This document shows positions 1-64,000 of a DNA stretch of 64,000 bases, one piece after another (positions within the stretch are counted from its first letter, which is position 1; each line of letters starts with the position of its first letter). The notes beneath the pieces are model-generated. The model made no database searches. It was not told the DNA's origin and saw nothing but the letters and a program-made list of their open reading frames with translations. Origin of the DNA: a virus. The position numbers were made by a program, and so were the translations under genes. The stretch is from positions 64,001 through 128,000 of the IMG/VR virus record IMGVR_UViG_3300025466_000012. The stretch is one strand, 5' to 3'.

Positions 1-1
1 C

Positions 2-220
2 GCCAACCATGTGGTTCAGGACCAGGCTCGTCAAGGACAATACAGTCCACAGACCCGTGCTGATGCCAACACCGAGTCTTCTATCAAACTGGATCCCATA
101 CAACAACTCAATCTCAAACGACAGGCACGAGCCGCCGGAATTACCCAGGCCAGAACGACCGGCAATACCGACTTGGACGATTTCCTTCGACAAAACATGG
201 GCATACGGATCACAGGATGA
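2..220 (+). CDS. hypothetical protein, 5'-truncated by window edge
   Basis: Frame open to the left edge; stop overlaps next ATG (ATGA at 217-220). Confidence 0.6.
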   Translation, partial: ANHVVQDQARQGQYSPQTRADANTESSIKLDPIQQLNLKRQARAAGITQARTTGNTDLDDFLRQNMGIRITG

Positions 221-2193
221 ATATATTCGAAGGTGGCAACGTATTCAAAGATGCAGACGGTCGTGCGCTCACACAGCGTATCAATCAGGCCGATGTTGAT
301 CCGACAGTCAATTGGCTGGAGCAGTTGACTGGTCTTGATCTACACGGCGACTTGGATCCTGACACAGCCGATTCGCAACACCCCGAAGGATATCCAGAAA
401 AATGGTTGGGCACCACTGGCAAAAAACCCACATCGGGCGACCTAGATCTTGATTCAAGTGACACAACCAAAGATGCCTTACAACAGCGATTGACCCAATG
501 GTGTGTCAGTCACAACCTGAACCCTCAAGAGTATGTTAAAAAAACTGGCAGTATTGTGCATTTCAGGACTCCAATCACAGGACGCCCTGATCAGGGCTAT
601 GTGCAAACAGATTTTACATTTTTACCAAAACCACCATGGGGCCGATTTGTGCTCAGCGGCGGATCAGGTAGCCAATACAAAGGTCGTGAACGCAACGTCA
701 TGATGAATTCGATAGCCAAAAGCATGGGCTATAAACTGAATCAAAACGATGGCATTGCCGACCGTGCTACCAACCAATTGATTACCGACGATCCAGACAA
801 GACAGCCAAGCTGTTGTTAAATCCGCGTGCTACCCGTAGTGATCTACGTAATGTAGAAACTATATTGAAAGCCTTGGAACGAGATCCCAAACGCGATGCC
901 AAATTGGCCGACTTCCGCGAACACATGAAACGCGAAGGCATTCCGTTTATGGAAACGGCCAACTCCGACCCTTATATCGAATACAGTGATGTGAACTTTC
1001 TGGCACGTCTGCGAGATCGTATCGTGAATCAGGGCATGCAGATCATCATCGAAGCAGATGTACAAGGCGGTCGTGCCAAAGGAATTGAGCATCTGGAAGA
1101 TCTTGTGTTCCGCAACGGCAGTGCTGGCATCAAACGAGCCATGGATATCGTCAAACACACAGCCGCTGATACTGGACGCACAGCCACAGTCAAATGGGAT
1201 GGTCGACCAGCCCTGGTATTTGGTCGCGAACCCGATGGCACCTTTGTGCTGACCGATGTGGCCGGATTTACAGCCCGAGGCTACAACGGCCTGTTCACCA
1301 GTCCCAAGCAGGCCATCTCTTTGCTGGCACAACGTGATCAAGAAGCCCAGCGTCAAGGACGTCCGGCCGGACGTGTGGCCTATCTTGGTCCCATCTATGA
1401 AAAACTATGGCCCATGCTGAGTGCAAGTTTGCCCAAGGATTTCCGTGGCTATGTGCAAGGCGATCTATTGTATACCGATCGTCCTGACGAAGAGGCTGGT
1501 AATTTTGTGTTCACGCCCAATGCCATCACGTACCGTATACCCATCGCCAGCGACATTGGACAGCGTATAGCACAAAGTGAAGTGGGCATAGCCATGCACA
1601 CACGCTATGCCGAACCTGGTGCCCCCAAAGAACCCATTGGCTCGATTGATTTTAAACGTGTGCCCGGTTTGTTATTGCTGGAACCGGTATACGCCAAAGA
1701 AAATGTGCGTCCAAATCGCAATCTAGTGCAGGCTCTGCGTAACGTGTATTCAGCATCGGGCTCGGCCATAGATGGACTATTCAACCCAGCCGAACTTAGA
1801 GCACTACAGATCACAGACTTGCCCAGACTGTGCATTGACTATATCAACAGTAGAGTGGGTACCGATTTTGACGACTTGGTCAACGGATTTGGTCCATGGT
1901 TGCAACGCACACAGACTCCTAGAAAGTATGCCAACATAGTGGAATACCTGACCAGTCCCAGAAGCAATCTTGAAGGCATGGCTGCTGCATTTGAAGCCTG
2001 GGCCCTACTACACGACATCAAGATGGACATACTGCGCCAACTGGATCTGCAACATCCAGGACAAGAAGGCTGGGTCATGGCCACCACAGGTGGCATGGCC
2101 AAGGCCGTGAATCGACTGGCTGGTGGATTTACTGCTGCCAACCGAGCCATAAACAATCCTGGACAAACCCCGGATTTTTCCTCTCCGGCATAA
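217..2193 (+). CDS. two-domain protein: Pol-beta-like nucleotidyltransferase fused to ligase-like (DUF6267-type) domain
   Basis: 658 aa; GTTGKKPTSGDLDLD resembles the G[S/T]..DxD NTase motif; HLEDLVF...TVKWDG resembles covalent nucleotidyltransferase motif I (KxDG). Confidence 0.6.
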   Translation: MNIFEGGNVFKDADGRALTQRINQADVDPTVNWLEQLTGLDLHGDLDPDTADSQHPEGYPEKWLGTTGKKPTSGDLDLDSSDTTKDALQQRLTQWCVSHNLNPQEYVKKTGSIVHFRTPITGRPDQGYVQTDFTFLPKPPWGRFVLSGGSGSQYKGRERNVMMNSIAKSMGYKLNQNDGIADRATNQLITDDPDKTAKLLLNPRATRSDLRNVETILKALERDPKRDAKLADFREHMKREGIPFMETANSDPYIEYSDVNFLARLRDRIVNQGMQIIIEADVQGGRAKGIEHLEDLVFRNGSAGIKRAMDIVKHTAADTGRTATVKWDGRPALVFGREPDGTFVLTDVAGFTARGYNGLFTSPKQAISLLAQRDQEAQRQGRPAGRVAYLGPIYEKLWPMLSASLPKDFRGYVQGDLLYTDRPDEEAGNFVFTPNAITYRIPIASDIGQRIAQSEVGIAMHTRYAEPGAPKEPIGSIDFKRVPGLLLLEPVYAKENVRPNRNLVQALRNVYSASGSAIDGLFNPAELRALQITDLPRLCIDYINSRVGTDFDDLVNGFGPWLQRTQTPRKYANIVEYLTSPRSNLEGMAAAFEAWALLHDIKMDILRQLDLQHPGQEGWVMATTGGMAKAVNRLAGGFTAANRAINNPGQTPDFSSPA

Positions 2194-2236
2194 ATATTAG
2201 TAGGACCTCTGAGTCCATACACAAAGGAGAATCAAA

Positions 2237-2653
2237 ATGGCTTATATAACCGTAGTTTCCGGTGGCGCACAACCGGTATTCGCAACAGACGTATTAAATG
2301 GCTCTGTGGCTCAATCAGCAAACTTGGCTGCTCAACCAGTAACCAACTTCCAAGGTCCTAAATTAGACTTTTTTAGTTTGACAGCAAATGCCAATTTGTC
2401 TGTTGCAGGTGCAGGTAATGCAATGGGTTACGTTTCAAATGTATTGATGGCTATCCAGCAGATCAGCACAGTTGCAATGTACCAAGTCAGCCCAACTAAC
2501 CCACAAGTTTTAAACCTTGCAATTTTCCCAACTGGCGCTGCTAACACAGCTACATTGGTAGGTTTGGCTCAAACAGCCAATGCATCGGGTGGTTTAAACA
2601 TTGGTATTTCCACAGGCAATGTCAATACAACTGCTTCATTCGTAACACAGTAA
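2237..2653 (+). CDS. probable virion structural protein
   Basis: TAAATA at 2191-2196, strong SD AAGGAG, A/N/T/G-rich 138 aa, followed by terminator. Confidence 0.6.
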   Translation: MAYITVVSGGAQPVFATDVLNGSVAQSANLAAQPVTNFQGPKLDFFSLTANANLSVAGAGNAMGYVSNVLMAIQQISTVAMYQVSPTNPQVLNLAIFPTGAANTATLVGLAQTANASGGLNIGISTGNVNTTASFVTQ

Positions 2654-2671
2654 TCGACTTTCGTCGTTAGA

Positions 2672-2702
2672 AAGCCCCGGCGTAAAATCCCGGGGTTTTT
2701 CT
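2672..2702 (+). terminator. intrinsic terminator
   Basis: CCCCGG...CCGGGG stem followed by T run. Confidence 0.75.
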
Positions 2703-2736
2703 TTGGCCGCATTGTGCGTACATAACTATATGCTAC

Positions 2737-3162
2737 ATGAGATTCTCTTGCACCACCTTGTTTGACATCACAGTTACCGGTATCACTGGACACTACAAGC
2801 CCGCACGAGTGCCGTTCCTGGACAGGGCCAACAATCGGATAGAAGATCAAGCTGCTTGGACCCGTGCCAGGAATCAACAACGCAACTGGGAAACCATCAA
2901 TCAGATCATAGGCCTACGTACCCAGATCACAGACTCCACTCTGCCGTCGCGGTCCGGACTATCGTGGACGTTTGAATTTGAAACCGAGACTCCGGGTGTG
3001 TACGGAACTGATGATGACCCAGTCTCTATACTGCTCAGCGATGCCCAAGGCGTGCCCATGATCGTGGATCTAGACAATCGTTCTGATTTGCCGGCCATGA
3101 TGATAGTGTCTGGTCCGTCTCAAAATATCTGGTTTGCGCCTGCAGAGCTAAATATATCATGA
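2737..3162 (+). CDS. hypothetical protein
   Basis: 141 aa ORF in co-directional operon. Confidence 0.7.
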   Translation: MRFSCTTLFDITVTGITGHYKPARVPFLDRANNRIEDQAAWTRARNQQRNWETINQIIGLRTQITDSTLPSRSGLSWTFEFETETPGVYGTDDDPVSILLSDAQGVPMIVDLDNRSDLPAMMIVSGPSQNIWFAPAELNIS

Positions 3163-3422
3163 GCTCAACTACTGACATAGAGAAAAAAAGCCTCGAAGCA
3201 CATGTGGAACTGTGTGCCGAGCGATATAATGCACTGGAAACACGCATAGATAATGTGGACGAAAAGATCTCCACTCTCAGTCTCATGGTAGAAAAAGTAC
3301 ATGTAATGTTGCAAAAAATGTCAACCAAGCGCAACGATCAACTCATCACCTGGGGAGCAGGTCTGATTGGTGTATTGCTCAGCATCATTGGTTGGTTAAT
3401 CTCACACTACGCGGTAAAATGA
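3159..3422 (+). CDS. small coiled-coil protein with C-terminal transmembrane helix
   Basis: Heptad-like N-terminus, hydrophobic LITWGAGLIGVLLSIIGWLI; TAAATA at 3149-3154. Confidence 0.7.
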   Translation: MSSTTDIEKKSLEAHVELCAERYNALETRIDNVDEKISTLSLMVEKVHVMLQKMSTKRNDQLITWGAGLIGVLLSIIGWLISHYAVK

Positions 3423-3922
3423 ACATAGATCAACAGATTGAACGGTCTCTTGCGACTGAATTTCCTAAATTATTAAAATTGTTTGTGTGTAAAACAGACA
3501 GCGGCGAATACGAAGCATTTGGCAAATACCGTATAGTGCCCGAAAAACCTGGCTATCGAGTATTTTGTTCGGCCACTGACGTGGGTGTGTTTGCCAACAC
3601 ACGCAATGCCATCAGTTGGTGTGTGGCCGACAAATATCGTTGCTACGATCTGGCACGTGATCTGCTGTGGTTGGATCAAAAACTCACAGCCATCACCGAT
3701 GATATCACGGTGCGTGCAGCAGTAGGCGATCGCAGTTCCGACCCGCAATTTCGAGAAGATATAACCATCAAGCTGGAAGGCAAGATCATCATGAAAAAAC
3801 AGCTGGAACTTCAATTGATCAATTGTGTCGAAAAGGCTAAATATTATCAACAACGAGGATTCGATAATGAAACTGCAAGAACTATCCGCAAGCCCAACAA
3901 AACAAGCCGCAAAGGTATTTGA
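3419..3922 (+). CDS. hypothetical protein
   Basis: ATG 3419 overlaps previous stop. Confidence 0.7.
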   Translation: MNIDQQIERSLATEFPKLLKLFVCKTDSGEYEAFGKYRIVPEKPGYRVFCSATDVGVFANTRNAISWCVADKYRCYDLARDLLWLDQKLTAITDDITVRAAVGDRSSDPQFREDITIKLEGKIIMKKQLELQLINCVEKAKYYQQRGFDNETARTIRKPNKTSRKGI

Positions 3923-4760
3923 AAGCTATTTTGGTGGTCGCGTGCGACCCGGCAACATGACCAAGAGTCAGGCACGCAATCTGCTACAACGTGTGCGTGG
4001 TCTGGTGCAAGAACACCGTGCTACTCCAGATTTTCATCACAGCGAACGCGATCCGGCTTATCTCAAGTTGATCATGATGGAACAGGTATTGAGCTCGCGT
4101 CTCAAAGAAGACATGATGCCGCCTCCAACACAGACACAGACACAGAGCCCGGCACAAGCAGCAGCCATGGCTGCACAAAATCTTTCTCAGAAGAAAAAAG
4201 CCGACCAAGATCAGCTCAAACAGATCGATGACCAGATACGTGCATTGCAAGCACAACGTAGCCAGATACAACAGCAAATGAATTCGCCAACCATGGAAAA
4301 TCGTGGTAGACGCAATAGCCTGTATCGTCGCTTGAGCGAAAGCGAAATACAGCAGGCACAAGTGGTTTTGGCTGCGCAGGACATGGTAGATCGTGTACAA
4401 AAGATACTGGAAGACGTGACCAGCATGCAGTTCAAAGATTTGCCAGCTTTGGCAGATCAGATCAAGAACGAAGTTGGCGCACAACAGGCCGCACAGTTCA
4501 ACCAAGATGCCTCAGCTGCCTTGGGTGGCCTGGTACAAAACCTACAGGCCAGCAAACAGCAACTGGAACAGGCCCTGAGTGTGGTAACCGGACAAGATGC
4601 CGGCATGCCTCCGGCCATGGGTGCAGTGGACAGTGAACAGCCCGCGATGGGCGAACCTGAACCAGCACCTGATGCTGGCAACAGTGATCTAGAAGCCGAC
4701 ATGGATCTGGACTCCAATCTAGGCTCGCCTCCGGCTGCACTGGGTCGTGGTCGCAGATAA
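3867..4760 (+). CDS. coiled-coil probable virion/head-associated protein
   Basis: Q/A-rich coiled coil with acidic tail; likely start MKLQEL at 3867. Confidence 0.65.
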   Translation: MKLQELSASPTKQAAKVFESYFGGRVRPGNMTKSQARNLLQRVRGLVQEHRATPDFHHSERDPAYLKLIMMEQVLSSRLKEDMMPPPTQTQTQSPAQAAAMAAQNLSQKKKADQDQLKQIDDQIRALQAQRSQIQQQMNSPTMENRGRRNSLYRRLSESEIQQAQVVLAAQDMVDRVQKILEDVTSMQFKDLPALADQIKNEVGAQQAAQFNQDASAALGGLVQNLQASKQQLEQALSVVTGQDAGMPPAMGAVDSEQPAMGEPEPAPDAGNSDLEADMDLDSNLGSPPAALGRGRR

Positions 4761-5107
4761 TGCGCATGAGAGAAATATTTGAGGGCAACGACGTCAGCTC
4801 TCAAAAACTACTGGCCTTGAGTCAGTTCTTGGCTGGTCGAGCCAACGATCAAAATGCCCAAAAACAGATCAGCACTGACGCTTTTATCCAGGCTGCCAAA
4901 AGTCTAGGAGTAGAACTCAATGCCAACAATCTTTCTGATTACCTGCAACAAGAACCGCTCAAGGACATACTTGAGCCCATGGATCCGGGGTCGGATGTGA
5001 TACGTTTTGTTGGCAACCCTGCCGGTGGAGATGTGGGCATGCCGGTAGACCAGGCCCGAGCCGTGGTAGACAAAAACGCCAAGGCAGCTCTAAAAAGACG
5101 CACCTAA
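4760..5107 (+). CDS. hypothetical protein
   Basis: 115 aa; TAATG translational coupling. Confidence 0.65.
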   Translation: MRMREIFEGNDVSSQKLLALSQFLAGRANDQNAQKQISTDAFIQAAKSLGVELNANNLSDYLQQEPLKDILEPMDPGSDVIRFVGNPAGGDVGMPVDQARAVVDKNAKAALKRRT

Positions 5108-5159
5108 ATGGTTGACAATCTGTTATAAGTATACTACACTTATACACTAGGAGTTGACC

Positions 5160-5465
5160 ATGAAAAAACTTATTGCAACAGGTATTCTAACACTCGCTGT
5201 GACCAGTTCACTACCAGCTGAAGCACATTGGCGCAACGGTTGTTGCTATCGCGGTTACAGTGGCTGGGTGGCGCCGGCCTTGATTGGTGGTGTGATCGGT
5301 TACGAACTGTCGAGACCCTATTACTATGCTCCGCCGCCAGTGGTACTAGTTCAACCGCCGGTAGTGGTTCAACAACCGACTCCGGTTGATCCCCCAGGAT
5401 ATCATTGGCAACAGATGACAGATCCACAAACTGGCCAAAGCAAAATGGCCTTGATACCAAACTAA
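5160..5465 (+). CDS. secreted proline-rich protein
   Basis: Signal peptide MKKLIATGILTLAVTSSLPAEA; PPPVV repeats; SD AGGAG; TTGACA-17-TACACT at 5112-5140. Confidence 0.7.
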   Translation: MKKLIATGILTLAVTSSLPAEAHWRNGCCYRGYSGWVAPALIGGVIGYELSRPYYYAPPPVVLVQPPVVVQQPTPVDPPGYHWQQMTDPQTGQSKMALIPN

Positions 5466-5473
5466 AGGAAATT

Positions 5474-6061
5474 ATGAAATCGTTATTGTTAGCATTATTA
5501 GTAGTAACAGGGGCCGCACAAGCTTCTAACAACTGGACCGGACTAGCTGGTCCAGTGACCAATTCCACTGGATTATGCTGGAGAAACAGTGCATGGACAC
5601 CGGCCACAGCCGAAACCAACTGCGACGGAGCCACACAGCCAGCGATCACAAAATCTGCCGAGCCTGTTGTTGTGCCCAAAGTTGAAAAATCAGTCGCAAT
5701 CGTGCAATTGCCTCCAGTGACATATTTGGCACAGTCCTTGTTCGATTTTGACCGTGCCGTGATCAAACCACAAGGTCTTCACACTCTTGATCAATTGGTA
5801 AAACGGTTAAAATCGGTCCATGTTGACAGCGTGATCGTGGTGGGACACACCGACAGTGTGGGCACCGATGCTTACAACATGCGATTGGGGCAACGACGAG
5901 CTCGAGCAGTGGCTGATTATCTGATCGGGCAAGGCATAGAGGCCAATCGTGTGTTTGCTGACAGCAAAGGCGAACGCGAGCCAGCTAGCACCAACAGCAC
6001 AGCATATGGTCGTTCCATGAATCGACGAGTGGTTGTAGAAGTCTACGGAACAGCCGACTGA
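5474..6061 (+). CDS. ompA: OmpA-family outer membrane protein (peptidoglycan-binding C-terminal domain)
   Basis: Signal peptide; betaproteobacterial-type GLCWRN motif; FDFDRAVIK, GHTDSVG..YNMRLGQRRA, NRRVVVEV motifs. Confidence 0.9.
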   Translation: MKSLLLALLVVTGAAQASNNWTGLAGPVTNSTGLCWRNSAWTPATAETNCDGATQPAITKSAEPVVVPKVEKSVAIVQLPPVTYLAQSLFDFDRAVIKPQGLHTLDQLVKRLKSVHVDSVIVVGHTDSVGTDAYNMRLGQRRARAVADYLIGQGIEANRVFADSKGEREPASTNSTAYGRSMNRRVVVEVYGTAD

Positions 6062-6150
6062 TGGCCTATTCAGAAAAGTTACTCGATCATTATGAGAATC
6101 CACGCAATGTGGGTTCTTTTGCCAAAGACGAGGAAGGCATAGGCACCTGA
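6061..6150 (+). pseudogene. iscU: orphaned 5' stub of iscU (29 codons: MAYSEKLLDHYENPRNVGSFAKDEEGIGT*)
   Basis: Translated by hand; matches the N-terminus of IscU and of the ORF at 6816; ATG overlaps the ompA stop (TGATG). Confidence 0.9.
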
Positions 6151-6226
6151 ATTAAAAAACGTGTATAATCTTAATATAGGCATTTATAAATGACCACATA
6201 CAGGTACTCCAAGACTAAATACTTAT

Positions 6227-6826
6227 ATGAAAAGCAAGTATGGTTTAATTAAAAAATGTCTTCATTGTAACCAAGATTTTGAAACAAAACCTAGATACTT
6301 AGAGTATTGTTCAACTCCTTGTAAAAATCCAATCAATCGTCCTGGAAACACTGCTTGGAATAAAGGTATTAAACTTACTAACGAACAAAAGTCTAAATTA
6401 AATATCGAAGGTCTTAAAAAAGGACACGGTTGGAATAAAGGTTTACCAAACAAAAGACAGAGTCAAAAATGGAAAGAAAATAATCCTAATGCAGACGGCA
6501 AATTAAATAATCTAAGAACTAAAAAACCTTGTAACGATGCTCTCAAACTTTATCGAGGAAAAGTTCGTTATGCTACATATAGAACTATTAAAGAAATGAA
6601 AGTTAATAATGAGTGGGTTCCTGTGTTTGGCAAATATAAACATAGTTGGCAAATAGATCATATCATTCCTATAGTTCAAGGGTTTGAATTGGGAATAGAT
6701 CCCTATTTACTTGGTAGTAAAAAAAATATACAATTTATTAAAGGTGAAGAAAACAGATCCAAGTGGGATAGTTTTCAAACTAACGATGTAATAGAGTCAA
6801 TAACAGGAGAAACATATGGCTTATAG
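6227..6826 (+). mobile_element. free-standing HNH homing endonuclease
   Basis: WQIDHIIP...N...EENRSK HNH motif; AWNKG DNA-binding repeats; CxxC pair; AT-rich; own TAAATA at 6216-6221. Confidence 0.8.
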
Positions 6827-8222
6827 TGATGCTGTTTTGGATCATTACGAAAATCCAAGAAATGTGGGATCGTTTAAGAAGGGTGACGAGGGTGTTGGAG
6901 TTGGACTTGTGGGGGCACCTAGTTGTGGAGATGTTTTACAGTTAAGTATAAAGGTAAATGATGTTGGAATTATTACAGACGCCCGGTTTAAAACTTACGG
7001 CTGTTTAACTAGTAATGCTCCTGTTAATACTCCAACCTGCATTAAAAAAATAAAAGATTTAAAAATCGGCGACGAGGTGTTGGCCTGGAACGGTGAAAAA
7101 ATTGTTAATCAAAAAATACAAAATATAATTAAACATTCGGTTGATGTTGATGAGTTGTTGATTATTACTTTTAAACGCGAGACGAGTAGAAAAAATACCA
7201 ATCCTGGCACCTTCTCATTAATTTGCACAAAAGAACATATATTTTGGAATGCCGATAATACACCAGTAGAAGCACAACAACTACAAGTAGGTCAAGAGTT
7301 GTATGAAATAACCGAACACGAGTTACGAATTCTTACAAATAATAGACATCGCACAGAACTCAAACAAAAAAATAGCAATAGAATGAAAGAATGGAATCAA
7401 ATTTTTGATCATTCAGTATTACCACAAAATCAATCCGGGTATGTGTGTAAAGATTTAGAAACCAAAAAGAAAAAATCTAGGATTGCTTCTTTAAAAAATT
7501 GGAAAGATTCTGATTATGTCAAAAAATGGCAACAGGGAATGGCACGAAGAGATTGGTCTAAACCTACTAGTATTGAACAAAAATATATTGATTTATTTGA
7601 AGAAAACAATGTAGCAATAAAATGGAGTGCTGGAAAGATATGGATTCAAACTGATGCAGGACCAGCAAGCCCAGATTTTATTGTTCCTGGTAAGAAAAAA
7701 TGCATAGAAGTGTATACAAAGCGTATGCCCAAATTCATGCAAGATAGGTCAGAAGAATCAAATTATGTAGTGAATCGTCGCAAACAGTTGGCCACAGCCG
7801 GCTACGATTCATTATTTTTAGCAATAGAAGATATTGATAAATCATTGTCAGAAGTGCAAAATTTCATTCATAACGGAATGAAAATTGTAGATGTTTCACC
7901 AATTACTCATTTAAATCAGTTACGCGGTTGTGAAAGAGATGGAAAATCAGTTGTGGTATATGATTTAAAATTAGAGGGTGGAGCTCATGTGTTTTTCTCT
8001 AACAGAGTTGGGTCACATAATTGTGGATCGGCTATTGCATCATCCAGTCTTATCACTGAATGGGTCAAAGGGAAAACACTGGACGAAGCAGGAAGCATTA
8101 AGAACAGCCAAATTGCTGAAGAGTTGGCGCTCCCGCCCGTCAAAATACATTGTAGCATATTGGCAGAATCCGCCATTACAGCGGCAATTGACGACTATAA
8201 GAAAAGACATAACCTAACATAG
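6816..8222 (+). CDS. iscU: Fe-S cluster scaffold IscU interrupted by an intein
   Basis: N-extein to FKTYG (62 aa) plus C-extein CGSAIASSS...LPPVKIHC (66 aa) gives 128-aa IscU with C37, D39, C63, H105, C106. Confidence 0.95.
   Translation: MAYSDAVLDHYENPRNVGSFKKGDEGVGVGLVGAPSCGDVLQLSIKVNDVGIITDARFKTYGCLTSNAPVNTPTCIKKIKDLKIGDEVLAWNGEKIVNQKIQNIIKHSVDVDELLIITFKRETSRKNTNPGTFSLICTKEHIFWNADNTPVEAQQLQVGQELYEITEHELRILTNNRHRTELKQKNSNRMKEWNQIFDHSVLPQNQSGYVCKDLETKKKKSRIASLKNWKDSDYVKKWQQGMARRDWSKPTSIEQKYIDLFEENNVAIKWSAGKIWIQTDAGPASPDFIVPGKKKCIEVYTKRMPKFMQDRSEESNYVVNRRKQLATAGYDSLFLAIEDIDKSLSEVQNFIHNGMKIVDVSPITHLNQLRGCERDGKSVVVYDLKLEGGAHVFFSNRVGSHNCGSAIASSSLITEWVKGKTLDEAGSIKNSQIAEELALPPVKIHCSILAESAITAAIDDYKKRHNLT
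7002..8021 (+). mobile_element. 340-aa intein with Vsr/DUF559-like (PD-(D/E)XK) endonuclease domain
   Basis: Starts C (CLTSN), block B TKEH, block F VYDL, ends HN before +1 Cys; internal PTSIEQ...SPDFIVPGKKKCIEVY. Confidence 0.92.
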
Positions 8223-8248
8223 AACAAATAACTTTGCTAAATAAAGTT

Positions 8249-8995
8249 ATGAATAGGTGTAAATGTGGTTGTGGAATATCACTTAGAAAAGATAATAGAA
8301 CTGGATACCAAAAAGGTCATAAACCATGCCCTATTTGCGGTACACTGATAAAGGGCTCAAGTATAGAGTGCTGTTCAAAATCTTGCTCTGCTAAACTACA
8401 CTGGCAAAGAAATCCAGATATGGCAGAATCTAGAACCTGGAATGCTGAACGATATGCTACTAGAGAACAGAATAGAGATACTTGGGTTAAAAACTTGTCA
8501 AATGCTTGCAAAGGTAGAACTCCTTGGAATAAAGATACGCAAGGATTACAAGTAGCGTGGAATAAAGGGTTACCTGGTAATTTTAAGGGAAAGAGGCACA
8601 GTTCTGATTATATTGAAAAAGTTAAAAAGACCAATCTTGAAAGATATGGTGTAGAAAATGTTGGACATTTTGCTAAAACTTCTCCTCGTAGTAAAAAAGA
8701 AAAATCTCTAGAAACAATTTTAATTGATTATGAGATCAATGTTAAAATTGGAAAATACAAACCAGATTATGTGAATGAATCAACTAAACACATAATAGAA
8801 ATTTATGGTGATTACTGGCATTGTAATCCAAAATTATTCAATAAAGATTTTTATCATCCTCAGCTGAAAAAGACAGCCGAAGAAAAATGGTTATTAGATT
8901 TAACTAGACAACAGTATTTTGAATCTTTAGGATACACAGTAGAAATAATATGGGAAAGCGAATTAGATGATTACCGTAACCGACACGGCCAGTAA
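8249..8995 (+). mobile_element. free-standing Vsr/DUF559-like homing endonuclease
   Basis: Cys-rich N-terminus, PWNK/AWNKG repeats, KPDYV...IIEIYGDYWHCNP; TAAATA at 8238-8243; AT-rich. Confidence 0.8.
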
Positions 8996-9293
8996 AAAGA
9001 TTGCGCAGAATCTCCAACGCCGCGGACACGGTGTGGGTATCCGAGTGGGTGTGCGCACCACTGGGTGTTCGGGCTTGGCCTATGTGTTGGAATATATAGA
9101 TGACATAACCAAGACTTCTGGGGCCATCGATCATGCTCATGACGATTTTGTCATAAGAATAGACCAACGTGATATTGCCTATCTCGAAGGCATGACCATA
9201 GACTATGTGCGTCAAGGACTCAACGAAGGATTTGAATTCGTGAATCCCAACGAACGGGATCGTTGCGGGTGTGGAGAAAGTTTTCGCGTATGA
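8967..9293 (+). CDS. iscA: A-type Fe-S carrier IscA (HesB family)
   Basis: VRTTGCSGLAY and FVNPNERDRCGCGESF motifs. Confidence 0.95.
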   Translation: MITVTDTASKKIAQNLQRRGHGVGIRVGVRTTGCSGLAYVLEYIDDITKTSGAIDHAHDDFVIRIDQRDIAYLEGMTIDYVRQGLNEGFEFVNPNERDRCGCGESFRV

Positions 9294-9958
9294 AAATCTG
9301 CATAGTAGGATTTCCTAGATCTAGAAGTAGTCTTCTTTTAGAAGCTATCGGAAATCATCATGGAATACCTATTTTGGGTCAAGACTTGGAACAGATTGTT
9401 AGCTTACCTAACATAGCCCCACACTCTGAGCAGTACATGAAATTGCTGGCTGGAATACTAACCAAACCGGTTGGAGTAATAAGATTACATCCTGCTCAGC
9501 TTGCATACAAAAAAATCATCTGCGAATTTGACCTGTTTAATTTTGAACAGTACACCCACATCTATCTAACTGCTAGACGGTGTATAGCAGATGCAATCAG
9601 CAGCAATTTGGTAGCCCGCCATCTAAATATGTGGAACTACAATCAAGATAATCCGTCTCTCGAATTTGTGGAGCCTATCGAACTAACCGAGCAATATCAC
9701 AAAGATGTAAAACATTATGTGTATAGCGAGCATATTATGGCCGAATTACAATCGTATTTCTTGAATAAAAATATTAAATTCACACAGTTATACTATGAGG
9801 ATATTCCAGAATTTGTTAGAGACAATCTTGGAAATACCGATGTGTCTCATGTGAAGACCAATTATCAATACAGTACCATAATTAAAAACTACAATAGCAT
9901 AATGCAGTTATACCATATCTACAAAGAACAGTTACAACAGTTGACATTGACGCAGTGA
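9290..9958 (+). CDS. sulfotransferase-like protein
   Basis: IVGFPRSRSSLL resembles the 5'-PSB loop (G.PRSGTS); LYYED motif. Confidence 0.55.
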   Translation: MKICIVGFPRSRSSLLLEAIGNHHGIPILGQDLEQIVSLPNIAPHSEQYMKLLAGILTKPVGVIRLHPAQLAYKKIICEFDLFNFEQYTHIYLTARRCIADAISSNLVARHLNMWNYNQDNPSLEFVEPIELTEQYHKDVKHYVYSEHIMAELQSYFLNKNIKFTQLYYEDIPEFVRDNLGNTDVSHVKTNYQYSTIIKNYNSIMQLYHIYKEQLQQLTLTQ

Positions 9959-9970
9959 TAGTGTTATAAT
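9941..9970 (+). promoter_or_regulatory. sigma70-type promoter, probably leaderless transcript
   Basis: TTGACA-18-TATAAT, ATG 6 nt downstream. Confidence 0.65.
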
Positions 9971-9976
9971 AACACA

Positions 9977-10693
9977 ATGTACAATCCTCGATTCAATTAC
10001 CAACCCATACCCAGAGAAACTGTGGATGGTCGACGCTTGTATGCCACACCCGATGGCGGTCGACTGCCCAGCGTGACTACCATACTGGAGGCCACCAAAC
10101 CTGAAGAGAAACGCCAGGCATTGCAAAACTGGCGCAATCGTGTGGGGCATACACAGGCACAGGCCATCACGACTGAAGCGGCCAATAGAGGCACCAGGAT
10201 GCACAAGTATCTGGAAGATTATACAAAAACAGGTGCCATTGCTGATCCTGGATCCAATCCTTATAGCCAACAAAGCCATACCATGGCACAGACTATTATA
10301 ACAAACGGTCTGTGCCACGTGAGCGAGGTCTGGGGCTATGAGGTTCCGCTGTATTTTCCTGGCATCTATGCCGGAACCACGGATGCCGCTGGTCTACATC
10401 TGTATCAACCGAGCATTCTGGATTACAAGCAGACCAACAAGCCCAAACGACGTGAGTGGATTGAGGACTATTTCTTGCAACTGTGTGCCTACGCCGAAGC
10501 GCACAATGCAGTACATGGCACCGACATACAAAAAGGTGTGGTACTCATGTGTGTCAAACCCGAGATGGATGACCAAGGTAACTTGATCACTCAGCCGCAA
10601 TATCAAGAATTTGTCATTGAGGGCGCCGAGTTTGAACTGTATCGCCAGCTATGGTGGCACAGGGTTGAACAGTACTATCTAGCGAATCACTGA
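9977..10693 (+). CDS. PD-(D/E)XK exonuclease
   Basis: LPSVTTIL, RGTRMH, EVPL...YAGTTD...ILDYKQ, QLCAYA motifs. Confidence 0.85.
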   Translation: MYNPRFNYQPIPRETVDGRRLYATPDGGRLPSVTTILEATKPEEKRQALQNWRNRVGHTQAQAITTEAANRGTRMHKYLEDYTKTGAIADPGSNPYSQQSHTMAQTIITNGLCHVSEVWGYEVPLYFPGIYAGTTDAAGLHLYQPSILDYKQTNKPKRREWIEDYFLQLCAYAEAHNAVHGTDIQKGVVLMCVKPEMDDQGNLITQPQYQEFVIEGAEFELYRQLWWHRVEQYYLANH

Positions 10694-10887
10694 TTGACTG
10701 GGACACCGCCCAGCACTTCGTTGCCGTCAGCATCGATGTCATTGGGTATGTCGATCTGATTGCCGCCTCGGCTGGCCACGATTCCGGCACCTACCAGTTG
10801 TTGCATCAAAAAATGCACTTTCATTTCTAGAGTTCTCATCGCTGAATCTGGATCGATTCTTTCATCTCTTTCCCAATAGCCTGCCAT
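10687..10887 (-). CDS. small hypothetical protein
   Basis: ATG 10887 with AGGAG SD (10893-10897) and reverse TAAATA (10910-10915). Confidence 0.6.
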   Translation of the reverse strand: MAGYWERDERIDPDSAMRTLEMKVHFLMQQLVGAGIVASRGGNQIDIPNDIDADGNEVLGGVPVNQ

Positions 10888-10953
10888 ACTGTCTCCTGTT
10901 TTGTCAGGATATTTAGCCCAAACTAAATACATCATAGACACAGAGGACAACAA

Positions 10954-11508
10954 ATGGCCATAGTACAGATCAGTCAGATCACCAATCGAAAAGGTTTACA
11001 ATCAGAATTGCCGCAACTGGCTGGTGCCGAGTTTGGATGGAGCACGGACACACGTCAGCTGTTTATCGGAAACGGTACCTTGCAAGACGGTGCTCCGGTC
11101 ATTGGTAATACCGAGATCTTGACCGAATACAGCAACATAGGTGCTTTGTTTTCTTCCACACAGAGTCAGTTCACGCAAGGCAGTTACACCAGGATCAACG
11201 GTCAAACTGTGACCCTGTTGGACAACACTGGGTCCGCAACCACGTTGTTCACGATAGACACAGTGCGTACACCCACTTTCAGTTTCGATTATTCGATTGC
11301 TAGATCAGGAGCCTATCGCGTGGGGACTTGGCGAGCGGCCGCAGCCGGATCGGCCACGCTGGCAACTGTGGATTCGGGCACTGAGAACACCAGTACCGGA
11401 GTCACGCTTGCTATCACACAGAATCTCACCACCATAACAGTAAGCTACACTACCACCAGTACCGGCAACAACGCGATACTCAACTATTCTATCTACTACC
11501 TGGCCTGA
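10954..11508 (+). CDS. short fibre/virion protein with Mtd-N-like N-terminal domain
   Basis: RKG...LAGAEFGWSTDTRQLFIGNG motif; T/S-rich beta C-terminus; TAAATA at 10924. Confidence 0.65.
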   Translation: MAIVQISQITNRKGLQSELPQLAGAEFGWSTDTRQLFIGNGTLQDGAPVIGNTEILTEYSNIGALFSSTQSQFTQGSYTRINGQTVTLLDNTGSATTLFTIDTVRTPTFSFDYSIARSGAYRVGTWRAAAAGSATLATVDSGTENTSTGVTLAITQNLTTITVSYTTTSTGNNAILNYSIYYLA

Positions 11509-11933
11509 TGTGGTCCACCAGCTTTCCTGAGCGTTTGGCCGGGTGGAAGAATCTCCGCATGACATGCCAAGATCTGGATGCTCGGACTGCACTAGAACAA
11601 ATCAATGCTTGGTGGTTTGGTACTCCGTGGCAACCGTATTATCTACACTGGGACGATGTAGAGACTTGGCCTGATCCGTGGGCTCTTTTGAGCGATGATG
11701 TGTATTGTGATCTTGCAAGAAGTCTTGGAATCATGTATACTATAAGCATGTTGGAACGTCAGGACCTTGCCGATGCCGAATTGATCATGTCACAAAATGG
11801 ACATAATTTAGTCTCGGTCGGTCAATCAAAATATATACTTAATTGGAGCCCGGACACAGTAGTAAATACTTCCTCCGATATACAGATACAACGAAGTCTC
11901 AAATTATCCGAGATCGCACAAAAATACGAATAG
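11508..11933 (+). CDS. hypothetical protein
   Basis: 141 aa; TGATG coupling. Confidence 0.7.
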   Translation: MWSTSFPERLAGWKNLRMTCQDLDARTALEQINAWWFGTPWQPYYLHWDDVETWPDPWALLSDDVYCDLARSLGIMYTISMLERQDLADAELIMSQNGHNLVSVGQSKYILNWSPDTVVNTSSDIQIQRSLKLSEIAQKYE

Positions 11934-11940
11934 AACAACA

Positions 11941-14265
11941 ATGAACCAAATCACCGTAGTAAAACGCAGTGGCCGTCGCGAACCATTGGATCTAGTCAAA
12001 TGGCAGGCACAGATAGCCAAGGTATGCCAAGGCATCGCCGACGTCAGCCAAAGCATGATTGAAATCAAAAGCCAGTTGCATTTTTATGATGGAATCACCA
12101 CCACGGAAATAGATGGAATCACGCTAAGAAGCATCGTGGATCTGATCGACGTAGAAAGCAATCCGGACATAGGCAATGTGAACTATCAGTATGTGGCTGG
12201 CAAACAACGACTCAGCATGCTGAGGAAAGATGTATATGGCAGCTATGATCCTCCGCATCTTTACGAAATCGTCAAACGCAATGTTGCTGTAGGCCTGTAT
12301 TCGTCCGAACTGCTGTCATGGTACAGCGAGGACGATTGGAACCGAATGAACGACATGATCGACCACGACAAGGACGAACTGTACGGATATGCTGCTATCG
12401 AGCAAATGATTGAAAAATATCTAGTGCGTAACAGAGCAACAAAGGAAATTTATGAAACTCCACAAGTTAGATACATGGTCGCGGCCGCTACTGTGTTTCA
12501 TGCCGAAGAACCCAACAACGCACGCCTGCGCTACATCAAGGAGTACTACAACTGTGCCAGTGACGGACTGTTCACTCTTGCCACTCCTGTGCTTGCAGGG
12601 CTTGGAACTCCTACTAAACAGTTTAGTTCATGTGTGCTTATACGTGCAGATGATGATCTGGATAGTATTTTTGCATCGGGCGAGATGATGGCCAAATATG
12701 CCAGCAAGCGTGCTGGCATTGGTCTAGAAGTGGGACGTCTAAGACCGCTGGGCAGTCCTATTCGTGGTGGCGAAATCATGCACACAGGCATGATACCGTT
12801 CCTGAAAAAATGGTTTGGTGATCTACGCAGTTGTAGTCAAGGTGGTATTCGCAATGCCAGTGCCACGGTGTTTTATCCCATCTGGCATCTACAGTTTGAC
12901 GATCTTATCGTGCTCAAAAACAACCAAGGTACCGAAGAGACTCGTGTGAGACACATGGACTATGGTGTGGTACTCAGCGCATTTTTCTGGCGTAGATTCA
13001 AGAACCGAGAGAATATTACATTTTTTGATCCCAATCAAGTGCCCGACCTGTATGAAGCTTTCTACAAAGACACTGCACGATTTGAAGAACTGTATGTGCG
13101 TTATGAGAAGCGGCAGGATCTACGTACCAAGACCATGGCAGCCGAGGATGTGTTCAAGGGTGGCATACTCAAGGAAAGAACTGACACCGGTCGAATCTAT
13201 CTGGTGTTCATCGACAACGTGCAACGTCAAGGACCGTTTGATCCTGAATTCCATACCATTTATCAGAGTAACTTGTGTATGGAGATCCTGTTGCCTACCA
13301 AGAGCTTCAAACGCTTAGACGATGACGAAGGCAGAATTAGTTTATGCACTCTTGGGTCGCTAAACTGGGGAGCATTTCGTAATCCAGAAGATATGCGTAG
13401 AGCAAATAGAATTTTGTTGCGTTCACTGAATAACATACTTGACTATCAAGACTTCTTATCTATTCAGAGTAAGTTAAGCAACGACGAGATTCGCCCTATT
13501 GGCATTGGTATTACTAACTTGGCCTATTGGCACGCTAAACGTGGATTAAAATACGGAACCCCGGAAGCATTAGCCGAAGTTAAAACTTGGACCGAACACC
13601 AAGCGTATTACTTAACAGAAGCTACTGTGGAACTTGCTAAGGAGCGAGGAGCTTGTTTACATTCTGCTAAAACACGATACGGACAAGGAATATTCCCGTG
13701 GGAATTAAGAGCCGCCGGAGTAAACGAACTTACTAACTTTACGCCAGAACTTGACTGGGAAGCATTACGTGAACAAATGAAACAATATGGTGTTCGTAAT
13801 GCCACTGTTATGGCTGTGGCACCTGTAGAATCAAGCAGTGTAGTAATCAACTCAACCAACGGCATTGAAATGCCCATGAGCCTTATTACCGTTAAAGAAT
13901 CAAAAGCAGGATCGCTCATCCAGGTGGCTCCTGAATACAACAAGTTAAAATCAAAATATCAACTTATGTGGGATCAGAAGGACTGTATTGAATATCTTAA
14001 AACCGCAGCTGTTATTGCGGCATACACGGATCAAAGCCTGAGTTCAAATACTTTCTATAATCCTGCACACTATCCAGATAGAAAAGTTCCTACTACATTG
14101 ATTGCCAAGAACTTGATGTTGGCCCATAAGTTTGGCCTCAAAACTCTATACTACTCACTAATAAACAAACAAGGTAGTAAAGGCCAAGATGACGAGGAAG
14201 CAACTGAATTGGAAGTGATTGATTTTGACGAATCTGAGGAGGATTGTGTGGCCTGTAAACTATGA
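11941..14265 (+). CDS. nrdA: class Ia ribonucleotide reductase alpha subunit
   Basis: ATP-cone VVKRSG; FSSC, QSNLCME, CTLG, APVESSS motifs; C-terminal CVAC. Confidence 0.98.
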   Translation: MNQITVVKRSGRREPLDLVKWQAQIAKVCQGIADVSQSMIEIKSQLHFYDGITTTEIDGITLRSIVDLIDVESNPDIGNVNYQYVAGKQRLSMLRKDVYGSYDPPHLYEIVKRNVAVGLYSSELLSWYSEDDWNRMNDMIDHDKDELYGYAAIEQMIEKYLVRNRATKEIYETPQVRYMVAAATVFHAEEPNNARLRYIKEYYNCASDGLFTLATPVLAGLGTPTKQFSSCVLIRADDDLDSIFASGEMMAKYASKRAGIGLEVGRLRPLGSPIRGGEIMHTGMIPFLKKWFGDLRSCSQGGIRNASATVFYPIWHLQFDDLIVLKNNQGTEETRVRHMDYGVVLSAFFWRRFKNRENITFFDPNQVPDLYEAFYKDTARFEELYVRYEKRQDLRTKTMAAEDVFKGGILKERTDTGRIYLVFIDNVQRQGPFDPEFHTIYQSNLCMEILLPTKSFKRLDDDEGRISLCTLGSLNWGAFRNPEDMRRANRILLRSLNNILDYQDFLSIQSKLSNDEIRPIGIGITNLAYWHAKRGLKYGTPEALAEVKTWTEHQAYYLTEATVELAKERGACLHSAKTRYGQGIFPWELRAAGVNELTNFTPELDWEALREQMKQYGVRNATVMAVAPVESSSVVINSTNGIEMPMSLITVKESKAGSLIQVAPEYNKLKSKYQLMWDQKDCIEYLKTAAVIAAYTDQSLSSNTFYNPAHYPDRKVPTTLIAKNLMLAHKFGLKTLYYSLINKQGSKGQDDEEATELEVIDFDESEEDCVACKL

Positions 14266-14498
14266 ACTATCAACAGATTTACACTAATCTAATAATAAGT
14301 AAAGCACAACGGGCTAATGGCGGTAATGGACCTGCTAAACACAAAGAAGAATCAAAAAACAAAACTAAAGCATCAATGAAATTAAAGCCGCGAGCTAATA
14401 AAGTATGTCCGCATTGTAAAAAAGAAGGCGGATTCTTATCAATGAGTCGTTGGCACTTTGACAACTGTAAGGAAAAATATGTCACGAGCGCAATATGA
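14262..14498 (+). pseudogene. internally deleted homing endonuclease remnant
   Basis: MNYQQIYTNLI N-terminus, NUMOD3-like HKEESKNK and CPHC..RWHFDNC tail retained; no nuclease motif. Confidence 0.65.
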
Positions 14499-15579
14499 TT
14501 TATCAACAAAAACAGATTATACACGCAGGAAAATGTTCCTCGATCCTGCTGGACCTGTCACAATACAACGGTTTGAAGAAATTAAATATCAAAAACTTGG
14601 TAAGTTTGAGCAGGAACAAAGAGGGTTCTTTTGGGTACCTGAAGAAGTATCGTTAACCAAAGATGCTAACGACTTTAAAGAGGCAAGTGACACAGTTCGT
14701 CATATCTTTACAAGTAATTTATTGCGACAGACTGCTTTAGATAGTTTGCAAGGTCGTGGTCCAGTGCAAGTGTTCAGTCCTGTATGTTCCATTCCTGAAC
14801 TCGAAGCACTGGTGATGGTGTGGTCGTTTATGGAAACAAACATTCACAGTCGCAGCTACAGTCATATCATTCGCAACATCTACAATGTGCCCAAGGACGA
14901 GTTCAATAGAATACACGACATCGAAGAGATAGTGGGCATGGCATCCAACATCGGAACTTACTATGATCGCTTGCACCGACTGAACAGCAACAAAGAAATA
15001 GAGCTCGACGTAGACGAACAGGAACACATCCGTGCTATCTGGTTGGCACTCAATGCCAGTTACGGGCTGGAAGCATTCAGATTCATGGTTAGCTTTGCTA
15101 CCAGCTTGGCCATGGTGGAGAATCGCATCTTTATTGGCAACGGCAACATCATCAGCTTGATCCTACAGGATGAGATCCTGCACAAGGACTGGACAGCTTG
15201 GATCATCAACCAAGTGGTCAAAGAAGATCCCAGATTTGCACAAGCACGCATCGACTGCGAGGAAGAAGTTTATGCCATGTACGCAGACGTGATACGAGAA
15301 GAAAAGGCCTGGGCCGACTATCTGTTCCAGAAAGGACCAGTAATTGGTCTCAATGCCAACATACTGAAAGATTTTGTAGATTTCATTGCTGTGGGTGCGC
15401 TAAAAGAAATTGGTATCAAGTATCGCTCACCGGCACCGCGTACTACGCCGGTGCCATGGTTCAACAAGCATGTGAACACATCAAACAAACAGACAGCGTT
15501 GCAAGAGTCAGAAAGCACCAACTATGTGATCGGAGTCATGAGTGATGTTCTAGATTACGACGCATTACCTGCGCTATAA
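14479..15579 (+). CDS. nrdB: class Ia ribonucleotide reductase beta subunit
   Basis: FFWVPEEV, LDSLQGR, ETNIHSRSY, LEAFRFMVSF, DEILH; C-terminal QESESTNY. Confidence 0.98.
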   Translation: MSRAQYDLSTKTDYTRRKMFLDPAGPVTIQRFEEIKYQKLGKFEQEQRGFFWVPEEVSLTKDANDFKEASDTVRHIFTSNLLRQTALDSLQGRGPVQVFSPVCSIPELEALVMVWSFMETNIHSRSYSHIIRNIYNVPKDEFNRIHDIEEIVGMASNIGTYYDRLHRLNSNKEIELDVDEQEHIRAIWLALNASYGLEAFRFMVSFATSLAMVENRIFIGNGNIISLILQDEILHKDWTAWIINQVVKEDPRFAQARIDCEEEVYAMYADVIREEKAWADYLFQKGPVIGLNANILKDFVDFIAVGALKEIGIKYRSPAPRTTPVPWFNKHVNTSNKQTALQESESTNYVIGVMSDVLDYDALPAL

Positions 15580-15599
15580 TAACTCAAAGGAGAACAAAA

Positions 15600-15824
15600 A
15601 TGAAAGCCATCGTATGGTCAAAGAATCACTGCCCCTATTGTGATCAGGCCAAAAACTTGCTGAAACTCAAAGGTATCGAATACGAAGAAAGAAACATCAA
15701 CCAAGGATGGGACCGCGAGGACCTCATGGCTGCTGTGCCCTCTGCCAGAACTGTGCCACAGATTTTTCTAGACGATAAATTAGTAGGTGGATTTAACGAA
15801 CTTCGACAACTTTTACAAGGATAG
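15600..15824 (+). CDS. glutaredoxin
   Basis: CPYC active site, TVPQIF, GGF. Confidence 0.95.
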   Translation: MKAIVWSKNHCPYCDQAKNLLKLKGIEYEERNINQGWDREDLMAAVPSARTVPQIFLDDKLVGGFNELRQLLQG

Positions 15825-15825
15825 C

Positions 15826-16122
15826 ATGCTTACTCTAGATCAAGTTTACACCATCAAGATAGCCAACGGTGACGAAATAGTGGCCAAGGTGGTCGCTGAA
15901 GATGTGGACACGTACACCGTGATCAGACCGCTCACGGTAATTCCCGGACGTGAAGGAATCAACATGGTCAACAGTTTATTCACAGTCGGCCCCGACGAAC
16001 CAGTCACTATAAATAAATCACAGGTGGCACTGTATGCTGTGGCCAGGCAAGAAGTATGCGACAGCTATCTAGAAGCCACCACTGGCATCAAGCCAGTGCG
16101 CAACAAGATCTTGATGGGATAA
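15826..16122 (+). CDS. Sm-like small protein
   Basis: TIKIANGDEIVAK pattern of T4-like Sm-fold ORFs. Confidence 0.5.
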   Translation: MLTLDQVYTIKIANGDEIVAKVVAEDVDTYTVIRPLTVIPGREGINMVNSLFTVGPDEPVTINKSQVALYAVARQEVCDSYLEATTGIKPVRNKILMG

Positions 16123-16123
16123 C

Positions 16124-16414
16124 ATGCCAGGCTTTGTACAACGTGTGGGTGATGCTGATGTGGGCGGAGGAGTGATTCTAACCGGCGAGCCCACTGTGTT
16201 GGTCAATTTTAGGCCCATAGCCACTGTGGGCAGTTTGGTCAGTCCACATCCTCCTTGCGGCCACCCGGGCGGTGCACTGCACTGTGCAGCCGTGACCACT
16301 ACCAACAGTCCTACCATCTTGGCCGGATTCCGTCCCATAACCACAGCTGGCACTATTGACACCTGCGGCCATCCGCGTGTGACTGGGGCCTTCACCGTCA
16401 TAGCAGGATTGTAA
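16124..16414 (+). CDS. PAAR-motif baseplate spike-tip protein
   Basis: RVGD, VLVNFRPIA, HPPC, TCGH motifs. Confidence 0.85.
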   Translation: MPGFVQRVGDADVGGGVILTGEPTVLVNFRPIATVGSLVSPHPPCGHPGGALHCAAVTTTNSPTILAGFRPITTAGTIDTCGHPRVTGAFTVIAGL

Positions 16415-16415
16415 A

Positions 16416-17378
16416 TTGACTGTCACTTACCTGACTGCACTGCAACTGGATGCCGCAGCCGGTCTGTTGCAAAACACAGGCCTTGCAGCCAATGCGGCCC
16501 TGACCACGGCCATTGGCACCTACAACAGCACCGATCCAATCGGCAATCTGCTGAGTACCTTGGCCAATTCGACCTTGGCCAATCTTTCCAATGTGACCAT
16601 ACAAAGTCTCGAGAGCCTGGCCAGCAACACCTGTCCGGCCTTGGCTGACAGCTTGCCCACCGGCTACACCACTCTGACCGTGGATACCACCTTGTTTACT
16701 GGACTGCTGAGCAACACAGCTACATTGTACATGGGTCAAGGGGATCTTACCAAATTTGCACAGGCCCTGAGCCAGGCACAAAGCTATGTGGATCTGACTG
16801 CGATCTTTGTCAATTCGGCCATCAATAGCCAGACCTATCTGGGCAACACATTTACCAGCATGAACAATACCATCACGGGTGATATCACCACAGTGAACTT
16901 GGCCACTCAGGCTTTTGGTCAGGATCTGGCCAATCTGGGAGACTTGATTAACTTGAACGATCTGGGCAATTTTGGCAGTCCGCTGGGTCTGATACAACAG
17001 ATATACAGTGTGACTGGCGCCATACCCAGTGTCAGTATCATGTTTGTGGCAGTGGGTATACCAGTCAACGTGGTACTTGGTCTTGTTGACCCCACAATCA
17101 GTGTCACTGACAGCATACAACGCCTCATGTACACTGCCATGCAACAGATCACCGGCAACGACCTAGCACAGATACTGAGTGTGTTAAAAGTGACCACTTT
17201 GGGTATCACGACCATGGCTGATCTACTGAATCCGATCAAGTTGTTCCCCAACAGCTATGCCAGTCTCACTGTCCCGGCCAAGGGCCAGCCACGACCCATC
17301 TATGTCAACAGCACTGCCAGCGTGGATCGGGCCCTGATCAACGAATTGCCATCCTACATAATAAACAGCCTCGCATGA
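16416..17378 (+). CDS. probable baseplate/tail protein
   Basis: TTG start; A/T/N/L-rich; follows PAAR gene. Confidence 0.6.
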   Translation: MTVTYLTALQLDAAAGLLQNTGLAANAALTTAIGTYNSTDPIGNLLSTLANSTLANLSNVTIQSLESLASNTCPALADSLPTGYTTLTVDTTLFTGLLSNTATLYMGQGDLTKFAQALSQAQSYVDLTAIFVNSAINSQTYLGNTFTSMNNTITGDITTVNLATQAFGQDLANLGDLINLNDLGNFGSPLGLIQQIYSVTGAIPSVSIMFVAVGIPVNVVLGLVDPTISVTDSIQRLMYTAMQQITGNDLAQILSVLKVTTLGITTMADLLNPIKLFPNSYASLTVPAKGQPRPIYVNSTASVDRALINELPSYIINSLA

Positions 17379-18325
17379 TACCCTACGATAGACTCAGCCA
17401 GATAGTACCAGCCGACCAGGCTCTGGCCTGCAAGGCCATCAGTGTGAGTCTGAACCAGATCGCCGGCATCACGACCATGACCTTGCCCAGCTTGGCCACT
17501 GTGGTCAGCGGCCAAGAGACCACTCGAGACTTGCCGTTAATTTCGGCCCTGACTGTGGCAGTACCGCCTGCGGTGGCCAATTATTTTACCAGCAACGTGG
17601 CTGTTGGAACAGGAACAGGAAACAGTATCGTGATCTGTGATGTTCTGGGCACCGCCAGCGGATTTGTCAGTGCCCCGGCTCTGGGCAATACCATATCTAG
17701 ATTCTCGACCATGGATCTTGCCAGTCTGACCACGATCTATTATACCATGGCGCAGGTGGCATCGGGCATTTGGACCACATTCGAACCGTTGAGTCCAACC
17801 GTCACGACCACCACTATCCCGGCAGGCTATCCGGCTGCCGGAACCTATGCCAGCCAAGACTTGGCCATACAGGCTCTGATACCCTTGGCCCAGGCCGAGA
17901 TTGCTGACCTGATCGTGCGATATCCCACGCAGACTTCGGCCATGAATACCGACTGGAACAACATGGCTACTCAGTTGACCTTGGAAAAACAGTTGCAGGC
18001 GCAAGCCGGACTGAATTTTGCCAATCTGGTGCCCAACAGTACCAGTTCCATGTACAGCTTTGTGTTCAACATGAACTCGTATGGAAATGATACACAGGTG
18101 GGTGGTCAAGCACAGCTGATCGAAGGTGTGGGCGATCTGACCACATTTACCGGTCAAGCCGTGATAGCTGCCATGCGAGAAGGTCGCAATCAGATTGGTT
18201 TGCAATCAGTGGGAATCACCACCAATGGTCCAATTCCGGCAGATCCAAATCCGCCTCCACTACAGGCCAATCTTATACCCAGCACCTACACAGCTCAACA
18301 AGCCGCAAATATAGTCGTTGTATAA
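17375..18325 (+). CDS. probable baseplate/tail protein
   Basis: ATGA overlap; similar composition to upstream ORF. Confidence 0.6.
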   Translation: MIPYDRLSQIVPADQALACKAISVSLNQIAGITTMTLPSLATVVSGQETTRDLPLISALTVAVPPAVANYFTSNVAVGTGTGNSIVICDVLGTASGFVSAPALGNTISRFSTMDLASLTTIYYTMAQVASGIWTTFEPLSPTVTTTTIPAGYPAAGTYASQDLAIQALIPLAQAEIADLIVRYPTQTSAMNTDWNNMATQLTLEKQLQAQAGLNFANLVPNSTSSMYSFVFNMNSYGNDTQVGGQAQLIEGVGDLTTFTGQAVIAAMREGRNQIGLQSVGITTNGPIPADPNPPPLQANLIPSTYTAQQAANIVVV

Positions 18326-18365
18326 AAACAACACTTTTCAAGCCCTGTTCGACGGGGTCAATTTT

Positions 18366-18407
18366 GGTTGACCAAAAACGCCCGTTCGGTTATAATAGTA
18401 GTATAGT
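18366..18407 (+). promoter_or_regulatory. early sigma70-type promoter module, copy 1
   Basis: GGTTGACC-17-TATAATAGTAGTATAGT. Confidence 0.9.
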
Positions 18408-18425
18408 AAACGAACGGAGTCAAAC

Positions 18426-18647
18426 ATGGACCAAATGACTAAACAAATTGAAGGTTGGGGCGAAGTGGGTATAGACTCAGAAGCCAGCCCAGGCAATGGT
18501 CGATACTATGTCAAGTGCTATGTCAACGGCCACGACACAGTGGGATTTGACACTGAAGAGGAAGCTCTACTAGAGTTAGAGTTTATAATTCAAGGCCTTA
18601 AAGCATACTCCGATCCGGGCAGGCATACCCAATTACGTTTTGGTTGA
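18426..18647 (+). CDS. early hypothetical protein
   Basis: SD GGAG; stop TGA lies within the next -35 box. Confidence 0.7.
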   Translation: MDQMTKQIEGWGEVGIDSEASPGNGRYYVKCYVNGHDTVGFDTEEEALLELEFIIQGLKAYSDPGRHTQLRFG

Positions 18648-18683
18648 CCAAAAATGCCATTTCGGTTATAATAGTAGTATAGT
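18642..18683 (+). promoter_or_regulatory. early promoter module, copy 2
   Basis: TTGACC 18644-18649, TATAAT 18667-18672. Confidence 0.9.
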
Positions 18684-18703
18684 TAAATTTTTAAGGAGCC
18701 CAA

Positions 18704-18925
18704 ATGTTTAATGCAAAACAAACCCAATTGATGAATACCTTGGGTATTGTAAGCGACGCAGATCGCGAGCGCATGTACGAAAATTACTGCGAAATCAAGT
18801 TCGAATTACAGGCCAACGGTATGAGATCATACAGTTCTTTCACCAGTTTCCTTGAGAAAAAAGTGCAATTTGCCCTGATGCGTGCCCGTGAAAATGCCGA
18901 TAAAACCCTGGCACAGCTGGCCTAA
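18704..18925 (+). CDS. early hypothetical protein
   Basis: SD AAGGAG. Confidence 0.7.
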   Translation: MFNAKQTQLMNTLGIVSDADRERMYENYCEIKFELQANGMRSYSSFTSFLEKKVQFALMRARENADKTLAQLA

Positions 18926-18929
18926 AAAC

Positions 18930-18971
18930 GGTTGACCCAAAATGACCCGTTTGTTATAATAGTAGTATAGT
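18930..18971 (+). promoter_or_regulatory. early promoter module, copy 3
   Basis: TTGACC 18932-18937, TATAAT 18955-18960. Confidence 0.9.
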
Positions 18972-18989
18972 CGATAACAAGGAGCTGAA

Positions 18990-19220
18990 ATGACAACAGT
19001 ACAATACAAAGTGGGCGATGATGTTAGCCACGGTATCGGTGGCGATCGCTATTACGATGGTAAAATTACTCGTATGACCAAGCGATTTATTTTCACCGAT
19101 TCCGGTCGTCGATACACTCGCAAAGAGGACAAAAATGGTCGTGTTTATTACACGCAGACCGGTTGCAAGTACTGTTATTTGATTCCGGGCAAACACGACT
19201 ACATGGACCCACATTTCTAA
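18990..19220 (+). CDS. early hypothetical protein
   Basis: SD AAGGAG; YKVGDDVS SH3-like start. Confidence 0.7.
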   Translation: MTTVQYKVGDDVSHGIGGDRYYDGKITRMTKRFIFTDSGRRYTRKEDKNGRVYYTQTGCKYCYLIPGKHDYMDPHF

Positions 19221-19232
19221 TAGGAGAACAAC

Positions 19233-19649
19233 ATGGGAACAAGATCACTTACTTTTGTGTATGAAGAAGCATTTAATCCCGGCGACGAACCACAGCCGAT
19301 CATAAATCTTTATCGTCAGTATGACGGTTATCCTACAGGACACGGCGCAGAGCTGGCTGAATTCTTATCAACGGTCAAGAGCAATGGTATGTCGTGTTTG
19401 GCAGCTCAGTTGGTAGCTAACTTTAAAGACGGACCAGGTCAGTTCTATCTTTATCCAGTTACTGCCAAAGACTGCGGACAGGACTATGAGTATCACATCT
19501 ACCAGCAACAAGATACATTCCGCGTAGTGGTGGGAAATAAAGGCTGTAATATGTTTGGGCTCATCATGAGCGACAAGAACGACTATATCTTTGACGGCAA
19601 TGTCAAAGAATTTGTAAATTTCTGTACAAAGAAAGAGGAGATTGAATAA
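19233..19649 (+). CDS. conserved phage hypothetical protein
   Basis: MGTRS...YRQYDGYP motif; SD AGGAG. Confidence 0.75.
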   Translation: MGTRSLTFVYEEAFNPGDEPQPIINLYRQYDGYPTGHGAELAEFLSTVKSNGMSCLAAQLVANFKDGPGQFYLYPVTAKDCGQDYEYHIYQQQDTFRVVVGNKGCNMFGLIMSDKNDYIFDGNVKEFVNFCTKKEEIE

Positions 19650-19831
19650 TGGAATTCAATAAACGAATCAACTTGGTCAAGTACACTTTGACCCCAGATC
19701 AGATCATGTCGTGGGTAGGTGGGTTACATGACATACAAGCCGACATGATCGAAGAGGCCCTGGAGGACAAAGGCTTCCTGGGCTACCCAGAAGCAAACCA
19801 AATTATCAATCACATACGAGGACTGAAATAA
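19649..19831 (+). CDS. hypothetical protein
   Basis: TAATG coupling; SD GAGGAG. Confidence 0.65.
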   Translation: MEFNKRINLVKYTLTPDQIMSWVGGLHDIQADMIEEALEDKGFLGYPEANQIINHIRGLK

Positions 19832-20259
19832 TGGGATTAGACATGTATGCTTACAGTTCCGCTCGTGCTGGGCAATACACAGAATTTTGGCAGTCAGCCG
19901 AATTGCAGGATGATAAAGAGTTTACCAGTACAGTGGTATCTCAACCTGTAGAAATAGCCTACTGGCGCAAGCATCCTAATCTACATGGCTGGATGGAACG
20001 GCTTTGGTATCACCGCTGTCGAGAATCCGGGCAGAATATTGATGAGGACAGCTTCAATGGTATTGAACTGGAACTGACCAGAGAAGACCTTGACAATCTG
20101 GAGCATGATGTAACCAACAATCTGCTACCTGGCACCACTGGATTCTTTTTTGGCAGTGACAGTGACGATTACTATCGTGAAAAAGATCTAGCGTTCGTAC
20201 GGCGTGCCCGTGCCGACTTGTTTTTAGGTCTGCGTGTATTTTACAACTCCAGCTGGTAG
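19831..20259 (+). CDS. conserved phage hypothetical protein
   Basis: MGLDMY...YWRKHPNLHGW...GFFFG...YNSSW motif set. Confidence 0.8.
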   Translation: MGLDMYAYSSARAGQYTEFWQSAELQDDKEFTSTVVSQPVEIAYWRKHPNLHGWMERLWYHRCRESGQNIDEDSFNGIELELTREDLDNLEHDVTNNLLPGTTGFFFGSDSDDYYREKDLAFVRRARADLFLGLRVFYNSSW

Positions 20260-20266
20260 TAAATAT

Positions 20267-21649
20267 ATGACAACTATAGATTATGGATCAGAACAATTCA
20301 ACAGGATCAAAGTGGCCGCAGACTGGATCAGAGACCTAGAAGACAACGACAGCCGCAAGCACAAAGAGCTTGTGATTGAACGGGCCCTGGTAGCTGCTCA
20401 GTTGGGCTCGGCCAATGCCCAATGTTTCTTGTTCAACTGCTATCAGGCCTACAATCCCTACTATGTGTTTGGTGTCAAGAAAGTTCTAGAAACCAAAGGC
20501 TTAGAAAACAGACCCAATCCTTGGCCCAAGTTCTGGGCCATGCTAGAAGGTTTACGCACTCGTAGTCTTACCGGACACAATGCCAAGACCGCTATCGAAT
20601 CGATGAGTGAACAGTTTGACAGCATAGAATGGAACAACCTATGCCGTAGGGTCATCATCAAGGACCTGCGCTGTGGTATCACAGAAAAGACCTTGAACAA
20701 GGTGTTGGGTAATACGGAATGGAAAATTCCTACATTTACTTGTCAACTGGCAACAGATTCAAACGATCATCAAAGCAAAATGACCGGCACCAAGCGAATT
20801 GAATGCAAGCTAGATGGTGTGCGTGTGTTGGCAGTGATAACCAAAAACACCATAAATCTCTACAGCCGCAATGGCAAAAGATTTGACAATTTTCCACAGA
20901 TTGAAGCTGAACTTGAAAGTATCAGACCACAGCTGAACATACATCTGGGCAAGCTGGATGGCAGTGGTATAGTGTTGGATGGTGAAATTGTGGGCGAAAG
21001 TTTCCAGGCCTTGATGAAACAGGCACAACGTAAAACCAATGTGGAAACCAAGGACATGACCTACTATGTGTTTGACTGGATTCCTATCGCTGATTTTGAA
21101 CGTGGTTATTGGAACGCTCAACAACACAAACGCACCAATCTGTTAGAATCAAAAAAAGAAATATTCGAATCTACCCGGTCGGTCCGAATCATGCCTGGTA
21201 TGGATGTGGATTTAGACACAGCCGAAGGACACGATGTCATGCGCAGGTTTGCTACAGACGCTGTTGCGGCCGGTTATGAAGGTATCATGATCAAAGATGT
21301 CAATGCTCCATATGAATGCAAGCGGTCGACATTCTGGATGAAATGGAAACCGGTCATGACAGTGGATTTGAATATAGTGGGTTTTGAAGAAGGTACCGGT
21401 CGCAATCGTGGACGCCTGGGTGCTATAATATGTGAAGGAGTAGATGATGATCGTAATATTCGTGTCAATGTGGGCAGTGGTCTTTCCGACGCTGATCGCG
21501 ATCAATATTGGACCGCCCGAGATGACCTGCTTGGTCGAGTGGTTGAAGTGGCAGCAGATGCCGTCACCCAAAATCAAGATGGCTCTTACAGTTTGAGATT
21601 TCCTCGATTTGTGAGATTCAGAGGATTTGAAGCCGGAGAGAAATTGTGA
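20267..21649 (+). CDS. ATP-dependent DNA ligase
   Basis: ECKLDGVR, LDGEI, YYVFD, EGIMIKD, WMKWKP, SLRFPRF motifs. Confidence 0.95.
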   Translation: MTTIDYGSEQFNRIKVAADWIRDLEDNDSRKHKELVIERALVAAQLGSANAQCFLFNCYQAYNPYYVFGVKKVLETKGLENRPNPWPKFWAMLEGLRTRSLTGHNAKTAIESMSEQFDSIEWNNLCRRVIIKDLRCGITEKTLNKVLGNTEWKIPTFTCQLATDSNDHQSKMTGTKRIECKLDGVRVLAVITKNTINLYSRNGKRFDNFPQIEAELESIRPQLNIHLGKLDGSGIVLDGEIVGESFQALMKQAQRKTNVETKDMTYYVFDWIPIADFERGYWNAQQHKRTNLLESKKEIFESTRSVRIMPGMDVDLDTAEGHDVMRRFATDAVAAGYEGIMIKDVNAPYECKRSTFWMKWKPVMTVDLNIVGFEEGTGRNRGRLGAIICEGVDDDRNIRVNVGSGLSDADRDQYWTARDDLLGRVVEVAADAVTQNQDGSYSLRFPRFVRFRGFEAGEKL

Positions 21650-21837
21650 ACTTTGGGGATCGAGATGGATTTGATGAATATACAGTGACATTCGTTTGCG
21701 GCGGAGACGAGATGCTCCGAATCACTCGAACAGGTTTTTATGTACGTGGACAAAGGCTCGAACAGGATGACTGTGAAGCTGAACAAGTGTATAATAGTTT
21801 TACGCAATGGCTGGCGTGGCAACAACTTCAACGATAG
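21646..21837 (+). CDS. hypothetical protein
   Basis: GTGA overlap with ligase stop. Confidence 0.55.
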   Translation: MNFGDRDGFDEYTVTFVCGGDEMLRITRTGFYVRGQRLEQDDCEAEQVYNSFTQWLAWQQLQR

Positions 21838-22733
21838 GAGAATCAAATGAAAACTCAAACACAGAATCTTGCGTGGTTGCCGGATAAAAAATATTATGAG
21901 TATGCCTATCATAAGTTTTTTAATCCTGAAGTCAGCTATGCCGATTGGACGCCCTGGAACGAGTGGAATTATCCTGATAGAGATCTATTGAGATTTGATC
22001 ATATCATAGGACAGCAAATTGCTCACATACATAACAAGCGTGTGTTGGATGTGGCCTGCCATTTGGGATATTTGAGTTTGTTTTGTTTGCACAACGGTGC
22101 CGCGCAGGTGACTGGTACAAACATAAGAGACAGAGAACTGTCGATTGCAAGAGAAATAGTCCAGTTGGCCGGTTATACCAATTGTGAATTCGTAAACTCA
22201 AATATCTACAACATTGAAGAATTTTACAAATTGTGCGATGCACATGATACCATATTACTAAGTGGTATATTATATCATGTAAACAATCATTACCAACTGT
22301 TGAAAACCATAGCAGACTCATCAGCACAGACCTTGATATTAGAATCCAGTATCGAGCATGCGATCGATATTGCAGAGTATCCAATCGTCAACTGGCGCAT
22401 GGAAAATACTGACAGTCCAACTTCTGGTTTTGAAGACACCCAATCAACTACCTTTGTTGGAATACCAAATCACAAATGGATTGAACAGAGTTTGAAACAG
22501 CTTGGTTTCAAACTGACTTACAATGAAATAATTGAATTCAATACTCCAGTTGGCAGGCGTACCAAACGATGTATCTTGGTTGGTCAAAAAATTTAACTTA
22601 TACGAAAGTGAGCATGTGACATAACAAAAGTAGAGGAAAAACAACAATTGATCGAAACACTAAAATTTACTACACTTACAAAATATCAATGTGGGCGTGG
22701 TAGCAACACCTTAACCGATAGGAGAATCAAATG
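21832..22733 (+). repeat. 18-bp direct repeat CGATAGGAGAATCAAATG at 21832-21849 and 22716-22733
   Basis: Identical SD-plus-start sequence flanking the methyltransferase segment. Confidence 0.85.
21847..22596 (+). CDS. class I SAM-dependent methyltransferase
   Basis: VLDVACHLG motif I; ILLSGILYH; AT-rich. Confidence 0.85.
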   Translation: MKTQTQNLAWLPDKKYYEYAYHKFFNPEVSYADWTPWNEWNYPDRDLLRFDHIIGQQIAHIHNKRVLDVACHLGYLSLFCLHNGAAQVTGTNIRDRELSIAREIVQLAGYTNCEFVNSNIYNIEEFYKLCDAHDTILLSGILYHVNNHYQLLKTIADSSAQTLILESSIEHAIDIAEYPIVNWRMENTDSPTSGFEDTQSTTFVGIPNHKWIEQSLKQLGFKLTYNEIIEFNTPVGRRTKRCILVGQKI

Positions 22734-22925
22734 GCATCAACGTTAACAAAATTGACCAAGGTAAATGAATCAATTACCCTCAATCGCTATGACAACGGCT
22801 TCATGGTCGAAATCGGCGGCCGAGACAAGAAAGAAGATTGGAAAACTGCCAAGATCATGTGTAGCACCGAAGAAGAAATGATCGCTGTGATCCGAGAGTG
22901 GAATTCAATGGACGTGGACAATTAA
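22731..22925 (+). CDS. hypothetical protein
   Basis: SD AGGAG; RYDNGFMVE. Confidence 0.7.
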   Translation: MASTLTKLTKVNESITLNRYDNGFMVEIGGRDKKEDWKTAKIMCSTEEEMIAVIREWNSMDVDN

Positions 22926-22927
22926 TC

Positions 22928-23437
22928 ATGGCCACATGGACTATCAAAACCTATCATAAAAAAAACTGCCAAGAAGTTGAACACTGGAGTCAAGACAACG
23001 GAGATGGTCGGATCACAGTCACCAACGGTTATCGTTACGGTGAGTGGACTGTGGAAACCACTGATGACAATCCTCCAGAATTCGAATTTACAGAAGTACC
23101 CGGCGGCAATGGCAAACGAGACAGCATCGACATGTACAACTGCCAAGGCTCCAACATAGAAAGCGTAGATCTTGTCGAAATGTTCGACGGTGGATGTTGG
23201 TATGACGTGGAAATCGAAGGGCTGGATGACGAGGCCGAAGAAGAAATCCAGGAATTCCTTGATGAAAACAGTACCTGGGATCTCGAAGATCGCGAACAAG
23301 ATCCTTGGCACCATAGCGACACTGAATGCTGGGTCTGGGGCCCGATCGAGATCTCTAACACAGTGTCTGGTGAACGTGTACGCATTATTTGTGCTGATGC
23401 GGATGGCAACGTGGTAGATTTCAAAGAGGAAGATTGA
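22928..23437 (+). CDS. acidic hypothetical protein
   Basis: D/E/W-rich ORF in operon. Confidence 0.7.
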   Translation: MATWTIKTYHKKNCQEVEHWSQDNGDGRITVTNGYRYGEWTVETTDDNPPEFEFTEVPGGNGKRDSIDMYNCQGSNIESVDLVEMFDGGCWYDVEIEGLDDEAEEEIQEFLDENSTWDLEDREQDPWHHSDTECWVWGPIEISNTVSGERVRIICADADGNVVDFKEED

Positions 23438-23438
23438 T

Positions 23439-24086
23439 TTGGTTAAAAAAAATGCATTTTGGACCTGGTTTGAACAAGAAGCCGAGCCCAACCTGGCGCA
23501 TCGAGCCAGCACATTTAGGCAGATGTTTGAATATCTGGATCAGCAATCGGGTCCGATTTGTATTATAGAAACCGGGTGTGCCAGAGCAGCCGGTAATTGG
23601 GCCGGTGATGGACAAAGCACTGTGTTGTTTGATAGATACGTGACCGAACGTGGTACAGACAGCCAAGTGATCACTGTGGACCTGAGCGAACAATCGGTAG
23701 TGGCCTGTAGGCTTTTGGTAGGTGATCAAACCACAGTGGCACAGGCCGACAGCGTGCGTTATCTGGACCACCTGGTGCGTACTGCCGATGGCCTCCACCC
23801 CAATTTGGTCTATCTTGACAGCTACGATCTAGATTGGGATTACTGGTTCCCCAGTGCTGCACACTGTCTCAAGGAATTCTCGGCCATACATCCTTTGCTC
23901 AAACCCAACACACTGACAGTGACAGACGACAGTCCTGCAGTCACGCACATCATGGAATCCGGAGAACGCACAATAATATCCGGCGCCAAGCCAGCCGGCA
24001 AAGGTCGCTTGTTGGCCGAGTATGCACAACAGGTTGGTATTGAACCCTTGTTTGCACAGTATCAAATAGGATGGATCGGACTTTGA
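23439..24086 (+). CDS. SAM-dependent methyltransferase (Methyltransf_24-like)
   Basis: IIETGCAR, ITVDL, LVYLDSYD, TVTDD motifs. Confidence 0.75.
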   Translation: MVKKNAFWTWFEQEAEPNLAHRASTFRQMFEYLDQQSGPICIIETGCARAAGNWAGDGQSTVLFDRYVTERGTDSQVITVDLSEQSVVACRLLVGDQTTVAQADSVRYLDHLVRTADGLHPNLVYLDSYDLDWDYWFPSAAHCLKEFSAIHPLLKPNTLTVTDDSPAVTHIMESGERTIISGAKPAGKGRLLAEYAQQVGIEPLFAQYQIGWIGL

Positions 24087-24625
24087 ACCAGTGCTCGGTC
24101 TGCAACTGTGACTACACCGATGATGAAGGTGGCATAGACGGCCACTTTGGCATGTTGCCAGTGAGTTTCTGCCCTACCTGCTTCAGTTGCATGTGCGACA
24201 TGGCCGGCCAGTTTATGGATCAAGAACATCCTGAACACGATGAACTGATCGAACATCTCAAAGGTGTACGCTACATTGTGATAAATGGAAATTATGGAGG
24301 GTTTGGTCTCAGCCGAGCCGCCGAACTGGCCTATCTAGATCGCACCGGAACAGTTTACACATTAGTAGATCGTGAAGATCGTGCTTCAACCATTCAACAA
24401 GGGCAACGTATCATGATCAACGGACGATATTGGAGCAGTCAAGCTATTGAAGCTATTGAACGCGATGATCCGGTACTAGTCAGCGTGGTGCGTGAAATGG
24501 GACCAGCGGCCAATGGCGAACATGCAGATTTGGCCATAGTACAAATTCCGGCCAACATTGAGTGGCAGATACAAGAATACGATGGTCGCGAATGGGTGGC
24601 TGAAAAACATCGCATCTGGAAATAA
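24071..24625 (+). CDS. conserved phage protein with Cys-rich N-terminus
   Basis: CxxC pairs; IVINGNYGGFGLS...ERDDPVLV...EYDGREW. Confidence 0.7.
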   Translation: MDRTLNQCSVCNCDYTDDEGGIDGHFGMLPVSFCPTCFSCMCDMAGQFMDQEHPEHDELIEHLKGVRYIVINGNYGGFGLSRAAELAYLDRTGTVYTLVDREDRASTIQQGQRIMINGRYWSSQAIEAIERDDPVLVSVVREMGPAANGEHADLAIVQIPANIEWQIQEYDGREWVAEKHRIWK

Positions 24626-24643
24626 AAAAAGGTTAAATACACC

Positions 24644-26176
24644 ATGATATTTGGATCTGTTATTCTCGCCACCGCATTGTTGCTCAGTACTGTGGCTGCT
24701 TACTACTCAATCATGGGACTCACGGCCATATTTGCTGCGGCCGTGCTACCGGTCATGATCATGGGTGCCATCCTGGAACTGGGCAAGGTCGTGACCACAG
24801 TATGGTTGCACAACAACTGGTCTAGAGCCAGTTGGGTATTCAAGACCTACATGATTCCGGCTGTGTTCTTTTTGATGCTGTTGACCAGCATGGGCATTTT
24901 TGGACTACTGTCAAAAGCTCATTCGGATCAAAGCCTAGTATCAGGTGACGTCGCAGCCAAGATTGCCATATACGATGAAAAAATTCAAACTGAAAAGGAC
25001 AACATAGATGCAGATCGCAAGGCTCTCAAGCAAATGGATGAGGCTGTGGACCAAGTTATGGCACGCTCAACTTCGGAAGAAGGGGCAAGTAGATCCGGTG
25101 CAATTCGCCGAGGCCAGCAGAAAGAACGTGCTCGCCTCGCTCAGGACATTACAGCGAGTCAGCAGAGGATCGCCTCTCTCAACGAGGAGCGGGCACCTAT
25201 TGCCGCAGAAGTTAGGAAAGTGGAAGCGGAGGTCGGACCGATAAAGTATATAGCGGCCCTGCTGTACGGTGATAATCCTGACAGCAATGTGCTGGAACGT
25301 GCAGTGCGCTGGGTGATCATTTTGATCGTGTTGGTTTTTGATCCCTTGGCCCTGTGCCTGATCTTGGCCGCCAACAAGCAGTTTGAATGGGCTCGACAAG
25401 GCACAGGAGGATTCGTCCACGACACATCCGCCTATCCACCCAACGATGGACCCCTCACAGACAAACAGATCGAACAGCTACGACAACACAGCAAACAACA
25501 ACAGCCCACTGGCCCGGTCCGAGCCAAACAAACCCTATTTCAAGATTTTGAAGCAGTTCGAGAACCCAACAGCGACTGGATACAGACTGGTCCAGTCTTT
25601 GAGTACCATGATGACCATCCCGAATATGAATGGGATGATACACTCGATACCGATGTGGGTGAAAAGCCAACAGAGGAAGAAAAAGCCGCATACGAACAGT
25701 TTGTAGAGACCCGGAACGCTGGCAAATATCCAGAATCAGATTTACCAGAACCAGTGCAGGCTGAAGTGGCCTCGGCCGGTGGCGAGTACGTGGAAGTCAA
25801 CGGCAAACGGATGCACCACAAGGCCTTTGACCCGGCCAGTATCGATGCTGGCCATGCAGTGGAACGACAGCGTGCAGCCCGCCTACAAGCTGACAACGAG
25901 CCCGTCACACAGGCCACACAGGCCGGGTTTGGTACAGACTTTCCGTCTGATCCCAGCAAAGGTGATACCTTTGTGCGAGTAGATCGATTGCCCAGTACTT
26001 TGTACAAGTACAACGGTCGTGAATGGATCAACGTGGACAAAGAAACCAGCAACAGCTACCTTTACCAAGACAACTACCTGGACTATCTGATAGCTCGTAT
26101 CGATTCGGGCGAGTATGATCCTGAACTTTTGAGCGACACCGAGCGTGAAGCCATAGCAAGACGACTAGATATCTGA
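24644..26176 (+). CDS. membrane-anchored coiled-coil protein
   Basis: N-terminal TM helices, long coiled coil, EVGPIKYIA, further TM helix, acidic tail; TAAATA at 24634. Confidence 0.75.
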   Translation: MIFGSVILATALLLSTVAAYYSIMGLTAIFAAAVLPVMIMGAILELGKVVTTVWLHNNWSRASWVFKTYMIPAVFFLMLLTSMGIFGLLSKAHSDQSLVSGDVAAKIAIYDEKIQTEKDNIDADRKALKQMDEAVDQVMARSTSEEGASRSGAIRRGQQKERARLAQDITASQQRIASLNEERAPIAAEVRKVEAEVGPIKYIAALLYGDNPDSNVLERAVRWVIILIVLVFDPLALCLILAANKQFEWARQGTGGFVHDTSAYPPNDGPLTDKQIEQLRQHSKQQQPTGPVRAKQTLFQDFEAVREPNSDWIQTGPVFEYHDDHPEYEWDDTLDTDVGEKPTEEEKAAYEQFVETRNAGKYPESDLPEPVQAEVASAGGEYVEVNGKRMHHKAFDPASIDAGHAVERQRAARLQADNEPVTQATQAGFGTDFPSDPSKGDTFVRVDRLPSTLYKYNGREWINVDKETSNSYLYQDNYLDYLIARIDSGEYDPELLSDTEREAIARRLDI

Positions 26177-26180
26177 CTGT

Positions 26181-27377
26181 ATGGCCACACCAGACAAGTG
26201 CAGCTTCTGCATCAAGCACAAGGATCAGGTGGTAAAACTGATCGTGGTTGATGATGCAGCCATCTGCAACGAATGTGTGGACCTGTGCAGTGGACTGCTG
26301 ACTGATCCCAAGAAAAACACACGCAAGCGTGATCGCAAATTTCGTATACCGGACCCAAAAGAGCTGTATGAATACCTGGATCAGTTCGTGATTGGTCAAG
26401 AAACAGCCAAGCGTGCCTTGAGCGTGGCCATCGTGAACCATTACAAAAGAATCAGTTATGACGGTCTAGACCTGGAACTGCAAAAAAACAACATCATGCT
26501 GTTGGGTCCGACCGGGGTAGGCAAGACCCTTATGGCCCGAGTGGTGGCCAAGTATCTCAACGTGCCGTTCGTGATTGCCGACGCCACAACCTTGACCGAA
26601 GCCGGTTACGTGGGTGATGATGTAGATGTGTTGATCAGTCGACTGTATGTTGCTGCGGACGGTGATGTTGATCAATGTCAACGTGGTATCGTGTTCCTGG
26701 ATGAAGTAGACAAGATAGCACGCAAAAGCGAAAGCAACACCGTCAGCAAAGATGTATCAGGCGAAGGCGTACAACAGGCCCTGCTCAAACTGATAGAAGG
26801 CACTCGATGCCGCATCAATCCAGCAGGGAATCGGCGCAATCAGTCCAGTGATTCGGTTGAGATAGACACTCGAAATATCCTGTTTGTGGCCAGCGGGGCT
26901 TTTGTTGGTCTGTCGGAAATAATAAAAAAACGCACAGCTGGCACCACTATGGGGTTTGGCGCCAACACTGCCATAGTCTCAACCGATCTTGCACCCATGC
27001 CCGACGATCTGGTACGCTACGGACTCATACCTGAATTTGTTGGAAGGTTTTCTGGCACTGTGGTCCTGCAAGAGCTCGATCTCGATCAACTGCGAGCCAT
27101 ATTGATCACTATAAAAAACAATCTGGTAGATCAGTATCGTTGGTTGTTCCAGCAGGACGGAGTAGATCTGGTATTTGATTCAGACAGTCTGGCACTCATT
27201 GCCGGTCGCGCACTCAAGTCCGGCACCGGCGCACGTGGTCTACAGGCCGAAATCGAACGTGTGTTGTTGCCACACATGTACGATCTGCCACGCTACAGTC
27301 GCAACAACATACTTCACGTGGTCATCAACAAAGATCTGGTAAATACTCCCATGACTCTGTTACAGGAAAACACATGA
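26181..27377 (+). CDS. clpX: AAA+ unfoldase ClpX
   Basis: CSFC..CNEC zinc domain, [12 protein letters not shown] pore loop, FLDEVDK, MGF loop, TGARGL. Confidence 0.95.
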
Positions 27378-27595
27378 AATTATATGGTCGATCAGTCTTG
27401 GTCAAGGACGACAATGTAGAAAAGGCCTTGCGCAAGTTCAAGAAAAAGATAGCCGATAGCGGTCTCTTGAACGAACTGCGCGACCGCGAAACCTATACCA
27501 AACCAACCACTGCCCGTAAAAAGAAAAAAGCCGCAGCGCAAAATCGGTGGCGCAAGCAGTTGCAGGCACAACAACTTCCAAAAAAATTATACTGA
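27374..27595 (+). CDS. rpsU: ribosomal protein bS21
   Basis: [11 protein letters not shown]...[17 protein letters not shown]; TAAATA at 27340-27345 inside clpX. Confidence 0.92.
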
Positions 27596-27598
27596 TCC

Positions 27599-28594
27599 AT
27601 GGCCTATTGCAGGATAGTCAATCCCGGAGTGCTACGCTACAGTTGTAGCCAATATTCTCGACAGGCACTACAACACAGCTCGGCACTGGTTCTGTCAGAT
27701 CTGTCTAAAAATTCATTGACTGTGCATGATTTGACCAGCAATCTGTTGCTGATAGATTTCCTGGCCGAAGGACATGACCCCGACGTGATCGACCCCTTGA
27801 TCAAGTATCTCAGCACCATGATCGACGTTGCCCAGATACGGGTGTTGTTCAATGCCGCGGTCGACACCGACTCATTGCCCTACCGCGCCAGGTCATTTGT
27901 GACCCATTTTGCCAGTTGGGATGGAAGATTTGTCAATGACGGAGATCAAGCCAATGTGGTATTGGAACAAAAATTCCTGTGTCCGGTACGCAGGCCAAGT
28001 CTGGGACGGGCCTTGTTTGTCAGTCAATTGTTGTCCGCAGTGCCCAATGTGCGTGCCAGTTTTGGCAGCGGTTTTCCTACACACAGCCGCGATTTTCAAA
28101 AACATTTCCCCGATCATGTGTTGCCCATACTGTTCGATGGCGATGCTCAACAATACCAACACAATTTGGCGTCGGACCTGTTCCGCACCTGCCTGTTCAA
28201 CATCGTGGTCGAAACCAGCAATCAGATCGATACTGAAGGATGGACCAGCATTTTTATAACAGAAAAAACATTCAAGGCGTTTGATCTGTATCAGATACCT
28301 GTATGGTTCGCGGTTCCAGGTCTGGTCAATCAGGTGCGTCGGCTGGGATTTGATCTGTTTGATGATCTGGTTGATCACAGCTATGATTCTGAACCGGATC
28401 CCAAAATTCGATCCAGTCGGGTGATAGCTCAGATACAACAGCTGGACGCTGATCACAGTCTAGCAGATTGTCAACAGTTGCGCACACAAGTATGGCCACG
28501 GCTGTTGGCCAACCGAGACCGGCTGGACCAACTGACTGCTCAATACAATCACACCCAGGATCAGTTGATAGCCGAATTGATTGACACGCAGTGA
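27599..28594 (+). CDS. glycosyltransferase-like protein (ITEK family)
   Basis: NIVVETS...IFITEKTFK...GFDLFDD.VDHSYD, resembling GT-B C-terminal motifs. Confidence 0.5.
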   Translation: MAYCRIVNPGVLRYSCSQYSRQALQHSSALVLSDLSKNSLTVHDLTSNLLLIDFLAEGHDPDVIDPLIKYLSTMIDVAQIRVLFNAAVDTDSLPYRARSFVTHFASWDGRFVNDGDQANVVLEQKFLCPVRRPSLGRALFVSQLLSAVPNVRASFGSGFPTHSRDFQKHFPDHVLPILFDGDAQQYQHNLASDLFRTCLFNIVVETSNQIDTEGWTSIFITEKTFKAFDLYQIPVWFAVPGLVNQVRRLGFDLFDDLVDHSYDSEPDPKIRSSRVIAQIQQLDADHSLADCQQLRTQVWPRLLANRDRLDQLTAQYNHTQDQLIAELIDTQ

Positions 28595-28611
28595 AAAAAC
28601 TGTTATAAATA
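28581..28611 (+). promoter_or_regulatory. overlapping sigma70 and T4-type late promoter
   Basis: TTGACA 28581-28586, 17 nt, then TATAAATA 28604-28611. Confidence 0.75.
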
Positions 28612-28615
28612 AACA

Positions 28616-28674
28616 TGTAGATGCCGATGGTCGGGTCTACACAGTCATCTTGCTTAATAAAGGAGAAAAATATG
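28616..28674 (+). promoter_or_regulatory. ROSE-like RNA thermometer in hsp20 5' UTR
   Basis: Hairpin 28616-28641 plus UCUUGCUU/AAGGAGA SD-occluding hairpin with bulged G. Confidence 0.7.
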
Positions 28675-29103
28675 ACAAACACTTTAACCTTACGGTCTCT
28701 TGACCTTCCTTCGATACACAAATTTGGTATCGGATTTGATTCCATGTTTGATGAACTCAATCGAATACAGAATCAACAAACCAACTATCCGCCGTACAAT
28801 ATAGTGAAAATTTCAGAAGACAACTTCCTGATTGAAATCGCTGTGGCCGGATTTGCTCGAGATGAAATCGATATCCAGTTGGAAAATCGTGTGTTGACTG
28901 TGCGAGGAACCAAGACAGCATCAGCACATGACTATCTACACAAAGGTATCAGTGATCGTGATTTCGTAAGAAATTTCACCTTGGCCGAGCATGTGGAAGT
29001 GAATCATGCAGTGCAAAAAGATGGCATCTTGACTATCAATCTGGAACGTATCATTCCAGAGGAAAAGAAGCCAAAGACCATTGCTATCACTTACTCAAAG
29101 TAG
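28672..29103 (+). CDS. small heat-shock protein Hsp20 (IbpA-like)
   Basis: YPPYNI, IEIAVAGF, YLHKGI..RDF.R.F.LAEHVEV, DGILTI. Confidence 0.95.
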   Translation: MTNTLTLRSLDLPSIHKFGIGFDSMFDELNRIQNQQTNYPPYNIVKISEDNFLIEIAVAGFARDEIDIQLENRVLTVRGTKTASAHDYLHKGISDRDFVRNFTLAEHVEVNHAVQKDGILTINLERIIPEEKKPKTIAITYSK

Positions 29104-29119
29104 TAAACTAGTGTAAATA

Positions 29120-29142
29120 CAGTGGGCGAGTCTCGCCCACTG
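29120..29142. other. GC-rich hairpin without U-tract between hsp20 and clpS
   Basis: CAGTGGGCGA-GTC-TCGCCCACTG perfect 10-bp stem directly after TAAATA (29114-29119). Confidence 0.7.
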
Positions 29143-29170
29143 CTATACAACCAAGGTAAAAGGAACCAGC

Positions 29171-29479
29171 ATGTCACAATCAGACGCCATAACAAAAATA
29201 AAAATCAATCACGAGTTGGCAGAACCACCCATGTTCAAGGTCATATACCTCAATGATAGCCTGACCACCATGGAGTTCGTGATTGAAACCTTGATGAGTT
29301 TTTTTAATTATACCACCGAAACTGCTGTCAAGATCACCGAAGATATACATACTCTAGGTGCAGCCACTGTGGCAGTGTTGCCATATGAAATAGCCGAGCA
29401 AAAGGGTATCGAAGTCACAGTACATGCTCGCACACAAAATTTCCCGCTACAGATCAAGCTAGAACCCGAAGTGCCATAA
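29171..29479 (+). CDS. clpS: Clp protease adaptor ClpS
   Basis: PPMFKVIYLND..TTMEFV, IH..G.A.VAV.PYEIAEQK, FPLQIKLEP. Confidence 0.92.
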   Translation: MSQSDAITKIKINHELAEPPMFKVIYLNDSLTTMEFVIETLMSFFNYTTETAVKITEDIHTLGAATVAVLPYEIAEQKGIEVTVHARTQNFPLQIKLEPEVP

Positions 29480-29518
29480 AACTAGTACAGCATAACACCC
29501 GGGCGGACAACTCTCAAT

Positions 29519-30307
29519 CTAGAACTTTATTTCAATGCGTTTGGGATGGTACACCGACTGTTTCCATTCGGTGTTGCCACGTCCGCGACAGTTGTTCACA
29601 TAACGGACTCCTTGGCTGATACGATCCACTGATTTGTGATAGTGCCCAAAGCACCAGGTGTCAATCTTGTGTTCGGTATCGCGAGTGAGCACAGTGCTCA
29701 TGAGACTGTTGCCCATGGTGTTGAACCTGTACTCACCACGCAGGTCCAGATCGTGTTCGATAAGCCAGCTGGCTGGCACAGTATGAGTGACCAACACAAT
29801 GCGTCGCACTTCTTGATGTGTTTGCAATCTTTTGACACTGTTGATCAGATACATGGCATCCTGGTATGCCCTGAGTTCGATTTCGTTACTGACCGGTGCA
29901 GGAAAACCATAGCGATCCTGCGTCCAGACTCGGGTTTCTTCAAGATCTATGTCGGCATCAAAATCGTAACTCCACCAACCGTTGGCAGCCAAGATGGCCA
30001 CACCATTGATTATGACCACATCGCTGTGCAAATAAACCACACCGGGTATGGATTTCAGGGTTTGTTCTACAGCTTGATAACTGCCGTTGAGGTCATCCAG
30101 TTGATGTCTATGTTCGTCGTTGCCATCTATATAAAACACAGCCTGGTAGCAACAAGCCAGGTGCCCGAGTGCATCTTCCATGGCTGCTGGATCTCGGCCA
30201 ACATCGCCGGCTACCACACAATAGGGACTGGTGGCTTGCCCGGTCCAGTCAAACTGCGGCCAGGTATCAACGTGTAGATCAGAAATTAAATCAAAGGCAA
30301 ATGTCAT
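29519..30307 (-). CDS. calcineurin-like metallophosphoesterase
   Basis: SDLH, AGD, DGNDEH, VTHTVP, FGHYH motifs. Confidence 0.9.
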   Translation of the reverse strand: MTFAFDLISDLHVDTWPQFDWTGQATSPYCVVAGDVGRDPAAMEDALGHLACCYQAVFYIDGNDEHRHQLDDLNGSYQAVEQTLKSIPGVVYLHSDVVIINGVAILAANGWWSYDFDADIDLEETRVWTQDRYGFPAPVSNEIELRAYQDAMYLINSVKRLQTHQEVRRIVLVTHTVPASWLIEHDLDLRGEYRFNTMGNSLMSTVLTRDTEHKIDTWCFGHYHKSVDRISQGVRYVNNCRGRGNTEWKQSVYHPKRIEIKF

Positions 30308-30331
30308 GATACATATTTAAAAGGAAATGCA

Positions 30332-30688
30332 ATGAACATAATATTTGGAACCGACCTAGTCGAAGGCATAGCGCAAAAACACACCCTGTTGGAATTGGAT
30401 ACCATACGTGTGATATCCACCGGCCAACTGAGCACAGCCTATTGTGTGGTAGAGAAGATACCAGTCGACGAGCTGACACGATTGGAAGAAATGAAAAATC
30501 TTCACGATGCCATGTTACAGGATTACAAGACCCGTGCCTGGAACGAGTGTGAAAAGAAGTTGCAACAACTCATGCACGCCTGGGGTACCGAGCTGGACAG
30601 TTTCTATGAGATCATGTTGGCCCGTGTCACGGAATTCAAGATCCAGGATCCAGGTCCATCATGGACAGCGGTCGTTGATCGAGACTAA
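30332..30688 (+). CDS. protein resembling the helical C-terminal region of adenylate/guanylate cyclases (no catalytic domain)
   Basis: LELDTIRV...YKTRAWNEC...FYEIMLARV...W pattern recalled from cyclase C-termini. Confidence 0.45.
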   Translation: MNIIFGTDLVEGIAQKHTLLELDTIRVISTGQLSTAYCVVEKIPVDELTRLEEMKNLHDAMLQDYKTRAWNECEKKLQQLMHAWGTELDSFYEIMLARVTEFKIQDPGPSWTAVVDRD

Positions 30689-31949
30689 GGCATATCTTGT
30701 CAGGATCTTGGGTTTGTGCAGACATTATTTTTTTTATACGATTGATATCTGCAATGTTAGGAAGGAGAATGCTAGTTTCATCAATCAACGCCTGCAGTTT
30801 GATAGGATCAGCTGTCTGATCATTCCAAAAATTTAAAAATCCCTGATAATCTTTAGATTGTGATACTTGTTGTATAGCAGTGTCTAGATTGGTTTTGAGT
30901 TCGGTTACTACCTGATCAAAAAATTCTGTGCTAAAAAAATGTTTGCGATTATGATCAGCTATGATCTGAGCTTGTGCAACACGTTCTTGGCGTATTTTAG
31001 GATCCCAGTTTTCTATATCTCGCATAAGACTGGTAATCTGTTTCAGTCTTGAATCAGAATCGGTTTCAAGGTCGTACTGCTCGGGCCAGATCTCGTCAAA
31101 AGTCCTAAATCCATAGTCGCGTAAATATTCCAGACTTCCATAAGTACCGGCCAATATGAATGGTTTGCCTAAAGCAATGGGTCGTAATATTTTTTCTGTC
31201 AGGTGCAAGCGCCCGTCGTCAAACAAGGTTTCCAATACCACTTCGATGTCGAACGTATTATAATCGTCAAGATCAAAGTCTGCGCTACTGTTACTGTCGG
31301 CGTCGGTTGGATGGAAATATTTTTCAAGATTGTGAATTGGTTTCCATTTTGGGTTATCAAATTGATGTTGTTGAAAGTGTGCTTGACAACCAGGATCTAC
31401 AGGATTGAACCAAGTACGACAACTATTAACCAAATCGTGGTCTATCAGGTAATCCAAAAATTTCAACCGGTATTCTCTGGTGCCGCCCCAAGATCTGTTG
31501 TACGCTAGAAATGTTTTTTGTGGGCAAGGATGTAGTACTACGTGCCGAGCATACCTAAACCAGTCTAGGGCAATAACAGCATGACTCCACCAATAACTTG
31601 GTACATAATTATCTTGTGTATATTGTTCTAGATTTGTGCTTCTTTTTTCGCTATGCAACAACACCGACTGTTGACGCATACTAGGGTATTTAAAATGCTT
31701 AAATTTTCCAAATAATGAGTCATATCTCACCATATTTTTATAAAAATCATAAGCGAGAGGTTCCTGATCGTGACAGTATATGTGTGGATGCATCACCTCA
31801 AGGTAAAAGTCTATAAGCCTTGTTGTAGTCAAATCTAGTAGATTTTTTGACCCGTGCGGGTAAAAACGATAAATTATAACACGATCTTTGAAAATGGATT
31901 GTGCAGTATCTTCAATGTACTGATACAGGCGATCTAATGGTATACTCAT
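30636..31949 (-). CDS. glycosyltransferase-like protein (LTEK family)
   Basis: EVVLETLF...HLTEKILRP...GFRTFDEIW.E.YD; reverse TAAATA at 31956-31961. Confidence 0.5.
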   Translation of the reverse strand: MSIPLDRLYQYIEDTAQSIFKDRVIIYRFYPHGSKNLLDLTTTRLIDFYLEVMHPHIYCHDQEPLAYDFYKNMVRYDSLFGKFKHFKYPSMRQQSVLLHSEKRSTNLEQYTQDNYVPSYWWSHAVIALDWFRYARHVVLHPCPQKTFLAYNRSWGGTREYRLKFLDYLIDHDLVNSCRTWFNPVDPGCQAHFQQHQFDNPKWKPIHNLEKYFHPTDADSNSSADFDLDDYNTFDIEVVLETLFDDGRLHLTEKILRPIALGKPFILAGTYGSLEYLRDYGFRTFDEIWPEQYDLETDSDSRLKQITSLMRDIENWDPKIRQERVAQAQIIADHNRKHFFSTEFFDQVVTELKTNLDTAIQQVSQSKDYQGFLNFWNDQTADPIKLQALIDETSILLPNIADINRIKKIMSAQTQDPDKICLSLDQRPLSMMDLDPGS

Positions 31950-31987
31950 GACTGGTATTTACAACAGATTTTAACTACATAAAAAAA

Positions 31988-32494
31988 ATGATACTATATC
32001 ACAAAATCCAAGTTGTTTGGGACGACGAATTCAAGACTCTTGATTATGTGCAAGAACGATTCAATGATCCTGATAAAATAGCGGAATGGAAACAGCTAGG
32101 CTATCAAAATGTAGCCACCGGTTTCATGTGCGATATGCGCAGTCCACAACCCAGCTGGAACGATCAGATCGTGCAACAGTTTGTTGACCGTGGTTGGAAC
32201 GATGTGGGAACCAGTTATTATCGCATGGGGTCAGGAGTCATCTTGCCCACACACCGCGATCTCTACAAAAAATATATCGAACTGTTTGATCTGCAAGGAC
32301 AGGAATCACGCATCAGACGTGCGTTGATTTTTTTAGAGGACTGGCAACCCGGGCACTATGCCGAGTACGAGGATCATCCATTTGTGAGCTGGCATGCTGG
32401 GGACGTGGTTGAATGGGTTTACGATGCTCCGCACATGGCAGCCAATCTGGGTCTGACTCCCAGGTATACTCTGCAGATCACAGGTTGGGTATGA
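31988..32494 (+). CDS. 2OG-Fe(II) oxygenase-like / cupin protein
   Basis: HxD (LPTHRD) and distal His (APHMAAN), R.TLQITG. Confidence 0.7.
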   Translation: MILYHKIQVVWDDEFKTLDYVQERFNDPDKIAEWKQLGYQNVATGFMCDMRSPQPSWNDQIVQQFVDRGWNDVGTSYYRMGSGVILPTHRDLYKKYIELFDLQGQESRIRRALIFLEDWQPGHYAEYEDHPFVSWHAGDVVEWVYDAPHMAANLGLTPRYTLQITGWV

Positions 32495-33405
32495 TCAATT
32501 CTGTCAACGAATGGAGCACACTGAAGCAGGTTGTGGTAGGATCGGCCACTCATGCCAATTGGCCCACAAACGATCCGGTATTTGCCCAGGAGTCTCGCAA
32601 GACCACTTGGCATACTTCACCGGTACCGTCCGGTCCGGTAGCACAACGAATCATAGACGAAGCCAATGAAGATCTTGACTGTTTGGCAACTACCTTGACC
32701 ACATTGGGTGTGGAAGTCTTGAGACCACAGACGTTTGACTTCCAACAAGCAGGGGGCATGTACAACTATTGCCCTAGAGATCGACTTTTGATCTATGGTG
32801 ACATCGTGATTGACTGTGCCATGATGTACCCGGGTAGAGATATGGAAATACAACAACTGGATTGTGTGATCGAACAGGCTGGTCGAGTGATACACATGCC
32901 GAGAGACCAAGGCTTGGTCTTGGATGCAGCCAATGTGTTGCGTCTAGGCGACAGCATGCTGTTTTTGGAATCAGCATCGGGCAATCGCAAGGCCTATGAA
33001 TGGTTGTGTTTGCAGTTTCCTGAGGTATCAATTGAACTGTGCAACTTTTATTCGGGTGTGCATATTGACAGCACCATAGTGCCGTTGCGTGAAGGCCTGG
33101 TACTGTTGAATGGTAGTCGAGTGACCTGGGATAACTGTCCCAGAGTGTTCCAAAACTGGCACAAGATTTATGTACACGATGTGATAGCGCAAGATTTTTA
33201 TCAGTATCCGTATGCATCCAAATGGATAGCCATGAACATGTTGGTGGTTGACCCACACACAGTCATAGTGGATCGTCATCAGACTGATCTGATCAAGAGT
33301 TTGGAAAATTGGCATTTTACAGTGATACCACTGGAACTGAGACACAGTCGCACTTTGGGAGGTGGATTCCATTGTGTGACCCTGGACACTAGGAGACAAA
33401 CATGA
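32491..33405 (+). CDS. amidinotransferase (glycine/inosamine-phosphate amidinotransferase family)
   Basis: NEWSTLK.VVVG, CPRD, DAANV, HID, GGGFHCVTLD catalytic Cys. Confidence 0.9.
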   Translation: MINSVNEWSTLKQVVVGSATHANWPTNDPVFAQESRKTTWHTSPVPSGPVAQRIIDEANEDLDCLATTLTTLGVEVLRPQTFDFQQAGGMYNYCPRDRLLIYGDIVIDCAMMYPGRDMEIQQLDCVIEQAGRVIHMPRDQGLVLDAANVLRLGDSMLFLESASGNRKAYEWLCLQFPEVSIELCNFYSGVHIDSTIVPLREGLVLLNGSRVTWDNCPRVFQNWHKIYVHDVIAQDFYQYPYASKWIAMNMLVVDPHTVIVDRHQTDLIKSLENWHFTVIPLELRHSRTLGGGFHCVTLDTRRQT

Positions 33406-33959
33406 ATATCAGCTGGGTATTGGCCGACGCGGCCACTATAGATCCCACACAGGAATTGGAAATTCTCAAACACATTGGACCATTCTGGGGCAGCTGGCGC
33501 ACCTGGCGTGCCTATCTGACCGACAACGTGATCTGTCATGATCTGGCCCGTGCTGACGAATTGCTCCGGCGCGAATTCCAACGCAGTTGTAATCTTTACA
33601 TACCCGAATCGATCTATACCGGTCTAGCTCGACCTGATGGTGTACAAGTCTACCAAGGTGATTTTGTTCACGACGTGATCCGTAAAGAAGAAATAGTGGC
33701 CATGCACCTGTCGGCCTCGACCAGCGACATCGTGCTGTTGATCGGATTTGACTGGAGCACGCACGAAAAAAATTCCAATAGACTGACAGAACACCAAGCT
33801 CAACACTACCTGGGGTTAACTGCCCAGGTCATACGTGATAACCCTGGCACACAATGGGTCTTGATTGATCATGTTGCCGAACTGCACCCAAATTTCTCCA
33901 AATTGGAGAATCTGACCCAGGACACTATGGCCGGTGTGCTTGGGCTACTAGCTGGTTGA
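33402..33959 (+). CDS. hypothetical protein
   Basis: DIVLLIGFD motif; stop lies within the uvsE -35 box. Confidence 0.7.
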   Translation: MNISWVLADAATIDPTQELEILKHIGPFWGSWRTWRAYLTDNVICHDLARADELLRREFQRSCNLYIPESIYTGLARPDGVQVYQGDFVHDVIRKEEIVAMHLSASTSDIVLLIGFDWSTHEKNSNRLTEHQAQHYLGLTAQVIRDNPGTQWVLIDHVAELHPNFSKLENLTQDTMAGVLGLLAG

Positions 33960-33992
33960 CTCAATAAACAATCTCAGCATATAATATATGCT

Positions 33993-35012
33993 ATGGATAC
34001 TCTAAAACGAATTGGTTTCTGTTGCAAATGGCTCAACGATCCCAGCGAATGCGGCGGCATGAAAGTGAACGCCGTGGATAGGGAATTGAATGGTCGTAGT
34101 ACAACCATGCGTTGGTTGCGTGAACATCCCGAGGAAGCCGAACAGCGCCAGTGGGACATCATGAATCACAACACCACGGCCGCTGTGAAAATGATTGAAC
34201 GTGTGGCCACCTTGCCTGCCGAACGCAGAATGGTTAGACTGGGGTCGGAGATGCTACAGGGCTATACCGAGAAAGACTGGAAAGCGTGGTGGCAACAGAT
34301 CGATGTGCAAAATCACCTTGAGAGAATATTTGCTTCCATCGGTGAAACGGCCAGACGACTGGACGTGCGACTCAGTTTCCATCCCGGACAGTTCTGTTGT
34401 ATAGTCAGCAATAATCCTGGTATTGTGGAAAGATCATTAGAAGAATTAGAATATCATGCTGACATGGCTCGCTGGATGGGCTACGGTAAATCCAAGTTGG
34501 ATTTCAAGATCAATGTGCATCTGAGCGGCAAATTAGGTGTTGCTGGATTTGATACAGCTTGGCAAAAAATGAGCCCGGAACTACGAAATTGTCTTACATT
34601 AGAAAATGACGAATATCAAGCCGGTCTTGATGTCCTGTTACCATTAGGCAAGCGTGTTGGCATAGTGCTAGACATACATCATCATTTTATCAATACCGGG
34701 GAATACATTAACTCGCAAGATCATCGTATTTCTCAAGTAATTGACAGTTGGCAAGGCGTTAGACCAGCAATACATTACAGTCAATCAAGAGAAGAACACA
34801 TTGCCGAATTTATTGATATCATGCCGTCGCTGGAACAACTGTTAACAATCACCAACAAAGCCAAATTGAGATCCCACAGTGATTTTTACAACAATAAACA
34901 ACTCAATGCATGGGCGTTGACACATCTAGAGTGGGCAGATATACAAACAGAAAGCAAGGGAAAAAATCTGGCTGCCGGGCAGCTGTTTAATCAGTGGCAG
35001 GAATCCATCTAA
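33993..35012 (+). CDS. uvsE: UV-damage endonuclease UvsE/UVDE
   Basis: RLSFHPGQF, INVH, LTLENDE, VLDIHHH, HYSQS, HSD, ESKGKN; promoter TTGACT-18-TATAAT at 33956-33985. Confidence 0.93.
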   Translation: MDTLKRIGFCCKWLNDPSECGGMKVNAVDRELNGRSTTMRWLREHPEEAEQRQWDIMNHNTTAAVKMIERVATLPAERRMVRLGSEMLQGYTEKDWKAWWQQIDVQNHLERIFASIGETARRLDVRLSFHPGQFCCIVSNNPGIVERSLEELEYHADMARWMGYGKSKLDFKINVHLSGKLGVAGFDTAWQKMSPELRNCLTLENDEYQAGLDVLLPLGKRVGIVLDIHHHFINTGEYINSQDHRISQVIDSWQGVRPAIHYSQSREEHIAEFIDIMPSLEQLLTITNKAKLRSHSDFYNNKQLNAWALTHLEWADIQTESKGKNLAAGQLFNQWQESI

Positions 35013-35676
35013 ATCTTTTTTTTCCGGTCTCGTCGGTATAAGATTTTCTTTTGAGTCCTGCATATTTTATTTTCTTAGTTTCGCAACCGGCAAGTGTTCT
35101 GGCTGATCGTTGTGCCGGGGTCATTTTTGCATTTCGTTGAGTCGCTGATTTTTTATAAGACTCTATTGCTGCTAAACTGCGTTTTTCGCCTTTGCGAGAT
35201 TTGAGAGCATTTATTTGATTTTCTCTCAATTTGGGATCCTGCCATCGTGCTTGCATTGATTTTGAAATGGATTCCGCGCCAGCCCTTGTTTTATTATTCT
35301 TTCCTCTATTAGCATCACCACATTTTTTCTTGTTAGCGTCAGTATGAGTCTTGCCGTGGAATCCATTTTGTTCACCAAATAATATTGGAGGATTAGCGTT
35401 TTTGCAAATGTTGGTTAAATTTTCAATACCAATATCTTCTATCAACTGTTCTTCAAATTGTATAGATTGTTGTTTGGTTAAGTTGGTTTCGACCAATTCG
35501 ACTCCGACTTCAAGACCCATTGATTGTATTTTTCTAATAACTCGATCTTTGTGCGGATTATTACACCCACTGGTAAATTTCAAGTGCGACCAAGCCCGTT
35601 GTTCTTTGCCTTCGCCCACATAAAACGTCTTTCCGTTTCTTGGATCAATCAGTCGATATACATAATAATTGTTCAT
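34987..35676 (-). mobile_element. GIY-YIG (LEM-3-like) homing endonuclease with NUMOD3
   Basis: YYVYRLIDPRNGKTFYVGEG...R..SH, E..LI, NLTN; GFHGKTHT; own reverse TAAATA at 35682-35687. Confidence 0.85.
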
Positions 35677-35738
35677 AATAGTATTTAGTGTATTGGCGTC
35701 AGACTTGATATTTAGTATATTTTATGCTACAATAAACA

Positions 35739-35969
35739 ATGGATCAATTTCAAGCATGGCCACCACCTAACAATTGGACCCAGGTAGTGATACCATGGAG
35801 TACCATGTTGGCCCATGCGAACCACAGCCCGCATGAGATTATTGAATGGGTTGAATGTCAACCTGGTGGGCAGTATCATCTGCACGGTTATCGGTCTGTG
35901 GAAGGATTTGCTTTTAGATTTGAAAATCCCCAAGATGCTGTATTTTTTAAATTACGATGGGAAATATGA
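35739..35969 (+). CDS. hypothetical protein
   Basis: FRFENPQDAVFFKLRW C-terminus. Confidence 0.7.
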   Translation: MDQFQAWPPPNNWTQVVIPWSTMLAHANHSPHEIIEWVECQPGGQYHLHGYRSVEGFAFRFENPQDAVFFKLRWEI

Positions 35970-36256
35970 AACAGACTATGTTGGGTATGATTGCGTATGT
36001 ACGCAACGATTATCAAGCCAATCGAACTAGATTTTTTGCCGAGCTGTTTGCCTGGTTATGTAGCGTGACCTCGGCAGTGACCTTTGCGGCCACTGTGCCT
36101 GATATTCCTTTGATACCACTGTACATGGTGTTTATCAGCGGCTGTGTTGCAGCCGCTTGGGCCTGCTGGACTCGTAGGAGTTTTGGACTGCTGTCTAACT
36201 ATGTGTTCATGATCGTGATTGACTGTGTAGGTCTCACACGCCTACTGCTTCACTGA
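35966..36256 (+). CDS. small membrane protein
   Basis: Three hydrophobic segments. Confidence 0.7.
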   Translation: MKQTMLGMIAYVRNDYQANRTRFFAELFAWLCSVTSAVTFAATVPDIPLIPLYMVFISGCVAAAWACWTRRSFGLLSNYVFMIVIDCVGLTRLLLH

Positions 36257-36564
36257 GATTTTTTGGCTCTGGGCTTGCGCGGTTTGCGTTTGGCAGTGGT
36301 CGCAGTATCGGTCGCAGCTGGTTTGGCCACTGGTTTTTTGACCGGTTTGCGTTTGACAGGCGCTGTGTCGGCTGGCTCAGGTGTTGTTTCGGGCTTGGCA
36401 ATAATACCACCAAAGGTTAAATTGCCCTTTGCAGGCGTTGTGTCGGCTGGCTCAGGTGTTGGTTCAACATCGGCTGGCTGACTCTTGGGTGTAGGCCATG
36501 GCCAATGTCCAGCAGGATCCACTTTTGGTTTGATACCGAACAACTTCTTTAAAAATGATTGCAT
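36250..36564 (-). CDS. Pro/Lys-rich protein with basic histone-like tail
   Basis: AGGAG SD and reverse TAAATA at 36585-36590; internal 30-bp repeat (36357-36386, 36432-36461) encoding TPEPADT. Confidence 0.7.
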   Translation of the reverse strand: MQSFLKKLFGIKPKVDPAGHWPWPTPKSQPADVEPTPEPADTTPAKGNLTFGGIIAKPETTPEPADTAPVKRKPVKKPVAKPAATDTATTAKRKPRKPRAKKSQ

Positions 36565-36705
36565 ACTGATCTCCTTGTGTCTGATATTTAGTTCAATTTT
36601 GCCGAACCTCGAAAACTTATATTATATTTGTTGTGTTGCGTGGTAAATATCAGTACAATTACTATTAGTGAAAACCACTATAGTCCAACTCAAGGAAAAC
36701 ACACA

Positions 36706-36870
36706 ATGTTAAAACTTATCAAATCACTTGCCCGCTTGTTGACCACAACCGGTTCTATCAGTACCGGACTGGATGACTACATCAACAGCAAACGACCAAC
36801 CAGTGTGGCCGAAATTGAAAATCTTACTAGACAATATCTAGCAAGAGGCGTTTGCGGTCGAATCATATGA
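36706..36870 (+). CDS. 54-aa protein, possibly DUF3563-like
   Basis: SD AAGGA; LDDYINSKRPTSVAEIENLTRQY. Confidence 0.6.
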   Translation: MLKLIKSLARLLTTTGSISTGLDDYINSKRPTSVAEIENLTRQYLARGVCGRII

Positions 36871-37394
36871 TAACTACCCGATTTCTGCCATCGGCAAATT
36901 TTGATCAATACGGTGAATGGATCAAACGGCAGGATCAGGAAACACGCAATTTGTATTTTGGTATGGCCACGTCTGACGCTGTGATCGACAGCCTCATGGA
37001 CCGTGTACACAACAATTTGCATGACCACCGGATTCTGGTAGCTCAGGACGGAAATCAATGGGTGGGAACATTGCACATGGCCATGTCCGGACGTACCGTA
37101 GAATTTGGTCTCATAGTACGATCTGATTGTAGGGGCCAAGGCATTGCATCCGTCATGCTGGAACAGGCCTTGACCTGGGTCAAGAATCGCGGCTATCAAG
37201 AGCTGTTCATGCATTGCCTGGGGCACAACCGTCCGATACAGCATCTGTGTGCCAAGCACGGATTACCGGCACGCAACATGCACGGTGACAGCCAAGTACA
37301 TCTAAGATTGAGTCCGCCCACTTGGTTGACCATGATCAGCGAAATAAACACCAACTATAAGAATATCTGGTACAGCTGGTTGCAAAAAAGCTGA
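36867..37394 (+). CDS. GNAT-family acetyltransferase
   Basis: EFGLIVRSDCRGQGIAS acetyl-CoA loop; N..IQHL. Confidence 0.88.
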   Translation: MITTRFLPSANFDQYGEWIKRQDQETRNLYFGMATSDAVIDSLMDRVHNNLHDHRILVAQDGNQWVGTLHMAMSGRTVEFGLIVRSDCRGQGIASVMLEQALTWVKNRGYQELFMHCLGHNRPIQHLCAKHGLPARNMHGDSQVHLRLSPPTWLTMISEINTNYKNIWYSWLQKS

Positions 37395-37428
37395 ATAATA
37401 TTTCAAGAGATATCAGACTAAGTACTAG

Positions 37429-38133
37429 ATGAACACAATCATCGCTACCCTGGTCATGACACACATAACCATAATATGTGTGACACTATACTTACACCGC
37501 AGCCAAGCACATCGCGGAGTCGAATTCCATCCTGTGGTGGCACATGCCATGCGTGCATGGTTATGGTTGACCACGGGCATGATCACACGACAATGGGTGG
37601 CCATACACAGAAAACATCACAGATTCAGTGACCAACCAGGAGATCCGCACAGCCCGCATGTGCATGGTATCTGGAACATTGTGACACGTGGAGTCTGGTA
37701 CTATGTGACCGAAGGACGTAACACTCAAACCATGATGGCCTATGGTCGCGGTACTCCAACTGATTGGATCGAACGGCACCTGTACACCAGATACAACTGG
37801 TTGGGCGTGGCTGTGATGGCAACCATTGATATGGCCGTGTTTGGTTGGACAGGAATGCTGGTTTGGGCGGTGCAAATAGCCTGGATTCCATTCTGGGCCG
37901 CAGGTGTGGTCAACGGCATTGGACACTGGGTTGGCTATAGAAATGGCCAAACACGTGACCAAAGCAGAAATGTTGTGCCCATCGACCTTGTTGTTGGTGG
38001 TGAGCTATTGCACAACAACCACCATCTTGATCCTGCCAATCCACGCTTGAGTCGACGCTGGTGGGAATTTGATATTGGTTGGATGTATATACAGATACTG
38101 CGTGGACTGGGACTGGCCACACTGCGAACATGA
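37429..38133 (+). CDS. membrane-bound acyl-CoA/fatty-acid desaturase
   Basis: His boxes HRSQAH, HRKHH, HNNHH; WWEFDIGW. Confidence 0.93.
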   Translation: MNTIIATLVMTHITIICVTLYLHRSQAHRGVEFHPVVAHAMRAWLWLTTGMITRQWVAIHRKHHRFSDQPGDPHSPHVHGIWNIVTRGVWYYVTEGRNTQTMMAYGRGTPTDWIERHLYTRYNWLGVAVMATIDMAVFGWTGMLVWAVQIAWIPFWAAGVVNGIGHWVGYRNGQTRDQSRNVVPIDLVVGGELLHNNHHLDPANPRLSRRWWEFDIGWMYIQILRGLGLATLRT

Positions 38134-38155
38134 ATTTAACCGGATCCGTAGGAAA

Positions 38156-38201
38156 ATGTTGCAGTACAGCATATAATACATAAATATGTTGCAGCACAAC
38201 A
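38156..38201. promoter_or_regulatory. two imperfect palindromes flanking TATAAT/TAAATA, putative repressor sites
   Basis: ATGTTGCAGTACAGCAT (38156-38172) and ATGTTGCAGCACAACA (38186-38201). Confidence 0.55.
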
Positions 38202-38226
38202 AAACATTTAACCCAAGGAGAAAACA

Positions 38227-38517
38227 ATGTTCGATGTAGAAAAGTTCATAGATGCAGTACAAGATGGAAAAAAACAAATCACCGAAACTGCTCTCAAGCA
38301 GACCGGTTTGGTAGACCCAATCAACCAGATCATCGATGCCCAAACCACATACACCAAAACCATGGTCAACGGCATGTCCAAAATGGTCAAAAATCTAGCT
38401 GAGAGTGCCAGCCAGACATCAAGTTCCATGCAGGCTGGCTTGACCGATATCAACGATCAATGGTCCAAATTTATCAATTCAATTGGTTGGACCACTGGCT
38501 CTGCCAAAAACAAGTAA
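38227..38517 (+). CDS. phasin-like amphipathic helical protein
   Basis: 96 aa, no Cys, amphipathic helix pattern FIDAVQ.GKK...IIDAQT.YTK; SD AAGGAG. Confidence 0.5.
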   Translation: MFDVEKFIDAVQDGKKQITETALKQTGLVDPINQIIDAQTTYTKTMVNGMSKMVKNLAESASQTSSSMQAGLTDINDQWSKFINSIGWTTGSAKNK

Positions 38518-38599
38518 TCCAACTCGATTGACCTTTTAATCCAGCTCGTGCATAATATGTGCATAAGCTGGATTTTTCATATCTAAACAAAGGACAATC

Positions 38600-39280
38600 A
38601 TGAAAAAACATATCTTGGCCCTGACCGCACTTGCGCTGTTGTCGGCCTGTAGTTCAACCAAATCCTCCAACACCACAGCAGGCATCAATCCTGGCACCAC
38701 AGCTACCACGGCCATCAGTGAACAGCGTGCCACCAGCGATTTCAAGCGCCAGGGCATCCGTGTGCATTATACCTTGACCGGCAATTTGGAGGCCATCGAA
38801 GCCACTGGTTATGCGCCAGTTTGGGGCAACAGCGAAAATGCCTTGCGCGAATCTTACCGTGTGGCTGAGCTGGAAGCCAAGAAACGCATGAACGACTTTA
38901 TCCACAAGGAAACCATTACCAGTGCAGTATCGGTCAAAATGATCAGCCAGAATCTAGAACAGGCCAAGGATCAAAAAAGCAATCAATTCACGTCCAATCG
39001 AACAGGTTCGAACGAGCTGATTGCCACCGATGACATCGATGATGTGGCCAATAAATCAGCCACTGTGGCTGACAACAACACAGCCGCACGTACAGATGCC
39101 TTGAAAATTTCCAGCACAGTCAATACCACTATCACCAATAACAATCAAGGTATCCTGGGCGGACTGTATCTCAAAGAAGGCGAAGTGATCAACAATGGTC
39201 GAGCTGTACAAGTGGTCATGCGCTGGGATGCCCGTCATCAAGACATCCGTTTGCAAGTTCGTGGCATGATGATGCAATAA
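38600..39280 (+). CDS. lipoprotein (LPP20-like)
   Basis: Lipobox LSAC; IEATGYA...AELEAK. Confidence 0.75.
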   Translation: MKKHILALTALALLSACSSTKSSNTTAGINPGTTATTAISEQRATSDFKRQGIRVHYTLTGNLEAIEATGYAPVWGNSENALRESYRVAELEAKKRMNDFIHKETITSAVSVKMISQNLEQAKDQKSNQFTSNRTGSNELIATDDIDDVANKSATVADNNTAARTDALKISSTVNTTITNNNQGILGGLYLKEGEVINNGRAVQVVMRWDARHQDIRLQVRGMMMQ

Positions 39281-39281
39281 C

Positions 39282-40298
39282 ATGCGCAGATTGATACTGG
39301 CGTTGACTACCACAGCTATGATGTGCTCGGCGCAAGCACAATGGTCTGCCTTGGCTCCTACACCGTTTGGCATAGTCATGACTGTGGGGCAATGGATCTT
39401 GTTGGACAGCAAACGATTGTACTATATCGAAGTAGAAGGACAAGGTGTCGATGCCCAAGAAGCCAGGCTCAACGGATTTAGACTGGCCGTTGAGCAGGCG
39501 TTGGGCACAGTGATAGCCTCTGAGACCCAATCGGTCAACAGTCATATCCGGCGCGATGAAGTGATTTCGTATGCAGCCGGATTTGTGGATCATTACAAAA
39601 TAATGGACACTGTGCCAGGCACTCCGGGATATCGTGTACGCATGCAGGTATGGATACAACGAACCAATCTGGCTGAACGCTTGTTGGCACAGGATCGGAC
39701 AGCAGGACAGATCGACGGCAATCGGGCATCGGTGTCAATTGACACAGCCGAATATTCAAGATCGCAAGGCGACCGAGTCCTGGGCACAGTGTTGAACGAC
39801 TTTCCGCGTCGCAGTTTTGATATCGAGCTCAAGACCACCCGTACCGAGATCACTCAATCGCGTGTGCCCGAATTGGTCATACCTTTTGAACTGCGATGGA
39901 ACCGTCGCTATGTGGACAGCTATACCACGGCATTAAAAACAGTGAGCACTTGCGGTTGGAACGGATGTGAAACTGATCGGCTCACCCAGGATTTATTATA
40001 TGAGCATTTGGTGCAGAGCCAGCCGCGGGTGCTAGTGACCATACAGAGCCAGACCGGCCACGTGGTGTACCAGGACTGCCTGGATTACGTGGCCTTGACT
40101 CACAGCAACTCCAATCTTGCGCACTACTTTGTGGAACTGCCAACAACTGGTGTGTGGTTAAATCCTGGCATGCGATTGCGCAGTGAAATAACTCTGCCAG
40201 TACAAGGACTGACTGTGAGTGATCTGGGACGAGTAGAGCTACAGGTAGTTAGATTGACAGAATGTTCAAAACCCATGCTATATGGTCGTAATCAGTAG
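39282..40298 (+). CDS. secreted protein (LPP20/FlgT-like N-terminus)
   Basis: Signal peptide; VEGQG..AQEARLN.FR.AVEQA.G. Confidence 0.6.
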   Translation: MRRLILALTTTAMMCSAQAQWSALAPTPFGIVMTVGQWILLDSKRLYYIEVEGQGVDAQEARLNGFRLAVEQALGTVIASETQSVNSHIRRDEVISYAAGFVDHYKIMDTVPGTPGYRVRMQVWIQRTNLAERLLAQDRTAGQIDGNRASVSIDTAEYSRSQGDRVLGTVLNDFPRRSFDIELKTTRTEITQSRVPELVIPFELRWNRRYVDSYTTALKTVSTCGWNGCETDRLTQDLLYEHLVQSQPRVLVTIQSQTGHVVYQDCLDYVALTHSNSNLAHYFVELPTTGVWLNPGMRLRSEITLPVQGLTVSDLGRVELQVVRLTECSKPMLYGRNQ

Positions 40299-40326
40299 CA
40301 AATAGTTTAAAAATCCATTATAATAT

Positions 40327-40929
40327 ATGGATACACTACCATCAGGAGATCACATGCCCGCTTCAAACGAACTAGACAGCATCAAAGATGCTAGCCAACA
40401 GTTGCAAGATGTTGGCATGTACATATTCATGGGCGATGTTTCAGCTGAAACTGTCAAGCCCATAGCCGAATGGATCTTGGTCGAAAATCATGCAGTCAAG
40501 AAAAAGAAAAAAGAACTGTTGCTCATGATATGCAGTCCAGGAGGCGAAATGGAACCAGCGTTTGCCCTGATCGATATCATGCAGTCCAGCAAGATTCCAG
40601 TCAAGACAGTGGGTCTGGGTCAGATAGCCAGTTGTGGACTCATGATATTTCTGGCAGGTACTCGGGGTCGACGGGTGCTTACACCCAACACATCAATCTT
40701 GAGTCATCAGTATAGTTGGGGAACTGAAGGCAAACATCATGAACTGTTTTCCATGACCAAGGAATTTGACTTATGCCAGACTCGCATGATTGAACTGTAC
40801 AAAGCAACCACGGGACTGGATGACAGTGTGATACGGGAACGACTGTTGCCGGCCACAGATGTATGGCTCAGTGCCAACGAAGCACTGGCACTGGGTATCT
40901 GCGATTATGTGTCGGATCTGGGCAAGTAG
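40327..40929 (+). CDS. clpP: ClpP-like serine peptidase
   Basis: ICSPGG, IASCG (Ser), SHQ (His), DVWLSANEAL.LG..D. Confidence 0.85.
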   Translation: MDTLPSGDHMPASNELDSIKDASQQLQDVGMYIFMGDVSAETVKPIAEWILVENHAVKKKKKELLLMICSPGGEMEPAFALIDIMQSSKIPVKTVGLGQIASCGLMIFLAGTRGRRVLTPNTSILSHQYSWGTEGKHHELFSMTKEFDLCQTRMIELYKATTGLDDSVIRERLLPATDVWLSANEALALGICDYVSDLGK

Positions 40930-40930
40930 A

Positions 40931-42484
40931 TCAACGTTGGCGCTTGCGTCCCAGAGACTTTTCAGTACCCAAACGTCCGTTATCGCCTGTGGCCTTAACT
41001 GAGCTTCTGGGCGGAATATAATCAACCAGCTCGCCGGCTTTATCAGCACTACCTGTAGTGGCAGAGTCTTCTTTGTTAGGTACAGCCTTGGGTTCCTTGT
41101 TGATATTGAATACCAGTTTGCCGCCCGAACTGGCAGTTGAGCTGTAACTCTTGGATGCCTCAAGGGTAACTTCGGTAAACAGCTTGCTGGGCCATACTGT
41201 GTTGAATCCCTGGATCACAAACTCGTCTCGACCTTTTTTGGCTTCGGTATACATCTGCACAAAGGCTGAATTGTTCAAGATATCAGCAGCAGCCTCACTG
41301 AAATTGGTCTTGGTATTGATCTCGTTGCAGACTTTGTAGGCAATACTGGACACCATGTGATTGATTGGTATGATCTTGCTGGCATCGTCAGCGGTGCGGT
41401 CGTGATAGATTTTTTTGAGATTGACACTTAGCCCCGGTACTTGATCAATATCAAAGTTTGGGTCCCCGCTGTATTTTGTCAAGTCCATGACTTGTTTGGC
41501 TTCTGCCTGGGTGATCATGCCTAAATCTATGGCCAGCTCTAATGGACCAGTGTTGTGATCCCCTCGATCTATAGTTTCCAAAATGTCTATGGTATCAGCA
41601 TACTGTTCTCTAAATTGTGTCATACCGGCTGCTTCAAGTTCGCGCACACTTTTTAATAGATTTACGCTGGATGCCATGGCACCCTTGGCCCCTTTTGAGC
41701 TCAACTTGATCTGCTTGCCAGCAGGATTGATCAAGAGACTGTCGTAGAGATTTCCTGAAACCGATTGATTGAAACTGACCACACAATCTGCAAATGACCC
41801 ATCCATGAATACCTCGGCAGCCTTGGCAGCGTTTCCTCGTACCGGAATACCACGTATCAGTACTATAGGTTGTAGCATTTCGCAAAAGTAATCTCTGAAG
41901 CCGGCAAAATCCATGTTACCGGCTGGCACTGTGACTGGAAAACTGTCGGCGCTAGAAACTATTTCAGCGGCACGATATTCTGCGCTGTCCAATCCAAACC
42001 TATCTCCAATCTGTACCAGGATGGATTCGGGAGTTTGGCTCTTGAATTCGGTCAAAACATCGCTGGGCTTGTAACCTGCTTTTTCTTTGCTGCCACGAGC
42101 ATCACCTTGGCTGAATCCGCCTGGTATGTCATCGGTTTGGAAGAATTTGTTTTGATCGTGGACAGGTTTGATGGTTTGTGCGAATTTGGCCAGATAGCGT
42201 GTGCCAACCGCGGTATCAAATGTTGCAATGGCAAATGCTCGATTGCTGTTGCTAGGTTGATTGACCTGCTCAATGGGATGACCGATCTCTGCTTGGACCT
42301 GATCAAAAACACTTTCTGTTTCTTCTCGAGTGGCATAATTGCCTACTTTGGGATAGAATGTGAGATTTTGGAAAACGATTTGGTCATCTGGATTATCTCC
42401 TCGCTTGTACACAGCACCAGGTTTACGGCCACTGAGTCCGCGGCTTTCGGCCAGATTATCGAGTAAGTTTAAAAGATCGCGCAT
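40931..42484 (-). CDS. hypothetical protein, probably late/virion
   Basis: 517 aa; MRDLLNLL start; reverse TAAGTA at 42512-42517. Confidence 0.7.
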   Translation of the reverse strand: MRDLLNLLDNLAESRGLSGRKPGAVYKRGDNPDDQIVFQNLTFYPKVGNYATREETESVFDQVQAEIGHPIEQVNQPSNSNRAFAIATFDTAVGTRYLAKFAQTIKPVHDQNKFFQTDDIPGGFSQGDARGSKEKAGYKPSDVLTEFKSQTPESILVQIGDRFGLDSAEYRAAEIVSSADSFPVTVPAGNMDFAGFRDYFCEMLQPIVLIRGIPVRGNAAKAAEVFMDGSFADCVVSFNQSVSGNLYDSLLINPAGKQIKLSSKGAKGAMASSVNLLKSVRELEAAGMTQFREQYADTIDILETIDRGDHNTGPLELAIDLGMITQAEAKQVMDLTKYSGDPNFDIDQVPGLSVNLKKIYHDRTADDASKIIPINHMVSSIAYKVCNEINTKTNFSEAAADILNNSAFVQMYTEAKKGRDEFVIQGFNTVWPSKLFTEVTLEASKSYSSTASSGGKLVFNINKEPKAVPNKEDSATTGSADKAGELVDYIPPRSSVKATGDNGRLGTEKSLGRKRQR

Positions 42485-42563
42485 TTGATTTTTTCAATTA
42501 AGTATAATATACTTATGGAAGATCAACTATATACTAGTTCAAATTCACCACCAACTACTACAC

Positions 42564-43886
42564 ATGCCCAATCAATCTATATTTTGCAACTCTCCATGGT
42601 ACGAACTCCATGTCTATTGGGATGGTAGTCTAGGAATCTGTTGCCAAGAATCTCACAAACTGTATTCGCCAGATCAGACACAATACAATATCAAACACAT
42701 GACCATCATGGAATGGTTCAACAGCGAGCCAGTACGAAATTTTCGCAACAGCATTTTAGGATCAAGCAAGGTTTCTCAGTGCAGTCGTTGTTATAGTGAG
42801 GAGGATCATGGCGGTAACAGCCGGCGTTTCAAAAGCAATCAAAAGAGCGTAATCTTTACTCGTACTGCGTTTAATGACAGTTTTCCACAAAGTCCTGGTT
42901 ACAAACATTTTTCTTACAGTGCCGACCATGACGGTTATTCTACCAGGCATCCAATAGATTTGCATATTGATCTAGGAAATTTTTGCAATTTGGCTTGTAA
43001 AATGTGCGGACCCGAAGCCAGTAGCACCATTGCCAGTCAGCAGGTCAAGTGGGGCATAGAATCCAGTAGATCATATCTGGGCACTGACTGGACCAAGGAC
43101 CAGTCAGTCTGGAACGATTTCAAACAGCAGTTGTTGGAAATACCACAACTGACCAACCTGCATTTTATGGGTGGTGAGACCTTGTTGACTCCGAGAATGG
43201 AGGATCTGGTAGATACCATGATCGAGCATGAAAAATTTGATCTGTGTTTCAGTTTTGTTTCCAATGGCACTGTGTTCAAGCCTGATTTGTTAAACAAACT
43301 GAAACAATTCCGTCGCGTGGGCATTGAGGTCAGTATAGAAACTCTGGACGCTCGTAATTCGTACACTCGTCAAGGCACAGATACTGCACAAGTTTTGGAG
43401 AACATTCAACTTTATCTTGATTATTGCAACAACAGCTCGATCACACTGACGTTGAGACCGGCAATAAGTCTGCTGACTATTGGGTCCTATGTTGGACTGT
43501 TACAGTATGCTCTGGATCGCGAATTGATTGTAAAAGGCCTGATCTGTCAGACGCCTAGATTTTTGAGTGTGGAGATATTGCCTTCTGAGATAAAACAACT
43601 GTATCGACCGCAGTTTGAAACATTCCTGGAATCGATTGAAGATGTGGAAATTGGTGGTGATTACAATGCCAGTGATCCGCACAACTACAAAAAAATAATC
43701 AAGGAACAGGCCAAACTGTGTTTGAATCTACTGAAAACCGCGACACCGCCCGACAGTGATCAGCAGTTGGAATTGATGACTCGCCATTGCGAACGTTGGG
43801 ATCGTGTGTACGGGCACGACGCCATGCTCCTGTTTCCTGAATTACAAAACATACTGTCGCAACACACCTATGACATATCCAGTTAA
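42564..43886 (+). CDS. radical SAM protein with N-terminal SPASM/Twitch-like Cys cluster
   Basis: CNLACKMC, FMGGETLL, SNGT; CNSPW..CC..CSRC. Confidence 0.92.
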   Translation: MPNQSIFCNSPWYELHVYWDGSLGICCQESHKLYSPDQTQYNIKHMTIMEWFNSEPVRNFRNSILGSSKVSQCSRCYSEEDHGGNSRRFKSNQKSVIFTRTAFNDSFPQSPGYKHFSYSADHDGYSTRHPIDLHIDLGNFCNLACKMCGPEASSTIASQQVKWGIESSRSYLGTDWTKDQSVWNDFKQQLLEIPQLTNLHFMGGETLLTPRMEDLVDTMIEHEKFDLCFSFVSNGTVFKPDLLNKLKQFRRVGIEVSIETLDARNSYTRQGTDTAQVLENIQLYLDYCNNSSITLTLRPAISLLTIGSYVGLLQYALDRELIVKGLICQTPRFLSVEILPSEIKQLYRPQFETFLESIEDVEIGGDYNASDPHNYKKIIKEQAKLCLNLLKTATPPDSDQQLELMTRHCERWDRVYGHDAMLLFPELQNILSQHTYDISS

Positions 43887-44334
43887 ACTGTCGGTGGTAT
43901 TACGACCCATCTGGCACGCCGAACCGCCGCAGATACGGGTAGGTATTGAACCCGATCTGACCAAAATTTGGTTGACAGAAACTACCAAATTTGATTTTGA
44001 GTTTGAAACTGATCAGCCAGTCTGTCTAAGCGTGGAATTTTTAAACAAGACTGATCAAGATTGTATTCCAGATCAAATTTTGGACAAAGCCGTGGTCATA
44101 GAATCTGTGAGTTTTTTTGATATCACAGATCCTAAATTTGCGTGGGCTGGCATCTATGAGCCTGTATATCCCGAACCATGGGCAACCCAACAACGCAATC
44201 AAGGTGTTGTACTAGAGCAACAGCTTAGTCTGAATACCTATTTGGGGTGGAATGGCAAGTGGACGCTGACATTTGGTGTACCTGTTTTCAGCTGGATACA
44301 CCATGTGCAAAATCTGGGTTGGATTTATGATTGA
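43870..44334 (+). CDS. hypothetical protein
   Basis: YLGWNGKW motif; stop inside the -35 box at 44331. Confidence 0.7.
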   Translation: MTYPVKLSVVLRPIWHAEPPQIRVGIEPDLTKIWLTETTKFDFEFETDQPVCLSVEFLNKTDQDCIPDQILDKAVVIESVSFFDITDPKFAWAGIYEPVYPEPWATQQRNQGVVLEQQLSLNTYLGWNGKWTLTFGVPVFSWIHHVQNLGWIYD

Positions 44335-44365
44335 CTCAAAATGGCTATTATAATATACTAATATT

Positions 44366-44512
44366 ATGATAAAAATCCAGCAAAAACCACGTCGAACCCG
44401 GGCACACATGGTGTTGTTTATTCGCAACACTCCATTCCGCCCCCAGCGTGTGGAGCCCAAAAACCTATATCGTCGCCAAGAAAAACACAAGAATCGTGTG
44501 GATTTTGGTTGA
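44366..44512 (+). CDS. 48-aa basic protein resembling alternative ribosome-rescue factor ArfA
   Basis: Hand translation MIKIQQKPRRTRAHMVLFIRNTPFRPQRVEPKNLYRRQEKHKNRVDFG; promoter TTGACT-17-TATACT at 44331-44359. Confidence 0.6.
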   Translation: MIKIQQKPRRTRAHMVLFIRNTPFRPQRVEPKNLYRRQEKHKNRVDFG

Positions 44513-44546
44513 CCCAAAACGGCATTTCGGTTATAATAGTAGTATA
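44507..44546 (+). promoter_or_regulatory. early promoter module, copy 4
   Basis: TTGACC 44509-44514, TATAAT 44532-44537, then AGTAGTATA. Confidence 0.9.
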
Positions 44547-44565
44547 TTAACAATAAGGAGTAGAT

Positions 44566-45000
44566 ATGACAACAGTTCAATTTGCAGGTTTTAGTCGTTT
44601 GAATGGTGAGTTAAAATTCCGTACTGCCAACGACGTCAAACGTATCGATCAGTTGCGTAAACTGGGCGACACTGATGTGGTTATCCTTGCATTGCCTACA
44701 GAAATGACCAAGAATGATGCTGCTCGGTTTGTGCTCACTAACTTGGCTGTCAGTTATCCAGATTTCAATAATGTTGAAGCAACGGCTTTATTGGAAGGGT
44801 TGATACAAGATAAGAACCCGTCAGCCAAGCCACAAGCTCAAAAAAAGCCACGCAATCCGGTCAAAGTAACAGTACCAAACATGGCCAAGGTCAAGTTGAC
44901 TGGTGCCACGGTCAAGTTTGAAAAACTCACAGCCAAACAGGCTGCTGAGATCCGTGCCGAATTCAACGAACAGGTGCGAGTCGCATTCGAAGCCAACTGA
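44566..45000 (+). CDS. early hypothetical protein
   Basis: SD AAGGAG; K.RTAND...L.K.G.TD motif. Confidence 0.75.
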   Translation: MTTVQFAGFSRLNGELKFRTANDVKRIDQLRKLGDTDVVILALPTEMTKNDAARFVLTNLAVSYPDFNNVEATALLEGLIQDKNPSAKPQAQKKPRNPVKVTVPNMAKVKLTGATVKFEKLTAKQAAEIRAEFNEQVRVAFEAN

Positions 45001-45040
45001 CATGTACACAATCACAATCTTGCTGGATCTAGAATAGCTC

Positions 45041-46111
45041 ATGCGAATAAATCTAATTGGACAACGCAACAGTTCGGGCATTGGCAATCATTTTGCAGCC
45101 TTTGCAGATGCCATACAGGCACTGGACACTGTGGGTAGCTGTGTGCAGGAACTGGATTTCCAGAATACCGATGCCATAGTGTCGGCAGCACGTGCCAGTA
45201 CCGAACAGGATGTGACCATCAGCTTTGTGGGCATGAACATACACGATCTGTTCCGAGGCACCCGGATACAGTGGATAGTTTTTGAAAGCACTCGTATTCC
45301 AGTCGATGTGTTACGGTCGGCTGAACAGGCCGATCTGGTATGGGTACCTACCAAGTGGGGACGGGATGTCTTGATCGCCAACGGCATCGACAGTGACAAG
45401 ATAGACATAGTGCCCGAAGGTGTCAATCATACCTTGTTCCATCCCCACGCTAGATCCCAGCAACCGCGTCCTTTTAGATTCCTGATCGTGGGCAAGTATG
45501 AAGTACGCAAGAGCTATGCCGAGCTGTTTGAAGCGTTTGGTCGCACATTTGGCAATGATCCGGGCGTGGAACTGGTCATGAAAAGCGACTACTTCCGCAA
45601 CGGTGATGCCAAGGCCCAGCAGATGATTGCTGCGATCAAGAGTTACGGATTTGACAACTGGCGACTCAACTGGGGTTATGCGGATCTCACAAGCATAGCC
45701 GAAATGTATCGCACCGCAGATGTGTTCTTGAGCGCACCCAGAGGCGAAGCCTGGGGCTTGCCCATCATAGAAGCAGCTGCCAGTGGCTTGCCCATTATCA
45801 GCACCATGTACTCGGGTCATGCTGAATTTCTCAAACCCATACGCACCAGTGTGCTGGACGTGGCCTGGAATCTGCGTCCTGTGGACTGTGACGAATACAA
45901 AAGTTACTATCCATTTCCGGATGGCGACTGGGGACAATGGGCGGTGCCTAGGATAGCCAGCATCCAACAGGCCTTGCAAACGGCACGTGACAATCATGCA
46001 GACTTGAGCGCAAAGGCACGGGCCAACAGCACAATCATACGGTCTCGATTTACCTGGTCAGCCAGCGCCGATCAAGCAGTGGCCAGCCTAGAACTGCGAG
46101 GACTGATCTAG
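45041..46111 (+). CDS. GT4-like glycosyltransferase
   Basis: RGEAWGLPIIEAAASGLPII E-x7-E motif. Confidence 0.9.
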   Translation: MRINLIGQRNSSGIGNHFAAFADAIQALDTVGSCVQELDFQNTDAIVSAARASTEQDVTISFVGMNIHDLFRGTRIQWIVFESTRIPVDVLRSAEQADLVWVPTKWGRDVLIANGIDSDKIDIVPEGVNHTLFHPHARSQQPRPFRFLIVGKYEVRKSYAELFEAFGRTFGNDPGVELVMKSDYFRNGDAKAQQMIAAIKSYGFDNWRLNWGYADLTSIAEMYRTADVFLSAPRGEAWGLPIIEAAASGLPIISTMYSGHAEFLKPIRTSVLDVAWNLRPVDCDEYKSYYPFPDGDWGQWAVPRIASIQQALQTARDNHADLSAKARANSTIIRSRFTWSASADQAVASLELRGLI

Positions 46112-46395
46112 TGTACACTTATCATGCCCAAAACACCTGTGTGCCCAGATCAGATCTCAGAGCCCGGTTGTTCATGATCGGTCATGTTGACTTGTACGAT
46201 TTGGTCAATCACAATCCTGATCTCAGAATGGTACCCATACAATATCTGGAACCCATGAGATCTGCTCTCAAGCAGTTGGGTTATCGAGCCCGGATCCGCT
46301 ACCGAGGACCGCACAAACAGCAACAAGACACGCACAAACATCTTGCCAGAGCTTTTACCGTTTACTTTAAGGAACCGTTGACATGTATGCTTTGA
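46111..46395 (+). CDS. hypothetical protein
   Basis: R..IRYRGP motif. Confidence 0.6.
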   Translation: MYTYHAQNTCVPRSDLRARLFMIGHVDLYDLVNHNPDLRMVPIQYLEPMRSALKQLGYRARIRYRGPHKQQQDTHKHLARAFTVYFKEPLTCML

Positions 46396-46601
46396 TTTTC
46401 CTAGCTGTCACAGCCGGCACTAGTCCGGCCATTTTGGGCACCTATCACACACAAAACGCCTGTCAGCGAGTTCTGCGTGCAGTTTGGCAAGCCAGAATGT
46501 TTCCGCCCGGTGTTGCAAACACGCCACAGACACAGCAAGCGGTTGACATAAAATTGCAATATCAGAGAGATTTCCTGTGCATTCCTGTTGATCCAGATTG
46601 A
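46383..46601 (+). CDS. hypothetical protein
   Basis: Hydrophobic N-terminus; stop in TTGACC at 46598. Confidence 0.55.
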   Translation: MYALIFLAVTAGTSPAILGTYHTQNACQRVLRAVWQARMFPPGVANTPQTQQAVDIKLQYQRDFLCIPVDPD

Positions 46602-46607
46602 CCAAAC

Positions 46608-46649
46608 GGTTGACCCAAAATGACAGATCGGTTATAATAGTAGTATAGT
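46608..46649 (+). promoter_or_regulatory. early promoter module, copy 5
   Basis: TTGACC 46610-46615, TATAAT 46633-46638, AGTAGTATAGT. Confidence 0.9.
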
Positions 46650-46668
46650 AAACAACAAGGAGCATTAA

Positions 46669-46899
46669 ATGACTGAATTCGAACGTAATTGTTATGGTAT
46701 CTCAGAAGCACAAATCCGCAGAGATTATTTACAAGGCATCAGTGCCAAACTCAGCGGTCTTGAAATGACAGCCATGGGTGTTTTGAGTGATGCTCAAGAA
46801 ATGTTGACAGGTGGCGCCAGCAAAGATGCTGTGCGTAAACAGATCAACATTGCCAAGTTTATCCTGTGTGAGATACTTGAATCCAAACAAACAGCCTAA
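46669..46899 (+). CDS. early hypothetical protein
   Basis: SD AAGGAG. Confidence 0.75.
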   Translation: MTEFERNCYGISEAQIRRDYLQGISAKLSGLEMTAMGVLSDAQEMLTGGASKDAVRKQINIAKFILCEILESKQTA

Positions 46900-46907
46900 G
46901 AACCACT

Positions 46908-47132
46908 ATGGGTTATGTAGTCTACGAAAAAGAATATGGTGGTGCCCAACACTACTACAAAAAAGAGTCTGTAGCGAAAGCCCAGGTCACTAGACTGAAC
47001 AAACAGCTCTATGCCGGGTATGGTAGAGAAGTAGCTTACTGTAGTTGGGCCGATTATGAACTCATGTTGCAAGGTATGGATCCAGCCCAGATTAGATTTT
47101 ATAGATTTGTCTCGCACCCCCTAAACACCTAA
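46908..47132 (+). CDS. hypothetical protein
   Basis: 74 aa in operon. Confidence 0.6.
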   Translation: MGYVVYEKEYGGAQHYYKKESVAKAQVTRLNKQLYAGYGREVAYCSWADYELMLQGMDPAQIRFYRFVSHPLNT

Positions 47133-47141
47133 GGAGCAGAT

Positions 47142-47369
47142 ATGTACAAAAGTGACGTTACCGAATATGACACCCGACATGGTGGACCTTGGGACCGTGG
47201 AAGTGCAGATTCCTGGTACGATAGACCGTTTGATCCGCACTACTATCAGGCCGGTACTGGTGTCAGCGAACGAGTAGAATTGGCCGACATGACCGCAGAA
47301 GAGATTGTTGCATACTCGGCCGGTTACAACTGGAATGAAACCCACGGTAGCAAAAAGGATTGGGCGTAA
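47142..47369 (+). CDS. hypothetical protein
   Basis: HGGPWDRGSADSWY motif; SD AAGGAG. Confidence 0.75.
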   Translation: MYKSDVTEYDTRHGGPWDRGSADSWYDRPFDPHYYQAGTGVSERVELADMTAEEIVAYSAGYNWNETHGSKKDWA

Positions 47370-47749
47370 TGAAGATACTTGAAGAAATCACAGTATGGGA
47401 TCAAGAATATGATGTACCCAATCATGTGTACTTTGTGAACGACAGCAAGGACAAGATGTTTGCTTATGTGGCATCGGGCTCGGTCCGGGTGCAAGAGTTC
47501 AAGCAACCCATCCGATTCAGCACCAGCCGTCGCAAGTTCAAGGAAGTTGAAAATCGTTGGAACTTTATGCTTGAGGAAGAGAAACCAGTAGAGTCCACGG
47601 GCAAAGAGTATCGTGTGCCCGGATCACAAGGTGCTGTTTATACTGTGACTGACGATCGGGGTAGCTGGACCTGCACCTGCCCAGTTGCGAAATGGCAACG
47701 GAGAGAGTGCAAACATATCGTTCAATTAAAAGCCGTATCGACCCTTTAA
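47369..47749 (+). CDS. SWIM zinc-finger protein
   Basis: WTCTCP...RECKHI. Confidence 0.8.
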   Translation: MKILEEITVWDQEYDVPNHVYFVNDSKDKMFAYVASGSVRVQEFKQPIRFSTSRRKFKEVENRWNFMLEEEKPVESTGKEYRVPGSQGAVYTVTDDRGSWTCTCPVAKWQRRECKHIVQLKAVSTL

Positions 47750-48442
47750 GGAATTGTAGTCTTGTTGTATTTGGTCTGCTGTTAGGGCACGACCATACAC
47801 GGCTACAACGGGAATGTCACCATACCAGTAGTTGTCGCCATAGGCCACATTTTCGTTGCCATTGCTGACCCATTGACTAAATGCTATTGAGTTGGTTCCT
47901 ACAGGTTGACCGTTAAGGTAATAAGTTACCAAACCACCGGTAGTCTGTGTAACTGCGGCAACGAACCATTGATTGGTAGTGATAGACAAGTTGTTGCTGA
48001 ATCCACCACCGCCTCCAGCACTCCAATGTATTTGATAAACACCTGCGCTAGGACTGTAAATATAGGTATTAAAGTTTCTAGTTCCTGCGGCTGTGCCAAA
48101 CATACAGCGGAAAGTGCCGGCGGTAATAGCAGTTAGTCTGGCCACAATGAATACAGTTTTACCTGTGTAGGTTTGATTGTATTTGGCTGTGGGCGTTCCA
48201 GCATATTGAGTGCCAGCACCATTGAAAGAGAAGTAGCTGTTTGCACCACTGCTGACGAATGTAGGACTGCCTACCAAGGTAGCATTGTTGGTATTGGTAG
48301 ACAAGTCAGTCCAAGTAGTTCCCGAACCAGAATAACTAGCGGCCTGCCCAGCATCTAGATATAGCAAGGCACCGTTGCTATTAAACGATGAGTCATAAAC
48401 CGTAAATCCTTGTATGTTGGTGCCTTGAATAATTGTTGTCAT
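47726..48442 (-). CDS. LamG/concanavalin A-like lectin-domain virion protein
   Basis: LLYLDAG..SYSGSGTTW.DLS; YLNG; VAVYGRALT..I.Q.Y. Confidence 0.8.
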   Translation of the reverse strand: MTTIIQGTNIQGFTVYDSSFNSNGALLYLDAGQAASYSGSGTTWTDLSTNTNNATLVGSPTFVSSGANSYFSFNGAGTQYAGTPTAKYNQTYTGKTVFIVARLTAITAGTFRCMFGTAAGTRNFNTYIYSPSAGVYQIHWSAGGGGGFSNNLSITTNQWFVAAVTQTTGGLVTYYLNGQPVGTNSIAFSQWVSNGNENVAYGDNYWYGDIPVVAVYGRALTADQIQQDYNSLKGRYGF

Positions 48443-49158
48443 ACCCCAAACCGTCCCTTCAACCCATAGTAGTTTTGTTGAATTTGTTCTAAGGTAAGTT
48501 TAGTATTATACAACTCTAAATTGGCCACATAGCCCCAGGGTTGATCTGCGGAACCTTGTATGTTGCCCCAGGCATAGTGATACTGCCCTGATACCGATTT
48601 AAATACCGGTTGACCAACCAGTTGACCATTGATGTAGAATACTTGTCCTGCGGCATCGCCTATTGTGGCAAACTGTGCCCAAACATCACCATAGGCTGAC
48701 ATGTTGTAGGTTGAGCTGTTGAACCCGGTGAGTGTGGCGTTGTCCCACATGCCCAAGATATTGGTCCCGGTGTTGACAATAATAGCATGTCCACCGTTGG
48801 GTCGGCTGCCGTTGGCTTGATAACCTCTTAAAAGAGTTCTGTAACCAGTTGTGGTGGATCTTACACGCACCCAACTGATGTAGGTAAATGCTGTGGGTAT
48901 CTGTATGTCGACTGAATTGGCGGTAATAACTTGTCCAGTAGCAGAGCAGTTGAAACATTTAACACCACTCAACACAGTGTAGAGGTTGCTGTTGCTGAGA
49001 GTATGAGTGTAGCCATTGCCCGACAGGTCATTGAGCGTGGTGCCTGTGCCTGAATAACTTGAACTATTGTTAGCATCAAGATACAGCACTAAACCAGTGG
49101 GCATGACCCCACCATCTACAACTCTTGTTCCTCGGAGTGTTACGCCTTGAACAATCAT
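48439..49158 (-). CDS. LamG/concanavalin A-like lectin-domain virion protein (paralog)
   Basis: LVLYLDAN..SYSGTGTT..DLS; YING; LYNTKLT..I.QNY. Confidence 0.8.
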   Translation of the reverse strand: MIVQGVTLRGTRVVDGGVMPTGLVLYLDANNSSSYSGTGTTLNDLSGNGYTHTLSNSNLYTVLSGVKCFNCSATGQVITANSVDIQIPTAFTYISWVRVRSTTTGYRTLLRGYQANGSRPNGGHAIIVNTGTNILGMWDNATLTGFNSSTYNMSAYGDVWAQFATIGDAAGQVFYINGQLVGQPVFKSVSGQYHYAWGNIQGSADQPWGYVANLELYNTKLTLEQIQQNYYGLKGRFGV

Positions 49159-49159
49159 A

Positions 49160-50404
49160 TTAACCTAGGAACGCCACTGACCAGTTGTCGTTGCCATCAA
49201 AAATAAGTGAACCAACAGTTACTTTAAGTGTAAGTGTGTCTCCTGCCGCCAGTTTTGATACCGTGCCAACACCAAAATGATTAATACTAGGGTTGGCACC
49301 TGATTCCCACATGACTTGATTTACATTACCTGACCCATAGTTTTTGATAACAATGGCCTGTGCGCTTGGTGAAGTATTATTTGCCACACGGCAAACAAGA
49401 TTTAATTGATATAGACCAGCCACGGGTGCGGTAAACACCCCTGTTGACGAATTCAAGTAACCGCCTTGATTGTAATCCACTGCCCAGTTGTTGCCGTTTA
49501 GAATGCCTGTGCCGTTGGTTGTAGTGCTCCAGATTGATGAACTATTGCCATACACACGGAATGCTGGCAAGTTTGGAATTTTGACGCCGCCCGAGCCAGA
49601 TACAGTAACATTGCCGGCAACACTTACTGTATTGCCAAACTGTGCCGGAGTGATGTTTGTAACTATCAACTGTCCGGTGCCGTTTGGATCAACGGTAATA
49701 TTACCATTTGTGACGCTGGTCATTGTGGTGTTGGCACTGAACACCAAATCCCCGTTTGTGGGCAGGGTTACGTTGCCGGTGTTGTCAAAAGTCCAAGTAT
49801 ATGATCCAGCAACTATGCCTACGTTGGCCTGTGCTCCAACCACGTTGCCAGCAATTGAAATGTTTCCAATTAGGTTACCGGCTGTAATATTACCACTAGT
49901 AGAAATAGTATTGCTACCGTATGCAGCCAAGAAAGTAGCCACGTTTGAGTTGCCGTATGTTGCTGGTAGGCCAGTTAACTGACTACCGTTACCAAAGATA
50001 TAAGCACCTGTGATATTGCCGGCAGAACTGATTACGGATTGTGAGTTGGCCAATAGAATATCGCCACCAGTTGGAACGGTCAAGTTACCAGTGTTGTCAA
50101 AGGTCCAGGTATAGCTACCGGCTACTAGTTGAACATTTGGACTTGTTCCTGTTACGTTACCTGTGATGCTAATATTACCAATCAAGTTACCGGCTGTAAT
50201 ATTACCACTAGTAGAAATAGTATTGCTACCGTATGCGGCCAAGAAAGTAGCCACGTTTGCGTTGCCATAGCTTGCGGCAATACCGGTCAGTTGCGATCCG
50301 TTACCCAGTATGTAATTGCCTGAAACGTTGCCAGTGGTAGAAACCACCGTGTTACTAATTACATTGTTAGCCTTGATGTTTATGTACGAACTTAGATCAG
50401 CCAT
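49160..50404 (-). CDS. tail fibre protein with C-terminal C1q-like domain and internal duplication
   Basis: GNITAGN repeats; PAFRV...FTAPVAGLY...LAAGDTL...WSVAFL. Confidence 0.8.
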   Translation of the reverse strand: MADLSSYINIKANNVISNTVVSTTGNVSGNYILGNGSQLTGIAASYGNANVATFLAAYGSNTISTSGNITAGNLIGNISITGNVTGTSPNVQLVAGSYTWTFDNTGNLTVPTGGDILLANSQSVISSAGNITGAYIFGNGSQLTGLPATYGNSNVATFLAAYGSNTISTSGNITAGNLIGNISIAGNVVGAQANVGIVAGSYTWTFDNTGNVTLPTNGDLVFSANTTMTSVTNGNITVDPNGTGQLIVTNITPAQFGNTVSVAGNVTVSGSGGVKIPNLPAFRVYGNSSSIWSTTTNGTGILNGNNWAVDYNQGGYLNSSTGVFTAPVAGLYQLNLVCRVANNTSPSAQAIVIKNYGSGNVNQVMWESGANPSINHFGVGTVSKLAAGDTLTLKVTVGSLIFDGNDNWSVAFLG

Positions 50405-50416
50405 TTGTTTTCCTCG

Positions 50417-52984
50417 TTACCCTGCGTTGTATGTGCGCCATGTTGAGCCATTATAGAACAGGCCAAAGCTCTGGTTGTTTGTGCTGACTGTCATGTTACC
50501 GGTTGCACCCATTATGGTGCGACCATTTGGATTGACAACCAAGTTGTTTGTGGCAAAGGCGCCGCCTGCATCGGCAAAGAATATGGCACCACCGGTTGCT
50601 GGGCTGGCCGGTAGTGTGGCTGTGACCGAGTTGCTCACAGTGTTGACTCCGTATCTATTGCCGGTTGTGGCTGCAAAATTGTTGCTTTGTATAGTAAATG
50701 CGGCTTCACCGGCACTGGCCTGTATGCCAGTCAACTGACTACCGTTACCCAAGATATAGTTACCGGTGATGTTTCCAACTGCACTGATACCAGTCTTGGA
50801 AAATTCTGCCACAATATTGGCTGTGTTGCTACCATCGGCTATGATCCGCACCACACCGTTGGCTTCGTTGGTACCAATCACCAAGTTACCGGTCTGACCA
50901 TTTCCGGTGCCTTGTACATACATATAGCCATCATTGGAGTTTAACGAACTGCCAAGACTGTTGTATGATCCAGGAACATAGCTGCCACCTGCAATACCCA
51001 TGTCAATAAAGTGAATGGTGTCTGACCCGTTGTCGGCTGTGGCAATATAGTCCGTGGTTGACGCGATCCCAGGATCGATATTTTGGAAATTGATCTGGCT
51101 GTAACTGTTGGCATTGCCAGAAAACTGTGCGACCACGTTGCTTGGCAAATGTGTGAACAATTGGATACCAGCATACAAAGCATTGTCGCCGCTCTGGGCA
51201 TTACCAGTCAATGAAGCCACACCAGTCAGGAATCCGCTGGCTGTTATATTGCCTGCGGCCGACACATTGCCAGGCAAAGTGGTATTACCATCAAATCCAA
51301 AGATCCAGTTGCTACCATCTACTTCGAGTCCGGTCCCCACAGTGCCAAATGCTGTGCTGAACCGATAGCTCTGTCCGGCCTGGAAGACTCCACCAGTAAT
51401 AACAATGGTGCTGGTTCCTTGATCTTGCGAAGCCACCGTAGCATTGACTACACCGGGTCCGTTGACCTTGTAACCAACCAGGTTGATGTTGTAGTTGAGA
51501 TACGGGAAAGTGCCAGTAGAACTGTTGACTCCGGATGTGTTTGTGTCGGTTTGTGTGATAGCGGCATCACCAAAGTTCGAACTGTTTGGCAGTGTCAAGT
51601 TACCGCTGGTGCCAAAAGTCCAGGTCGGTCCGTTAGTGTTGATCACGATGTTACCGCTTGGAGATGTCACATTGGCCCAGCTGAATCCGTTTATGATGTA
51701 GCTGGAATTGCCACCGCTACCGCCTCCTGGTCCAGCTACAGCCAAGAATCTGATCTGTACCACGTCACCATTGTAAGGCGCTGTGCTAAAGGTTATACTG
51801 TTGCCGGCAACATCATAGTCAACGTCGGGAGTTTGTGTAATACCGTTTATGGTCACCAACACAGTATTGGCCGTGGCCGATTGCAACAAAGTAAATGTGT
51901 TGGCAACATTGTTGCCTTCTACAGTTTGATTGATTATGCTGGTAGGTGGAATGATACCAGTCAAGTAATAGCCGTTACCATAGTAATATCCAGCAGAGAT
52001 GTTGCCGGTGGTGCTAATGGTGTTGGAGCCGAAATCAGACAAGAAAGCAGCCACATCTGAATTGCCATAGTTTCCGCCCAAGGACACCTGTGTACCGTTG
52101 GCATAATACACATCAAAAGTGTTGCCTGATAGATTCAAGTTGCCGGCCAATGACAAATTACCATCAGTGCCAAAACTCCATTCATTACCGGCGATACCAA
52201 TGACCAAATTGCCATCGGTTGTGGCTATGTTGGCATAGCTGTTGCCGTTGAAAATCTTGTTTGAACTGGCATTGATACCGGTCAACTGTGATCCATTACC
52301 AAAATAGTAATTGGCGGCAACATTGCCGGTCACATTGACCACCCCGGTGCCGTTGGCAGTGAGAGTGACATTGCCGTTGGCCAATGTGCTTGTGATGGTA
52401 TTGCCGTTGATTTTTAAATTGCCAATGACAGTATTGCCCGGCAGGTTGGTGACACCTTTGAGTCCAATGTATCTGTAGCCCGAGACATAAATCACATTAC
52501 CTGAGGTAAGACTAGCCGGTATGGTATTGCCAATAAAGTTTAACAGTCCGGCTTGGTTGTCAAAAAAGTATTCACCAGTGCCGCCGGATCCAGCAGCAAA
52601 CAATTGAGTACCAGTGGACTGTATATTGGCCGCACCAGGTGGCCCGGCATAGACCTTGACCAACCAGGTGCTTCCAAATTCAGACGGAATCCAATCGGTC
52701 AATCCGGTCAACCAGGTAGGATTCACTCCACCAATCAGGCCCACTGTAGGGTCGGCTGTACACTGTACACTGCTTCCGCCCAGATAACTTTGTGTGATAC
52801 CACTCACAGTCTGAGCTGTAGCTGGAATTTGATCACTCTGTGTCCATACTATGTCACCGGCCAACAAGGGTGGGCTGGCTATGCTTTCGTTGCTGGGTGC
52901 CTTGGGCGGATTGGTGTCGGTCTTGGCCACACCAAATAATTTTTTAACTAATAGATCAATGTATTGTGCTTGTGATATTGCCAT
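50417..52984 (-). CDS. long fibre/virion protein
   Basis: 855 aa, N/G/T-rich; GNGSQLTG repeats; LVTINGITQTPDVDY module. Confidence 0.75.
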   Translation of the reverse strand: MAISQAQYIDLLVKKLFGVAKTDTNPPKAPSNESIASPPLLAGDIVWTQSDQIPATAQTVSGITQSYLGGSSVQCTADPTVGLIGGVNPTWLTGLTDWIPSEFGSTWLVKVYAGPPGAANIQSTGTQLFAAGSGGTGEYFFDNQAGLLNFIGNTIPASLTSGNVIYVSGYRYIGLKGVTNLPGNTVIGNLKINGNTITSTLANGNVTLTANGTGVVNVTGNVAANYYFGNGSQLTGINASSNKIFNGNSYANIATTDGNLVIGIAGNEWSFGTDGNLSLAGNLNLSGNTFDVYYANGTQVSLGGNYGNSDVAAFLSDFGSNTISTTGNISAGYYYGNGYYLTGIIPPTSIINQTVEGNNVANTFTLLQSATANTVLVTINGITQTPDVDYDVAGNSITFSTAPYNGDVVQIRFLAVAGPGGGSGGNSSYIINGFSWANVTSPSGNIVINTNGPTWTFGTSGNLTLPNSSNFGDAAITQTDTNTSGVNSSTGTFPYLNYNINLVGYKVNGPGVVNATVASQDQGTSTIVITGGVFQAGQSYRFSTAFGTVGTGLEVDGSNWIFGFDGNTTLPGNVSAAGNITASGFLTGVASLTGNAQSGDNALYAGIQLFTHLPSNVVAQFSGNANSYSQINFQNIDPGIASTTDYIATADNGSDTIHFIDMGIAGGSYVPGSYNSLGSSLNSNDGYMYVQGTGNGQTGNLVIGTNEANGVVRIIADGSNTANIVAEFSKTGISAVGNITGNYILGNGSQLTGIQASAGEAAFTIQSNNFAATTGNRYGVNTVSNSVTATLPASPATGGAIFFADAGGAFATNNLVVNPNGRTIMGATGNMTVSTNNQSFGLFYNGSTWRTYNAG

Positions 52985-52985
52985 A

Positions 52986-55900
52986 TTATGGAGCCGCCTG
53001 TATATTTAATGCAGTTACTGACTGCCCAGATGTGAGTAAGATCCTTACATAAATTTCGTTGTTGGTAGCACTGCTGCTACTGACTGTACCAAAGGTACAA
53101 GTATATATTTTGCTCACGTTGCTTTGAGCTGTATTGGGCACAACTGCTCCGCCCGACGCACAACCATTTGAACCATTGCCACCGGCTCCTATGTTGGCAC
53201 CCGGAACACCTGCTCCGGCATAGTTCTGTGTCATGTCCAACCATCCGTTTAGTGTGCTGGTGCTGTCAATTTGGCTACCTGGCAGGGCCACCCACATGCC
53301 GGCCACTGTGCCCAGATATCTGATGGCAAACTGGCTGACCGGTGTCCGGGTGAACTTGAATGTAAAGTATTGGTTGGCCCCTTGGCTGCTGAGATTTGGA
53401 CCTGCTGGCAAATATCCTGACGAATAGTTGGTGGTGTCATATTTGAGCACACCGGCCGAACCTGATCCAACTACCACAGCATCATAGGTCTGTAATGGGC
53501 CTGTTTGGCTGTTGAACTGTGCTTCGCTACCGGTATAGGTCGGAGTGTTCGTGCTTCCAGGGTTTACAATACGATAGCCCACTGCCGAACCTGAGCCGGT
53601 AGTATTGGCCGCGATCACGATGTTGCCTTCGTCAATGGCTGTGACATTGCCGGTCTTGTACAGTACTGTACCGCTTGGTGTAAATGTATTGGTCGTAGCG
53701 TTGTAACTGTTGGTCACTGTGACAGTAGGTCCTGAAGCACTGCTACCAAATCCGGAAATTATGGCCGCTGTGGTGTTGGCAGTGGCGTTACCAGAACTGA
53801 CCAGATAATTTTGTGACAGCGGTGTGGTTATGTTGGCAGCCGCATAAGTGACCGTGGCCGGAGCCGCAAACGCACCGCCGGCTGTGGTAGCACTGGTAAG
53901 ATTGTTGCTGTCCGGATACATGTTGGCACTGAGACGATTGACCTGAAATCCAATGTTGAAGTTGGTACCGTTGTTGTAGTGTGGTATAGTGCTAGAATAG
54001 GTCAGGCTAGGGCTAGCACAGGCCACAAACGTGGTCGAACTGAACTGTGGTGCTGCCGCAGTACTTGCGTCATAGTACCAGTAAGGCGTATTGGTATTGC
54101 CGGCCACATTGTCGCTCAAATAAACTTCGTTCCAGCCCGATGGAGCACCGTTGCCGCTGATGGCCGAACTAAACACATACCAGAAACCGGCCGTGATTGA
54201 TGAATTGGCAGAATGATAATCGTAATTGTTGGTGACTACCAGATTTCCTCCGTAAGTGCCATTGGCACTTGGCGAAGCACTGGTGTAAAATGAAGCATTG
54301 CCTACCGCGGCTCCGTTGCGATACGCAGTGAGCGTGCCCGAATCACCAGGGCCAGTATTGCCGATGGTGTTGGTTGTGTAAATGGAATTTCTTACAGCAG
54401 ACACAGTGGTTCCGGCCGATACAGCCTTGTTGCCGGTGGCGGTGTTGTCGGGTTGAGTAAATCCTGAACACATGCGAGCCGGTGTGGTTGACATGGTCAA
54501 GGTCAAGCTATTTCCACCTGGGAAGTTGGGTGGTGATGCTGGTACCAGTTTGCCCAACACATAGTTCAATTCGGCTATGCCATTGGTGACACTGGTGTCG
54601 GTTGTCAAAGTGACAGCGTTGCTGACCAAGTTGCCGGCTGTGGGTGTGCCCATCTGTATGCCGGTGGCTCCACCATTGGTGTTGGCCAATATAACCAAGC
54701 CTGTACCAGGCGGTTGCAAATAGATGTTGGCATTGGCCACGTTGCTGCTGATTGTAGTGTTGCTGAAAGTGATATTGCCAGTGTTGCCGCTGACAATACC
54801 GGTCAACTGACTGCCGTTACCTAAAATATAGTTGCCTGATATGTTGCCTACTGCACTCACAAACGAAACATTGCTGATTGAAAAGCCTTGACCATCAAGA
54901 TTGGCTGTCAAGTTGCCATCAAAATAACCGGTAGTACCCTGGATGCCTTGCACGCCGGTAGTGCCCTGTACTCCTTGGATACCTGTGGCGCCTTGTACGC
55001 CTTGTGTGCCTTGAGCTCCATCCACGCCTTGTATGCCTTGAGCACCTGTGGCACCTTGAGCACCTGTGGTTCCTTGAGCACCATCATTACCGGTAGTGCC
55101 TTGAGCACCTGTGGTTCCTTGAGTACCAGTAGCGCCTTGTAGTCCAGTGGTTCCTTGTGCACCTGTGGCGCCCTGTGTGCCTGTTGTGCCCTGAGGTCCT
55201 TGTATTTGTCCGACATTGGTCCAGAGACCTCCTTCGTAGACCCATAAATTTCCAGTGTCTCGTGCTATGACTCCATCGCCGGCTACTGCACCTGGGAATG
55301 CCGCATTCAATGTGGCCTGTGGATCAACTCCTACTGTAGGCACACTGCCGATAATAGCAACACTGGTACCATTGGTACCTTGGACACCTTGTGTACCGGT
55401 AGTGCCCTGTGCACCTGTGGTTCCTTGAGCTCCTGTAGTGCCTTGTATGCCCTGTGCTCCATCAACTCCTTGAATACCTGTCGTGCCTTGTGCTCCATCG
55501 TTCCCGGTAACACCCTGGATGCCTTGCGTGCCGGTAGCGCCTTGTACGCCTTGAATGCCGGTAGCGCCTTGCACGCCGTCAACTCCCTGTGCACCGGTAG
55601 CACCTTGTATGCCTTGTGTGCCTGTGGTGCCTTGAGCTCCGTTGTTGCCAGTGGCACCTTGAGACCCGTCTACACCCTGGATGCCGGTGGTGCCTTGTAT
55701 GCCTGTTGTGCCTTGTGTGCCAGTAGCACCTTGGATTCCGCTGTTGTATGGTGATCCGTTAGCATAGTTGATTGATACTTCTGAGTTTCCAGGCAGTACC
55801 AAATTGCCTGCCGAATTAAACACCCAACTGTGGCTGTTGATATTGATTTCTAAATTGCTATTTGGGTCAGCTATGTTGGCATAACTGGCGCCATTGAAAA

Positions 55901-56819
55901 TCTTGTTTGAACTGGCGTTGATTCCGGTCAACTGACTGCCGTTACCGAGCAGATACAAAGCAGAAATATTGCCAGTGGCACTGATATTGGCCGAGCTGTT
56001 TATATCTCCGGGTGCAGTCAAATTACCACTAGTATCAAAATTCCAAACAGCAGAATTTCCTGCGTTTACATACACATTGCCATTGGCTACCGGTATTGAT
56101 ACATTACTGGCACCATTGCTGATCGAGTTAGTGTTTACATTTAGTCCAGTCAATAGACTGCCATTACCTATGAAGTAATCACCGGTGACATTGCCCACAG
56201 CACTGATGTATCCGCCAGCTTGGATATTACCAGAAACGCTGATATTGTTGACACTGATGTTGCCGCCTTTGTAGTCGATATACTGAGCATAAACAGTGGC
56301 CCAGCGTCGAGTGGGACTGCCCAGATTACGAACATTGGAGATATCGGGCAAGATGTTCACGTTGCTGACCACATTGCCGATACCATTGGGTGCCAGCACC
56401 AGATTGCCATTGGTATTCAAGGTGCGAATGGTATTGTCGGCTATCTGAATGTTTGAACCAACCGGACCGGCTGCGTAGATCTGATCAAAGTTGTGATTGA
56501 CCTTGGTAAAGGCCACGTCCAAGGGATCGCCAGGCGGCACTGTGTTGATGATATACTGCCCGGCACTGTCAAACGTCACGGTCATCGTGCCCGAACCGTT
56601 GGCCAGGGGATAAATGGCTCCACCCGGCAAGCTGGTGATCTGTATCTGGTTGCTGCTGATGGTATTGCCGATATAGTAGGTAGCGTTGGCCGTGATGTTT
56701 CCAAATGTGTTACCAGTAAAAACTATGGGCAGGCCCACCACCATGTTGGCGATATTGGCCATGACCACGCTGTTGGTGTTGGCGTAGGTGTTTGAAGCGG
56801 TTGTAGAATACGAACTCAT
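52986..56819 (-). CDS. long fibre protein with collagen triple-helix repeats
   Basis: 1277 aa; two Gly-X-Y tracts; GDPLDVAFTKVNHNF; reverse TAAATA near 56850. Confidence 0.85.
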   Translation of the reverse strand: MSSYSTTASNTYANTNSVVMANIANMVVGLPIVFTGNTFGNITANATYYIGNTISSNQIQITSLPGGAIYPLANGSGTMTVTFDSAGQYIINTVPPGDPLDVAFTKVNHNFDQIYAAGPVGSNIQIADNTIRTLNTNGNLVLAPNGIGNVVSNVNILPDISNVRNLGSPTRRWATVYAQYIDYKGGNISVNNISVSGNIQAGGYISAVGNVTGDYFIGNGSLLTGLNVNTNSISNGASNVSIPVANGNVYVNAGNSAVWNFDTSGNLTAPGDINSSANISATGNISALYLLGNGSQLTGINASSNKIFNGASYANIADPNSNLEININSHSWVFNSAGNLVLPGNSEVSINYANGSPYNSGIQGATGTQGTTGIQGTTGIQGVDGSQGATGNNGAQGTTGTQGIQGATGAQGVDGVQGATGIQGVQGATGTQGIQGVTGNDGAQGTTGIQGVDGAQGIQGTTGAQGTTGAQGTTGTQGVQGTNGTSVAIIGSVPTVGVDPQATLNAAFPGAVAGDGVIARDTGNLWVYEGGLWTNVGQIQGPQGTTGTQGATGAQGTTGLQGATGTQGTTGAQGTTGNDGAQGTTGAQGATGAQGIQGVDGAQGTQGVQGATGIQGVQGTTGVQGIQGTTGYFDGNLTANLDGQGFSISNVSFVSAVGNISGNYILGNGSQLTGIVSGNTGNITFSNTTISSNVANANIYLQPPGTGLVILANTNGGATGIQMGTPTAGNLVSNAVTLTTDTSVTNGIAELNYVLGKLVPASPPNFPGGNSLTLTMSTTPARMCSGFTQPDNTATGNKAVSAGTTVSAVRNSIYTTNTIGNTGPGDSGTLTAYRNGAAVGNASFYTSASPSANGTYGGNLVVTNNYDYHSANSSITAGFWYVFSSAISGNGAPSGWNEVYLSDNVAGNTNTPYWYYDASTAAAPQFSSTTFVACASPSLTYSSTIPHYNNGTNFNIGFQVNRLSANMYPDSNNLTSATTAGGAFAAPATVTYAAANITTPLSQNYLVSSGNATANTTAAIISGFGSSASGPTVTVTNSYNATTNTFTPSGTVLYKTGNVTAIDEGNIVIAANTTGSGSAVGYRIVNPGSTNTPTYTGSEAQFNSQTGPLQTYDAVVVGSGSAGVLKYDTTNYSSGYLPAGPNLSSQGANQYFTFKFTRTPVSQFAIRYLGTVAGMWVALPGSQIDSTSTLNGWLDMTQNYAGAGVPGANIGAGGNGSNGCASGGAVVPNTAQSNVSKIYTCTFGTVSSSSATNNEIYVRILLTSGQSVTALNIQAAP
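54928..55739 (-). repeat. collagen-like (Gly-X-Y)n repeats
   Basis: GAQGTTG/GIQGAT repeats in two blocks separated by a ~55-aa globular insert; boundaries approximate. Confidence 0.9.
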
Positions 56820-56947
56820 TGGGTTCCTTGTTAGCCTTTTTAGTTATTTATGGCTAACTTGTAATCCAAAACAGTTGTTTTGTCACACACAATTTGCTAT
56901 ACTAGTATCATGCTGTGGACACACAGCTTTTTAGAGAAAGGCATCAA

Positions 56948-57220
56948 ATGAAACATTTCAATCCTGAAACAAAGACTTTCAAGGTCTTACAAGCACTACA
57001 AAGTGGCAAGGCGTTGACAGCTAGCCAGGCTGGTAAAATGGGTGTAAAAAACTTGTCAGCCGAAGTAAGCCGTATTAGAAGCAACGGTTTTGCCATTTAC
57101 ACAAACAGCCGCGTTGCTGGCAATGGTGTCAAGGTAACTGAATACGTACTTGGCAAACCCTCGAGAAAATTAGTGGCTTTAGGTTACAAAGCACAGGCTT
57201 TGGGAATCACCTTAGACTAA
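56948..57220 (+). CDS. winged helix-turn-helix protein
   Basis: VLQALQSG..LTASQA...NLSAEVSRIRSNGF.I. Confidence 0.7.
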   Translation: MKHFNPETKTFKVLQALQSGKALTASQAGKMGVKNLSAEVSRIRSNGFAIYTNSRVAGNGVKVTEYVLGKPSRKLVALGYKAQALGITLD

Positions 57221-57253
57221 GTCTTATCCTAATACCCCGTTCGGTGGTATTCC

Positions 57254-57281
57254 AAAAAGCCCGGTTTCGCCGGGCTTTTTT
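57254..57281 (+). terminator. bidirectional intrinsic terminator
   Basis: AAAAAGCCCGG-TTTCG-CCGGGCTTTTTT. Confidence 0.9.
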
Positions 57282-57287
57282 CTTTGC

Positions 57288-57329
57288 GGTTGACCAAAAA
57301 ATGCCCTTTTGCTATAATATATGTATAGT
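57288..57329 (+). promoter_or_regulatory. early promoter module, copy 6 (diverged)
   Basis: TTGACC 57290-57295, TATAAT 57313-57318, GTATAGT. Confidence 0.85.
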
Positions 57330-57345
57330 TAAATAAAGGATAAAC

Positions 57346-57939
57346 ATGCCAAATTATTGCTCAAATTCCGTTGTATTAAGACACGAAGATCCTGCCCAAA
57401 TTGCCCGGGCTGTAGGAGCATTCAAGCGTGGTGAACTTTTGGCCGAACTGGTGCCAAATCCTGCCGGTGCTTGGGACTACGATTGGTCGGTTGCAAATTG
57501 GGGTGTCAAATGGGACGTGGACGGTGATATTGATCCAGTGGTTGCCGACGACGGACTATCAGCCCAGTTCGCCTTTAGTTCGGCCTGGAGTCCGCCGATC
57601 ACGGCCTATGAACACATGACTGAACAGGGATTTAGAATAGACGCCATGTACTACGAATCTGGCATGGCATTTGCCGGAACATGGGACAGTGAATTTGGTG
57701 AGGATCACTACGATTTATCCGGAATGGATTCTGGTGATGTGGCCCAGCAGTTGCCCCAGGATTTAGACGAAACATTTGGCATCAGTGCAACCATGGCCGA
57801 ATACGAAGATGAAGAACCCTTGACCGAATGGTATAAAGATGGTGTTGAACAATGCAAGCTAGATCCGCATGATGAAATGCCACATGAGTTTGCCACGCCA
57901 GGACAGTTTGTCTTCGAAGAAGGATTAAAAAATGAATGA
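57346..57939 (+). CDS. YubB/DUF1281 ferredoxin-like domain protein
   Basis: MPNYCSN, WSVANWGVKWD, F.SAWSPP, YYESGM.F.G. Confidence 0.75.
   Translation: MPNYCSNSVVLRHEDPAQIARAVGAFKRGELLAELVPNPAGAWDYDWSVANWGVKWDVDGDIDPVVADDGLSAQFAFSSAWSPPITAYEHMTEQGFRIDAMYYESGMAFAGTWDSEFGEDHYDLSGMDSGDVAQQLPQDLDETFGISATMAEYEDEEPLTEWYKDGVEQCKLDPHDEMPHEFATPGQFVFEEGLKNE

Positions 57940-64000: not shown

What the first reader, a model, noticed from the sequence alone, without database searches (positions are those of the whole stretch)
6061..6900. Orphaned iscU 5' stub: an incoming cassette supplied a new iscU start and displaced the resident gene
Seen: a 29-codon ORF (MAYSEKLLDHYENPRNVGSFAKDEEGIGT*) is translationally coupled to ompA exactly where iscU should start. 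It is followed by an HNH gene and then a second, full iscU start (MAYSDAVLDHYENPRNVGSF) that differs at most synonymous sites. The 6150-8970 block is clearly more AT-rich than its flanks. Inference: a free-standing HNH homed into iscU and repaired the gene by bringing a divergent, presumably cleavage-resistant allele. This is an intron-free way to invade an essential ORF, leaving a fossil N-terminus.
Basis: partly seen in the sequence, partly recalled or inferred. Interest (0 to 1): 0.8.

Follow-up and report, generated by a model that had tools for sequence, protein, structure and literature searches.

The report
Orphaned iscU start beside homing nuclease
A selfish nuclease gene copied itself, together with its own version of the first ~47 codons of a phage iron-sulfur scaffold gene (iscU), into the resident gene and left the old 29-codon start stranded upstream; this is an intron-free way of invading a gene, and it recurs in related phages.

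Summary
A 29-codon iscU 5' fragment (6061-6150) follows ompA. Then come an HNH-like gene (6227-6826) and a complete iscU (6816-8222).

- 35 related loci carry this HNH gene in the same place, overlapping the iscU start; 139 lack it.
- Orphan iscU starts of 4-29 codons lie upstream of the HNH gene in 7 of 25 distinct HNH loci. None occurs in 87 loci without it.
- An unrelated genome (L315/L317) shares only the stretch 6193-~6957 with the window, at ~95% identity. That stretch is the HNH gene plus iscU codons 1-~47, so it is the unit that moves.
- No group I intron was found.

The AT-rich block is composite. It also holds a 340-aa intein (7002-8021) and a Vsr-like nuclease gene (8249-8995). A 99.9%-identical strain (L233) has the stub, HNH gene and intein but not the Vsr-like gene, so that gene arrived later.

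Many HNH-linked relatives, but not the window, carry a 6-10-nt stop-containing insert at iscU codon 38, just after a hairpin. It looks like a ribosome hop and probably marks the nuclease target. This scan had already noted that hop on other DNA (e1-5790766).

The closest known analogues are the gene-end duplications beside endonuclease ORFs in fungal mitochondria, and the T4 MobA cassette.

The parts
5474..6061 (+). ompA-like gene, the resident upstream neighbour. Its TGA stop shares one base with the stub ATG.
   Evidence: Pfam OmpA E 5e-21. It is 100% identical in L233 and L234. In L148/L235 a 62%-identical ompA is followed directly by an intact iscU.
6061..6150 (+). Orphaned 5' end of the resident iscU: codons 1-29, then TGA.
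   Evidence: NifU_N E 4e-6. GC3 0.45 matches the flanks. Its best DNA match is 90% over 72 nt to the iscU start of L089/L100/L115. Shorter orphan starts occur in other HNH-bearing relatives.
6151..6192 (+). AT-rich spacer (GC 0.20) of untraced origin between the stub and the cassette. It holds a 12-nt palindrome with a TATAAAT core and a TATAAT box.
   Evidence: No match in any fetched locus or elsewhere in the window. A promoter-like site lies at 6140-6169, but such sites are not enriched over shuffles. I infer that it is donor upstream DNA copied in with the cassette.
6193..6226 (+). Conserved left end of the HNH cassette, including a late-promoter-like TAAATAC just before the ATG.
   Evidence: Conserved in all HNH-bearing loci. 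Identity with L315/L316 starts exactly here.
6227..6826 (+). Free-standing HNH-like homing endonuclease gene (199 aa). It has N-terminal Cys clusters and WNKG (NUMOD3-like) repeats, and its stop codon lies inside iscU codons 3-4.
   Evidence: Pfam HNH below threshold in 9 of 14 family members (best E 0.012) and NUMOD3 in 3. Some homologues are named McrA by JGI. It is present in 35 and absent from 139 otherwise syntenic loci. It is single copy in the window's own genome.
6816..6957 (+). Incoming iscU codons 1-~47, co-inherited with the HNH gene (co-conversion tract). It covers the inferred nuclease target around codons 36-44.
   Evidence: 91-100% identity to L317 in 45-nt windows up to 6957, then 76%, then 62-67%. 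GC3 0.28.
6816..8222 (+). The functional iscU gene: N-extein 6816-7001 and C-extein 8022-8219. After protein splicing it gives a 128-aa IscU.
   Evidence: NifU_N E 2e-46 in two stretches, the same two pieces in the own-genome search, and the translation.
7002..8021 (+). Intein of 340 aa: Cys1, a TxxH block, terminal HN and Cys+1. It is inserted between Gly62 and the cluster-ligand Cys63 and has a central nuclease-like domain.
   Evidence: Read from the sequence. Hint-family Pfam hits are below threshold. The same intein sits at the same site in 35 relatives at 62-97% identity, with or without the HNH gene. It is near-identical in L148 although the exteins there are only ~70% identical.
8161..8222 (+). 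iscU 3' end (about the last 20 codons) that came in with the Vsr-like gene and replaced the native end.
   Evidence: L233 is 99.9% identical up to about 8153-8160 and then carries the native end, which overlaps iscA.
8249..8995 (+). Free-standing Vsr-like (PD-(D/E)XK) homing endonuclease gene. Its last ~9 codons and its stop are the old iscU reading frame inside the 5' end of iscA.
   Evidence: A family profile matches Vsr structures 1cw0 and 1vsr at E 0.003-0.006 across the catalytic core. PHROG 'homing endonuclease' E 7e-4. It lies between iscU and iscA in more than 25 relatives and is absent from strain L233.
8967..9293 (+). iscA, the resident downstream neighbour and the right-hand homology arm for the Vsr-like cassette.
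   Evidence: Pfam Fe-S_biosyn E 7e-15. In relatives without insertions iscU ends ~25 nt inside iscA.

Best explanation
The stub is the surviving 5' end of the iscU gene that this phage lineage had before a free-standing HNH-type homing endonuclease gene invaded.

In this family of large freshwater phages the HNH gene normally sits immediately upstream of iscU, with its stop codon inside iscU codons 3-4. It spreads by intronless homing. The steps below are inferred.
1. During co-infection the nuclease cuts HNH-less iscU alleles, probably around codons 36-44.
2. The break is resected.
3. The right-hand end invades the donor's iscU and copies leftwards through iscU codons ~47-1, the HNH gene, and ~80 nt upstream of it.

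In the window's ancestor the gene upstream of iscU was ompA, which had no counterpart in the donor. The left side therefore could not be resolved by homology. It was joined illegitimately to the resected recipient end at codon 29.

Result:
- Resident codons 1-29 remain as a translationally coupled 29-codon ORF that runs into a TGA.
- Resident codons 30-~47 are lost.
- The working gene now starts with the donor's 5' part.

That 5' part differs from the family consensus exactly at the presumed target (APSCGDVLQLS against the usual APACGDVMKLQ). This is presumably what protects it from its own nuclease.

Shown: the anatomy, the presence/absence pattern, the limits of the shared mobile segment, and the recurrence of stubs only beside the HNH gene.

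Inferred: nuclease activity, the cut position, the repair pathway and the immunity of the new allele.

The intein, and later the Vsr-like gene with its own iscU 3' end, entered the same gene independently.
For: 1. Mobile unit. L315/L316/L317 encode an HNH protein 96% identical to the window's. Their identity to the window runs at 91-100% per 45-nt window from 6238, where L317 begins; L315 carries it back to 6193. It holds through iscU codon ~47 (6957) and then falls to 62-76%. Their upstream genes are unrelated to the window's.

2. The HNH gene sits at the identical position, with the same overlap of the iscU ATG, in 35 loci. It is absent from 139 loci.

3. Orphan iscU starts of 4, 6, 7, 8, 11 and 29 codons, each with a different junction, lie upstream of the HNH gene in 7 of 25 distinct HNH loci and in 0 of 87 HNH-less loci (p 1e-5). 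In L315 the 3' end of the upstream gene is duplicated at the left junction instead. Irregular left junctions are therefore typical of this element.

4. The pre-invasion architecture exists. In L148/L235 ompA is followed by an intact iscU 1 nt after its stop.

5. Composition. The stub (GC3 0.45) and the C-extein 8022-8159 (0.44) match the flanks (0.47-0.48). The HNH gene (0.19) and iscU codons 1-47 (0.28) do not.

6. The stub is an undecayed IscU N-terminus yet only 62% identical in DNA to the new start. The two copies therefore have different origins and are not an old local duplication.

7. Target position. Every HNH-linked allele examined deviates from the consensus around codons 33-44. Some deviate by substitution: the window, L315, L318, L125/L142/L178 and L137/L138. 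Others carry a 6-10-nt insert after codon 38, seen in 20 of 35 HNH loci against 2 of 139 others (p 7e-15). All stubs end upstream of that point.

8. Homing is active at this locus. Strain L233 is 99.9% identical over 2.8 kb and differs by the presence of the Vsr-like cassette, with clean homologous junctions.

9. No Rfam family, and so no group I intron, matched 5000-10000 at E <= 1.
Against: - The nuclease fold is not proven. Pfam HNH hits are below threshold (E 0.012-0.076). A family profile found nothing in the PDB. The AlphaFold model was too poor to use (pLDDT 52).
- No HNH-less haplotype of this same phage, meaning the stub continued into native codons 30 onwards, was found. The pre-invasion state is therefore inferred from a 62%-identical relative.
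- The stub's closest DNA match (L089 group, 90%) is not next to an ompA gene.
- The origin of the 42-nt spacer 6151-6192 is untraced.
- The loci come from metagenomes, and some are close relatives of one another. They were de-duplicated by sequence, not by phylogeny, so the Fisher p-values overstate independence.
Confidence: 0.8

Rival explanations
1. The polarity is reversed. The lineage already had p5154-HNH-iscU, and a segment 'ompA plus the first 29 codons of the donor's iscU' was inserted upstream of the HNH gene by recombination with an ompA-iscU phage. On this reading the stub is hitch-hiking donor DNA, not a resident fossil.
For: - ompA is absent from most relatives.
- The closest relatives in the neighbouring gene p5154 (L057/L059, 89-91% DNA identity) have no ompA and carry an iscU N-extein 89% identical in protein to the window's new allele.
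Against: - Six other lineages have stubs next to the HNH gene without any ompA, and none of 87 HNH-less loci has a stub. Stub formation therefore tracks the HNH gene, not ompA.
- The segment shared at ~95% between unrelated genomes is the HNH gene plus iscU 1-47. The best ompA outside this strain is only 62% identical, so the HNH segment is the recent mover.
- The composition of ompA and of the stub matches the genome.
Confidence: 0.1
2. The stub is kept because it is useful and is not mere debris. For example, translation of the 29-codon ORF coupled to ompA could deliver ribosomes or set expression of the HNH gene and iscU downstream, or the peptide itself could have a function. This reading can coexist with the origin proposed above.
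For: - The stub is intact, tightly coupled to ompA (TGATG), and identical in two strains from different samples: L233 over all 90 nt, L234 as far as its contig reaches (6138).
Against: - Stub lengths in relatives vary from 4 to 29 codons, and each runs into an arbitrary out-of-frame tail. That pattern is not expected for a selected product.
- Eighteen of 25 HNH loci have no stub at all.
- The two strains are 99.5-99.9% identical throughout, so the stub's identity in them says nothing about selection.
Confidence: 0.05
3. A local tandem duplication of the iscU 5' end arose when the HNH gene inserted, and the two copies then diverged in place.
For: Two copies of the same 29 codons lie 755 nt apart with a nuclease gene between them.
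Against: - 38% DNA divergence with 12 synonymous codon changes would need a long time, yet the untranslatable-to-function stub shows no decay.
- The new copy is 95% identical to an allele in an unrelated genome, L317.
- The GC3 values of the two copies differ (0.45 against 0.31).
Confidence: 0.03
4. The stub is exon 1 of a split iscU and is joined to downstream sequence by RNA splicing or by long-range ribosomal bypass.
For: Relatives of this gene do appear to use short ribosome hops.
Against: - No intron model matched.
- The downstream gene has its own complete start, so joining would duplicate 29 residues.
- The intervening 660 nt hold a full protein gene.
- No matched landing codon in a sensible position was seen when the sequence was read.
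Confidence: 0.02

Closest known systems
Mobile endonuclease ORF elements (mORFs) of fungal mitochondria that carry a replacement gene end. The first case was Allomyces macrogynus atp6. Others are Glomus atp6, atp9, cox2 and nad3, Rhizopus atp9 and Mortierella cox2.
   Same: - A free-standing endonuclease ORF enters a conserved gene without an intron.
- It brings a divergent, foreign copy of the displaced gene end, which becomes the expressed one.
- The native end survives next door as an unexpressed duplicate.
- Inserted and native copies were about 63% identical in DNA in Glomus atp6, against 62% here (PMC3630166).
   Different: - Those elements replace the 3' end, and the native fragment lies downstream. 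Here the 5' end is replaced and the fossil lies upstream.
- They are LAGLIDADG or GIY-YIG ORFs, often fused in frame to the host gene. Here the gene is HNH-like and has its own start.
- They are organellar; this is a phage.
- Here the stub appears to be an occasional by-product (7 of 25 loci), not a constant part of the element.
Intronless homing by free-standing phage T4 endonucleases (Seg and Mob proteins). The closest single case is the MobA cassette at T4 genes 39/60.
   Same: - A free-standing (for MobA, HNH-family) nuclease gene lies beside its target gene.
- It spreads by break repair with co-conversion of flanking sequence.
- The MobA element deletes 55-75 nt of the target ORF and replaces it with its own homologous region of 67-81% DNA identity.
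- It also carries an insert that protects the target from re-cleavage (bioRxiv 10.1101/2022.08.31.505936; PMC5009743).
   Different: - MobA splits the topoisomerase gene into two expressed genes and leaves no orphan duplicate.
- Here the target gene stays whole and a dead 5' copy is left behind.
- The window's allele carries no bypass insert. It differs from the consensus by substitutions only.
- No sequence relationship to MobA was tested.
Vsr-like / PD-(D/E)XK homing endonucleases found free-standing and inside inteins or introns in phage and metagenome data (the I-Bth0305I family; the 'fractured genes' nucleases).
   Same: - The downstream gene 8249-8995 matches Vsr structures across the catalytic core.
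- It behaves as a presence/absence element with a co-converted flank.
   Different: - Membership of the I-Bth0305I family proper was not tested.
- The intein's internal nuclease aligns to this family only weakly (hhalign E 0.02, probability 2%).

Membership tests
Free-standing homing endonuclease gene (intronless homing) | Encodes a site-specific nuclease of a known homing-endonuclease fold (here HNH) | tested here: inconclusive
   - Pfam HNH E 0.076 for the window protein, and 9 of 14 relatives hit at E >= 0.012, all below the cut-off. NUMOD3 hit in 3 of 14.
- A D-H...N...N motif is visible.
- A PDB profile search found nothing, and the AF2 model had pLDDT 52.
Free-standing homing endonuclease gene (intronless homing) | Sporadic presence or absence at one fixed position among otherwise syntenic genomes | tested here: met
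   35 loci with the gene and 139 without. It is always immediately 5' of iscU with the same overlap.
Free-standing homing endonuclease gene (intronless homing) | Co-conversion: flanking target-gene sequence is inherited together with the nuclease gene | tested here: met
   Window versus L317: ~95% identity through the HNH gene and iscU codons 1-~47, then 62-76%.
Free-standing homing endonuclease gene (intronless homing) | Cleaves alleles that lack it; the linked allele is resistant | not testable with these tools
   Indirect evidence only. All HNH-linked alleles deviate from the consensus at codons 33-44.
mORF-type element carrying a replacement gene end (Allomyces atp6 type) | Duplicated gene end: the inserted copy is foreign and the native copy is displaced but retained | tested here: met
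   Stub versus new start: 62% DNA identity, different GC3, and the new copy is 95% identical to an allele in an unrelated genome. Here it is the 5' end rather than the 3' end.
mORF-type element carrying a replacement gene end (Allomyces atp6 type) | The duplicate is a constant part of the element at each insertion | tested here: not met
   Only 7 of 25 distinct HNH loci have a stub, and stub lengths differ.
Intein with homing endonuclease domain | Cys/Ser1, block B TxxH, C-terminal HN, a +1 nucleophile, and an in-frame insertion in a conserved site | tested here: met
   - Read from the translation: C1 at 7002, TKEH, ...SHN followed by C at 8022.
- Removing the 340 aa restores a 128-aa IscU.
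- The same site is occupied in 35 relatives.
- Pfam Hint-type models hit only below threshold.
Vsr-like PD-(D/E)XK homing endonuclease | Vsr-type catalytic core, and mobile presence/absence with a converted flank | tested here: met
   The profile matches 1cw0 and 1vsr at E 0.003-0.006. L233 lacks the gene and has the native iscU end.
Group I intron with endonuclease ORF | Ribozyme core flanking the ORF | tested here: not met
   No Rfam match at E <= 1 in 5000-10000. The downstream gene also has its own complete start.

The most novel reading that the evidence does not exclude
The stub is a natural footprint of the HNH cut, and the iscU 5' region of this phage family is an arms-race site. The same nuclease family is escaped in two ways.

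1. By substitutions. This is the window's allele.
2. In relatives, by a 6-10-nt insert after Gly38 that must be hopped over by the ribosome. The insert is always a stop codon, 0-4 further bases and a second Gly codon, and it sits at the foot of a strong hairpin.

A second, similar insert site at Pro101 goes with a distant Vsr-like nuclease gene downstream.

If this is real, it is a family of natural short 'stop-hops' tied to homing endonucleases. It would be the counterpart of T4 gene 60 that reviews say has long been expected but not found.
Probability: 0.55. Interest if true: 0.85.

Novelty: new variant of a known kind. Interest (0 to 1): 0.6.

Why it matters
- It shows, with a defined mobile segment and a population-level before/after comparison, how a free-standing nuclease gene can overwrite the start of a conserved phage gene without an intron or intein. 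The invader brings its own copy of the gene's 5' end.
- This is the mirror image of the 3'-end replacements known from fungal mitochondria.
- The variable stubs map the direction and reach of break processing, and they point to the cut site.
- For annotation, short ORFs that duplicate a gene start next to a nuclease gene are fossils of homing, not genes.
- The locus carries three independent selfish elements in one 128-codon gene, together with relatives that carry hop-like inserts. That makes it a compact natural system for studying nuclease-target co-evolution and short-range translational bypass.

Tried and rejected
- GenBank phage collection: DNA and protein searches gave no close relative, only distant iscA and ompA hits.
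- Rfam at E <= 1 over 5000-10000: nothing, so intron and splicing readings were dropped.
- Exact search for the last 30 nt of the stub in IMG/VR: no hit, so no HNH-less haplotype of this phage was recovered.
- Short-word BLAST of the spacer 6151-6192 against all loci and the window: only chance 12-13-mers.
- PDB searches with the HNH protein (E 0.08 to the ZRANB3 HNH domain, not significant) and with its family profile (no hit).
- AlphaFold2 on a 14-sequence alignment gave pLDDT 52, too poor for a fold search, so none was run.
- hhalign of the intein's central domain against the Vsr-like family: E 0.02, probability 2%. The shared-family idea is left open.
- The promoter/terminator scan showed no enrichment over shuffles.
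- A 3' fossil of iscU fused to the Vsr-like ORF was considered. The shared tail is simply the iscA-overlapping end of the old reading frame, and the right junction is homologous, at the iscA ATG.
- For the hop-like inserts in relatives, restart at Met41 was rejected because several alleles have Leu there. Pseudogenes were rejected because 41 distinct alleles keep the full downstream frame. Alternative genetic codes were rejected because all three stop codons and all three phases occur.
Full report
**What is there**

The window is part of a 199.7-kb IMG/VR virus record. Reading 5400-9400 and listing ORFs gives this order on the + strand:
- ompA-like gene, 5474-6061
- a 29-codon ORF, 6061-6150
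- a 199-aa ORF, 6227-6826
- a 468-codon iscU, 6816-8222
- a 248-aa ORF, 8249-8995
- iscA, 8967-9293

The 29-codon ORF matches the first 27 positions of Pfam NifU_N (E 4e-6), and the long ORF matches NifU_N in two pieces. The long ORF is interrupted between Gly62 and Cys63 by a 340-aa intein at 7002-8021, with Cys1, a TxxH block, a terminal HN and Cys+1. Without the intein IscU is 128 aa.

The stub and the new start share 62% of bases and 72% of residues. Nine codons are identical, 12 differ synonymously and 8 non-synonymously.

The AT-rich block is real but uneven. GC3 is 0.19 in the 199-aa ORF, 0.28 in iscU codons 1-47, 0.24 in the intein and 0.21 in the 248-aa ORF. It is 0.44 in the first 46 codons of the C-extein, which is close to the stub (0.45), ompA (0.47) and iscA (0.48). 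No Rfam family matched 5000-10000 at E <= 1.

**What the two extra ORFs are**

The 199-aa ORF has the sequence hallmarks of an HNH nuclease with NUMOD3-like repeats, but only sub-threshold database support. Pfam HNH gives E 0.076 for the window protein. Nine of 14 relatives hit at E >= 0.012, and some homologues are named McrA by JGI. PDB searches and an AlphaFold model did not help.

A profile of the 248-aa ORF's family matches Vsr endonuclease structures across the catalytic core (E 0.003-0.006). A PHROG annotated 'homing endonuclease' also matches. Each gene is single copy in the window's own record.

**Relatives**

Searches of IMG/VR with iscA, the intein, the 199-aa ORF, ompA and the 248-aa ORF returned more than 200 loci from freshwater-type metagenomes. 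I mapped the window's proteins onto them.
- Most relatives have one contiguous iscU that ends about 25 nt inside iscA.
- The HNH-like gene occurs in 35 loci. It always lies immediately 5' of iscU, with its stop inside the first iscU codons. It is absent from 139 loci.
- The intein occupies the same site in 35 loci, with or without the HNH gene.
- The Vsr-like gene lies between iscU and iscA in more than 25 loci.

These are three independent presence/absence elements in one small gene.

In L148/L235 an ompA (62% identical) is followed, 1 nt after its stop, by an intact iscU with no HNH gene and no stub.

**Stubs recur, and only beside the HNH gene**

Aligning the DNA upstream of the HNH gene showed a conserved cassette end of about 34 nt. 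In several relatives it is preceded by short orphan iscU starts.

A motif census of the 1.5 kb upstream of iscU in 112 distinct loci found such starts in 7 of 25 HNH-bearing loci and in 0 of 87 others (Fisher p 1e-5). The starts are 4, 6, 7, 8, 11 and 29 codons long, each with a different junction.

In L145-147 a 7-codon stub is followed by only the last ~35 codons of a decayed HNH gene. In L315 the left junction instead carries a duplicated 3' end of the upstream gene. An irregular left junction is thus a recurrent property of this element.

**The mobile unit**

A protein search found an HNH 96% identical to the window's, and its contigs L315-L317 were fetched.
- Similarity to the window begins exactly at 6193, 34 nt before the HNH ATG.
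- It runs at 91-100% per 45-nt window through the HNH gene and iscU codons 1-~47, up to 6957.
- It then falls to 76% and to 62-67% in the C-extein.
- The upstream genes of L315 are unrelated to the window's, and L317 has no intein.

The segment that moves between genomes is therefore the HNH gene plus the first ~47 codons of iscU. The window's working iscU start belongs to it. The stub, with resident-like composition and a 90% DNA match to the iscU start of another lineage (L089 group), does not.

**Where the nuclease probably cuts**

Every HNH-linked allele differs from the otherwise uniform family consensus around codons 33-44. The window, L315 and L318 carry one substitution pattern, and L125/L142/L178 and L137/L138 carry others.

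Twenty of 35 HNH loci carry a short insert right after the Gly38 codon, against 2 of 139 loci without the HNH gene (p 7e-15). All stubs end upstream of this point; the longest, the window's, ends 27 nt before it. The co-conversion tract ends about 10 codons after it.

This fits a break near codons 36-44, resection in both directions, homologous invasion on the right and illegitimate joining on the left. None of these steps was observed directly.

**The downstream nuclease arrived later**

A metagenome scan with ompA found L233. It is 99.9% identical to the window over 5372-8153, which includes the stub, the HNH gene and the intein. It lacks the Vsr-like gene. Its iscU continues with the native 3' end overlapping iscA, and similarity to the window resumes at 8964.

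The window therefore gained, recently and by homology on both sides, the last ~20 iscU codons plus the Vsr-like gene. The last nine codons of that gene are simply the old iscU frame inside iscA.

L234 is 99.5% identical to the window. Its contig ends inside the stub, at window position 6138.

**Seen in relatives: hop-like inserts**

The inserts after Gly38 always consist of a stop codon (TGA, TAA or TAG), 0-4 further bases and a second Gly codon. The normal sequence then resumes.
- Across all fetched loci there are 41 distinct alleles with 15 insert variants, 6-10 nt long. Thirty-eight are out of frame, in both shifted phases.
- All keep a complete, conserved IscU frame from the second Gly codon onwards, apart from three cut by contig ends and L174, which is stopped by the second insert described below.
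- Downstream dN/dS averages 0.06. Recombination with intact alleles could contribute to that value.
- In six of six insert alleles tested, a strong hairpin (-27 to -31 kcal/mol, z -2.6 to -4.1) ends at the first Gly codon. Two normal alleles and the window's allele have none (z +0.4 to +1.0).
- Ten further insert carriers lack a detectable HNH gene.

A second set of inserts, again opening with a stop, follows Pro101 in alleles that are followed by a distant Vsr-like gene. That site lies a few bases upstream of the point where the window and L233 diverge.

The simplest single reading is a short ribosome hop from the first to the second Gly codon over a poorly terminating stop, comparable to the T4 gene 60 / MobA cassette. 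A review states that natural short stop-hops were expected but not known (PMC5009743). A preprint calls the gene 60 cassette unique.

I came to this before looking it up. The scan's index then showed that another agent had reported the same hop cassette on other DNA (e1-5790766). The window itself has no insert and no hairpin.

**Comparison with known systems**

The closest analogue for the stub is the mobile endonuclease ORF of fungal mitochondria. It brings a foreign copy of a gene's 3' end and leaves the native end as a downstream duplicate. It was first seen in Allomyces atp6 and later in Glomus atp6, atp9, cox2 and nad3, where inserted and native copies were about 63% identical (PMC3630166). 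The window shows the mirror image at a 5' end, in a phage, with an HNH-like gene, and as an occasional rather than constant outcome.

Among phages, the T4 MobA element also replaces 55-75 nt of its target with its own homologous region, but it leaves no orphan copy. The scan index also lists a gut-phage resolvase gene with a duplicated 5' end beside a nuclease gene (e1-2024847; not checked here).

I found no paper in the held library that links phage iscU with homing endonucleases.

**Verdict**

Confidence in the mechanism is 0.8. The main gaps are the unproven nuclease activity and the missing uninvaded haplotype.

I rate it a new variant of a known kind, of moderate to good interest in itself. 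The interest would be higher if the linked hop cassettes in relatives prove real.

Noticed in passing
Relatives, not the window: e.g. L085:3495-3565, L119:3655-3725, L144:2450-2520, L174:3228-3298, L122:5650-5725, L173:3638-3710, L322/L323: HNH-linked iscU alleles carry a 6-10-nt insert after Gly38: a stop codon, 0-4 bases and a second Gly codon, at the foot of a strong hairpin. There are 41 distinct alleles and 15 variants in all three phases, and the downstream IscU frame stays intact. It looks like a short programmed ribosome hop that protects the allele from the nuclease. The scan already reported it on other DNA (e1-5790766).
   Followed up: yes
Relatives: L174, L179, L181-L186, L188, L201 (iscU C-extein, after the Pro101 codon): A second insert site. 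2-7-nt inserts that open with a stop (mostly TAA followed by CTA, CTT or CCG) sit just before the VKIHC codons. They occur only in alleles followed by a distant (33-36% identical) Vsr-like nuclease gene, plus L174, whose gene is 65% identical. The site lies a few bases upstream of the window/L233 divergence point (about 8153-8161).
   Followed up: partly
L233 (Ga0316220_1016678) against window 5372-9293: A 99.9%-identical strain lacks the Vsr-like gene and has the native iscU 3' end. This is a natural before/after pair for a homing event. After iscA the two strains differ again: the window has the AT-rich ORF 9263-9958, and L233 has a GC-rich gene with a GDS(L)-like motif.
   Followed up: partly
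L138-L141, about 1 kb upstream of iscU: A monothiol-glutaredoxin-like ORF begins with the first nine iscU residues. It is followed by an 11-codon iscU stub, then the HNH gene, then iscU. The iscU start thus appears three times in a row, which suggests repeated insertions at this point.
   Followed up: no
L180 and L205: iscU is missing altogether. The p5154 homologue is followed by only the C-terminal third of a Vsr-like nuclease gene and then iscA, which looks like a deletion spanning iscU.
   Followed up: no
L094/L095 and L188, just upstream of iscA: Short 3' remnants of a second iscU reading frame (about 13 nt plus the part overlapping iscA) follow the stop of the working iscU or a nuclease gene. 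These are 3'-side counterparts of the window's 5' stub.
   Followed up: no
L318-L321: An HNH gene (77% identical) with its iscU lies on the opposite strand to iscA and the neighbouring genes. The HNH-iscU pair may therefore move or invert as a two-gene module.
   Followed up: no
window 7002-8021 against L148/L235 and L116: The intein is 97% identical (protein, first 59 residues) to that of L148, whose exteins are only ~70% identical in DNA. Its 3' part plus the C-extein is 91% identical in DNA to L116. This suggests recent intein homing with its own conversion tracts, which makes the window's iscU a mosaic of at least four sources.
   Followed up: partly
window 9263-9958: An AT-rich ORF (GC 0.37, 231 aa, no Pfam or PHROG hit) lies between iscA and the exonuclease gene. 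It is absent from L233 and from most relatives, so it may be another inserted gene.
   Followed up: no

What the first reader, a model, noticed from the sequence alone, without database searches (positions are those of the whole stretch)
7002..8021. Intein inserted at the Fe-S-liganding Cys63 of a phage IscU scaffold
Seen: KTYG|CLTSN...GSHN|CGSAIAS. Removing 340 aa restores a 128-aa IscU with all cluster ligands, and the +1 splicing nucleophile is the ligand Cys63 itself. Established: inteins concentrate in replication/nucleotide-metabolism proteins, and some splice conditionally on redox or metal state. Fe-S assembly inteins are mainly known from SufB; I do not recall one in IscU. Inference: scaffold activity could be gated by splicing sensitive to oxidation or Zn/Fe binding of the two terminal cysteines.
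Basis: partly seen in the sequence, partly recalled or inferred. Interest (0 to 1): 0.85.

Follow-up and report, generated by a model that had tools for sequence, protein, structure and literature searches.

The report
Mobile intein splitting phage IscU
A giant phage's own iron-sulfur scaffold gene (iscU) is interrupted, exactly in front of a cluster-binding cysteine, by a genuine self-splicing intein with a Vsr-like DNA-cutting domain; it behaves as a selfish element that hops between phages, and nothing here shows it to be a redox or metal switch.

Summary
ORF 6816..8222 (468 aa) is an IscU whose sequence is broken after Gly62 by 340 aa (7002..8021). Removing them gives a 128-aa IscU with Cys37, Asp39, Cys63, His105, Cys106 and LPPVK. 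The +1 residue is ligand Cys63.

The insert is a canonical class-1 intein: Cys1, TxxH, block-F Asp and His-Asn|Cys are invariant in 120 homologues, and the model has a HINT fold. It carries an in-frame nuclease whose closest structure is I-Bth0305I (Z 10.1).

It looks selfish and mobile:
- Syntenic giant-phage relatives have an uninterrupted FKTYG-CGSAIA site.
- Intein and extein divergence are only loosely coupled. Some pairs have 0.9% intein and 21% extein difference.
- Both the splicing and nuclease parts are under purifying selection (dN/dS about 0.06-0.09).
- Nuclease-deleted mini-inteins occur at the same site, and an unrelated mini-intein sits at Cys37.

I found no paper on an IscU intein, but over 150 sequence clusters exist in metagenomes. 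This scan has already reported the same element in other genomes, with the same verdict. Redox or metal gating remains untested speculation. Verdict: a new member of a known kind, of moderate interest.

The parts
6816..7001 (+). N-extein: IscU residues 1-62, including Cys37 and Asp39, ending in Gly62. A Shine-Dalgarno-like AGGAG lies about 8 nt upstream.
   Evidence: GC3 is 0.28-0.33, lower than the C-extein (0.42).
7002..8021 (+). Class-1 intein of 340 aa: Cys1 ... His339-Asn340.
   Evidence: Invariant C1, T76xxH79, D321, H339, N340 and +1 Cys in 120 homologues. AlphaFold model pLDDT 81; Foldseek matches to inteins and BIL domains (gp41-1 6qaz, MchDnaB-1, NpuDnaB, 2lwy), E 2.5e-5 to 1e-3.
7002..7310 (+). 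N-terminal lobe of the splicing (HINT) domain with blocks A (CLTSN) and B (LICTKEH); boundaries approximate.
   Evidence: Beta-strands at model residues 1-90. Weak Pfam Hint and PT-HINT hits over residues 1-107.
7311..7565 (+). Helical region before the nuclease core, a likely DNA-binding module (NUMOD-like by position); boundaries approximate.
   Evidence: Helices at residues 105-181 of the intein. Free-standing homologues carry NUMOD3 motifs before the same core. No Pfam hit in this sequence itself.
7566..7883 (+). Nuclease core, Vsr-like with a PD-(D/E)XK fold, with the invariant motif GPxSPDF..PGKKKCIEVYTK.
   Evidence: VIA-align best match is the I-Bth0305I catalytic domain 3r3p (Z 10.1, rmsd 3.1, 94 of 98 residues), then 3hrl and Vsr 1cw0. 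Foldseek rank 1 is also 3r3p. Profile versus PDB gives 3r3p at E 7.2e-5. E192, D225 and E236 (intein numbering) are invariant in 120 sequences.
7884..8021 (+). C-terminal lobe of the splicing domain with blocks F (VVVYDL) and G (HVFFSNRVGSHN); boundaries approximate.
   Evidence: This part is retained directly after block B in the nuclease-deleted mini-inteins.
8022..8222 (+). C-extein: +1 Cys (= IscU Cys63) to residue 128 plus the stop codon; includes LPPVK, His105 and Cys106.
6061..6150 (+). Context: orphaned 29-codon iscU 5' stub ending in TGA.
6227..6826 (+). Context: AT-rich free-standing endonuclease-like gene (putative HNH, called from motif only) directly upstream of iscU.
   Evidence: Pfam HNH E 0.076 only. 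GC 0.31. A 55% homologue sits at the same position before an intein-less iscU in L021.
8234..8995 (+). Context: free-standing Vsr-like homing-endonuclease gene between iscU and iscA.
   Evidence: TIGR00632 Vsr E 1.1e-5. PHROG homing endonuclease. An 85% homologue lies after an intein-less iscU in L016.
8967..9293 (+). Context: iscA (A-type Fe-S carrier), partner gene of iscU.
   Evidence: Pfam Fe-S_biosyn E 7e-15. Conserved next to iscU in relatives.

Best explanation
This is a selfish, mobile class-1 intein that occupies the phage's iscU gene. The gene is translated as a 468-aa precursor.

Inferred from the conserved residues and the standard mechanism, splicing proceeds in these steps:
1. 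Cys1 attacks the Gly62-Cys1 bond (N-S acyl shift, assisted by block B Thr/His).
2. The +1 Cys, the future ligand Cys63, takes over the N-extein by trans-thioesterification.
3. Asn340 cyclises, assisted by His339, and releases the intein.
4. An S-N shift gives a normal 128-aa IscU.

The unspliced precursor cannot be a proper scaffold because the cluster site is cut at Cys63.

The in-frame Vsr-like nuclease, after excision or within the precursor, is inferred to cut intein-less iscU alleles at the conserved ...TTYAARACNTAYGG|TGYGGNTCNGCNATYGC... site during co-infection. Repair then copies the intein in (homing).

The site is a ligand cysteine because such sequence is invariant. That gives the nuclease a stable target and makes imprecise loss lethal to the gene. 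It need not mean that the phage uses the intein as a sensor.
For: Shown:
- The insertion is exactly before Cys63, with complete IscU exteins.
- All splicing residues are invariant in 120 homologues of 61-100% identity.
- The model has a HINT fold.
- The nuclease core is closest to I-Bth0305I (Z 10.1; E 7.2e-5), with invariant E192, D225 and E236.
- Purifying selection acts on both parts. Median dN/dS is 0.064 for HINT and 0.090 for the nuclease region.
- Empty sites exist in syntenic relatives of the same giant-phage group (L043, L055, L012, L065). 74 of the 80 retrieved viral iscU loci are intein-less.
- The intein is less diverged than its surroundings. Against L085 the intein is 81% identical, while neighbouring genes are 36-56%. 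dN of the exteins (0.22-0.26) is 2-4 times that of the HINT part (0.06-0.10) for window versus L004, L005, L008, L084 and L085. Extein synonymous sites are saturated, while intein pS is 0.55-0.73.
- Histories are discordant. Mantel r is only 0.35. P0024/P0032 have inteins 0.9% different and exteins 21% different. P0036/P0057 have exteins 4% different and inteins 22% different.
- Nuclease-deleted mini-inteins occur at the same site (P0124, P0142, L087).
- Inteins diverged to 33-42% identity sit at the same site (P0122, P0127).
- An unrelated mini-intein sits at Cys37 (P0113, P0131, P0133).
- The same intein/nuclease lineage occurs in NrdD, radical-SAM and transglutaminase-like hosts.
Against: - No experiment: neither splicing nor DNA cleavage is shown.
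- Standard intein profiles score below their cut-offs on this sequence (Pfam Hint 22.8 versus 29.7; PT-HINT about 20 versus 27.7). No TIGRFAM intein model hit was reported.
- The His of the EDxHD motif of I-Bth0305I appears to be replaced (invariant Pro243 at the aligned position). The catalytic mechanism of the nuclease is therefore uncertain.
- Synonymous sites are close to saturation, so dN/dS values are rough.
- Extein identity saturates at 70-85% over only 128 residues, which weakens the discordance tests.
- A selfish origin does not exclude a secondary regulatory effect.
Confidence: 0.85

Rival explanations
1. A domesticated conditional switch. The +1 nucleophile is ligand Cys63, and Cys37/Cys106 lie nearby in the folded exteins. 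Zn2+, Fe2+, a nascent cluster or oxidation (a Cys1-Cys+1 disulfide) could then block trans-thioesterification. The phage scaffold would mature only under reducing or metal-appropriate conditions.
For: - Both nucleophiles are cysteines, and the +1 Cys is a metal ligand.
- There are precedents for stress-sensitive splicing in mycobacterial DnaB (PMC6195587) and for studied splicing of the Fe-S protein SufB (PMC8891592); both papers were seen.
- An invariant extra Cys75 lies next to block B within the close family.
- Chemical sensitivity of any Cys/Cys intein to Zn and oxidants is plausible from general knowledge.
Against: - The element is not fixed. Syntenic relatives work with an uninterrupted iscU.
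- Its history is only loosely tied to the host gene.
- The nuclease is strongly conserved, which serves the element and not the phage.
- Cys75 is Val in the distant same-site inteins P0127 and P0129.
- An unrelated intein at Cys37 and many inteins at catalytic residues of other proteins show that conserved sites are simply preferred targets.
- No data on splicing rates exist.
Confidence: 0.1
2. A dead insertion. The intein no longer splices and the iscU gene is a pseudogene carried passively.
For: - One relative (L006) has a TGG->TGA change in the C-extein.
- L021 shows an apparent frameshift in an intein-less iscU.
- iscU is an auxiliary gene that phages can lack.
Against: - The reading frame is open over 468 codons.
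- All splicing residues and all IscU ligands are intact.
- dN/dS is about 0.06-0.09 in the intein and about 0.08 in the exteins.
- It is the only iscU found in the 199,683-bp contig.
Confidence: 0.03
3. A bacterial-intein-like (BIL) or other HINT autoprocessing domain that cleaves rather than splices.
For: The top Foldseek matches include BIL domains (6y75, 2lwy). The best Pfam hits are Hint and PT-HINT, not Intein_splicing.
Against: - The insert lies inside a conserved host protein with both halves present.
- It has a C-terminal His-Asn followed by a Cys nucleophile, and it carries a homing nuclease. These are all features of true inteins.
- The same-site relative P0127 passes the PF14890 Intein_splicing cut-off (37.3 versus 35.8 bits).
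Confidence: 0.02

Closest known systems
Mycobacterium tuberculosis SufB (Pps1) intein (PMC8891592)
   Same: A class-1, Cys1/Cys+1 intein with a homing-endonuclease domain that interrupts an Fe-S cluster assembly protein. The host protein needs splicing to work.
   Different: - The host is SufB of the SUF system in a bacterial chromosome, not IscU in a phage.
- Its nuclease is LAGLIDADG type (from memory), not Vsr-like.
- It has been studied experimentally. Here nothing has been tested, and the +1 Cys is itself a cluster ligand.
I-Bth0305I and the Vsr-like (EDxHD) homing endonucleases of phage 'fractured genes' (PMC3239194, PMC2677866; PDB 3R3P)
   Same: - The nuclease core fold matches (Z 10.1 over 94 of 98 residues; profile E 7.2e-5).
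- A DNA-binding region precedes the catalytic core.
- The setting is phage and metagenomic.
- Relatives also occur as free-standing genes with NUMOD motifs, one of them next door at 8234..8995.
   Different: - In those papers the nuclease is a separate ORF, either in a group I intron or between the two halves of a split intein. Here it is fused in frame inside a contiguous intein.
- The Vsr-type His appears not to be conserved. The conserved motif is PDF...IEVYTK.
Phage and metagenomic mini or split inteins gp41-1 and NrdJ-1 (PDB 6QAZ, 8UBS)
   Same: The HINT splicing fold is among the best structural matches, and the source is phage.
   Different: Those are split or mini-inteins in replication and nucleotide-metabolism proteins, without an in-frame nuclease.
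Stress-responsive M. smegmatis DnaB intein 1 (PMC6195587)
   Different: That effect was shown experimentally and involves a specific non-catalytic cysteine. No such evidence exists for the IscU intein.

Membership tests
Class-1 intein (HINT superfamily) | In-frame insertion in a conserved host protein; removal restores the contiguous host sequence | tested here: met
   Exteins align to IscU 1-63 and 63-127. 74 intein-less alleles read FKTYG-CGSAIA.
Class-1 intein (HINT superfamily) | Block A Cys1/Ser1 nucleophile and block B TxxH | tested here: met
   Cys1, Thr76 and His79 (intein numbering) are invariant in 120 sequences.
Class-1 intein (HINT superfamily) | Block F Asp; block G penultimate His, terminal Asn; +1 Cys/Ser/Thr | tested here: met
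   D321, H339, N340 and the +1 Cys are invariant in 120 sequences.
Class-1 intein (HINT superfamily) | HINT fold | tested here: met
   Model pLDDT 81. Foldseek prob 1.00 to many inteins, TM (target-normalised) 0.5-0.6.
Class-1 intein (HINT superfamily) | Curated profile match above cut-off (Pfam Hint / Intein_splicing, TIGRFAM intein ends) | tested here: inconclusive
   This sequence scores Hint 22.8 against a cut-off of 29.7, and PT-HINT 19-20 against 27.7. No intein-end model was reported by NCBIfam. The same-site relative P0127 passes PF14890 (37.3 against 35.8).
Class-1 intein (HINT superfamily) | Protein splicing demonstrated | not testable with these tools
   Needs expression and mass spectrometry.
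Vsr-like / EDxHD homing endonucleases (I-Bth0305I family) | Vsr-like PD-(D/E)XK core fold and sequence relation to I-Bth0305I | tested here: met
   3r3p Z 10.1, rmsd 3.1, 94 residues; Vsr 1cw0 Z 8.4. Foldseek rank 1 is 3r3p. hmmsearch E 7.2e-5.
Vsr-like / EDxHD homing endonucleases (I-Bth0305I family) | Full EDxHD catalytic motif, including the general-base His | tested here: inconclusive
   D225 and E236 are invariant. At the position aligned to I-Bth0305I His213 the family has invariant Pro243. That alignment is from sequence only; the neighbouring gene 8234..8995 does have IEIYGDYWH.
Vsr-like / EDxHD homing endonucleases (I-Bth0305I family) | NUMOD-type DNA-binding region before the core | tested here: inconclusive
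   A helical region is present. Free-standing homologues have NUMOD3. There is no NUMOD hit in the intein itself.
Vsr-like / EDxHD homing endonucleases (I-Bth0305I family) | Cleaves the element-free allele near the insertion point | not testable with these tools
   Needs an in vitro cleavage assay.
IscU Fe-S scaffold (TIGR01999 / PF01592) | Profile above cut-off; ligands Cys37, Cys63, Cys106 plus Asp39, His105 and LPPVK | tested here: met
   TIGR01999 scores 196.1 against 192.4. PF01592 E 1.9e-46. The residues are seen.
Conditional (regulatory) intein | Fixed in a lineage and co-diverging with the host gene | tested here: not met
   Presence/absence polymorphism occurs in syntenic relatives. 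Mantel r is 0.35, with strongly discordant pairs.
Conditional (regulatory) intein | Splicing rate responds to redox or metal state | not testable with these tools
   Needs biochemistry.

The most novel reading that the evidence does not exclude
The IscU precursor folds its exteins around the intein so that Cys37, the +1 Cys and Cys106 bind Zn, Fe or a nascent cluster, or Cys1 and Cys+1 form a disulfide. Splicing, and hence supply of phage-made scaffold, would then be physiologically gated by the metal or redox state of the infected cell. This would be a post-translational sensor built from a selfish element at the very residue that senses.
Probability: 0.1. Interest if true: 0.75.

Novelty: new member of a known kind. 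Interest (0 to 1): 0.4.

Why it matters
- It adds IscU, the central Fe-S scaffold, to the proteins known to host inteins. There are two separate insertion points, both at cluster-ligand cysteines (Cys63 here, Cys37 in relatives).
- It shows the Vsr-like nuclease family fused in frame inside a contiguous intein. That is the end state predicted by the 'fractured gene' model of how nucleases enter inteins.
- With natural full-length, nuclease-deleted and empty alleles all available, it is a convenient system for two questions. One is homing among uncultivated giant phages. The other is whether an intein whose +1 nucleophile is a metal ligand splices conditionally.
- For genome annotation it explains 'long NifU-like' proteins in viromes.

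Tried and rejected
- Megablast of 6000-10000 against GenBank phages found no match.
- tblastn of the precursor against the same collection found only intein-less iscU, none with the intein.
- PHROGs gave nothing for the intein.
- BLASTP of the intein against the two flanking endonuclease genes gave only a weak 24-residue match around PDF/IEVY with 8234..8995 (E 0.058) and nothing with 6227..6826. The intein nuclease is therefore not a recent copy of either neighbour.
- Foldseek with the whole intein found only the HINT part. The nuclease had to be folded separately.
- Wobble positions of the homing site do not clearly differ between intein-plus and intein-less alleles. No co-conversion signature could be shown at that scale.
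- A scan of GTDB species genomes gave only two hits, both short or phage-like contigs inside MAGs. I have no evidence for this intein in a cellular iscU.
- Literature searches (intein+IscU, intein+NifU, inteins+iron-sulfur+phage, inteins+Fe-S assembly+metagenome, intein+jumbo phage) returned nothing on an IscU intein. InBase could not be consulted.

Full report
OBSERVATION. The window is bases 64001-128000 of a 199,683-bp IMG/VR viral contig (CheckV completeness 58%). ORF 6816..8222 (+) encodes 468 aa. The DNA reads GGC | TGT at 6999-7004 and CAT AAT | TGT at 8016-8024.

phmmer against PDB aligns residues 1-63 to IscU 1-63 and residues 403-467 to IscU 63-127 of H. influenzae and E. coli IscU. 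Pfam NifU_N hits in two stretches. TIGR01999 (IscU) passes its cut-off even with the insert present (196.1 against 192.4 bits). The spliced product would be 128 aa with Cys37, Asp39, Cys63, LPPVK, His105 and Cys106. The +1 residue is ligand Cys63. It is the only iscU in the contig, apart from a 29-codon stub.

WHAT THE INSERT IS. A word-indexed search with the insert found 152 clusters at 90% identity. All 120 listed clusters carry PF01592, are about 465 aa long and are 61-100% identical. They lie on contigs of up to 353 kb.

In 32 aligned and 120 tallied sequences the following are invariant: Cys1, Thr76-x-x-His79 (block B), Asp321 (block F), His339-Asn340 and the +1 Cys. An AlphaFold model of the intein has pLDDT 81. 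It matches inteins and BIL/hedgehog HINT domains, including gp41-1, MchDnaB-1, NpuDnaB and Mtu RecA.

Curated sequence profiles are below their cut-offs on this sequence. A 33%-identical intein at the same site passes PF14890.

The middle 200 residues were folded separately (pLDDT 90). They show a helical region followed by an alpha/beta core. The best structural match of the core is the catalytic domain of the homing endonuclease I-Bth0305I (3r3p: Z 10.1, rmsd 3.1, 94 of 98 residues). The next matches are 3hrl and Vsr. A profile of this region also finds 3r3p by sequence (E 7.2e-5).

The family motif GPxSPDF..PGKKKCIEVYTK is invariant. Glu192, Asp225 and Glu236 never change. The Vsr-type His seems not to be conserved, with Pro243 at the aligned position.

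Free-standing relatives of 200-340 aa carry NUMOD3 motifs before the same core. This is the Vsr-like (EDxHD) family described from phage 'fractured genes' and a recA intron (PMC2677866, PMC3239194). In those papers it is a separate ORF. Here it is fused in frame in a contiguous intein.

HOW IT BEHAVES. Relatives are syntenic giant-phage contigs with the gene order DUF6267 ... iscU - iscA - PD-(D/E)XK exonuclease ... RNR. Within this group some contigs carry the intein (L005, L007, L084, L085). Others have an uninterrupted site (L043 of 300 kb, L055, L012, L065 of 374 kb). Of the 80 best viral iscU loci, 5 have the intein and 74 read FKTYG-CGSAIA.

The intein is less diverged than its surroundings. 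Against L085 it is 81% identical, while neighbouring genes are 36-56%. Extein dN (0.22-0.26) is 2-4 times that of the HINT part (0.06-0.10) in five of the six comparisons with the window. Extein synonymous sites are saturated, while those of the intein are not quite (pS 0.55-0.73).

Both the splicing and the nuclease parts are under purifying selection, with median dN/dS of 0.064 and 0.090.

Across 112 precursors, intein and extein distances correlate only weakly (Mantel r 0.35). Some pairs are clearly discordant. P0024/P0032 have inteins 0.9% apart and exteins 21% apart. P0036/P0057 show the reverse, with exteins 4% apart and inteins 22% apart. Identity to the window's intein and to its exteins is uncorrelated (r -0.02).

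Nuclease-deleted mini-inteins of 155-166 aa sit at the same site (P0124, P0142, and L087 on a phage-like contig binned in a Fischerella MAG). Inteins diverged to 33-42% identity also sit at the same site (P0122, P0127, P0129). A different mini-intein sits at Cys37 in P0113, P0131 and P0133. Relatives of the same intein/nuclease occur in NrdD, radical-SAM and transglutaminase-like proteins. All of this is the pattern of a homing element going through invasion, spread and nuclease decay.

MECHANISM. The mechanism is inferred, not shown. It is standard class-1 splicing:
1. N-S acyl shift at Gly62-Cys1.
2. Trans-thioesterification to the +1 Cys.
3. Asn340 cyclisation.
4. S-N shift, giving mature IscU.

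The nuclease is inferred to cut the conserved empty site in co-infecting intein-less phages, after which repair copies the intein in. The ligand-cysteine position is explained by target conservation and by the need for a Cys nucleophile. Both IscU insertion points, Cys37 and Cys63, fit this.

Redox or metal gating is chemically conceivable. Both nucleophiles are Cys, and the +1 Cys would be a Zn/Fe ligand if the exteins fold. There are precedents for stress-sensitive inteins (PMC6195587) and for an intein in the Fe-S protein SufB (PMC8891592).

Nothing in the sequence data supports an adaptive switch. The element is polymorphic, moves horizontally and keeps its nuclease. The extra invariant Cys75 next to block B is Val in distant same-site inteins. 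I put this reading at about 0.1.

LOCAL CONTEXT. The iscU locus of this phage is a nest of mobile DNA:
- An orphaned 29-codon iscU start lies at 6061..6150 (GC3 0.45, close to the resident genes).
- An AT-rich putative HNH gene lies at 6227..6826.
- Then comes the intein-bearing iscU. Its N-extein has low GC3 (0.28-0.33) and its C-extein looks resident (0.42).
- A free-standing Vsr-like endonuclease gene lies at 8234..8995, before iscA.

Homologues of each flanking endonuclease gene occur next to intein-less iscU genes in other phages (L021, L016). L084 has the intein without either of them. The three elements are therefore independent.

NOVELTY. I found no paper describing an IscU or NifU intein. 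InBase could not be checked. None of the GenBank phage records searched carry it. Yet it is common in metagenomes, including sequences sourced from NCBI.

This scan has already reported the same element, and other IscU inteins at Cys37, on other DNA with the same conclusion. My tests were made independently and agree with those reports. It is a new member (a new host protein and site) of a well-known kind, with an unusual nuclease type. Interest is moderate.

Noticed in passing
window 6061-6150 (with 6227-6826): A 29-codon duplicate of an iscU 5' end (MAYSEKLLDHYENPRNVGSFAKDEEGIGT*) lies upstream of an AT-rich putative HNH gene. Its start overlaps the stop of the preceding OmpA-like gene. The stub has resident-like GC3 (0.45), while the functional N-extein has GC3 0.28-0.33. 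This suggests the incoming cassette brought its own iscU start.
   Followed up: partly
window 8234-8995: A free-standing Vsr-like homing-endonuclease gene (IEIYGDYWH motif; TIGR00632 E 1e-5) lies between iscU and iscA, overlapping the iscA start. An 85% homologue lies after an intein-less iscU in L016. It is of the same nuclease superfamily as the intein's domain but is not a close copy (BLASTP E 0.058).
   Followed up: partly
proteins P0113, P0131, P0133: Some IscU precursors carry a second, unrelated mini-intein inserted before the first ligand Cys37 (GAPA|CF.. ...N|CGDV). Both early ligand cysteines of IscU are therefore intein sites.
   Followed up: partly
L088 3944-5263 (P0131); also P0133, P0142: Intein-bearing ISCU proteins with mitochondrial-type N-terminal extensions. 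One lies on a compact contig with mitochondrial-carrier, Rpb7-like, ThiF and MoaA genes. A giant virus or a small eukaryotic genome is possible.
   Followed up: no
L087 2812-3663: A contig assigned to a Fischerella MAG has the phage synteny iscU-iscA-exonuclease. It carries a 155-aa mini-intein at Cys63 with the nuclease cleanly deleted. It is probably a phage contig binned with a cyanobacterium.
   Followed up: partly
L006 5237-5239: In one intein-bearing relative the conserved Trp76 codon of the C-extein is TGA (TGG->TGA). This could be a pseudogene, a sequencing error or TGA read as Trp.
   Followed up: no
L021 4001-4190: An intein-less iscU directly downstream of a homologue (55%) of the putative HNH gene. 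tblastn matches it in two frames around codon 38, which suggests a frameshift near Cys37.
   Followed up: no
L090 730-2703 (same genome, G000:C1 about 51260-53233, outside the window): A helicase-like ORF ends, right after its DExx box (VIVDEC|FAGDSKVLTPDG...), in what looks like the N-half of a split intein (PF14890, 35.9 bits). A free-standing 303-aa endonuclease-like ORF follows. This is the 'fractured gene' layout of Dassa et al. 2009.
   Followed up: no
window 6150-8960: A 2.8-kb trough of 27-37% GC in a genome of about 46-50% GC coincides with the three mobile elements around iscU.
   Followed up: yes

What the first reader, a model, noticed from the sequence alone, without database searches (positions are those of the whole stretch)
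28604..28674. ROSE-type RNA thermometer in a phage small heat-shock gene leader
Seen: after TATAAATA, a first hairpin (TGTAGA-TG-CCGA-TGG-TCGG-G-TCTACA, 28616-28641), then UCUUGCUU-AAUA-AAGGAGA (28648-28666). This pairs U-A, C-G, U-A, U.G, bulged G, C-G, U-A, U-A across the Shine-Dalgarno. Established: U(U/C)GCU with a bulged G opposite the SD is the ROSE hallmark of proteobacterial sHSP mRNAs. Inference: the phage senses temperature post-transcriptionally, independent of host sigma32.
Basis: partly seen in the sequence, partly recalled or inferred. Interest (0 to 1): 0.72.

Follow-up and report, generated by a model that had tools for sequence, protein, structure and literature searches.

The report
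ROSE-like RNA leader on phage hsp20
A large uncultured lake phage puts in front of its own small heat-shock chaperone gene the two-hairpin RNA leader that bacteria use as a translational thermometer; related and cultured phages keep it too, but its response to temperature has not been tested.

Summary
After TATAAATA (28604-28611) come hairpin I (28616-28641) and hairpin II. In hairpin II, UCUUGCUU pairs with the Shine-Dalgarno AAGGAGA and G28652 is bulged.

The gene is an IbpA-type HSP20, 42% identical to E. coli IbpA. The same leader precedes hsp20 in 79 of 80 related IMG/VR loci and in all six named phages checked (Melnitz, S-SM1, S-RIM44, HTVC115P, Phosso, C48C1). In some loci it also precedes dnaK.

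- **Hairpin I:** 9 of 11 pairs show compensatory changes.
- **Hairpin II:** it is invariant, so conservation supports it but covariation cannot.
- **Rfam:** ROSE_3 is the only ROSE model that matches, at 24.7 bits, below its 43-bit threshold.
- **Promoter:** phage-type, with no sigma-32 box.
- **Expression:** lake metatranscriptome contigs cover only this gene.

Temperature sensing is inferred. IbpA-style autoregulation through the leader is a live alternative, because the protein keeps the Tyr and Arg needed for it.

This scan has already reported the same element on other phage DNA several times. I found no paper describing it. I class it as a new variant of a known kind.

The parts
28581..28586 (+). 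TTGACA, a sigma-70 -35-like hexamer lying 17 nt before TATAAA (28604-09). It overlaps the end of the upstream ORF.
   Evidence: Read from the sequence. The promoter scan missed it because it requires T at position 6 of the -10 hexamer. It is not conserved in relatives.
28604..28611 (+). TATAAATA, a phage promoter box of the T4 late type. The inferred transcription start is about 28617.
   Evidence: ATAAATA occurs 26 times in the 200-kb record. Twenty of these lie 5-80 nt upstream of a same-strand gene start, a zone that makes up 4.6% of positions. TAAATA is present in 52 of 61 related leaders, 0-5 nt before hairpin I. The start site is inferred, not mapped.
28616..28641 (+). Hairpin I: a stable 5' hairpin of 11 pairs with bulged G28623 and loop UGG.
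   Evidence: Fold. 97% of cells are paired and 9 of 11 pairs have compensatory changes. RNAalifold recovers it independently. Two-state Tm about 83 C. It matches the ROSE_3 consensus GAUGCCGA..UCGGGUC.
28644..28676 (+). Hairpin II: a labile hairpin that encloses the SD and the start codon. The outer helix is 28644-47 with 28673-76. The inner helix is 28648-55 with 28660-66. The loop is AAUA.
   Evidence: It is the MFE structure at 10-37 C: dG -8.2 kcal/mol at 10 C and -2.7 at 37 C, Tm about 50 C. 94-98% of cells are paired in 61 leaders, but the columns do not vary.
28650..28654 (+). UUGCU, the ROSE motif U(U/C)GCU, with bulged G28652.
   Evidence: Present in 61/61 leaders. Two leaders, and the cyanophage leaders, carry the UCGCU form.
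28660..28666 (+). Shine-Dalgarno sequence AAGGAGA.
   Evidence: AGGAG is present in 61/61 leaders. At least 3 of 4 letters of GGAG are paired in the 15 C fold of all 61.
28672..29103 (+). hsp20 / ibpA-like small heat-shock protein gene, 143 aa.
   Evidence: Pfam HSP20, 2e-18. 42% identical to E. coli IbpA over 137 residues. Lake metatranscriptome contigs cover 28640-29105 only.
29120..29142 (+). A 10-bp G+C-rich hairpin after the hsp20 stop codon, preceded by TAAATA (29114-19). It may end the hsp20 transcript, head the clpS mRNA, or both.
   Evidence: Fold z = -2.88. There is no U-run, so the terminator scan found nothing.

Best explanation
The 55-nt leader (about 28617-28671) is a short, two-hairpin ROSE-like translational control element on the mRNA of a phage-encoded IbpA-type small heat-shock protein.

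Transcription starts from a phage-type promoter (TATAAATA), not a sigma-32 promoter. Hairpin I is a stable 5' clamp that probably aids folding and mRNA stability. Hairpin II is marginally stable. It hides the Shine-Dalgarno sequence behind UUGCU with bulged G28652, and hides the AUG behind GUCA:UGAC. At low temperature the ribosome cannot bind; warming opens the hairpin and the chaperone is made.

Shown: the anatomy, its conservation, its homology to bacterial ROSE-like leaders, and expression of the gene in lake samples. Inferred: the transcription start, melting within the physiological range, and the effect on translation.
For: - Exact anatomy.
- ROSE_3 is the only ROSE model that matches in the 501 nt searched (24.7 bits, E 0.0058), and this is its only match in the 200-kb record (E 5.6e-4); the hairpin I letters are shared.
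- The gene is IbpA-like.
- 79 of 80 IMG/VR relatives carry the leader directly before hsp20, at 48-88 bits.
- All six named phages checked carry it, at 26-52 bits. Melnitz reaches 34.1 bits on ROSE_3.
- Hairpin I covaries.
- The hairpin II motifs are invariant although synonymous sites vary.
- In all 61 leaders hairpin I is much more stable than hairpin II: median Tm 82 C against 51 C, and dG37 -12.4 against -2.7 kcal/mol. The SD is paired in 61/61 and the AUG in 55/61 at 15 C.
- This is the same stable-I, labile-II layout that was proven by probing, toeprinting and reporters in Pseudomonas ibpA (PMC3669281).
- The same leader precedes dnaK in related phages, as expected of a heat-shock control module.
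- Four lake RNA libraries give contigs confined to 28640-29105.
Against: - No experiment has been done on any phage copy.
- The score is below Rfam's gathering threshold here and in 26 other phage loci.
- Hairpin II has no compensatory changes, and RNAalifold does not predict it.
- The single-sequence fold is not significantly better than shuffles.
- Computed SD accessibility hardly changes between 5 and 50 C. The same was true of the E. coli ibpA control, so the calculation is uninformative rather than negative.
- The RNA contigs begin at 28640-28652, so they do not show hairpin I in the transcript. Contigs cannot define ends in any case.
Confidence: 0.6

Rival explanations
1. Aggregation sensor rather than thermometer. 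The phage sHSP binds its own leader and represses translation, as E. coli IbpA does. When unfolded proteins (for example a flood of virion proteins late in infection) titrate the sHSP away, translation resumes. This could act alone or on top of thermosensing.
For: - IbpA of E. coli, Cedecea and Vibrio represses its own ROSE-like 5' UTR by direct binding. This needs R93 and Y34 (PMC10474464).
- The phage protein aligns Y39 with Y34 and R96 with R93. Both are invariant in 16 diverse phage sHSPs.
- The near-invariant UGC/GG motif occurs in both hairpins, including the temperature-insensitive hairpin I. A protein site would explain that.
- The phage lives in lake water, where heat shock is rare.
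Against: - The paper notes that R93 is also common in alpha- and gamma-proteobacterial IbpAs, and Y34 is highly conserved too, so keeping them is weak evidence.
- No binding data exist.
- The RNA determinants of IbpA binding are not defined, so the leader cannot be scored for them.
Confidence: 0.2
2. A constitutive element. Hairpin I protects the 5' end of the mRNA and hairpin II merely damps translation to a fixed level, with no sensing.
For: - 5' hairpins stabilise mRNAs, as discussed for Pseudomonas hairpin I (PMC3669281).
- Hairpin II is weak: dG37 -2.7 kcal/mol.
- No temperature response could be shown in silico.
Against: - A simple attenuator would not need the exact U(U/C)GCU/bulged-G geometry to stay invariant in 61 leaders and in distant phages.
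- It would not need to be copied onto dnaK.
- The same geometry is the proven sensor in bacteria.
Confidence: 0.12
3. Timing switch of the T4 type. The hairpin blocks translation only on read-through transcripts from upstream promoters, while transcripts from the phage's own promoter lack one arm and are translated.
For: Other notes of this scan on this genome describe hairpins that bury start codons next to late-promoter boxes (unchecked).
Against: - The promoter box (28604-11) lies upstream of both hairpins, so every transcript from it contains the whole of hairpin II.
- The arrangement is the same in 52 of 61 relatives.
Confidence: 0.03

Closest known systems
Short ROSE-like RNA thermometers of Pseudomonas ibpA (Krajewski et al. 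2013, PMC3669281; Rfam ROSE_3, RF02523)
   Same: - 55-62 nt leader of an ibpA-type gene.
- Two hairpins: a stable G+C-rich hairpin I with the letters GAUGCC..GGGUC, and a labile hairpin II.
- U(U/C)GCU lies opposite the SD with a bulged G.
   Different: - The score is 24.7 bits against a threshold of 43.
- The core is flanked by A-U and U-A pairs instead of the G-C clamps stressed for Pseudomonas.
- The AUG is paired (GUCA:UGAC), whereas it is free in Pseudomonas.
- The promoter is phage-type, not sigma-32.
- It is carried by a virus.
- Hairpin II is predicted to be weaker than the E. coli ibpA 3' hairpin (dG37 -2.7 against -4.6 kcal/mol).
Classical ROSE elements of rhizobia and the enterobacterial ibpA thermometer (three to four hairpins)
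   Same: The same U(U/C)GCU/SD core and the same kind of gene. Alphaproteobacterial loci fetched here (L112-L114) show it as GUUGCU..AGGAGG with the AUG inside the stem.
   Different: - They are longer, with more hairpins.
- No Rfam ROSE model other than ROSE_3 matched.
- The phage model does not detect them or E. coli ibpA.
IbpA autoregulation through the ibpA 5' UTR (PMC10474464)
   Same: A ROSE-like leader on an IbpA-type gene. The protein keeps the equivalents of Y34 and R93.
   Different: No binding or repression has been tested for any phage sHSP.
Known phage RNA thermometers: lambda cIII, SPbeta blyA (fourU), and a gut Caudoviricetes sigma-70 gene (fourU), as listed in PMC11182007
   Same: A cis-acting mRNA structure in a phage that controls ribosome access.
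   Different: Those are not ROSE-like and do not sit on chaperone genes. That 2024 paper counts only two before its own, the third.

Membership tests
ROSE-like RNA thermometers (class as defined in the literature) | Lies in the 5' UTR of a small heat-shock (IbpA/class A) gene | tested here: met
   Pfam HSP20, 2e-18. 42% identity to E. coli IbpA. The element ends at the start codon.
ROSE-like RNA thermometers (class as defined in the literature) | [quoted passage not shown] | tested here: met
   The fold of the window and of 61 relatives gives two hairpins with the SD in the second.
ROSE-like RNA thermometers (class as defined in the literature) | U(U/C)GCU anti-SD imperfectly paired with the SD, with a bulged G | tested here: met
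   UUGCU at 28650-54 with G28652 bulged in the MFE. The motif is present in 61/61 leaders and the G column is invariant. The pairing is predicted, not probed.
ROSE-like RNA thermometers (class as defined in the literature) | Hairpin melts and translation rises with temperature | not testable with these tools
   Nearest-neighbour profiles were flat, even for the E. coli ibpA control. Only the relative instability of hairpin II could be computed.
ROSE-like RNA thermometers (class as defined in the literature) | Sigma-32 promoter upstream (usual in bacteria, not defining) | tested here: not met
   No sigma-32-like box in the window or in 61 relatives. TATAAATA / TATAATAAATA is there instead.
Rfam ROSE_3 (RF02523) | Covariance-model score at or above the gathering score of 43 bits | tested here: not met
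   24.7 bits for the window. None of 20 related loci passes. The best named phage scores 34.1 bits.
Rfam ROSE models other than ROSE_3 | Any covariance-model match | tested here: not met
   No match at E up to 10 in 28400-28900.
IbpA-type self-regulated leader | The sHSP keeps the Arg (R93) and Tyr (Y34) needed for mRNA binding | tested here: met
   R96 and Y39 align with them and are invariant in 16 phage sHSPs. The criterion comes from PMC10474464.
IbpA-type self-regulated leader | The protein binds the leader and represses translation | not testable with these tools
   Needs purified protein and RNA.
T4-type late promoter | TATAAATA box a few nt before the transcript start, used genome-wide before late genes | tested here: inconclusive
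   The box is present. ATAAATA sits upstream of genes in 20 of 26 cases. However, no start site is mapped, no late sigma factor was looked for, and Pfam Gp23 was not found in the 58%-complete record.

The most novel reading that the evidence does not exclude
Large phages run their own heat-shock-like regulon without sigma-32. One portable ROSE-like RNA operator is placed behind phage promoters on hsp20, dnaK and other genes. It responds both to temperature, tuned to cold lake water by a weak hairpin II, and to the free pool of the phage sHSP. Chaperone supply would then track the folding load of virion production.
Probability: 0.25. Interest if true: 0.8.

Novelty: new variant of a known kind. 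Interest (0 to 1): 0.6.

Why it matters
According to a 2024 paper (PMC11182007), only three RNA thermometers are on record for phages, and none is ROSE-like or controls a chaperone. Here the bacterial heat-shock RNA switch sits on a phage chaperone gene under a phage promoter. It is kept in hundreds of uncultured phages and in cultured ones that can be tested, including Methylophilales phage Melnitz, cyanophages S-SM1 and S-RIM44, Pelagibacter phage HTVC115P and Sinorhizobium phage Phosso.

If it works, phages adjust chaperone synthesis after transcription, independently of the host's heat-shock sigma factor. It would also explain why standard Rfam annotation misses these elements: all of them score below threshold. 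The finding is not unique to this window; the scan has met it repeatedly.

Tried and rejected
- **Accessibility against temperature (5-50 C).** Partition-function SD accessibility was flat for the phage leaders and for the known E. coli ibpA thermometer, so it is not informative.
- **First melting script.** It returned a ceiling value for everything and was discarded. It was replaced by two-state extrapolation.
- **Promoter and terminator scan.** It found nothing at the leader. Its -10 rule excludes TATAAA.
- **TATAAATA count in the window alone.** Not enriched (2 found, 1.7 expected). Only the position of ATAAATA/TAAATA relative to genes across the 200-kb record is telling.
- **Rfam at gathering threshold on 20 related loci.** No hits.
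- **Phage model R1 on 151 bacterial genomes of the class of one MAG.** Three hits at 26-30 bits, none before an sHSP gene, so they are chance. R1 also misses E. coli ibpA, Alcanivorax and alphaproteobacterial ROSE leaders.
- **Bacterial-genome search for the sHSP.** The nearest 'bacterial' hits sit in Bacteroidota, Planctomycetota, Marinimicrobia and archaeal MAGs. They carry the phage-type leader and promoter and are most likely phage contigs binned by mistake. They give no host.
- **Pfam Gp23 in the record.** No match, so I do not call the phage T4-like on my own evidence.
- **RNA contigs.** The parts of 28300-29500 without RNA contigs prove nothing by themselves.
- **Moraphage paper (PMC12619734).** It mentions phage HSP20 but not its leader.

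Full report
**What is there.** The finding lies in the 77-nt spacer between an ORF with no Pfam match (27599-28594) and a 143-aa gene (28672-29103). That gene is a Pfam HSP20 protein (2e-18) and is 42% identical to E. coli IbpA over 137 residues. Its neighbours are clpX, ribosomal protein S21 and clpS. The window is part of a 199,683-bp IMG/VR virus record judged 58% complete.

The minimum-free-energy fold of 28612-28690 shows three things:
- Hairpin I lies at 28616-28641, with 11 pairs and bulged G28623.
- An outer 4-bp helix, GUCA 28644-47 with UGAC 28673-76, puts the start codon inside the structure.

**Is it more than chance?**
- Alone, the sequence folds only slightly better than shuffles (z = -1.67). 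That is expected of a switch that must be marginally stable.
- A search of IMG/VR with the protein found at least 584 viral stretches that encode relatives. Of the 80 loci kept (55-72% identity), 79 have the same leader directly before the gene.
- In the 61 distinct leaders, each folded on its own, hairpin I and an SD-closing hairpin II recur.
- On a MAFFT alignment, hairpin I is 97% paired with compensatory changes in 9 of 11 pairs. The whole structure is 96.5% paired, against about 45% when partners are slid by 1-3 columns. RNAalifold recovers hairpin I independently.
- Hairpin II is 94-98% paired, but its columns do not vary, so it has no covariation and RNAalifold does not call it.
- Its support is conservation. 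U(U/C)GCU, AGGAG and AUGAC are present in 61/61 and CUUGCU in 58/61. Third positions of codons for invariant residues in the same genes are only 62% conserved.
- A covariance model built from these leaders (R1) hits the phage's own 200 kb once, here, at 80 bits.

**Relation to ROSE.**
- Rfam ROSE_3 (RF02523) matches 28615-28677 end to end at 24.7 bits (E 0.0058 in a 501-nt search, 5.6e-4 for the record). This is the only ROSE model that matches, and its only match in the record. It is below the gathering score of 43.
- The match is not just the SD. Hairpin I shares GAUGCCGA..GUCGGGUC with the consensus almost letter for letter.
- The published Pseudomonas ibpA thermometers are 61-62 nt long with two hairpins. 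Hairpin I is G+C-rich and temperature-insensitive. Hairpin II is labile, with U(U/C)GCU opposite the SD, and is sufficient for regulation (PMC3669281).
- The phage leaders show the same division of labour in a nearest-neighbour calculation. Hairpin I has median Tm 82 C and dG37 -12.4 kcal/mol. Hairpin II has median Tm 51 C, dG37 -2.7 and dG15 -7.4. Hairpin I is the more stable in 61 of 61. The SD is paired in 61/61 and the AUG in 55/61 at 15 C.
- Hairpin II is predicted to be weaker than the 3' hairpin of E. coli ibpA (dG37 -4.6). That would suit a lake phage, but this is inference.
- Differences from Pseudomonas are a paired AUG, no G-C clamps around the core, and a phage promoter.
- No related phage locus reaches the Rfam threshold, which explains why routine annotation does not flag these elements.

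**Spread.**
- R1 finds the element directly before hsp20 in all six named phages I fetched: Methylophilales phage Melnitz (52 bits; ROSE_3 34.1 bits), Synechococcus phage S-SM1 (38), cyanophage S-RIM44 (34), Pelagibacter phage HTVC115P (29), Sinorhizobium jumbo phage Phosso (29) and phage C48C1 (26). The cyanophages use the UCGCU form.
- Eight IMG/VR loci have a second copy about 2 kb upstream. In L048 that copy precedes a 631-aa Pfam HSP70 protein (1.4e-255), that is, dnaK. The other seven second copies were not examined.
- The leader therefore behaves as a portable module for chaperone genes, not as baggage of ibpA.
- In bacteria the phage model is nearly silent. It misses E. coli ibpA, Alcanivorax and alphaproteobacterial ROSE leaders. 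Its three weak hits in 151 sampled genomes are not before sHSP genes.
- The best 'bacterial' protein hits sit in MAGs of Bacteroidota, Planctomycetota, Marinimicrobia and an archaeon. They carry the phage leader and promoter and are probably mis-binned phage contigs.

**Promoter and expression.**
- TATAAATA (28604-11) ends 4 nt before hairpin I.
- Across the record, 20 of 26 ATAAATA and 49 of 87 TAAATA lie 5-80 nt upstream of a same-strand gene start, a zone that holds 4.6% of positions. So this is a real promoter element of the phage.
- It equals the T4 late consensus (my own knowledge). I did not find Pfam Gp23 and did not look for a late sigma factor.
- In this window TTGACA (28581-86) lies 17 nt before TATAAA, so host sigma-70 might also use the site. 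That hexamer is not conserved in relatives.
- Relatives have TAAATA in 52 of 61 leaders and TATAATAAATA in 33. None has a sigma-32-like box.
- Contigs from four lake-water metatranscriptome libraries, from a close strain (3-4 differences), cover 28640-29105 and nothing else in 28300-29500. This fits a separately transcribed, well-expressed hsp20 mRNA. Contigs cannot fix ends, and they do not reach hairpin I.

**Mechanism and rivals.**
- The best-supported reading is a ROSE-like switch. Hairpin II closes the SD and AUG in the cold and opens on warming. Hairpin I acts as a stable 5' clamp.
- What is missing is any measurement. My attempt to compute SD accessibility against temperature was flat, even for the E. 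coli control.
- The main rival, which may coexist, comes from recent work. E. coli, Cedecea and Vibrio IbpA bind their own ROSE-like 5' UTR and repress translation, and this needs R93 and Y34 (PMC10474464).
- The phage protein keeps both residues (R96, Y39), and they are invariant in 16 diverse phage sHSPs. In a phage such a loop would sense the folding load of late infection rather than heat.
- One unexplained detail fits a protein site. Both hairpins carry the same U.G / bulged G / C-G motif, and in the covarying hairpin I that motif alone is nearly invariant (notebook).
- A constitutive attenuator or stabiliser is possible but does not explain the invariant ROSE geometry or its reuse on dnaK.
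- A T4-style early/late transcript switch is unlikely because the promoter lies upstream of both hairpins.

**Novelty.**
- Full-text searches found no paper on ROSE-like elements in phages.
- A 2024 paper counts lambda cIII and SPbeta blyA as the only two phage RNA thermometers before its own third, and none of the three is ROSE-like (PMC11182007).
- Earlier follow-ups of this scan reached the same reading on other phage DNA, including hsp20, dnaK and cultured phages. I re-tested those points here on my own data.
- The element is a new, phage-borne variant of a known kind of switch. It is not unique to this window.

Noticed in passing
window 29114-29142: TAAATA is followed at once by a 10-bp G+C-rich hairpin (z = -2.88) between the hsp20 stop and clpS (ATG 29171). 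This is the same promoter-box-plus-5'-hairpin layout as before hsp20. It may end the hsp20 transcript, head the clpS mRNA, or both.
   Followed up: partly
L048 970-1037 and 1029-2924 (also L047, L052, L057, L059, L061, L062, L080): Some related phage contigs have a second ROSE-like leader about 2 kb upstream of hsp20. In L048 it sits directly before a full-length dnaK (Pfam HSP70, 1.4e-255). The other loci were not checked for the downstream gene.
   Followed up: partly
L127 1501-1569, ORF 1561-1836: A phage-like contig binned in a Haliscomenobacter MAG has a ROSE-like leader (38.5 bits) before a 91-aa gene with no Pfam match. By eye the protein looks like a small helical, phasin-like protein. 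This genome has a phasin-like gene noted elsewhere by the scan.
   Followed up: partly
L081-L085, L088, L089, L098: MAGs labelled Bacteroidota, Pirellulales, Neomarinimicrobiota, Alphaproteobacteria and Poseidoniales (an archaeon) hold contigs with phage-type hsp20, leader and ATAAATA box. They are probably phage contigs binned into cellular genomes. One MAG has three such contigs.
   Followed up: partly
window 28622-28624 with 28634-28635, and 28651-28653 with 28662-28663: Both hairpins contain the same U.G / bulged-G / C-G motif. In hairpin I it is almost invariant while the surrounding pairs covary. The reason is unknown.
   Followed up: partly
window 28581-28609: TTGACA, 17 nt, then TATAAA overlaps the late-type box, so the hsp20 promoter of this phage could be read by host sigma-70 as well. 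Relatives do not share the -35 hexamer.
   Followed up: no
L120 1-240: In cyanophage S-RIM44 the gene directly upstream of hsp20 is annotated as the translational repressor RegA.
   Followed up: no
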